Assembly (NCBI GenBank): GCA_964648855.1 | Contig: CAZYLT010000004.1 | Location: forward strand, 79,532-111,531 | DNA from: an uncultured archaeon | GTDB lineage: Archaea; Asgardarchaeota; Thorarchaeia; Thorarchaeales; Thorarchaeaceae | Length of the DNA stretch: 32,000 nucleotides | Direction: 5' to 3' | Shown here: positions 1-32,000 of the stretch, piece after piece | Numbering within the stretch: position 1 is the first letter of the stretch | Layout of the letters: each line of letters starts with the position of its first letter | Notes under the pieces: model-generated | Database searches by the model: none | What the model saw: only the letters and a program-made list of their open reading frames with translations | What the model was told of the DNA's origin: nothing | Made by a program: the position numbers and the translations under genes

Positions 1-2
1 GA

Positions 3-1805
3 ATTGACGAGGGCTTAATAAGAATCAGAATTGTCAACTATCCCGAACACGTTTCATTACGTTCCATTCGCTCTCGACATATAGGAAAACTCATACACAT
101 CAGTGGTATTATGATGCGAGCCAGTGAGGTCAAGCCTCTACTGGTTCATGCAACCTTTCGCTGTAGGAGATGCGGTGAGGAAGTTTCATTATCCCAAGAA
201 GATGGAAGATACATAGAACCTGATCAATGTCCTGTCTGTGGGAAAAAGACTCCAGTAAGATTGGTTCCAGAAAAGTCACAATTCCGTGACTGGCAGAAAG
301 TACGAATACAAGAGTCTCCCGAAGAATTGCCCCCTGGTCAAATGCCACGGTCCGTTGATGTTATCCTAGAAGGAGACATTGTTGATATTTCTCGACCTGG
401 TGACCTTGTCAAAATTACTGGTATTCTCATGACCGCCCCTGACTTCTCAAGGAGAAGAGGCAGATTGGCGACGTTTAGCGTTTTCATTGAAGCTAATGGG
501 GTTGAAATAGCAGAAAAAGAATATGAGCAATTGGAATTATCCGAACATGACGAAAAGCAAATTCAGGAACTTGCAGAAGATCCTTACGTACACGAACGAA
601 TTGTTGCATCTATTGCACCCTCCATCAAGGGTCATGATGATATAAAGGAGTCAATTGCTTTGCTCCTCTTTGGGGGAGTAGCAAAAACACTTCCAGACGG
701 CACACGATTGAGAGGCAAATCCAATATTCTAATGATTGGAGACCCAGGCACCGGAAAGAGCCAGATATTGAAGTTTGTTTCAAAATTGGCATCTAGAAGT
801 CTTTACACATCCGGTAAGGGTACGACAGCGGCAGGATTGACTGCAGCAGTTGTTCATGATACAGATAGCGGCGCTATGACATTGGAGGCCGGAGCATTGG
901 TTCTTGCCGACCAAGGAATCGCATGTATCGATGAATTTGACAAGATGGATCCAAACGATCGAACAGCCATTCATGAAGCAATGGAGCAGCATACCGTGAG
1001 CATTGCAAAAGCAGGTATTGTGGCAACATTAAATGCAAGAACATCCATCCTTGCCGCTGCAAACCCCAGTCTGGGTCGATATGAACCATCTGCATCAGTT
1101 CAGGATAACATAAAGCTGCCATTCACTATTCTTTCTCGATTCGACTTGATGTGGATACTTGTTGATACAGTTGAGGCAACAAAGGATCGTGAACTCGCTC
1201 AATTCATATTAGGGATGCATAGAATGAAGCGGAGCGAAACGGACACCAAGACTCCTCCAATACCACCAAGTTTCTTGAAGAAATACATTGGATACGCTCA
1301 TAGGTATGTGCTCCCGCAGCTTACAGTAGAAGCTGCTGAAGTCATAGAGAATTTCTATGTAGACCTTAGAAAGACGGCCGAAGGGGGTGCAGCTCCCGTT
1401 CCTATTACGGCTCGCCAGTTGGAGGCACTTGTTCGTCTTTCAGAGGCAAGAGCTCGAATGGCGTTGAGGTCTAAGGTAAGCAAAGAGGATGCCCAAGCCT
1501 CCGTGAGACTCATGGAAGAATCCCTGAAAATGGTTGCACTTGACCGTATCACAGGAAAAATCGATATAGACCGAATGGTATCTAAGATGAGTGCAGCACA
1601 AAGGAGTTCATCCGATACTATATTGAAGGTAATGAGAGATATGGAGTCGGAGGGCATATCTACTATCAGTGAAGAGGAATTAATCCGACGCGTAGAGCCT
1701 ATGGGTCTCTCAAAGGAAAGGGCAGAAGAAGTAATCAGGAAACTTGTCGCAGAGGGGATCTTGTTTAGTCCCAAACATGGTAAGTTAAAACGGGCCCAAA
1801 GTTAA
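3..1805 (+). CDS. mcm: MCM replicative helicase (5'-truncated by window edge)
   Basis: Frame is open from position 3 (IDEGLIRIRIVNYP...RSRHIGKLIHISG). Zn finger CRRC/CPVC, Walker A GDPGTGKSQ, Walker B CIDEFDKM, AAANP, arginine finger LSRFDL, ITARQLE and a C-terminal winged helix are present. No intein. Confidence 0.98.
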   Translation: MDEGLIRIRIVNYPEHVSLRSIRSRHIGKLIHISGIMMRASEVKPLLVHATFRCRRCGEEVSLSQEDGRYIEPDQCPVCGKKTPVRLVPEKSQFRDWQKVRIQESPEELPPGQMPRSVDVILEGDIVDISRPGDLVKITGILMTAPDFSRRRGRLATFSVFIEANGVEIAEKEYEQLELSEHDEKQIQELAEDPYVHERIVASIAPSIKGHDDIKESIALLLFGGVAKTLPDGTRLRGKSNILMIGDPGTGKSQILKFVSKLASRSLYTSGKGTTAAGLTAAVVHDTDSGAMTLEAGALVLADQGIACIDEFDKMDPNDRTAIHEAMEQHTVSIAKAGIVATLNARTSILAAANPSLGRYEPSASVQDNIKLPFTILSRFDLMWILVDTVEATKDRELAQFILGMHRMKRSETDTKTPPIPPSFLKKYIGYAHRYVLPQLTVEAAEVIENFYVDLRKTAEGGAAPVPITARQLEALVRLSEARARMALRSKVSKEDAQASVRLMEESLKMVALDRITGKIDIDRMVSKMSAAQRSSSDTILKVMRDMESEGISTISEEELIRRVEPMGLSKERAEEVIRKLVAEGILFSPKHGKLKRAQS

Positions 1806-1820
1806 AACTCGCGCTCTTTC

Positions 1821-4061
1821 ATGGGGTTGAAAGAAACGAATATAGATGAGCTACCAATCAATCAAAGAGTTATTGATCTAGTCAAAGGTAGGGGAATAGT
1901 CAAACTTTTTCCCCCTCAAGAAATGGCATTCAATACAAAGCTACTCAAGGGAGGAAATCTTGTTCTCGCATTCCCAACTAGCTCAGGTAAGACATTAGTG
2001 GCCGAGATTGCGATGCTAAAATCAATTCTAGACGGCCGGGGCAAAGCCCTGTATCTAGTTCCTCTTCGTGCTCTGGCCCATGAGAAATACGCCGATTTCA
2101 AGAAATATGAAAAGATAGGGATAACTGTTGCACTATCAGTAGGTGATTACGACTCATCAGGCACTGGATTAAAGGAAGCAGACATTGTCATTATGACTAC
2201 TGAAAAAGCGGATTCGATTATTCGCCATAGTGTTGATTGGCTTGAAAGAATTGGGATAGTGGTTGCGGATGAAATTCATTTAGTCAACGATATTTCCCGA
2301 GGGCCCACCCTTGAGATGGTGATAGCAAAATTGAATCGCCTTTTGAGTGATATACAGGTACTTGCACTAAGCGCAACAATTTCCAACGCAGATGAGATAG
2401 CTAGTTGGCTTGACGCCGAATTAGTGAAGAGTGCTTGGCGACCCATTCCCTTGACTGAGGGGGTCTTTCTTGATGGAGAAATCATATTCGAGGATAACAC
2501 ATCCCGTGCTATACGCATGAGGAGAAAAGAAGACATTGCAGACATAGTCTGTGACATTCTTGAAGAGAATGGGCAGGTATTAGTATTTGTATCATCGCGT
2601 AGATCTACAGTTTCTTTGAGCAAGCGAATTGCATCATCTATACGACCCTATTTGACGTCTCAAGATATGAATGAATTACATCGTGTATCCAGAAGCCTGG
2701 TGTCAAGTGTCAATGTACCCGAATCGACCAAGATTCTCTCCACAGTCCTGAGAAAAGGTTCTGCATTCCATCATGCTGGTCTTAAAAACCGAGAGCGTAG
2801 CATAATCGAATCCTGTTTCAGGAATAATACTCTCAAAGTCATTATTGCAACTCCCACGCTAGCAGCTGGTGTGAATCTCCCCGCCAGACGCGTAATCATC
2901 CGCGATTATCGTAGGTTCGAACGTGGGAGGGGAAGCTATCCAATTCCCATACTCGAATACAAACAAATGGCTGGTCGTGCCGGGCGGCCCGCATATGATG
3001 AATACGGCGAGGCAATACTTGTCGCTCGAAGTGAACAAGAAAAAGAATTCTTACTGGAAAACTACGTATTATCCGAAACTGAGGCGATAACATCAAAATT
3101 GGCCTCACCCAAGGCCCTGCGATTTCATCTTCTGTCTACAATTGCCGCTGGAATAACTCGGACCCGTGAGAGAATAGACAATCTGATAGAAGGGACATTT
3201 TATTCGCATCAATTCGAGAAATGGGAAATTGACCACCATATCACTTCCGTCATAACTTTCTTAGAAGATGGTGGACTAATTAGAAACGGTAAAGGCGAAG
3301 ATCTCGTTGCCACCCCATTAGGCGAAAGAACATCCCGGCTCTACATTGATCCCTACTCAGCTATTCTGCTAAGAGATACTCTAGGTGAAAGCAAAGAAAT
3401 CACTGAGATTGGATTGCTACATCTCATTTGTCACACTCCTGACCAACCTACATCGTATGTAACAAGATCAGAGTTTGAGGATTACGAGATCATGGCCGCC
3501 GACTATCTTCCTGACTTGAGTATCCCTCTTCCTGATAGTTGGGAGGACCCAGAGTCATATACTCATTATCTTGCAGAACTAAAAACCGCTAGATTGCTTC
3601 AAGATTGGATTGATGAGAATAGCGAGAGAGAGATAACCGAGAATTACAATGTGGGTATGGGTGATGTGCATAGATACGTACGTTCGGCTGAATGGCTATT
3701 ATACTCCACATCTGAAATATGTCGAGTAGCTGCAATTAACCACCATATTCCACTCATTCATAAGCTGCACTCAAGAATAAGACATGGTGTAAAAGAGGAA
3801 TTGCTAGAACTCGTTGGGCTAAAGGGTATAGGCAGAGTTCGTGCTAGGATGCTGCATAATAATGGCCTACGCAATTTGTCAGACTTGTATAAAGCTGATA
3901 TACAGACGATAGGACGGGTTCCAGCAATAGGAACTGGAATTGCTAGGTCAATTAAGAAACAGCTTGGATTTGATGTGGGGGAAAGTAAGGCAGAAATCGC
4001 ATCAGAAAATGAAACCTTATTGGATGAATCAATGCAGACGCTTCTAGAAGACTTCGAATAG
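1821..4061 (+). CDS. hel308: Ski2-like DNA helicase Hel308/Hjm
   Basis: Q motif LFPPQ, PTSSGKT, DEIH, SAT, FHHAGL, TPTLAAGVNLPA, QMAGRAGRP and C-terminal HhH motifs (GIGRVRAR); 746 aa. Confidence 0.96.
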   Translation: MGLKETNIDELPINQRVIDLVKGRGIVKLFPPQEMAFNTKLLKGGNLVLAFPTSSGKTLVAEIAMLKSILDGRGKALYLVPLRALAHEKYADFKKYEKIGITVALSVGDYDSSGTGLKEADIVIMTTEKADSIIRHSVDWLERIGIVVADEIHLVNDISRGPTLEMVIAKLNRLLSDIQVLALSATISNADEIASWLDAELVKSAWRPIPLTEGVFLDGEIIFEDNTSRAIRMRRKEDIADIVCDILEENGQVLVFVSSRRSTVSLSKRIASSIRPYLTSQDMNELHRVSRSLVSSVNVPESTKILSTVLRKGSAFHHAGLKNRERSIIESCFRNNTLKVIIATPTLAAGVNLPARRVIIRDYRRFERGRGSYPIPILEYKQMAGRAGRPAYDEYGEAILVARSEQEKEFLLENYVLSETEAITSKLASPKALRFHLLSTIAAGITRTRERIDNLIEGTFYSHQFEKWEIDHHITSVITFLEDGGLIRNGKGEDLVATPLGERTSRLYIDPYSAILLRDTLGESKEITEIGLLHLICHTPDQPTSYVTRSEFEDYEIMAADYLPDLSIPLPDSWEDPESYTHYLAELKTARLLQDWIDENSEREITENYNVGMGDVHRYVRSAEWLLYSTSEICRVAAINHHIPLIHKLHSRIRHGVKEELLELVGLKGIGRVRARMLHNNGLRNLSDLYKADIQTIGRVPAIGTGIARSIKKQLGFDVGESKAEIASENETLLDESMQTLLEDFE

Positions 4062-4080
4062 GAGTATCCTCGGCAACAAC

Positions 4081-5121
4081 TCACCAATAATCTTCTACAC
4101 TTTCTATTAGTTGCCTAGTTTTTTCTACACATACAGTGTTATCTTCCATGACATCTCTATATTTTGTCCTTGGCACTCCAGTAAGCACCTCAACAAGATT
4201 CACAGACGCCTGCCCCATGATGTTAAGATCATAGCCTCCCTCTAAGAAGAAAGCAATCTTGCCTTCACATTGGTCCTTTGCTATCTCATTTAGTGAATTA
4301 TTCAGTTTCGCAATACCTGAAGTGGTTAGTGATAAGGAAGTCAAACGGTCCCTAAAATGGCAGTCAAAGCCTGCAGAGATTAAAATAAATTCGGGAGCAA
4401 AATCATCCGCCAAAAATCTGATTATTTTCCGAAAGAGAAGATTATAAGAAGTATCACCACAACCGGGATACATGGGCAGATTAACGTTATATCCCTCGCC
4501 TTCACCTTCTCCTCTCTCGTGAACAAAACCTGTACCTGGAAAGAGCGTCCTTCCATCCTGATGTATACCAACATAGAACACTTCCTTTTCAGAATAGAAG
4601 GCGTTTTGAGTTCCGTTCCCATGATGCGCATCATAATCTATGATGAGTACCCGATTCAACCCCCGCCGAGAAACCAGATGTCTTGCAGCAACTGCGACAT
4701 TATTAATGAAACAGAATCCTAGAGCTTTGTCATACTCTGCATGATGACCTGGTGGCCTACATAGTATGAACGAATTTCTGGCATCTCCGTCAAGAATCCG
4801 GTCTACTGTTTGAATGCCTCCTCCAGCTGCGCACATGGCTGCGTCGAATGTATATTCATTCACAGATGTGTCTAATGTGAAATACCCGCCTCCAGATTCA
4901 GATCTTCTTTTCACTTCTTCGAGATATTTTCCAGAGTGAACCGTCCTAACTTCATCAGGATGCGCTGCCCGGGGATGCAGCATATTGACCCCTCCCGAAT
5001 CCAGCATATCGGATTTCTTGATGGCATCCAATGCTGCATGTAACCGCTTAGGAGACTCCGGATGTCCTGGCGAGAGCACATGTTTCATAAAGAGCTCGTG
5101 AAAGACAAGGTCTGTGTTCAT
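4081..5121 (-). CDS. Zn-dependent histone deacetylase-family (HDAC/AcuC) amidohydrolase
   Basis: HPESPKR, RPPGHHA, GFCFINN, DYDAHHGNGTQ, SAGFD and LEGGY motifs are all intact. Confidence 0.95.
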   Translation of the reverse strand: MNTDLVFHELFMKHVLSPGHPESPKRLHAALDAIKKSDMLDSGGVNMLHPRAAHPDEVRTVHSGKYLEEVKRRSESGGGYFTLDTSVNEYTFDAAMCAAGGGIQTVDRILDGDARNSFILCRPPGHHAEYDKALGFCFINNVAVAARHLVSRRGLNRVLIIDYDAHHGNGTQNAFYSEKEVFYVGIHQDGRTLFPGTGFVHERGEGEGEGYNVNLPMYPGCGDTSYNLLFRKIIRFLADDFAPEFILISAGFDCHFRDRLTSLSLTTSGIAKLNNSLNEIAKDQCEGKIAFFLEGGYDLNIMGQASVNLVEVLTGVPRTKYRDVMEDNTVCVEKTRQLIESVEDYW

Positions 5122-5283
5122 AGAATTGCGCCATCAAGTCATAAACCACTATCCGATATATCTCTCACCATCCAAATCTTTCGACTGACAACCCCATCAA
5201 CCGATACTTGCTGGGTGGTAATGTTTATCTTTGACACAGCAATCGACTACAAATACGAGATACATCCAATTTGGAATAAATCA

Positions 5284-5393
5284 GGGTCGGTAGTCTAGCT
5301 TGGTATGATTCTTGCTTGGGGCGGCTTTTGGTGAATTTGCCTCAAGTCACAGACTGCAAGAGATCGGGCGTTCAAGTCGCCCCCGGCCCACCA
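5284..5393 (+). tRNA. tRNA-Pro(GGG) with 33-nt intron at 37/38 (5322-5354), encoded CCA
   Basis: Acceptor GGGTCGG/CCGGCCC, anticodon stem CTTGC/GCAAG with loop TT-GGG-G|T, T arm GGGCG-TTCAAGT-CGCCC, 3' ACCA. The intron forms a relaxed bulge-helix-bulge with outer helix GGCTT/AAGTC. Confidence 0.93.
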
Positions 5394-5404
5394 AATGGCT
5401 CATT

Positions 5405-5968
5405 TTATGCCTCTATTTGCCAAAGAGTTTCGTATATCGGACCAGAGGAGGTCAATGTGCTTTTTGTCATACTGATTTTGCTAACAGTCATTTTTCCAAC
5501 TTCCTGATTTTCGATAGTTTGAATATTCTCTTGAAGACCTGCCTTATCATGAATTGCCCTGACTCGTGCTATGGTTGCATGTGGGATGAATGTTCTTCTC
5601 TCTTTTGCATATCCAATCGTTGCAAGTAAATTGTCTGTCTGATTCTTCAATCCTCTCATTTCGTCGATATCATCCAAAACCCCAACCCATATGACACGAG
5701 GCCTTCTGATATTGGGAAATGTTCCTACACCACCAATGATAATGTCGAAGGGCTCGAAATCGATTTCTGAGAGTTTTTCTTTAATTTGCTCAATTCTCTT
5801 TATCTTTGTATCTCCAAAAAACCTCCACGTGAAATGGATATTCTCTCTCTCTACAAGCTTCATTTTCGCAGTGTTTTGGTCTAATTTACGTTGTAATCCG
5901 ACGATTTCGTTGAGGAGCTTATCTTCATTGATATCAATGCTTAGAAATGCTCTGATTTTGTCAGACAC
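5405..5968 (-). CDS. thpR: RNA 2',3'-cyclic phosphodiesterase / 2'-5' RNA ligase family (2H phosphoesterase)
   Basis: N-terminal RAFLSI, two HxT motifs (HFTW, HATI), RPRVIWVG, STLTSSGPIY; GTG start. Confidence 0.93.
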   Translation of the reverse strand: MSDKIRAFLSIDINEDKLLNEIVGLQRKLDQNTAKMKLVERENIHFTWRFFGDTKIKRIEQIKEKLSEIDFEPFDIIIGGVGTFPNIRRPRVIWVGVLDDIDEMRGLKNQTDNLLATIGYAKERRTFIPHATIARVRAIHDKAGLQENIQTIENQEVGKMTVSKISMTKSTLTSSGPIYETLWQIEA

Positions 5969-6196
5969 GGTATTGACCCAGATATCAGATTGAATACCAC
6001 CTCATTAGATTGGTGGTGTGTTCTCCAGATATTTCATTGTTATCGAGCCATTTTTCAAGGGTACCCTACACACGATTATTTAGATAGGGAATGGTATATC
6101 AGAAACTGTAAACAATGAAGCGCTCGCCAACCATACAAATTATCGTTAATCATTCGCTAAGTTTCGACCGAATACTCGAAAAACGGTGGAAAGAAC

Positions 6197-6736
6197 ATGA
6201 AGATCATCATCATCACAGGCATGCCTGGTGCAGGGAAATCAGAAGTGGCTAAACAATTCAAACAAAATGAAGTGCCCATAATTGTCATGGGGGATGTAAT
6301 CAGGAATGAGGTAAAGAGAAGAGAAATGAAAGCCACTCCCGAAAATACCAAGAAAGTCATGTTGGAACTAAGAGCAGTAGATGGGCCTGCTGCTGTTGCA
6401 GAGAGATGCATAAATCAATTGGAAAAAATCGGCTCTGATACTGCAATCATCGAGGGTTGCCGAAGCATCTCTGAGATGAATCGCTTTCGTGAATTCTCCG
6501 ATGATCTCATAGCAATTGCTGTTCATTCCTCCCCCAAAACACGATATGATCGGCTGCGATCTCGGAATAGAAAGGATGCCCCTACGGAATGGGAAGTCTT
6601 TCGAGAACGCGATTTGAGGGAAATATCAGTTGGCCTCGGAGGCGTAATTGCATTGAGTGATTTCATGATTGTTAATGAGAGCTCTATTGAAGAACTTAGA
6701 CAGAATACGTGGAAGGTTATGGAGTCTGTGCTATGA
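6197..6736 (+). CDS. P-loop kinase, UPF0200 / dephospho-CoA kinase-like family
   Basis: ITGMPGAGKS P-loop, MGDVIR, IEGCRS, RLRSRNRKD...RDLRE; typical partner of UPF0201. Confidence 0.85.
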   Translation: MKIIIITGMPGAGKSEVAKQFKQNEVPIIVMGDVIRNEVKRREMKATPENTKKVMLELRAVDGPAAVAERCINQLEKIGSDTAIIEGCRSISEMNRFREFSDDLIAIAVHSSPKTRYDRLRSRNRKDAPTEWEVFRERDLREISVGLGGVIALSDFMIVNESSIEELRQNTWKVMESVL

Positions 6737-6737
6737 G

Positions 6738-7163
6738 ATGGAAATAACAATCAGGGCCCCTGTTAATCCTACAGAAGACAAAAATAGCGTGCTAGATGCC
6801 TTATCCTATTTCTGGATGACCAAAAACTTCGAACAGATAGGGGACGGAAATAGAACGATTATCTCCCTAACTACTACTAATCGAAAATCTTTGGGTTCTC
6901 TTCGACAAACAATTCATGATTATAGAATTATTGATACTGTGAAGAAGCTATTACGAAACAACTGGACCGGAACCATGACCATGTTTGTATTAGACAAACA
7001 AGCTGCTTATGCAGGGAAACTTAAGGTAATAGATGATACTGAATATACACCACCATTAGGCGGAATCGAGGTAATTATTAAATTCGAAACTAACCATGAG
7101 TATGAGAATTTTCTTAACTGGTTTGTTCCGCACACCGTAAAAGGTGAAATAGTAGATAACTAG
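6738..7163 (+). CDS. UPF0201 family (RNA-binding fold) protein
   Basis: ATG at 6738, just after the upstream stop; VNPTED, LDKQAAYAG and PLGGI motifs. Confidence 0.85.
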   Translation: MEITIRAPVNPTEDKNSVLDALSYFWMTKNFEQIGDGNRTIISLTTTNRKSLGSLRQTIHDYRIIDTVKKLLRNNWTGTMTMFVLDKQAAYAGKLKVIDDTEYTPPLGGIEVIIKFETNHEYENFLNWFVPHTVKGEIVDN

Positions 7164-8182
7164 AACTCGACGCAAATAATCTCTCTGATCAGACTCTTAT
7201 GAACACGACTTTTCACATGATATCTAATGTCAAGTCCCATGTTTGTAACTAATTCTGAAACACCCATCTGTGAGCTTGCACAAATGCAAAGGGAACTCTT
7301 AACGACTTTCTCGTCCAAAACGACTTTCAAAAAATCCTTCACCAGTCTTATCGCTTCTACCCCCTTTGTTGAACTGGTTCTTCCATAGGGCGGGTCAGTG
7401 ACTACATTGTCACAAGAACCGATAGATAATCGTCGTGCATCAGCCTGTACAAAGCTACAATTTTCCCTCTTTAGCTTCTCCAGATTTTGGCGAGCTCCTA
7501 TTAACAGAGTCCAGTTCCTATCGACCCCCACCACAGAATGGGCGAGACCCGCTGCTTCTGAAAGAATTCCTCCTGCCCCACAGAATGGGTCGACGACTAA
7601 AGACCTTCTATCTATCTTTGCAATATTACACATTACTCGAGCAAGAGAAGCATTCATTATGCTCGGGTGGAAAAAGGCTCTATTTCGAGGCTTTTGCTCT
7701 TGCATCGATTCTCTTGCAATGGATTTTTCAGAAGCAGCTAGAACATGACGTTGTTCATCAGTAATTACAAGAAACCTAACATCAGGGTTCTCCAATGATA
7801 CCGCAGCGCCAGTTTGCTGCTCAATTACCTTTCCTATCTCTTTTTCAGTGGCTCGACTGCTGATTCCTTGCTCTTCTCCAATGTTTCGAACACGAACACT
7901 GAATGTCTGTTCTCTAGAAATATATCCATTGAGGATATCCTTTGAAATAGAAGCACCTAATGCACTTCCATTAGAAGACTCTTGAATTATGCAACCTGTT
8001 TCCCTAACAAGGGCTGCGCGATTTCTGATGAATTGGATTGGATTACAACTAGAATCAAAGGTAACAAAACGCCTGACCGGAATCCTACTAGCATCTTCGT
8101 CTATGTAATCCAACAAGGCCTGGAGTTCAACACTGGCCAAATTCAAGTCATTTCCGAATAGAATTGCAAAATATTCCTGCAA
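7160..8182 (-). CDS. trm11: THUMP-domain tRNA m2G10 methyltransferase (Trm11/TrmG10)
   Basis: THUMP-like TFSVRV...VSLENPD, FFHPSIM, SAM-binding DPFCGAGG, catalytic TDPPYG, RVHKSL; TTG start. Confidence 0.88.
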   Translation of the reverse strand: MQEYFAILFGNDLNLASVELQALLDYIDEDASRIPVRRFVTFDSSCNPIQFIRNRAALVRETGCIIQESSNGSALGASISKDILNGYISREQTFSVRVRNIGEEQGISSRATEKEIGKVIEQQTGAAVSLENPDVRFLVITDEQRHVLAASEKSIARESMQEQKPRNRAFFHPSIMNASLARVMCNIAKIDRRSLVVDPFCGAGGILSEAAGLAHSVVGVDRNWTLLIGARQNLEKLKRENCSFVQADARRLSIGSCDNVVTDPPYGRTSSTKGVEAIRLVKDFLKVVLDEKVVKSSLCICASSQMGVSELVTNMGLDIRYHVKSRVHKSLIREIICVEF

Positions 8183-8185
8183 GTT

Positions 8186-8968
8186 TTATCCCATCTCGTA
8201 AAGATTATCCCCACCTAGGAAAATACGTTGGATCTCGCCATAAAGAATATCGAATCCAACCATATTTTGTCCTGAAACCGGAATGGGGGCTATCCCACTA
8301 CCCATGTGCTCAAGAAGATGCAATACAGACATGGAGTATTCTCGAATTAAACCATCGGCCGTTGCGTTCAGTGCCTCTTCCAGAAGAAACGGCTCTTCTG
8401 CCCATGTCATAATTTCCTCGACCTTTTCCTTGCTCAAAATGTCAGACTTGCTGATGACATTAAGCTGTGGTAACCCAAATCTAATACGAATGGAAAAGCC
8501 CAGAAGCATGGATGAAAGATAACCAGTTGGAACCCTTGCTATATTGGAATCGAGCAAATATAGCGAAACACTGGGATCATGTTTGCATAGACTTGAAACC
8601 AGTAGTGGTCCTGAGTTGCGATAAGCAAAAAGTTCCATCTGACCTGGGCAATCAACAATTACATAATCTCTCTCTAGGCTATCAATTTCTTCGCGTAAAT
8701 CACCAGTATATGAAACTCCCATATCTAATGAAGCAACCAAGGCTCCGTTGGGGCCCAATCCAAACTGCTGCATAATCTCGCCATAGTCTACATATTCCCT
8801 GATATCCACATCAGATGTGTAGGGTGGGTTCTCTACCCCGGGGTCCAGATTAACAACAGTGATACTCAATTCCATACTAGCAAGCCATTTTTCCAAGGCT
8901 CCTGCTAAAACTGATTTTCCTGAGCCTGCTGTTCCTACAAGATAAATGAAAAACATTTTTGGAACCAT
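8186..8968 (-). CDS. gpn: GPN-loop GTPase
   Basis: GTAGSGKS, NLDPG, signature GLGPNG, DCPGQME, SKSD. Confidence 0.95.
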   Translation of the reverse strand: MVPKMFFIYLVGTAGSGKSVLAGALEKWLASMELSITVVNLDPGVENPPYTSDVDIREYVDYGEIMQQFGLGPNGALVASLDMGVSYTGDLREEIDSLERDYVIVDCPGQMELFAYRNSGPLLVSSLCKHDPSVSLYLLDSNIARVPTGYLSSMLLGFSIRIRFGLPQLNVISKSDILSKEKVEEIMTWAEEPFLLEEALNATADGLIREYSMSVLHLLEHMGSGIAPIPVSGQNMVGFDILYGEIQRIFLGGDNLYEMG

Positions 8969-9041
8969 CTATTCGATTTCACCCAGCTCTTTCAGTTCTT
9001 CGGTAGGTACCGGGGTGCAATGAATTGGTCCTAAACAGCAT

Positions 9042-9057
9042 TTCGTCACGTGACGAA
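9042..9057. promoter_or_regulatory. Perfect 16-bp palindrome TTCGTCACGTGACGAA, putative operator
   Basis: Exactly self-complementary; lies in the divergent gpn/HTH-regulator intergenic region. Confidence 0.6.
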
Positions 9058-9112
9058 TTACAATAAAATCCATGCGAAAAGTCTTATCAAAGTCAAGAGA
9101 ACAGAAATACGT

Positions 9113-9856
9113 ATGGAACAGAGTGAAGCTCTAAACCGATTGGCCGAAACAATGGCTGGAGAAATATGTTTAGCCGAACATACTCCTGGTTCAGTTATGA
9201 AACGGTGGAGAGAACAGTTTCAAATATCACAGAAGGATTTGGCCAAGCATTTGGAAGTATCCCCGTCAGTAATTAGTGATTATGAAAGTGGGAGAAGAAA
9301 GTCACCTAGAGTTGATACCATAAAGCGATTTGTGGAGGGTCTAATTGAGATGGATGCTGCCAGCGGAGGCAGAATTGCCATGGCCCTCGAGAAATTAGTG
9401 GCACCTGAGATTTCATCCGATGCAATACTAGATAGTCGTGAGTTTGGAATTCCCGTTCCAGCTCGTTTCCTAGTTGAGGAATTGGAGTGCAAAGTCTTAA
9501 CTCATAAGAGCCTTCTTGACCGTGATGTGTATGGCTATACTGCTCTCGACAGCGTCAAAGCCATCGTATCATTGACTCCGCAACAATTGTTGAAACTATA
9601 TGGTGGTACGACACAAAGAATTGCAATATTGACACATGTCACTACGGGACGCTCACCCATGGTTGCAATAAAGGCCAGCCAAATTGGCACATCTATGGCT
9701 GTGAAACCAGCAGCGGTGATACTCCAAGGCGTGGAGGAACTCGATTTACTTGCTGTTAAAATCGCAGATAGTATACATGTCCCTCTATGTGTATCTGAAA
9801 TCAAATCAGCGGATAATCTCATCAAAAAACTTCGAGGATTTGAACCACAGATTTGA
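9113..9856 (+). CDS. XRE-family HTH transcriptional regulator (archaeal COG1709-like)
   Basis: MKRWRE...SQKDLA...SPSVISDYESGRRKSP HTH and C-terminal VTTGRSPMVAIK motif. ATG 9113 is preferred over the ORF-track GTG at 9050 because it lies about 25 nt after a BRE/TATA-like CGAAAAGTCTTATC. Confidence 0.88.
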   Translation: MEQSEALNRLAETMAGEICLAEHTPGSVMKRWREQFQISQKDLAKHLEVSPSVISDYESGRRKSPRVDTIKRFVEGLIEMDAASGGRIAMALEKLVAPEISSDAILDSREFGIPVPARFLVEELECKVLTHKSLLDRDVYGYTALDSVKAIVSLTPQQLLKLYGGTTQRIAILTHVTTGRSPMVAIKASQIGTSMAVKPAAVILQGVEELDLLAVKIADSIHVPLCVSEIKSADNLIKKLRGFEPQI

Positions 9857-9872
9857 GTATATTGGAGAGATC

Positions 9873-11171
9873 ATGATGGAATTCACCTTAGAAATAAACG
9901 ACCCAGTACATGGATTCATTGGTCTTACAGAACTAGAAACTAAAATCATTGATTCCGAACCATATCAAAGACTTAGGAGAATAAAGCAGCTTTCTGGAGC
10001 ACACTATGTATATCCTACAGCGGAGCACACTCGATTTGGCCATTGTATTGGGGCTATGTATTTGGCCGGACTAATAGGGAAACGCTTGTTGGGACAAATC
10101 GGTCTAGACGAAACGGCTATTCAAGAGGTACGACTTGCAGGCCTTCTTCATGATCTGGGACATGGCCCCTTTAGTCATGTGTTTGAGGAATCACTCGTTG
10201 AACGTCGGGAGTGTAACCACGAAGATGTCACCGAATGGCTCATCAAGAAAAGCGAAGTAAGCGACATAATCGAGGATTATGGCATATCCAGCAGAAGAAT
10301 TGCATCATTGGTTCGTGGGCGACGAGAAAGCAAGAAGGATAAAGTTGTAAGTAGCATTGCTGCAGGGCAAATCGATTCAGACAAATTGGATTACCTAATC
10401 CGTGACTCTTTCTATTGTGGTGTCAATTACGGTCTAATCGATATCCACAGACTCATCAATAGTATGGAGATATCAGATGACTATGATATTCAAATAGACC
10501 TTGCTGCGAGAGGGGCACTAGAGTCCTTCCTTGTTGCGAGATATGAGATGTTCTTGAATGTCTATTATCACAAGACCGTCCGCAGTGTTGAAGTCATGTT
10601 GATACAATTGATCAATGCGGCTGACAAAGCATTAGGATTTACGGACTTTTCTACTCCTGAAGAGTTCCTTTCTCTGGATGACATGTCTGTGGTATCGCGT
10701 GTACGGAAAATTGATCCCAGCTTATCATCCGATGCAGAGGAAGCATCAAAACTGATGACCGCACTGGATTCTCGAATTCTATACAAGTCAGCTTTTGAAA
10801 AGGTCCTACACACCGGAGACCAATTTGTATCAAAAGTGCTAACTAAGAAACGTGTTCGAGAGAGTATTCAAGATGAAATTGCAGCTCTTGCTGGCATTCC
10901 TTCCGATGAGGTCATCGTGGATGTGCCTACTCTCCCATCGGTACCATATAATCCTCATCAACTAGATCCCATGGAGATACAAATATTCGAAACGATTGAA
11001 AAAGAGCGGATTCCTCGCCGACTATCAGAATTCTCAAACATTGCTCAGATGATGAAAGTATATCTGGATGTCATTCGCGTTTATACCTTCGATCGTCATC
11101 GATTTGAGGTGGGTAGAGCATCTAGAGAGGTATTCCAAGAGGTACCAGATGCTGCATTGATTCATATGTAA
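9873..11171 (+). CDS. HD-superfamily phosphohydrolase (SAMHD1/dNTPase-like, COG1078 type)
   Basis: INDPVHG, QRLRRIKQL, YPTAEHTRFGH, LLHDLGHGPFSH, DSDKLDYLIRD, VYYHK; start 9873 or 9876. Confidence 0.92.
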   Translation: MMEFTLEINDPVHGFIGLTELETKIIDSEPYQRLRRIKQLSGAHYVYPTAEHTRFGHCIGAMYLAGLIGKRLLGQIGLDETAIQEVRLAGLLHDLGHGPFSHVFEESLVERRECNHEDVTEWLIKKSEVSDIIEDYGISSRRIASLVRGRRESKKDKVVSSIAAGQIDSDKLDYLIRDSFYCGVNYGLIDIHRLINSMEISDDYDIQIDLAARGALESFLVARYEMFLNVYYHKTVRSVEVMLIQLINAADKALGFTDFSTPEEFLSLDDMSVVSRVRKIDPSLSSDAEEASKLMTALDSRILYKSAFEKVLHTGDQFVSKVLTKKRVRESIQDEIAALAGIPSDEVIVDVPTLPSVPYNPHQLDPMEIQIFETIEKERIPRRLSEFSNIAQMMKVYLDVIRVYTFDRHRFEVGRASREVFQEVPDAALIHM

Positions 11172-11197
11172 TCACCAAACTACACTCGTAACCTGTG

Positions 11198-11215
11198 TGG
11201 AGATTATATACTCCA
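11198..11215 (+). promoter_or_regulatory. TATA box (TTATATA) enclosed by inverted repeat TGGAG-N8-CTCCA, promoter of the Roadblock operon
   Basis: TGGAG ATTATATA CTCCA, about 30 nt upstream of the first TTG of the operon. Confidence 0.5.
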
Positions 11216-11240
11216 GAACAAAACTCATCTCTGGATTGTT

Positions 11241-12206
11241 TTGATCCGGGGAATAATATTGACTAACGATCTCAATGACACCTTGCAGATCATTAAGATG
11301 ATATCCGGCGTAGAGAACGTCGTCTTGATTCAAAAAGATGGACTTCCGGTGGCAAGTGCTGGTGTGTGGTTTAGTAAGGATGAAGTCTTTGCAGTGGCCT
11401 CATCAACCGCAGCAATATTTGGCGTTGCCAAGCTTATTCATGGGAATTTCCAGTACCTATTAATGGAGTCTGATACATCCAAGGTGTTTTTGGCATCACT
11501 GCCTGATGCTCCGGATTTCTTTTTGGCAATAACAACAGCACCTAGGGTGAATCTGGCTGCTCTATTTATTGAAATGCGGGATAGCATGTCTCGAATTGCA
11601 TATCTCCTTCATCAGCATCTCGATGGGCGTCTTCCCCCTCTCCGATCATTCAATCAGCAGGAAACAAATGAAGTACTCAGTGGATTCTCAGTTGCGGAAG
11701 GCAAACAAACCCAATATGCCAGTTCACGCTCTGCAATCCAGCTTGACAGGTCGCAGGCATTGTCTCTCAGAGCCGTTTTGAGACAGGTCCACGATAGTAT
11801 TCCTGCAATTGAATCCGTATTCCTCTCTCTAAGCGGCGGAGTAAGAGTTTCTCTCGAAGGATTCACAAATGATCGAATGGCCGCAATGTCTTTCGCCTTG
11901 CACGATGCCTCTCAACGGGTCATTGCAACCCTGAGGAACAGTCGACTTCAAAATGTTCTGTGCGAAACTAATAATCTTCGACACTTCATCTATTCTGTTC
12001 CTCATGGAGTGTTTAGTCTATGGGTGACACGAGACAGTCAGAAGCTGGGACTAATGCGTCTTCTACTGAAACACTATATTTCAGAAACAACCCGTATTTT
12101 GGAATCTGCCGTTGTAACAGATCCTGGATTACCAGATGACCTTCGGGATTTAATTCTCTCGGGGGGCTCAGATAACAACTTAGTGGTCGCGAGGCGAGAA
12201 AAATGA
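11241..12206 (+). CDS. Tandem double Roadblock/LC7 (MglB/LAMTOR-like) domain protein
   Basis: Domain 1, aa about 9-123 (GVENVVLIQKDGLPVAS...VNLAALFIEMR), and a divergent domain 2, aa about 173-288 (IPAIESVFLSLSGG...AAMSFAL...KLGLMRLLLK), are joined by a linker of about 50 aa. Alternative TTG start at 11259. Confidence 0.85.
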   Translation: MIRGIILTNDLNDTLQIIKMISGVENVVLIQKDGLPVASAGVWFSKDEVFAVASSTAAIFGVAKLIHGNFQYLLMESDTSKVFLASLPDAPDFFLAITTAPRVNLAALFIEMRDSMSRIAYLLHQHLDGRLPPLRSFNQQETNEVLSGFSVAEGKQTQYASSRSAIQLDRSQALSLRAVLRQVHDSIPAIESVFLSLSGGVRVSLEGFTNDRMAAMSFALHDASQRVIATLRNSRLQNVLCETNNLRHFIYSVPHGVFSLWVTRDSQKLGLMRLLLKHYISETTRILESAVVTDPGLPDDLRDLILSGGSDNNLVVARREK

Positions 12207-13123
12207 CCTATTCCCTCTTGAAACTAATTGAGATGTTGGGTGACCAATTTCCTTCCATGCTAAACTCAATACTCAACAGAATACCAATTTTGGTTGTAGG
12301 GAGAGATAGCGAGATACTTGACGATTTGTCAGAGAGTCTTACAAGACTTTGTCCGCACCGTCACAAGCTAGTTTTTTGGCGTGAATTTACTTCTTCCGAT
12401 GAAATTACTTCGGTAATAGAAGAAGAAAAACACGACCATGAAGTTGCGAGAACGGTAGTCTGTTGCTTATCTTCGACCATTTCTCTTGCATTGGAACGGA
12501 TCCAGGATTTTACTGGCTGGATTATGGCCGCTTGTATAAGACAGGATTCCTATGCACATGCGATGACCGAATACCAGCTAGAGGAGATAGAAAAAAAGGT
12601 TGGGACCCCTACTAACAACGTTGGTACACTCCGAGTGGAATCCCCTTCGAGAATTCATTTTTCTTTGCTCAACCCATTGAAAAGCCAACTTGAAGTAGAG
12701 AGAAGAATCGTTGATATCATCCTTACAAGAAAGTCACAAGCTTTGGAGCGTATAAAGAGGCTACTCGGGAAATCATTGAGAGGCATTGAGCTTCCAAACG
12801 GGATGATGACGGCTGTTCTTCAGTTAGACGACGAAGCCGAAAAAATCACACAAGACATTTTTGAAGAAGAAATAAACAGTTTCGTCTATGCCGCACGCAG
12901 AGCAGTTACATTGCTATCGCGGATTCGTCTTGCTAGAGAATTGGGCGCATCAACTGTGTTGACAGAGCGAAACCTCTACGAGGCAATTGGTTTGGATTAC
13001 GGCGGGCTAAATGAATTAATACAATTCATTCACTCTGAATGGCATGAGGATTTTTCAGACTGCATTAAAGGGGGGTCCATTTCCGGACTAGGCGCGTGGG
13101 TTGACAGTATGTGGGGCAGCTAG
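12203..13123 (+). CDS. Uncharacterised protein with putative cDENN/folliculin-C-terminal-like domain
   Basis: Clear 306-aa ORF coupled to the upstream gene by an ATGA overlap. The N-terminus SLLKLIEMLGDQFPSMLNSILNRIPILVVGRDSEILDDLSESLTRLCP has the helix-helix-strand-helix-LxP pattern of cDENN cores. Confidence refers to the domain call. Confidence 0.6.
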   Translation: MTYSLLKLIEMLGDQFPSMLNSILNRIPILVVGRDSEILDDLSESLTRLCPHRHKLVFWREFTSSDEITSVIEEEKHDHEVARTVVCCLSSTISLALERIQDFTGWIMAACIRQDSYAHAMTEYQLEEIEKKVGTPTNNVGTLRVESPSRIHFSLLNPLKSQLEVERRIVDIILTRKSQALERIKRLLGKSLRGIELPNGMMTAVLQLDDEAEKITQDIFEEEINSFVYAARRAVTLLSRIRLARELGASTVLTERNLYEAIGLDYGGLNELIQFIHSEWHEDFSDCIKGGSISGLGAWVDSMWGS

Positions 13124-13135
13124 GAGGTATAAATT

Positions 13136-13717
13136 GTGATAGTGGACTATGGTAATCGAACAGTTGGATTAAAACTGGTATTTTTCGGACCTGCCATGAG
13201 TGGGAAGACTACATCAATACGCTGGTTGTTCTCAAGTCTAAATTTTGCTGACCGTTTGACATCAATAGAAAATACGGTTGGCCGCACCATGTTCTGTGAC
13301 TTTGGAACAATTCCCTTTTCTCTCGGTGATAGTTGGACAATTAACGCTCACATATGGTCAGCAACTGGACAAGACTTCTATCGTTCCACGCGGGAAGTTG
13401 TCCTAGTAGGCTCAGATGGAATTGTATTTGTGGCCGATTCGCAAAGGGACCTTCTAGATGAGAATTTGGCAAGCTGGAAGGAACTCACCACCTTGCTGGA
13501 TGAAGAAAATTCAGCAATACCAATTGTTGTTTGTTTAAACAAGCAGGACTTGCCTGATAGCATCGATGAAACCACCCTTCGCTCCCATCTTCGATTACCA
13601 GATTCAATTCCCGTCTTGGAAAGCATAGCAACGACGGGAGAAAAAATAATGGAAGCATTTCAAATCCTGTTTCATGGTGCATTAAGAGCTAATGTTCTCG
13701 TTAAACCCTTTCCATAG
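13136..13717 (+). CDS. mglA: MglA-family small Ras-like GTPase
   Basis: KLVFFGPAMSGKTT (G1), RTMFCDF (MglA RTxFxD with intrinsic Arg), ATGQ in place of DxxG, DGIVFVADS, NKQDLP (G4). GTG start follows a GGAGGT ribosome-binding site. Confidence 0.85.
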   Translation: MIVDYGNRTVGLKLVFFGPAMSGKTTSIRWLFSSLNFADRLTSIENTVGRTMFCDFGTIPFSLGDSWTINAHIWSATGQDFYRSTREVVLVGSDGIVFVADSQRDLLDENLASWKELTTLLDEENSAIPIVVCLNKQDLPDSIDETTLRSHLRLPDSIPVLESIATTGEKIMEAFQILFHGALRANVLVKPFP

Positions 13718-13819
13718 CGCTATCATCGTCCGAGTAACGATTACTTTATACGATGCGATAGAACTGCAAAATCAGTATTTGCCTACCTGTTATCGTAGTA
13801 CCATAGAGGCTATCCAAAA

Positions 13820-15487
13820 TTGAAATCTATAGATACTGATACAAGACTCGTCTTTGTTACTGGTGGTGTTCTTTCTGGAATTGGGAAGGGAGTCACAACT
13901 GCCTCTATTGCAAAATTGTTTCAGTTCCGTGGATATTCCGTTCGTATAGTAAAAATCGACCCCTATCTCAATATAGACCCTGGGACTCTAAATCCAATTG
14001 AACACGGTGAAGTCTTCGTTACTGATAAACCATGGACGTTTAGACCAGTTCCCGACTTTGAGTTCACAATCTCCGAAATAGACTTGGACTTTGGAACCTA
14101 TGAACGATTCACTGGGATTGAAGTTCACCCGTCGCAGAACATCACATCGGGACAGATTTACATCTCTGTTATTCTTGGTGAACGAAAAGGCACCTTTCTA
14201 GGGAAGACAGTCCAAATCATCCCTCACGTTACAAATCGGATTAAGGAGAGAGTGTGGGAAGTAGTATACCAAGAACCAACACCAGACATCCTGCTAGTTG
14301 AGATCGGTGGAACAGTCGGTGATATAGAGGCTATGCCCTTCCTCGAGGCGATTCGACAACTGGCCAGAGAGGTCGGGAGAGACAAGGTTGCATTTGTACA
14401 CGTGACTTTGGTCCCCTATCTGCCCTCAGTTGGAGAATTCAAGACAAAACCTACTCAACATAGTGTTCGTACAATGCAGGGATTGGGTCTCCAACCCGAT
14501 ATCATTGTATGTCGAGCCCAACAGGAACTAACTCCTTCAGCCGAAGGTAAAATTGCCCTTTTCTGCAATATTCCCGAAGAGCATGTTATCTCAAATCCAG
14601 ACATTCCGATAATATATCAGCTTCCGTTGTCATTTGAAGAACAACAACTGGGACAAATAGTTACTAGCCACCTTGGCCTAGATCCAAGGAAACCCGATAC
14701 CAGTTCTTGGAGAAACGTAGTAAATTCCTTTGAACAACTAGATGATGAAATTACTATTGCCATGCCAGGAAAATACACAATGCTGAGTGATTCGTATAAG
14801 AGCATAAACGAAGCACTTGCTCATGCAGGTGCCAAATGCAGTGTGGATGTTAATATCAAATGGATTGAAACAGAAGAGCGTTGCAATGTAGATTGCCTAC
14901 AAGAAGATCTCTCAGCTGTTGATGGAATATTGCTTACGCCTGGCTTTGGAGAGCGAGGCGTTGAAGGAATGATAAATGCTGCAGCCGTTTCAATTCTGTC
15001 TAAAATTCCCTTTTTGGGGATTTGCTATGGAGCACAGCTTGGAAGTATTGCATTTGCAAGATATGTGATGGGGTGGAAAGGAGCCCATACCACAGAAGTA
15101 GACGAAAACACACTCTATCCTGTGGTAGATCTGATGGATGAACAAAAAAACACCGAGGAAAAAGGTGGTACTATGCGACTGGGGGGGCATGAAGTGAAAA
15201 TCGTAGAAGGAACTAAACTCCATTCAATCTACGGCAAAACAAATACAAGAGAACGTTTTCGACATAGATACCACTTGATTGATAGATACATTAGTCGAAT
15301 GAAAGATGAAGGTATGAATATCTCAGCTCATGATATCAGTGGCAAAATCACAAATGCAATCGAACTTGAAAACCATCCATTTTGGATTGGAGTTCAGTAT
15401 CACCCTGAATTCAGGTCACAACCAGGAAATGCTCATCCTCTCTATCTTGGGTTAATAAGGGCTGCACAAGAATATAAGAAGAGATAA
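13820..15487 (+). CDS. pyrG: CTP synthase
   Basis: [52 protein letters not shown] and glutaminase triad GICYG/HPE; TTG start. Confidence 0.97.
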
Positions 15488-15489
15488 CA

Positions 15490-16644
15490 ATGGTCGAATC
15501 GGACATTGATGAAGCTCTTCGGATTCTAGTAAAGCAGATTTCACATATTGAGAACACGAAGAGAGGATTTGCTCATGCAATAAGGCAGATTCTACCAGCC
15601 ATTAATCTGAGCAAGTTTCCTTCCCTAGCGTCTGATTTTCTTGAACCCAGCTTGGTTTCCACTGTTTCTCCAACGAATCTTGCTGGTCTGAGGATTGCTG
15701 GCGTTGATGGTGGACTCATCAAAAAACGATATCAATCACTCGACTTAATAATGAAACGGGCTGTTGGTGTTGTGTTTTCTTTTCAAGCTGAAGAGGGTCC
15801 AGAGGTCGATTTTTACCCCTCTCCATTTCCAAATCCGGTTGTTAAGCCAATAATTACAACACTTCCATCAAACGAGTTGGACCAAATCGCTTCTCTGGAG
15901 CGGCTGCTGTCCGAATTAAGAACCACTATTGGCATAATAGATGAATACCATACTGACATAATCTTGCTCGACGGGAGCCTTCTCTTTCACCCCCATGATA
16001 GGCCTTCCAAGGAAACTCTCGCAAACGAAAAATTTCAGGAGGTTCTAGCTCTTTACAAGCAGATCTATAACAAGGTATCAAAAGGCACGACAACACTTGT
16101 TGGCGTCGTAAAGGACAGTCGTTCAAGGAAGTTCGCTGCCATGCTTGGAGAAGTATTGCCTCATATTCTCCGCAAGCCACAGAACTTCGAAAAAATGAAA
16201 GATATTGATTATCGTTGGCTCTTGAACATACTAAGAGACTGTGACATTTTGGGGTCATTTCTACAAGCTGGAGAGCGGTCGTGTATATTTCGCCATTCTC
16301 CGGAGTCTAATAACCACACGGTAGAAAAATCGCTGTCAAAGTGGACTTCATCAATCATGGTAACCTATCTCAAAACGGTATCAAATGACTTGCCCGTCCG
16401 TTTCGAAATATTGAGCAACCCGGATGAAGCTATAGCTGTTATGGATAAAGCACTGGCTGCAATTTTGCCTATATCCTCCCTTCATCAAGAATACGGCTTG
16501 CCTACTCCAATTGTTGAAGCTGATACCCGAGCACGCATTAGCAAACATGAAGCCGACATGGTTGTTGATAGATTGATGGCACTGAGTGGCTTAGCTTATG
16601 CAACACTTGAACGGAGAAGATCTCGAAACCCATTTGGAGGCTAA
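15490..16644 (+). CDS. nurA: DNA double-strand-break repair nuclease NurA
   Basis: AGVDGG, ILLDGSL, GVVKDS, YGLPTPIVEAD; directly upstream of herA. Confidence 0.9.
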   Translation: MVESDIDEALRILVKQISHIENTKRGFAHAIRQILPAINLSKFPSLASDFLEPSLVSTVSPTNLAGLRIAGVDGGLIKKRYQSLDLIMKRAVGVVFSFQAEEGPEVDFYPSPFPNPVVKPIITTLPSNELDQIASLERLLSELRTTIGIIDEYHTDIILLDGSLLFHPHDRPSKETLANEKFQEVLALYKQIYNKVSKGTTTLVGVVKDSRSRKFAAMLGEVLPHILRKPQNFEKMKDIDYRWLLNILRDCDILGSFLQAGERSCIFRHSPESNNHTVEKSLSKWTSSIMVTYLKTVSNDLPVRFEILSNPDEAIAVMDKALAAILPISSLHQEYGLPTPIVEADTRARISKHEADMVVDRLMALSGLAYATLERRRSRNPFGG

Positions 16645-16647
16645 CCC

Positions 16648-18159
16648 ATGACCCATGAAAATCCAACAAGATTAGGAACAGTTGTTTGCAGAAATGATTC
16701 TCCTAAAGTCAGAGGTTTTTCCTTTGTAATTGAGGGAGAATCAGGAGATACAATTGTACGTCGGGGTCAATTCGTTTCAGTTCCGTTTCAATCAGGAGTT
16801 GTTATTGCTCGTGTCAGCGAAATCATTCAAACCAATCGATATTTTCAGCAAGCCGAAGCTGTTCGAGAATATCAACTGAGAGGCGAACCACTCAGAAGTG
16901 TGTTTCCTACGGATCGGTGGCAGTATGCAGTGGCCGAAGCGCAAGTCCTTGGTTTCTGGGTAAATGAAAAGTCAGTGCGTGCAACCACAAGTGTTTCTCC
17001 TGGTGCAGTTGTGAGAACCATAGATGACCACATTCTATATAGATTCTTAGGTCTTGAGGGAGATGATGGACTCAATTTAGGCACACTGGTTCACCATGCT
17101 ATCAAGTTCAGTCCATCTGTTGACTCTCTCCTATCTAAGCATCTTGCAGTCTTAGCTATGAGTGGGGCAGGAAAGTCCTATTTCGTGTCTGTGTTGCTCG
17201 AAGAAATACTATCTCGCAAAAGGGATGAAGGGCGCTTGGCAACCATCGTTATAGACGTTCATGGTGAATATTCCTACCTTAAGGAGATTACAGCTCGGGA
17301 TTTGGGATTGGAAGAAGGTTCATTTGAGATAGAACACATTCGTGGGACCCATATTCAAATCCCCGTATCCTCTCTTTCAGCTGATGCAATTGGTTCATTT
17401 GTAGCAAGGATGAGTAGCGTGCAAAGACGTGAGCTGCGGAGAATAATCTCAAGTATGAGCAGCAGCTCCGATAGCTATAATCTCCGTGACATAATAGACG
17501 CGATTCGTAACGATCAGACTATCAATAAGAATACCAAAGAACCATTGATTGGTTGGCTAATTAATCTTGAAGACACTCATTTATTCGGGAAGGAAGGTGT
17601 TCCTCATCTTCCAAATATTATTAGACCTGGAAAAGTGACGATTGTCGATCTCAGCGATTTTATCAATCTTAAGAAGAAACAAATCATAGTTTCATATCTC
17701 GTTGGTGATTTGCTTTACAAGCGTCGCCAATCCATGATTCCGCCTTTTCTCCTTGTCTTGGAAGAGGCACACCAATTTTGTCCTGAGAGTCGACATGAAC
17801 TTGCCTTACCAAAAAGCAAGATAGAAACTATCGCACGAGAAGGTAGAAAATTCTTTGCACTCCTATGCTTAATTTCACAGAGACCGGTCAAGTTGTCAAC
17901 AACGGTCTTGAGTCAATGCAGCAACCAAGCAGTATTAAGATGTACAAATCCCTATGATCTTGAACATATTGGTCGTTCAAGCGAAGGCATTGATAGAGCT
18001 TCTTTGGATGCAATAACGACCTTAGACGTTGGAGAAGCACTTTTCATTGGCAACTCAGTAACAGTGCCAACTTTCGTTAAAATACGGAAACGGAAATACA
18101 ATCCTAGTGGAACAGAAACTACTTTGTCCGATGCCATTAGACGGGCAGATAAAGTATGA
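16648..18159 (+). CDS. herA: HerA DNA translocase/helicase
   Basis: N-terminal HAS barrel, HLAVLAMSGAGKS, DVHGEY, LEEAH, AREGRKF, SQRP. Confidence 0.93.
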   Translation: MTHENPTRLGTVVCRNDSPKVRGFSFVIEGESGDTIVRRGQFVSVPFQSGVVIARVSEIIQTNRYFQQAEAVREYQLRGEPLRSVFPTDRWQYAVAEAQVLGFWVNEKSVRATTSVSPGAVVRTIDDHILYRFLGLEGDDGLNLGTLVHHAIKFSPSVDSLLSKHLAVLAMSGAGKSYFVSVLLEEILSRKRDEGRLATIVIDVHGEYSYLKEITARDLGLEEGSFEIEHIRGTHIQIPVSSLSADAIGSFVARMSSVQRRELRRIISSMSSSSDSYNLRDIIDAIRNDQTINKNTKEPLIGWLINLEDTHLFGKEGVPHLPNIIRPGKVTIVDLSDFINLKKKQIIVSYLVGDLLYKRRQSMIPPFLLVLEEAHQFCPESRHELALPKSKIETIAREGRKFFALLCLISQRPVKLSTTVLSQCSNQAVLRCTNPYDLEHIGRSSEGIDRASLDAITTLDVGEALFIGNSVTVPTFVKIRKRKYNPSGTETTLSDAIRRADKV

Positions 18160-18224
18160 TAATCAACATGTACCACTACGTAATTCTGATATGCAAATCT
18201 TCCTTAGCTATAGAATAATAGATT

Positions 18225-18815
18225 ATGGAGATGTTTTCGCTGTCAGACGAAAATCGGGAGAAGGTAGGCAGGCTCATAGATGCAATGCAGTCGAATCTGG
18301 TCGAGCTTTATGACATCATGAACGAGCTTCGGTCCCATTTAAAGGACATACCCTTCTACGAGGGACAGAATTTCCCTCTCTTCTCTGAAGTAAAAACCAA
18401 AAGGGGGACTGCTAAGCCGGAGGGACCTGACCGGGAAGTGGCGACTGCTGGATCGAAACAATCGTTTCCTAAGCAGGCAACAACCGAATCATCTCCCTCC
18501 ACCTCGGTAGAATCGGTTTCCGAGAGGGCTGTCCGAAAGAACAAACTGAATGAGGCTCGTGTTTCGAGAGTTCTGGATCCAATCATTTTTGAACTGGAAA
18601 ATGCAAACAGCCCAGCGGAAGTGGTTGCCGAGTATGTTCAATCTGCAAAGGATGAGTTGATGACTCCCGGAAATCCAAATAGCAAAGTATCTCGAGATAT
18701 GGACATAGTCTTGAAATTTCTACGAGCTAGAGGAGCAAAGCCAATTAATCCTGATGAACGTGAAAACATACTGCGTAGAATTAAGAGATGGCACGCGCAT
18801 TTGATTTCCAAATAA
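18225..18815 (+). CDS. Hypothetical protein (N-terminal helix, S/T/E-rich linker, C-terminal four-helix domain)
   Basis: 196-aa ORF filling the gap, with protein-like composition; family not recognised with certainty. Confidence 0.8.
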   Translation: MEMFSLSDENREKVGRLIDAMQSNLVELYDIMNELRSHLKDIPFYEGQNFPLFSEVKTKRGTAKPEGPDREVATAGSKQSFPKQATTESSPSTSVESVSERAVRKNKLNEARVSRVLDPIIFELENANSPAEVVAEYVQSAKDELMTPGNPNSKVSRDMDIVLKFLRARGAKPINPDERENILRRIKRWHAHLISK

Positions 18816-19004
18816 ATAAGCCTAGCTCATTATGGAGATGCTCTGTATCAACACGACTCATATCATTATAGATGAATCTTAAAAAAAAGAAACAGAATCA
18901 GGGGAAACCACATTATCTATGCCATTTAATCGCAGATGGCAATCCAATTCTACATGTGAATCCTTATAGCCTTAACAAAAAATTCGGTAACGAGTGGCAA
19001 ACAA

Positions 19005-21023
19005 ATGGATAAAAACGGCGACCTTATCGTTGGTTTCGATATCCTTCCCTCTCGAAGTCCTAGATCCAAGTCTATGGCTCAATTTGCATGTATTGTGTTT
19101 CGAGATGGATCCATTTTGAATGAATACCCTCAAATAAGCCGCCACTCTCTAATACGTTTGATTCGGGAATTAGAGCCAACTTGGGTCAGCACAGATAATA
19201 TCTTTGAAATTGTACCTGATAGCAAATCGCTTTATCAATTTGTCAGGCGACTCCCGTCGGAAACTAGAATTGTCCAAGTTACAGGAGCTCCTCCCCACCA
19301 AGTTTCTCTGAAACGTTTGGCAAGAAAGCATGAGATAGATGTAGGGGGCAAACCTACCCCAATAGAATCTGCAAGAATTGCTGCTGAATTGACTTCTTTG
19401 GGTGTGGGACATAGACTAGAATGCTTTAGCGGAGAGACAGAAATCAAGATTACCCGTGGTAGAAAAGTTGGCAGAGGAGGACAGAGCACAAATAGATACC
19501 GCCGACGGATGCACTCGCGTATCCAACAGATGACACGAGAAATTCAAGGCAGGCTAAAAGAGGCAGAAATCGAATACGAGCGTGATATACGGGAGTCAGA
19601 TTTTGGATACTCAAGTGCGAGAATTATCGTATATTCACCCCTGCCAGCTATCCGTAAGCTTGTTAGTTCCAAGCGCGGAGGCGACTTCAATGTAAAAATT
19701 AGTCCAGTCCGCAAGAGAACAGAGTTCATCCCTCTCGAACCGCAACCTGTACCAAAAGACTTCACTCCCAAATACTTCGTCTTGGGAGTTGACCCGGGTA
19801 CTACAGCAGCCATATGTCTCTTGACACTAACTGGAAAAATTCACAAACTCATGAGTAAGAAGGGTTTTACTCGGGCGGAAATTATCAGAAGAGTCTATCG
19901 GCAAGGAATGCCCGTCTTGGTCGCATCCGATGTTCCCCATATTCCGCATTTTGTTGATAAGCTTGCCAGCTCAATCAAGGCTGAAGTATTCACGCCCAAC
20001 AAGGAGATTCCCGTTGCAGAAAAGAACGAAATCGCACGGGAGTATTCAGAAGACTACAAGATTCGAAATGCTCACGAGAGAGACGCACTGACTGCTGCTG
20101 TATACGCATTGCGCGACATAAAACCAAAATTAGACCAAATTGACAAACGAATACGTGATGAAAATCTTCCCGTCAATAGAAATCATCTAAAAGCTCTAGT
20201 GATAAAGGGGATGCCTATGAGTGAGGCAATAGCAAGCTTGACTCGCAGTGAAGCCAAAGCTGTCGAGCCACCACCAGCTGAAATTCCCAAAGAAGAGCCC
20301 ATCACACGCGAACAACTGGACCGACTGCAATCTAAAATAGAGTCGTTGGAACATGAAAACGAGGTTCTGGAAGATAAAATCGACGATTTGAATCGGTCAG
20401 TTGAATACCACAAGTTCAGACAAACGGAATTGGAGCACAGCTTGGAGATAGTGAATGAAGATAACTACTGGCGTGTTAAGAGGGATCGAGAACTTGCTAG
20501 GAAAGAGTCGGCTATCAGATATATTCGACGTGATAACCGAAAATTAAGAAGAAAAATCAAATCACTAGAAGAACGATTAGACCACCTGATTGGGGTAAAA
20601 CGGCTTGAGATGCGCGGAGATATGCTCGCCATTAAGACTATTCCGCATTTCACCAGAGAATGCATTCTGGAATATGAGAATAATGTTGGCATAAAACCAA
20701 ATGACATCATTCTGTTCGAAGATGCATCAGGAGGCGGTCCTCAAACCGCCTCAATGTTAATAGAAAGAGGAGTAGCTGCTGTGATAACCGACACTCCACT
20801 ATCTCATCTTGCAGTAAACCAATTGGTGGATGCAACCATTCCCGTGATCGAGGCAACAGAAGTTGAACTGCAGCGTATTGATGAATTTGCATTCATAAAT
20901 CGGAGGAAATTCGAAAAACAAATGAGCAAGTTCATGATGGAAGCTAGAGAAAAGGCTAGACAAAGAAGCGAAGATCAACTCGTCGAAATGGTAGAAAAAT
21001 ACAGACGCGACATTGAAAGATAA
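19005..21023 (+). CDS. DUF460 family protein (RNase H-fold domains plus coiled coil)
   Basis: IVGFDI, STDNIFE, GRGGQSTNRYRR, LGVDPGTT, NAHERDALTAA and a long C-terminal coiled coil. Confidence 0.88.
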   Translation: MDKNGDLIVGFDILPSRSPRSKSMAQFACIVFRDGSILNEYPQISRHSLIRLIRELEPTWVSTDNIFEIVPDSKSLYQFVRRLPSETRIVQVTGAPPHQVSLKRLARKHEIDVGGKPTPIESARIAAELTSLGVGHRLECFSGETEIKITRGRKVGRGGQSTNRYRRRMHSRIQQMTREIQGRLKEAEIEYERDIRESDFGYSSARIIVYSPLPAIRKLVSSKRGGDFNVKISPVRKRTEFIPLEPQPVPKDFTPKYFVLGVDPGTTAAICLLTLTGKIHKLMSKKGFTRAEIIRRVYRQGMPVLVASDVPHIPHFVDKLASSIKAEVFTPNKEIPVAEKNEIAREYSEDYKIRNAHERDALTAAVYALRDIKPKLDQIDKRIRDENLPVNRNHLKALVIKGMPMSEAIASLTRSEAKAVEPPPAEIPKEEPITREQLDRLQSKIESLEHENEVLEDKIDDLNRSVEYHKFRQTELEHSLEIVNEDNYWRVKRDRELARKESAIRYIRRDNRKLRRKIKSLEERLDHLIGVKRLEMRGDMLAIKTIPHFTRECILEYENNVGIKPNDIILFEDASGGGPQTASMLIERGVAAVITDTPLSHLAVNQLVDATIPVIEATEVELQRIDEFAFINRRKFEKQMSKFMMEAREKARQRSEDQLVEMVEKYRRDIER

Positions 21024-21024
21024 T

Positions 21025-21270
21025 CTATTCTGATATTTGAATCCACAGAATATTATTGCCCCTGAGCAGAATCTCACCATACTTGGCCTTCACTTGGGTT
21101 GAACCTTCGTCGTCGTAGTCAAGCTCCTCTGCATCAGCTAACGTCAGATTCATGTACACATCACATCGTGTTAGACGTCCTCTGAATATTCTTTCATCCT
21201 TCAGCTTGATTGATACGACATTGCTAAGATGCTGCTCCAATGCCTTTATTGGGTTTTTCTCACCCGACAT
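21025..21270 (-). CDS. Sm-like archaeal protein (LSm/SmAP)
   Basis: Sm1 GRLTRCDVYMNLTL and Sm2 ILLRGNNI motifs; 81 aa. Confidence 0.95.
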   Translation of the reverse strand: MSGEKNPIKALEQHLSNVVSIKLKDERIFRGRLTRCDVYMNLTLADAEELDYDDEGSTQVKAKYGEILLRGNNILWIQISE

Positions 21271-21383
21271 TTATGTGTCCTCTTCGAAATGCCGCGTTGA
21301 GTGTATTATAAAGCCTTTGCTACAATGACCTAGTGAAAGAATCATAGACAACGAGAATATCGCAAAAAGGGATGGTATACAAT

Positions 21384-22373
21384 ATGACGCTTACTTGTCT
21401 TGGAATTGAAGGGACAGCTCACTCCTTTGGTGCTGCCTTAGTAACAAATGATGGTACTATTCACTCCAACTTGTGGGACATGCTAGAACCACAAAGCGGT
21501 GGAATCCATCCTCGGGAAGCTAGCCAACATCATGCACAAATAGGGCCAGAGATTGTCAAAAATGCTATCAAACAAGGCGGTATCCACCCAGACAATATAG
21601 ACTTGGTTGCTTTTTCACAGGGGCCTGGTCTGGGCCCTTGCCTACGTACAACAGCCACAATTGCTAGGTCATTGGCATTGACTCTATCCGTGCCATTGGT
21701 AGGTGTCAATCATTGTATCGCTCATATTGAGATTGGTCGGATGGAATCCAATTTCGTGGACCCAGTTACAGTTTACGTATCCGGTGGTAATTCACAAATC
21801 ATCGCATATGCCGGGGAGAGGTACAGAACTTTTGGAGAAACATTGGATATTGCTATAGGCAATATGCTTGATACATTCGGGCGATATGTGGGTATGCCTT
21901 TCCCCGCGGGGCCAAGGGTTGAAATTGAGGCAAGGCAAGGCAGTAATTATCATACATTACCCTACTCGGTAAAAGGCATGGACTTCAGCTATTCCGGCAT
22001 GTTAACTGCAGCTCAACGACTGTATGATGAGGGAACGCCACTGCCCGACTTGTGTTTTAGCATTCAAGAAACTGCATTTGGCATGATTGCAGAAGTAGCA
22101 GAGCGGGCTATTGCACATACAGGGAAGAAGGAACTACTTCTGACAGGGGGGGTTGCACGAAATGACCGGCTATCACAGATGCTAGCTGGTTTGGCAAAAA
22201 GACACGATAGTAGTTATCATAGAGTTTCTCCGTCACTGGCTGGTGATCAGGGGGCGATGATTGCTTGGACTGGAATACTTCAATATGAGCATGGAAATCA
22301 ACTTGCCATTGAGGATTCTATTGTAATTCCCAAATGGCGAACCGATGAACAGAAAATCAGTTGGAGGGGCTAG
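21384..22373 (+). CDS. kae1: t6A synthase, KEOPS subunit Kae1
   Basis: LGIEGTAH, GGIHPRE, GPGLGP, VNHCIAHIE, VSGGNSQ, GGVARN; alternative start 21372. Confidence 0.97.
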   Translation: MTLTCLGIEGTAHSFGAALVTNDGTIHSNLWDMLEPQSGGIHPREASQHHAQIGPEIVKNAIKQGGIHPDNIDLVAFSQGPGLGPCLRTTATIARSLALTLSVPLVGVNHCIAHIEIGRMESNFVDPVTVYVSGGNSQIIAYAGERYRTFGETLDIAIGNMLDTFGRYVGMPFPAGPRVEIEARQGSNYHTLPYSVKGMDFSYSGMLTAAQRLYDEGTPLPDLCFSIQETAFGMIAEVAERAIAHTGKKELLLTGGVARNDRLSQMLAGLAKRHDSSYHRVSPSLAGDQGAMIAWTGILQYEHGNQLAIEDSIVIPKWRTDEQKISWRG

Positions 22374-22375
22374 TT

Positions 22376-23005
22376 ATGACAAAAAATATTATTGCCTTAG
22401 GAGCCGAATCTGAGATTACCAAGATTACTATTTGGGGTCAGACGTATGTAGCAAAAAGGAGGCCAACAAAACCATATCTATTGAGTGAATTGGATACATA
22501 TCTGAGAGCGAGCAGAACAGCAAGAGAATGTAAGAGTCTAAACATAGCGCGTAGTCTTGGAATTCCTACACCTGCTGTACATTCTGTAGATATGAAACAT
22601 TATACACTTATCTTGGACTATATTGCCGGTGAACAACTCAAGGAGAAGGTGGACCGAATCTCTCTCTCCCATCTAAGACGATTTTGTAAGGAATTTGGAT
22701 CATTAATTGGAATACTTCATAATGGAAATCTAGTTCATGGCGATCCCACCACCAGTAATGTGATAATTGACAACAAATCTCGCCTTTGGATGGTTGATTT
22801 TGGATTATCGGAACTAAATGCTGATATCGAAATGAAAGGTGTAGATTTACATCTCATTCGTAGGGCCTTTGAAACAACCCACTGGAGCCATCAGGATGAA
22901 ATGCTACAATCAACAATAGAAGGTTATACTGAAATATTGGGAGATTTAGCAGAACCAAACTTGTCTAGAATGGAAGAGATTCGGATACGTGGAAGGTACC
23001 ATTAG
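22376..23005 (+). CDS. bud32: KEOPS kinase/ATPase Bud32
   Basis: LGAES, KRRPTKPY, HGDPTTSN, DFGL, GVDLHL, C-terminal RGRY; follows kae1. Confidence 0.95.
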   Translation: MTKNIIALGAESEITKITIWGQTYVAKRRPTKPYLLSELDTYLRASRTARECKSLNIARSLGIPTPAVHSVDMKHYTLILDYIAGEQLKEKVDRISLSHLRRFCKEFGSLIGILHNGNLVHGDPTTSNVIIDNKSRLWMVDFGLSELNADIEMKGVDLHLIRRAFETTHWSHQDEMLQSTIEGYTEILGDLAEPNLSRMEEIRIRGRYH

Positions 23006-23076
23006 TCCAACAAAATCTACAGCTTCCCCGAACACAAGGCAATCTTTATATCGCGAGTTTCTGGCCGTGAGAGCGA

Positions 23077-23108
23077 CTCAACAGACAGCGGAAAATGCTG
23101 TTTTTGAG
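23077..23108 (+). promoter_or_regulatory. Hairpin in rps15 5' leader abutting the ribosome-binding site
   Basis: CTCAACAGACAGC-GGAAAAT-GCTGTTTTTGAG forms 12 bp with one bulge. TATA (TTTATA) is at 23045-23050 and GAGGT at 23108-23112. Confidence 0.5.
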
Positions 23109-23119
23109 AGGTAATACTG

Positions 23120-23575
23120 ATGGCGAGAATGCATACCAGAAGAAAGGGGCAAGCTGCAAGCAATAGACCCTCCACCCTCGAAGTACCTGAATGGTTTGAT
23201 AAAGATGCTGAGTGGGTAGAGGACAAAGTTGTCGAGCTTGCAAAAGCTGGAAATACGCCCTCAATGATAGGAACAATTCTCAGAGATCAGTATGGAGTTC
23301 CTTTGGTGAAAGTCATCATAGGAAAAAAAATCACGAAAATCGTTGAAGAGCATGATTTACAGCGACAGGTCCCGGAAGATCTTAGGAACCTGATTGCCAA
23401 AGCTCAGCGCATTCGTAGGCATCTAGAAGAAAACAGGAAAGATTTCGTTGCGAAACGTGGGCTGCAACTAATAGAAAGCAAAGTCCACAGGCTCTCCAAA
23501 TATTATCGAAAGAAGAGGGTATTGCCTGCAGATTGGAAATACAGTCCTGAGCAGGCTGCCGTTCTGTTGCGGTAG
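23120..23575 (+). CDS. rps15: 30S ribosomal protein uS15 (S15P/S13e)
   Basis: MARMHTRRKG, GTILRDQYGVP, PEDL, LIESKVHRLSKYY, LPADWKY. Confidence 0.98.
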   Translation: MARMHTRRKGQAASNRPSTLEVPEWFDKDAEWVEDKVVELAKAGNTPSMIGTILRDQYGVPLVKVIIGKKITKIVEEHDLQRQVPEDLRNLIAKAQRIRRHLEENRKDFVAKRGLQLIESKVHRLSKYYRKKRVLPADWKYSPEQAAVLLR

Positions 23576-23607
23576 TTTTATCATTCTACCATTCCCCATT
23601 TTTAAAA

Positions 23608-24885
23608 ATGAGTGGACAGGCAATAGAAAATGATTTAATTGACACTATCAGAGAGGATTATGTCAATGCACCGCTCAAGGCTGATACGCCACTTCTAATT
23701 ATTACCTCCTTCGAGCCTCACAGTATAGTTTCCACCTCAATCCTCTGTAGAGCCGCATTTCACGCCAAGCAGCTCTTTCATGTAAAATTCGTCAACCCAA
23801 TTGTTCAAAACTCGCAGCTTCTCAAAATCATGGAAAAAAACAAAACTTATGCCAATGTGTTGATTGGGCTTGATGTCATCAGCGACAAAGACTTGGACAA
23901 CACTCTTACCTTCTTCTCTGATGGAAAAGAACCCGTTCCAATCTCTCTTCAAATCTATGGTTTTGCTTTGGAGCAATTGGGCGTCACAAAGGCAGACCTC
24001 GGCCTTTCTATTCTTGGTATTCATATCGAAAATGAAACATCTAGATTTGCTGACTCTCTTTCGGCATATGGAAAGGAACTAGGTGTCATCCAAAAGAGAA
24101 AGGGGTTCAAAATTCCTGGCACAAATCACCTCACAATTGTGGATGCTCTTAGTAAATGTATCCATCCCTACTTAGATGGCCTCAGTGGGATGGAGAGTGC
24201 ATGTGAGAAACTGCTTGAAGAATCAAGTATACCTCTGACTAAAAGAAGTGGAACTATCGACGGACTGACCGTTGAAGAAACAAAGCAACTTTCTGCGAGT
24301 TTAGTAACTCGCTTAGCTCCTAATACCATCTCTCAAATTCTGGGTACCGATTTGGAATTACTATTGGAAGACCCCCGAAGTCCTCTTCGTTACCTCTCGG
24401 GAATCAAGTCAATACTGAAGACAGCATGGAGTAGAAAACTGTTAGGGCTAGCCATGGGAGTTCTATTGGGTGACCGCGGAAGAACCCTCAAGAAACTACA
24501 GGATGTTTACAAAGTGCACACCACTGAAGTCTTAGATGCACATCAAGAAATGATCGTATATTTGAACAGTTCAGATACGACTGTGGAGAGAACTGAAGAC
24601 ACATTAATTGCACCAACCAAAATTAAATCCCCCCTAGTGCTTCCAGATGTTAGTAGAATTCTATTAGAAACATCTTTTGGGGATGCGAAATCTCTAATTC
24701 TCAAAGGCCCCGACTTCATCAGCTTTTCTTGGTCAAATCATAAGAGGACTCTCTCCGAAGTGCTAAGACCATTTTTTGAAGCAGATTTTCTACCCGTTGC
24801 GACATCATCCAATTCTTTCATGGTATCAGCAGAACCCAAGAAAGATATCAGCAAACTCCAACAAATATTTCATGAAACAGGATAG
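23608..24885 (+). CDS. Degenerate RecJ/DHH-family homologue (probably nuclease-inactive)
   Basis: Occupies the conserved rps15-recJ-pcc1 position and keeps family features (FHVKFV, HPYLDGLSG, LGLAMGVLLGDR), but DxDG and DHH are not present. Confidence 0.7.
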   Translation: MSGQAIENDLIDTIREDYVNAPLKADTPLLIITSFEPHSIVSTSILCRAAFHAKQLFHVKFVNPIVQNSQLLKIMEKNKTYANVLIGLDVISDKDLDNTLTFFSDGKEPVPISLQIYGFALEQLGVTKADLGLSILGIHIENETSRFADSLSAYGKELGVIQKRKGFKIPGTNHLTIVDALSKCIHPYLDGLSGMESACEKLLEESSIPLTKRSGTIDGLTVEETKQLSASLVTRLAPNTISQILGTDLELLLEDPRSPLRYLSGIKSILKTAWSRKLLGLAMGVLLGDRGRTLKKLQDVYKVHTTEVLDAHQEMIVYLNSSDTTVERTEDTLIAPTKIKSPLVLPDVSRILLETSFGDAKSLILKGPDFISFSWSNHKRTLSEVLRPFFEADFLPVATSSNSFMVSAEPKKDISKLQQIFHETG

Positions 24886-24892
24886 ATGCAAG

Positions 24893-25138
24893 ATGAAGTC
24901 AATAGCTCGCATGAAGATTATTTTTGATTCTAACCATGCTAAAACTATTCATCGCGTTATATCACCAGATAATACGCCCCTACCACCTGGCATAAGAATA
25001 GACTCCACTGTTAAAGAAAATAAGATAGAAATAACTGTGGAATGCGATCGGGGCGTAGGATCTCTATGGGCAACAGTGGAAGACATTATGAGTGCTATTG
25101 ACCTATCCATGAGGACACTGCAAGAAATGGATACTTGA
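24893..25138 (+). CDS. pcc1: KEOPS subunit Pcc1
   Basis: About 81 aa, AKTIHRVISPDN...SLWATVEDIM pattern, synteny with kae1/bud32/rps15. Confidence 0.88.
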   Translation: MKSIARMKIIFDSNHAKTIHRVISPDNTPLPPGIRIDSTVKENKIEITVECDRGVGSLWATVEDIMSAIDLSMRTLQEMDT

Positions 25139-25170
25139 AAACTATATCCTATTGCAAATCCAAGCACCAT

Positions 25171-26616
25171 CTAGGACCTTTTCGCCACTATTTTCTGGTA
25201 TTCGATTTTAGCCTTCTTTCTAGCAATATCAGCCATCTCTTCTGTGATAAAGCCTCTTTGAATGGCTCGTTTTAGCAGATGTTGATCAATAACTCGAGCA
25301 TCTCCGTGCATCGGGTCAATAACGTCAATCTCCAAATCAATATACCTAATTCTTCCAGGAGATGTTCCCTCACCAGGATAAATCTCAATACCTGTGTTTA
25401 TGTTCACATATCGCCCCTTGAGAGTTCCTGTCTTTGAATAATAATCCGTAATTAGTGTCATAGAGCCGGGAACAACTTTTGTGATTGCATAGTCTCCTTG
25501 ATCCCGCGGAACTTCGTTGTCAGGGTAATCGTGAGTCATTTTCAATTTTCTGCTGGTATGTCGGAACTGTCTTCTAATAGAAATGCAATTTGTATCTATC
25601 TCCACAACACGCCCTTTTGACAAAATGATATTCCTACCATCGAGTTTGACATGCTCTATATTAACGGGGTCATCAGCTCGAGGCAAATCATTACTTACCA
25701 CCATCTCCAATTTTGAGGATATATAGTCCCGTTCTTCAGGCCGGTCCTCAATAATCATCTCCGCCAAATCAACTAAAGCACCATATCCTGCACTCTTGTA
25801 AAAATGATGATGAGTCATCGTAGGTCTAAGCTTGGCGCGTGTCTTATCCAGTGCCTCTTTCACTTCGGCCGAAAACTCGATGTCCGCATTACTTGTCCCC
25901 TCAAATAACATTCCTACTTCCTCAGAATCATCATACTCTCTATAGATGCGGTGTGCAACATCCAGAAGGTCTTCAACATCCTCTCCAAGTTCTTCCTCTG
26001 GAACACGTGCAGCTGCCGTACGCCACAATATTCCCCAATTTCCAGTGTGTTTGCGAAGTCTGTTTCCAAGCTGATTGAGGTTTCTACGGGTTTCTTGATC
26101 TTTTATTTTTGTGCTCAAACGTACAACTGGTTCCGGCAAGAGCACAGCAGTTTTTCCAGGAATTGTGATGCTAGATGATAGCACTGGTGCCTTTCTTCCG
26201 TAGTCATGAGCTCTCACCTGGACCATGACTTTTTCCCCGCGTTTTAGACCTCTGTCTGGAAGAAGGGCTGGTATTTTGCCCAAATCAATCCTTGTATGCC
26301 CAGTTCGATTATCGCGATCTAAGACACAGCCTTTGTAAATTGAGCTCTTTGCTACTCTCGGAGTACGCGTAATAACCCAGCCAAGTCTTCTACGAAGAAC
26401 ATCAGTGAGTTTCATAAGCGCCTCTTCGTAAGCAATTGCAACAATGCCCTGTAAATCGCTCCGGTCCCAAATATCAATGTCTGGTATATCTGTTCGTACT
26501 GGGAGTCCAAACCTTCTTGCAACTGAGGGTGTAGGCTGTACAACATCATAGTGATTTTGTAGCAGTATCTGTGATAATGATTCCGAATATATTCCTCGTA
26601 TTCTCACCTTGCTCAT
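25171..26616 (-). CDS. fau-1: Ribonuclease / RNA-binding protein FAU-1 (AU-1)
   Basis: Starts KVRIRGIY; S1/RNase E-like N-terminal half, WGILWRTAA, HHFYKS, C-terminal DUF402-like YVNINT...RYIDLEIDV. Confidence 0.92.
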   Translation of the reverse strand: MSKVRIRGIYSESLSQILLQNHYDVVQPTPSVARRFGLPVRTDIPDIDIWDRSDLQGIVAIAYEEALMKLTDVLRRRLGWVITRTPRVAKSSIYKGCVLDRDNRTGHTRIDLGKIPALLPDRGLKRGEKVMVQVRAHDYGRKAPVLSSSITIPGKTAVLLPEPVVRLSTKIKDQETRRNLNQLGNRLRKHTGNWGILWRTAAARVPEEELGEDVEDLLDVAHRIYREYDDSEEVGMLFEGTSNADIEFSAEVKEALDKTRAKLRPTMTHHHFYKSAGYGALVDLAEMIIEDRPEERDYISSKLEMVVSNDLPRADDPVNIEHVKLDGRNIILSKGRVVEIDTNCISIRRQFRHTSRKLKMTHDYPDNEVPRDQGDYAITKVVPGSMTLITDYYSKTGTLKGRYVNINTGIEIYPGEGTSPGRIRYIDLEIDVIDPMHGDARVIDQHLLKRAIQRGFITEEMADIARKKAKIEYQKIVAKRS

Positions 26617-26697
26617 TTGCAAACCGGCCCATGTAATATGCACGCGTCACCACTAAGTGATGGTAACATTGTGCTCCAAATGTGAAATCGCGAAGAG

Positions 26698-26961
26698 CTA
26701 ATCACGAATGGGTTCTAAGAGACTCGACACATGCCAAATCTTTGTACGTGCATGATTTGGACAGTTTGGATCTTGACTTGGCTCGTCGAGAATAGATATT
26801 GCATTCTGAGCTCTAGCCGCTGGAGAGTCGTTCTCGTCATCGAGAACTGCTATTGCCTCATTAGCAGCTCGGCGAATATTTCGCGGAACTGAAGAATCCT
26901 CGGATATCTGTTTGAGCAGGTGTTTGCTCTGGTCTATGCTCCTCTGTATTTCGGGGTCCAC
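26698..26961 (-). CDS. UPF0147 family protein
   Basis: DSSVPRNIRRAA...DPNCPNHARTKIW signature; GTG start after GAGGTGA. Confidence 0.92.
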   Translation of the reverse strand: MDPEIQRSIDQSKHLLKQISEDSSVPRNIRRAANEAIAVLDDENDSPAARAQNAISILDEPSQDPNCPNHARTKIWHVSSLLEPIRD

Positions 26962-27156
26962 TGTGGACTCACCTCAAATTATCTTGACGCACAAATGGAG
27001 TGCGAGTTACGAAAGAAAGGTGACAAGCAATGCCCATATAGACATTTTGGCATGTCCAATATACAGTGAGTATTTTTTTCGAAAGGCACTCTTTGCACTC
27101 TCCCCTCGCGTAGATTGGCTTATATCGAATGAATAGATGATGAGCTCGGATTAAAG

Positions 27157-27504
27157 ATGCCAGAAAAGAACGATAAATCTGTAAAGAGAATGGCGGAGCT
27201 ATTAAGAAAGGGCGCCACTATGCTCGCAGAAGCATGCCCTCAGTGCGGTTCGCCCCTTTTCAAAATTGATGATGAGATGTATTGTGCTCATTGTGATCGT
27301 CCTGTTGTAGTGGTCGAATCAGAAGATCAGATCCAAACCCAGTCGGTGAAAGAACTCTTTCCTGAACTCAGAGAGAAACTACTAATCAAACTACAAAGAG
27401 TGGGTTCTACTTTGGAAACAGAAAATGATCTAGAGTCACTTACCAAAATTGCCAATCTGATGGTATTATTACTGCAGGTTCTACACCGTCTGCAGCAACT
27501 CTAG
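27157..27504 (+). CDS. UPF0148 / autoantigen p27-like zinc-ribbon protein
   Basis: MAELLRKGATML, CPQCGSPLF, YCAHC; adjacent to UPF0147. Confidence 0.9.
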   Translation: MPEKNDKSVKRMAELLRKGATMLAEACPQCGSPLFKIDDEMYCAHCDRPVVVVESEDQIQTQSVKELFPELREKLLIKLQRVGSTLETENDLESLTKIANLMVLLLQVLHRLQQL

Positions 27505-27515
27505 ATTTTCTGACC

Positions 27516-28148
27516 TTAAGTACGGCGCAGTCTAGCTCTCCGAGCTTTCACTTCTTCTGGTCCCTTGAGAACCTTGCTCTTACGAATCTCACATTCGCGG
27601 AGTGGGATGATTTTCCTAACCGCATCCTGGACCTCTGATGCCAACTCACCTAGAACTACTTTCCTTACGAGTTCATCAAAAGAATGCTTCTTGGCATGAG
27701 CCCGAATAACGCGCTCTATTGCTTTTCTTATAGAGTGCTTCTGACTGCTTTTTGCTCGTGTCATGGTAAATACAATGACAGAAATTCGCATCAAATAGTC
27801 GTCTTTAGTCAGAATAGGTCCAATCCAATCAATACGAGTAGTACCCCTTCTCACAAGACCTCGCAGATAATCGGAGCTCCATTCGTGTCCATAGAATGTG
27901 GTGTTTGCCTGTTGCCCCTTGACATCATAGATCTTGAATTTCAGTTTAACATGAATTTGGTCAAAATTCCCTGTTAAATCGTATAATGTAGGCTTCACTG
28001 TTCTTCCAAGCAACAACTCTGGAGAACTGGCTGGTGTGGTCCCAATTTCTTTATTATCAAAGTAATCCGGTGTCAGAATTTGGTACCAGACCTTCTCTCG
28101 CCATTTGTCTCGTGTTCTAGCGGCTGCCTTTCGGCTTCGTGAAGACAT
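27516..28148 (-). CDS. rps3ae: 30S ribosomal protein eS1 (S3Ae)
   Basis: RDKWREKVWY, TLYDLTG, DYLRGLVRRGTTRID, PLRECEIRKSKVL; start 28148 (or 28154). Confidence 0.97.
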   Translation of the reverse strand: MSSRSRKAAARTRDKWREKVWYQILTPDYFDNKEIGTTPASSPELLLGRTVKPTLYDLTGNFDQIHVKLKFKIYDVKGQQANTTFYGHEWSSDYLRGLVRRGTTRIDWIGPILTKDDYLMRISVIVFTMTRAKSSQKHSIRKAIERVIRAHAKKHSFDELVRKVVLGELASEVQDAVRKIIPLRECEIRKSKVLKGPEEVKARRARLRRT

Positions 28149-28303
28149 TATCATATCACACTCGTACTAATAGAATTCCCAAATAGATTGAGAATCAATC
28201 GGCTGTTCCTTTGACTTCCTAAGGACGCCAAGCGGCAATCAAGGGTGCCGAATAAAAACATTGTGACGTGTGCTACTAACTCAAAGGAATAGGATTAGCG
28301 CAA

Positions 28304-28327
28304 TAGTTAGAACATATGTTCCAACTA
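28304..28327. promoter_or_regulatory. 24-bp near-perfect palindrome TAGTTAGAACATATGTTCCAACTA
   Basis: 11 of 12 pairs are complementary; lies between the divergent rps3ae and tRNA-Leu promoters. Confidence 0.55.
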
Positions 28328-28393
28328 ATCGTCATGAAAACTTTCTATGGCAAAATGATTATATCTCCAGCACACTCCACAAAGCCAAAGCAT

Positions 28394-28481
28394 GCGGAGG
28401 TTGCCAAGCTTGGCCAAAGGCGCAGGACTTAGGATCCTGTCTCGTAGGAGTACGCGAGTTCAAATCTCGCCCTCCGCACCA
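28394..28481 (+). tRNA. tRNA-Leu(TAG), intron-less, encoded CCA
   Basis: Acceptor GCGGAGG/CCTCCGC, anticodon arm CAGGA-CTTAGGA-TCCTG, long variable arm, GCGAG-TTCAAAT-CTCGC, ACCA. Confidence 0.97.
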
Positions 28482-28540
28482 ATTAGCAATACTCGTGCCG
28501 ATGAATAGTCCTCTATTCAGTAGCATAAGGATCTGGTCCC

Positions 28541-28882
28541 ATGAGGTATGTATTTCTCGCAACGAAAGACAATCCCATGCAATTGATGCATCTCCTATTG
28601 AATGCCACTAAGTTTTCTGCAGAGGGACACGAAGTAGCAGTCGTCCTAGAGTGTTCATCGCCAAAGCTATTAATCCGATTGGAGGATGGGTCAATTAACC
28701 TTCCAATATTCTTTGATGCACTCAAACAGGGCTTAATTGATCATGCTTGCAAGGCCTGCTCAACAAAATTTTCTGCTCATAAAGCTGCAGAGGAACTTGG
28801 TATCGAATTGAAAGGTGAATTGAAGGGTCATAGTGACCTTTACGAGTTCGCAAAACGTGGATTCTCCATAATATCATTCTAA
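28541..28882 (+). CDS. DsrE/DsrF-like small sulfur-transfer/peroxiredoxin-like protein
   Basis: HLLLNA...GHEVAVVLE...HACKACS...GHSDL...GFSIISF pattern; 113 aa. Confidence 0.8.
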   Translation: MRYVFLATKDNPMQLMHLLLNATKFSAEGHEVAVVLECSSPKLLIRLEDGSINLPIFFDALKQGLIDHACKACSTKFSAHKAAEELGIELKGELKGHSDLYEFAKRGFSIISF

Positions 28883-28900
28883 ACCGGCAAAATAGTACTA

Positions 28901-29035
28901 TGGCGCCGGGGATGGGATATTCGGTGCTCATAAACATATGAGCTCATTCGAACCCATGCGTCGTAAAGACAGCGGTTATATCGCAAGTCTTTCATTGCTT
29001 CGAGACCGCCTCCGTAGCCGCTTGGATACCCCGGC
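28901..29035 (-). tRNA. tRNA-Ser(CGA) with two introns (37/38: 28978-28998; T-loop 59/60: 28918-28946), encoded CCA
   Basis: Reverse strand reads GCCGGGG...GCGGT-CTCGAA[21 nt]A-ACCGC, long variable arm, ATGGG-TTCGAA[29 nt]T-CCCAT, CCCCGGC-G-CCA. G73 discriminator; both introns fold into BHB-type motifs. Confidence 0.92.
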
Positions 29036-29086
29036 AATATCAATTGTAGAAAATCCTGATATAATTCTAACTGAAGTCCACCTAGA

Positions 29087-30472
29087 TCACGGTTCTCCAC
29101 TAAGATCATCAACGGCTTGTTTCATGGCCTTTTTACCAACATCTGCTAGTTTCTCTACAGTGTGTTCAGTCCGTCCTCCTACATAGAGTCTAGCTTTTGG
29201 CTCAGTGCCTGAAACCCGTATCAATAGATATGATCCATTACTAAATTCGAAACGTATTCCATCAACCTCAATGATCTTATCTAGGCCGTTCAGATTGGGC
29301 GAAATGAGTTTTTTCACATGTGGAATGAATTCATCTTTGATTTCATTGGGGCATTGAATATTTTCACGAAGCATTGGATATTCTGGTATTTTCTTCATCA
29401 ATTCGATACAACTACCATTTCCAAGACCGTCAACCAATTGACAGATTCTGGCCGCTCCAGCTATACCATCCATCCACAATCCCAAATCAGAGAATATCGG
29501 TTTCCACGGTTCTGAGGCAAAAACAACTTCCTCCTTCTTCGAATGGAGTAGTTCCTGCAGTGACCCCAGTGCAGTTCTAACAATCTCTCCTCCTGCGTTA
29601 TGTACAACCTCATCAATCACACTGGATGTATCAATGGACACAACCACTAGTCCCCCACCCCTTCGCTCAACTTCCTCTCTTGCTAAAATCGCAATTATGC
29701 GGTTTTGGTCTATAAATTGCCCACTTTCGTCAATAACTGCTATTCGGTCCCCATCCCCATCATGTGCAATTCCTACCGCAAAATCAGAATCCATCATCAT
29801 TTGCATGATATCAGTGAGATTTCTCGGTGCAGGTTCTGCTGGTCTGCCTGGAAAGTACCCATCAGGATGGGCATTTATTGTAGTCACTGAGAAACCTAGC
29901 TCATCAAGCAATCGTGGAGTATAAGAGCATGCGGCACCATTTGCAGCATCAACAAGTATTTTTGCTCCAATAACACCGTTCCCTCTTTTTCCGATGAATT
30001 CCTTAATCATATTCAAATATTGATATCTGATATCAGAGATCTGAATGGAACCAACATATTTCCACTCGGCAACATGGAAATCACCTGAAGTAATAGTTTT
30101 CTCTATCTCAACTTCTTCGCTTCTGATGAACTCACGGCCTTCTACGAAGAACTTGAACCCATTATCTGTTGGAGGGTTATGGCTCGCAGTTATGACAACT
30201 GATGCTCTTACACCGTCCCAAGTACTAAATGATGCCACAGTAGGCATAGGTGCAACACCAATATCAATAACGCTCACACCAGTAGAAAGAACACCTGAAA
30301 CAAAAGCCTTCTTTAGCATTTGATTTGATGTTCGTTCATCAATACCTACACCGACTTTACCGCGTCCCTGCAAAAAGGTGCCCAGAGATTTCCCAAGATC
30401 CAAGGCGAGCTTAGGAGTCACTTTCTCCGTTATACCCCCTCTGATGCCGCTAGTGCCAAATAATTTCTCCAT
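29087..30472 (-). CDS. Alpha-D-phosphohexomutase (phosphoglucosamine mutase/PMM-PGM family)
   Basis: LFGTSGIRG, phosphoserine TASHNP, metal loop DGDGDR, RVSGTEP; substrate specificity not determinable. Confidence 0.93.
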   Translation of the reverse strand: MEKLFGTSGIRGGITEKVTPKLALDLGKSLGTFLQGRGKVGVGIDERTSNQMLKKAFVSGVLSTGVSVIDIGVAPMPTVASFSTWDGVRASVVITASHNPPTDNGFKFFVEGREFIRSEEVEIEKTITSGDFHVAEWKYVGSIQISDIRYQYLNMIKEFIGKRGNGVIGAKILVDAANGAACSYTPRLLDELGFSVTTINAHPDGYFPGRPAEPAPRNLTDIMQMMMDSDFAVGIAHDGDGDRIAVIDESGQFIDQNRIIAILAREEVERRGGGLVVVSIDTSSVIDEVVHNAGGEIVRTALGSLQELLHSKKEEVVFASEPWKPIFSDLGLWMDGIAGAARICQLVDGLGNGSCIELMKKIPEYPMLRENIQCPNEIKDEFIPHVKKLISPNLNGLDKIIEVDGIRFEFSNGSYLLIRVSGTEPKARLYVGGRTEHTVEKLADVGKKAMKQAVDDLSGEP

Positions 30473-30483
30473 TTTTGATTCCT

Positions 30484-31464
30484 CTAGCTCTTTGGCAGTG
30501 CAAGATCTGCTATGTCCCTTGCTGCTTCGCCAATTCTAAGAAGACTGTCGATGACATAGAGCTGCGAATGGGTCTGCCCATGCGGTGAAGATAAAACATT
30601 TTCCTGTAGCTCGGCAATTTGTTTAATCAGTTGTTTCTCTTCATCAATGACCCATGCTACTCGTTTAGCATTAAAAGTGAAAAGGTTCGTGACAGCTTTC
30701 TCTAGCATCTCTCTTATGCGATTTGCTATTGGCTCCACCATCTTTGTCGTATGCTCATCAACAGGATCATTTGCCCTTATTGCGATATCTACCGCCAAGT
30801 CCGCAACACGCTCGATGTACTGGACAGCCAACCGAAAATCTAATGCTTCAACGGGTGAAATGCCCATGGCCTCCGATATTCTGGGATACTGAATTGTGCT
30901 TCGTAACTCACGAACAATCAAGAAAAACAACCGGTTTACTTCTTCATCTCGACTCGCAACATCTTGTCCTTTTTCACTATCACCCTTGAGAAATGCATCT
31001 AATGCATCATCTAGCATTCTTGAAGCTATCAAATTCATTCTTTTCATGGTCTTATGAACCGGTAAAGTTGTTGGATCCACTAAACACTGGATTACAATTT
31101 CATTTTCATCCTCTTTTTCCTCGGTAACTTCCAGTGCAACAAATCTCTTGATGATGCTTTTCAATTCATCACGTTGTTCATTTGTGATTGGTTTCTCGGA
31201 TCTTAATCTTATTTCGTCAAAGCCCAATAGATACTTGCTTGTGATTGCCCACCTGAGATTGTTCTCCATAGTAATTGATGTAGTCCTAGTTTCACCTGCC
31301 TTTGGAAGTCTGGGGTCTACTATTAGACAGCCGTCTTCTCTTTCTGATACGACTACGGGATCACCTTTTTCTAATCCCTGTCTCCTAATCCAGTCCTTTG
31401 GTAAAATGACTAGGAATGAACTACCACTACGTCCTCCGGTCCGTTGCAATTTACGAATATTCAT
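30484..31464 (-). CDS. phoU: Phosphate uptake regulator, AbrB-like DNA-binding domain plus PhoU domains
   Basis: RKLQRTG...LVILPKDW...GLEKGD AbrB start, YLLGFD, DEEVNRLFFL, ERVADLA repeats. Confidence 0.9.
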   Translation of the reverse strand: MNIRKLQRTGGRSGSSFLVILPKDWIRRQGLEKGDPVVVSEREDGCLIVDPRLPKAGETRTTSITMENNLRWAITSKYLLGFDEIRLRSEKPITNEQRDELKSIIKRFVALEVTEEKEDENEIVIQCLVDPTTLPVHKTMKRMNLIASRMLDDALDAFLKGDSEKGQDVASRDEEVNRLFFLIVRELRSTIQYPRISEAMGISPVEALDFRLAVQYIERVADLAVDIAIRANDPVDEHTTKMVEPIANRIREMLEKAVTNLFTFNAKRVAWVIDEEKQLIKQIAELQENVLSSPHGQTHSQLYVIDSLLRIGEAARDIADLALPKS

Positions 31465-31624
31465 TTCCTGAATGCATCTCCTAAACTCATTTTGGCGGGA
31501 ATGAATTTGCTTTCCGACTTAATACGGTTGTTAGTCGCAGATGTTATTCAAACCGCCGTCGCGAGTTCTTCTCACAGGCAGATGTTTATTACAGCAACCA
31601 AGACCATAAAGACCTGGTGCCTAA

Positions 31625-32000
31625 TTGACTTCGATAAATCGGAAACATATCTTGAAGAAGCTTATCTCTTCAGGATGTCAAATTTCACCCGATGCCCTAG
31701 AGTACATCATGGGAAATGAGGCGCCCATGCAGTTAGTTGACATGATATTATCTAGAGTAAAACAAAATAGTGTATCCACAGTTTTGTCAAAATCAGACCT
31801 GGCCAATCTCTTGGAAAGCACACGTGTTCTTCCCCAGAAGAAAAGCAAGTCAAAAACACAGAAAGAAACAACCATCATAGAAGAGCCCCCCGAAGCCCCC
31901 TCTTATGACATCGAGCAGCCCGACAACAAGATTTCCGTTGTAAAAAATCCCACTTTCGATGAGGTTGGTTCTTCTGGAAGTTTCGAAGACTTTTTGGCAC
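31625..32000 (+). CDS. DNA polymerase D small subunit DP1, N-terminal part (3'-truncated; not in the ORF track)
   Basis: Open frame from TTG 31625 to the window end: MTSINRKHILKKLISSGCQISPDALEYI...KISVVKNPT...GSSGSFEDFLA. This matches the DP1 N-terminal GxQIxPxAL helix and the GxxEDF motif preceding the OB fold. Confidence 0.72.
   Translation, partial: MTSINRKHILKKLISSGCQISPDALEYIMGNEAPMQLVDMILSRVKQNSVSTVLSKSDLANLLESTRVLPQKKSKSKTQKETTIIEEPPEAPSYDIEQPDNKISVVKNPTFDEVGSSGSFEDFLA

Follow-up and report, generated by a model that had tools for sequence, protein, structure and literature searches.

The window, a stretch of 32,000 nucleotides of DNA analysed as a whole, contains three consecutive genes that encode, in this order, a tandem-Roadblock protein, a stand-alone DENN protein and an MglA-family small GTPase (Table 1). 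The middle reading frame, whose product starts MTYSLLKLIEMLGDQFPSMLNSILNRIPILVVGRDSEILDDLSESLTRLCP as read from the sequence, is real and conserved, and its coordinates and N-terminal sequence had been given correctly in the original prediction that we follow up here. Relatives of the 306-residue product are 290-310 aa long, its nearest database matches carry the name Candidatus Thorarchaeota, and the gene is labelled 'hypothetical' in public records. The GTPase gene begins 12 nt past the DENN stop codon and is preceded by a ribosome-binding-like motif, and the Roadblock and DENN genes share the four bases of their stop and start (Table 1). With this layout, Roadblock, DENN and GTPase look like one translationally coupled operon. 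The operon is flanked on its 3' side by the genes for CTP synthase, NurA and HerA; CTP synthase also lies 3' of the operon in three other loci examined from close relatives (L005, L010 and L015). On the other side, the listed start of the HD-type phosphohydrolase frame is overlapped by the gene for an XRE-type regulator, and its true start is probably an internal methionine near position 9870.

Table 1. Genes and sequence features in and around the Roadblock-DENN-GTPase operon (positions are those of the window).
Feature	Positions	Strand	Details
XRE-type HTH regulator	9050-9856		
HD + HD_assoc_2 phosphohydrolase reading frame	9750-11171		listed start overlapped by the XRE-type regulator
Tandem-Roadblock protein	11241-12206	+	321 aa; two Roadblock/LC7 domains, residues ~2-126 and 170-288
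ATGA overlap	12203-12206	+	Roadblock stop / DENN start; read from sequence
Stand-alone DENN protein	12203-13123	+	306 aa; predicted cDENN ~1-160 and helical dDENN ~164-303, without longin/uDENN
GGAGGT Shine-Dalgarno-like motif	13123-13128	+	7 nt 5' of the GTPase GTG start; read from sequence
MglA-family small GTPase	13136-13717	+	193 aa; GTG start; assigned by profile and motifs
CTP synthase	13820-15487	+	3' of operon
NurA	15490-16644	+	3' of operon
HerA	16648-18159	+	3' of operon

The DENN family is conserved in part of the sampled Asgard archaea, being found in 172 of 301 genomes, usually in one copy. It is present in 74 of the 76 genomes of the window's own family and in 57/68, 16/19, 4/4, 4/4 and 5/7 genomes of other Asgard families, and it was absent or weakly matched in about 20 further Asgard families of the 301-genome sample. 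A profile of the tandem-Roadblock protein matched 170 of the same 301 genomes with nearly the same family-level pattern, at coordinates that adjoin those of DENN. The order Roadblock-DENN-GTPase on one strand was kept in all other loci with enough sequence (30 out of 30), including several families in which DENN identity falls to 24-33%, and on two short metagenomic contigs the GTPase gene lies directly 3' of DENN. Weak matches to the DENN profile were seen in five genomes of family f22 (G102, G184, G244, G283 and G295) and in G026 and G022 (E 1e-4 to 1e-3) and in G297 (E 1.9e-6). Apart from G022, these genomes had no tandem-Roadblock match at E<=1e-20, and their matches could stem from diverged paralogues of DENN or be due to chance. 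Four genomes (G162, G174, G240 and G281) carry two full-length DENN and two tandem-Roadblock copies on different contigs, which could reflect either duplication or strain mixture in the assemblies.

The gene directly upstream of DENN had been read as encoding a Roadblock protein, and the domain, profile and structural evidence confirm this. Specifically, the Pfam model Robl_LC7 matches the N-terminal half (E 2.5e-8), and in a search with the family profile both halves match solved Roadblock proteins (MglB at E 1e-3). The AlphaFold2 (AF2) model of the protein (pLDDT 78.8) consists of two alpha-beta-beta-alpha-beta-beta-beta-alpha units. When these were compared with known structures by VIA-align, the N-terminal domain matched MglB (Z 12.2) and the C-terminal domain matched MK-D1 Roadblock3 (Z 12.8) and MglB (Z 11.6). 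The linker of about 45 residues between the two domains is modelled with lower confidence, and the C-terminal tail (residues 307-321) is disordered, with pLDDT below 50. On this evidence the upstream protein is a single-chain tandem Roadblock and a putative MglB-like pseudo-dimer.

The downstream protein carries recognizable GTPase motifs in the family alignment: G1 (GPAMSGKT), a switch-I GRT, G3 (SATGQ) and G4 (NKQD). The switch-I arginine (R50) and the G3 glutamine (Q79) are invariant in the aligned family, and across the family G3 reads S/T/C-A/C-T-G-Q, with the usual aspartate replaced. MglA reportedly has these hallmarks (Miertzschke et al. 2011), namely an intrinsic switch-I arginine, a G3 glutamine and a replaced G3 aspartate. 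The family profile retrieves MglA structures at E 2e-42, with DnaJC27, Rab11 and Arf1 following at 7e-14 or weaker, and the matches of the GTPase to the Pfam families Arf, Roc and Ras are weak. Judged by its sequence, the operon GTPase clearly belongs to the MglA family. In several loci of another Asgard family, just past the operon GTPase and on the opposite strand, we also observed fragments of a second small-GTPase-like gene (L003:6-194, L006:5-211, L007:3412-3600, L009:7-204, L013:3699-3887 and L014:3695-3892), which are 35-37% identical to residues ~86-153 of the operon GTPase.

For the DENN protein itself, sequence models gave little. In the window protein, Pfam and NCBIfam found nothing relevant (Pfam none at E<=1); the family profile, run against PDB sequences, gave no DENN match and only spurious ferritin matches; and the Pfam models Folliculin_C and Folliculin, applied to a six-frame translation of the entire genome, found nothing at E<=1. 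In a Pfam scan of 37 family members, Folliculin_C matched 3 of the 37 (best E 4.8e-4) and was the sole Pfam family to match more than one of them, and the Pfam DENN model matched one (E 0.093). No Pfam or NCBIfam model and no PDB sequence profile is significant for the window protein, and its assignment to DENN rests mainly on predicted structure.

AlphaFold2, run on an alignment of the window protein with 36 relatives (identity down to 19%), returned a confident model with pLDDT 90.8 and pTM 0.87. In this model the N-terminal half is alpha/beta, with core strands at residues 29-33, 54-58, 84-88, 106-111 and 141-155 and helices between them, and the C-terminal half (164-303) is entirely helical, as the original prediction had described. 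The structure prediction that it had proposed as a check thus yields a cDENN core built on a central beta-sheet, and DENN proteins rank first among the structures that resemble it. An exhaustive VIA-align comparison of the model with 48,161 PDB representative chains placed DENN proteins at ranks 1-5 (Z 13.6-11.1), each covering both subdomains. These matches include DENND10 (8P0V_M, Z 13.6, 187 residues aligned, chain 157-357), folliculin in two structures (6NZD_H, Z 13.3, rmsd 3.5 A over 187 residues; 3V42_B, Z 13.1, rmsd 3.5 A over 188 residues; chain 345-558 in both), C9orf72 (7O2W_A, Z 11.2) and SMCR8 (6LT0_B, Z 11.1). DENND1A (6EKK_A) reached Z 9.1, against Z 9.3 for the best non-DENN chain. 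The DENN matches given here cover the model from residue 1 to about 290-296, and in the superposition on folliculin (FLCN) model residues 1-282 lie on FLCN 345-558. P-loop ATPases reached Z <=9.3, mostly over the alpha/beta core (residues 1-160) alone.

Foldseek was less decisive. Run with the DENN model against the PDB, it returned nothing at E<=1e-3, and FLCN chains appeared among AAA+/PilT ATPases with a probability of 0.95-0.98 and a weak E of ~4e-3. The weak E for FLCN arises because the two lobes superpose non-rigidly, and the exhaustive VIA-align comparison resolved the ambiguity. In the ESM Atlas, the best non-self match by shape was a DENND11 cluster (TM 0.55), with ATPases at <=0.41, and the language-model neighbours were mainly C9orf72-like, SPA, Folliculin_C/SMCR8_C and DENND11/Avl9 clusters, which are families of the DENN group. 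No Walker A motif (GxxxxGK[ST]) was found: strand 1 is followed by a loop with the sequence VGRDSEI, and no Lys, Ser or Thr is conserved there in 37 relatives. A longin (uDENN) lobe was sought in the same chain and not found; the protein opens at the first cDENN helix, and the structural matches begin after the longin lobes of the partners (FLCN 345, DENND10 157 and C9orf72 202). Because the top structural matches, the ESM Atlas neighbours, the Folliculin_C matches and the missing Walker A motif all agree, the 306-aa protein is, by its modelled fold, a cDENN+dDENN protein of the DENN superfamily without a longin lobe. The original prediction of a stand-alone, longin-less protein resembling cDENN and the C-terminal part of folliculin is thus borne out by the AF2 model and the VIA-align DENN matches.

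The same prediction had reached this reading by aligning the start of the protein by eye with a piece of human folliculin, which proved to be a letter-perfect copy of FLCN residues 348-396. With BLOSUM62, the top-scoring local alignment between the full-length protein and this string is the very alignment proposed, with 11 identities and one gap. Its register is correct, and the superposition, which starts with model residue 1 on FLCN 345, agrees with it. Its significance by sequence alone did not hold: 33% of shuffled proteins reached the alignment score of 27, which does not lift the match above chance, and by itself it proves nothing. When only the matching segment was shuffled, z was 5.8. 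Several of the identities that had been counted (R34 and D35) are unconserved across the DENN family, and at the family-invariant residues R26, P28 and R53 folliculin has different residues.

Together, these observations lead us to propose that the three-gene operon encodes one switch module made of an MglA-family GTPase, an MglB-like Roadblock pseudo-dimer and DENN as a third regulator, a reading that we consider probable. It builds on the fold, the three family assignments, the gene order, the coupling and the co-distribution observed above, and from it we infer physical binding of the operon proteins as well as any GEF or GAP activity they may have. As in MglA, the GTPase would carry an arginine finger of its own together with the catalytic glutamine. 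MglB is the GAP of MglA and works as a Roadblock dimer that binds one MglA; by analogy, the Roadblock pseudo-dimer should dock on the GTPase as MglB does and stimulate hydrolysis. DENN would be the third regulator, most probably an exchange factor, or otherwise a co-regulator or an effector responding to the state of the GTPase, and it might be anchored on the Roadblock platform when it acts. A prediction of the three-chain complex with DENN as a partner gave a score of 0.00 with controls absent, and counts neither way. The eukaryotic proteins FLCN and SMCR8 carry their catalytic GAP arginine in the longin domain. Since that domain is missing here, catalysis by a protein made of cDENN and dDENN only is not a given. 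A recent paper raises the question whether MglA systems need a classical GEF.

A different role for the Roadblock protein had been suggested in the original prediction, namely that it supplies the longin equivalent in trans. Under this alternative, one or both Roadblock domains would pack on cDENN at the longin site, and the operon would preserve an ancestral bilobed DENN module whose parts were later fused in eukaryotes. Such an arrangement would fit the strict adjacency, translational coupling and nearly identical family-level distribution of the Roadblock and DENN genes, and it would suit a DENN protein that has no longin of its own; that Roadblock and longin are related folds, both serving as GTPase platforms, is established and also found in the literature. 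We nevertheless regard this alternative as rather unlikely, given that an MglB-like double Roadblock beside an MglA-type GTPase is already explained without a longin surrogate: with these two partners side by side, the simpler role to expect for the Roadblock protein is that of a GAP platform. Natural fusions of the two genes, which had been named as a check, were searched for and not found. In this DENN family, neither 69 HMMER representatives nor a search of proteins 546-2000 aa long yielded a fusion with Roadblock or longin, although the lack of fused DENN forms in this latter size range is weak evidence, and in the three longer HMMER representatives (370-434 aa) Pfam finds neither domain. 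One match, 1161 aa in length, is a TIG-repeat protein and was discarded as spurious. Finally, true longin-DENN proteins have been reported in some Heimdallarchaea (Liu et al., bioRxiv 10.1101/2020.10.19.343400), so fusions of the eukaryotic type need not derive from this operon.

Returning to the switch module, one could imagine that DENN first served as the third partner of a prokaryote-type MglA/MglB switch, that it binds the single-chain Roadblock pseudo-dimer at the position which a fused longin lobe later took over, that this pair acts on the MglA-like GTPase as a GEF or as a combined GEF/GAP, and that the operon is a living intermediate on the way from the bacterial/archaeal MglA-MglB polarity module to eukaryotic longin-DENN regulators such as FLCN-FNIP, C9orf72-SMCR8 and DENND1. 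This scenario is tentative, and we would not favour it at present; the link from MglA/MglB through such an intermediate to longin-DENN proteins is not spelled out in the literature that we searched. Least probable by far is the reading of the DENN protein as what is left of a degenerate P-loop/RecA-like NTPase, which would resemble DENN through a shared three-layer alpha/beta architecture without being homologous to eukaryotic DENN domains. Many GspE/PilT, RuvB-like and RecA/KaiC ATPases do match residues 1-160 at Z 7-9.3, and ATPases dominate the weak Foldseek list. The DENN matches, however, exceed all ATPases by 2-4 Z units and take in the helical C-terminal half, whereas most ATPase matches stop at about residue 160, and what hints the sequence gives are of Folliculin_C and C9orf72-like families and not of ATPases. 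With no Walker A motif and with most ATPase matches covering only half of the protein, we rejected this reading.

In eukaryotes, Rab, Arf and Rag GTPases have major regulators in the DENN and longin proteins, which act in membrane traffic and mTORC1 signalling and for a long time were regarded as exclusive to eukaryotes. Their genes include those for ALS and Birt-Hogg-Dube syndrome, folliculin being a human tumour suppressor. The operon names the likely partners of an archaeal DENN protein in advance, that is, a likely GTPase and the Roadblock protein, and such a three-protein system would allow one to measure whether the ancestral activity of DENN is that of a GEF, a GAP or a scaffold. The module is an appealing experimental model for how DENN regulators arose.

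The original prediction had implied that the finding was new, and in this respect it was anticipated. Liu et al. (bioRxiv 10.1101/2020.10.19.343400; Nature 2021, 593:553) described a putative operon of Roadblock, small GTPase and DENN in most Asgard archaea and proposed it, by analogy with FLCN, as a candidate FLCN-like GEF module. Their operon agrees with the one in the window in its genes and in the range of lineages that carry it. The central finding had thus been published before: the DENN reading is correct, and its core is already known. Their terms differ from ours, in that they speak of a 'Rab-like' GTPase and a 'LAMTOR1-like' Roadblock, whereas we assign the two proteins to an MglA-family GTPase and a tandem MglB-like Roadblock. 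What the window adds is a confirmed Thorarchaeota member of the published operon, a sharper assignment of the partners as MglA-type and MglB-type, and a DENN gene for which the public records have yet to catch up. Later literature on Asgard longins, Roadblocks and GTPases contained no experimental treatment of this DENN family, and in literature linking MglA, Asgard and DENN we found a passing mention only.

Among characterized proteins, the best structural match is DENND10 (FAM45A) in the Commander complex (8P0V chain M). Proteins of this kind (DENND10 and the DENND11/SPA/Avl9 type) have an N-terminal longin lobe and GTPases that are encoded apart from them, neither of which applies to the window's DENN protein. 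The C-terminal DENN part of FLCN (3V42; FLCN-FNIP2 in 6NZD and 8DHB) has the same two-part fold at about 10% identity, and each of the two is part of a module that also contains Roadblock proteins and a small GTPase. FLCN, however, carries its GAP arginine in an N-terminal longin, has FNIP as its partner and targets the Rag GTPases on Ragulator, whereas the window operon has no longin, no FNIP-like second DENN gene and an MglA-type GTPase. The flanking pair of the operon resembles the MglA-MglB polarity switch of Myxococcus and Thermus (3T12, 6IZW and 6H5B). In bacteria, MglB is a single-domain homodimer, DENN is missing and the third components (RomR/RomX and MglC) are unrelated to it, while the single-chain double Roadblock of the window would mimic the MglB dimer that binds one MglA.
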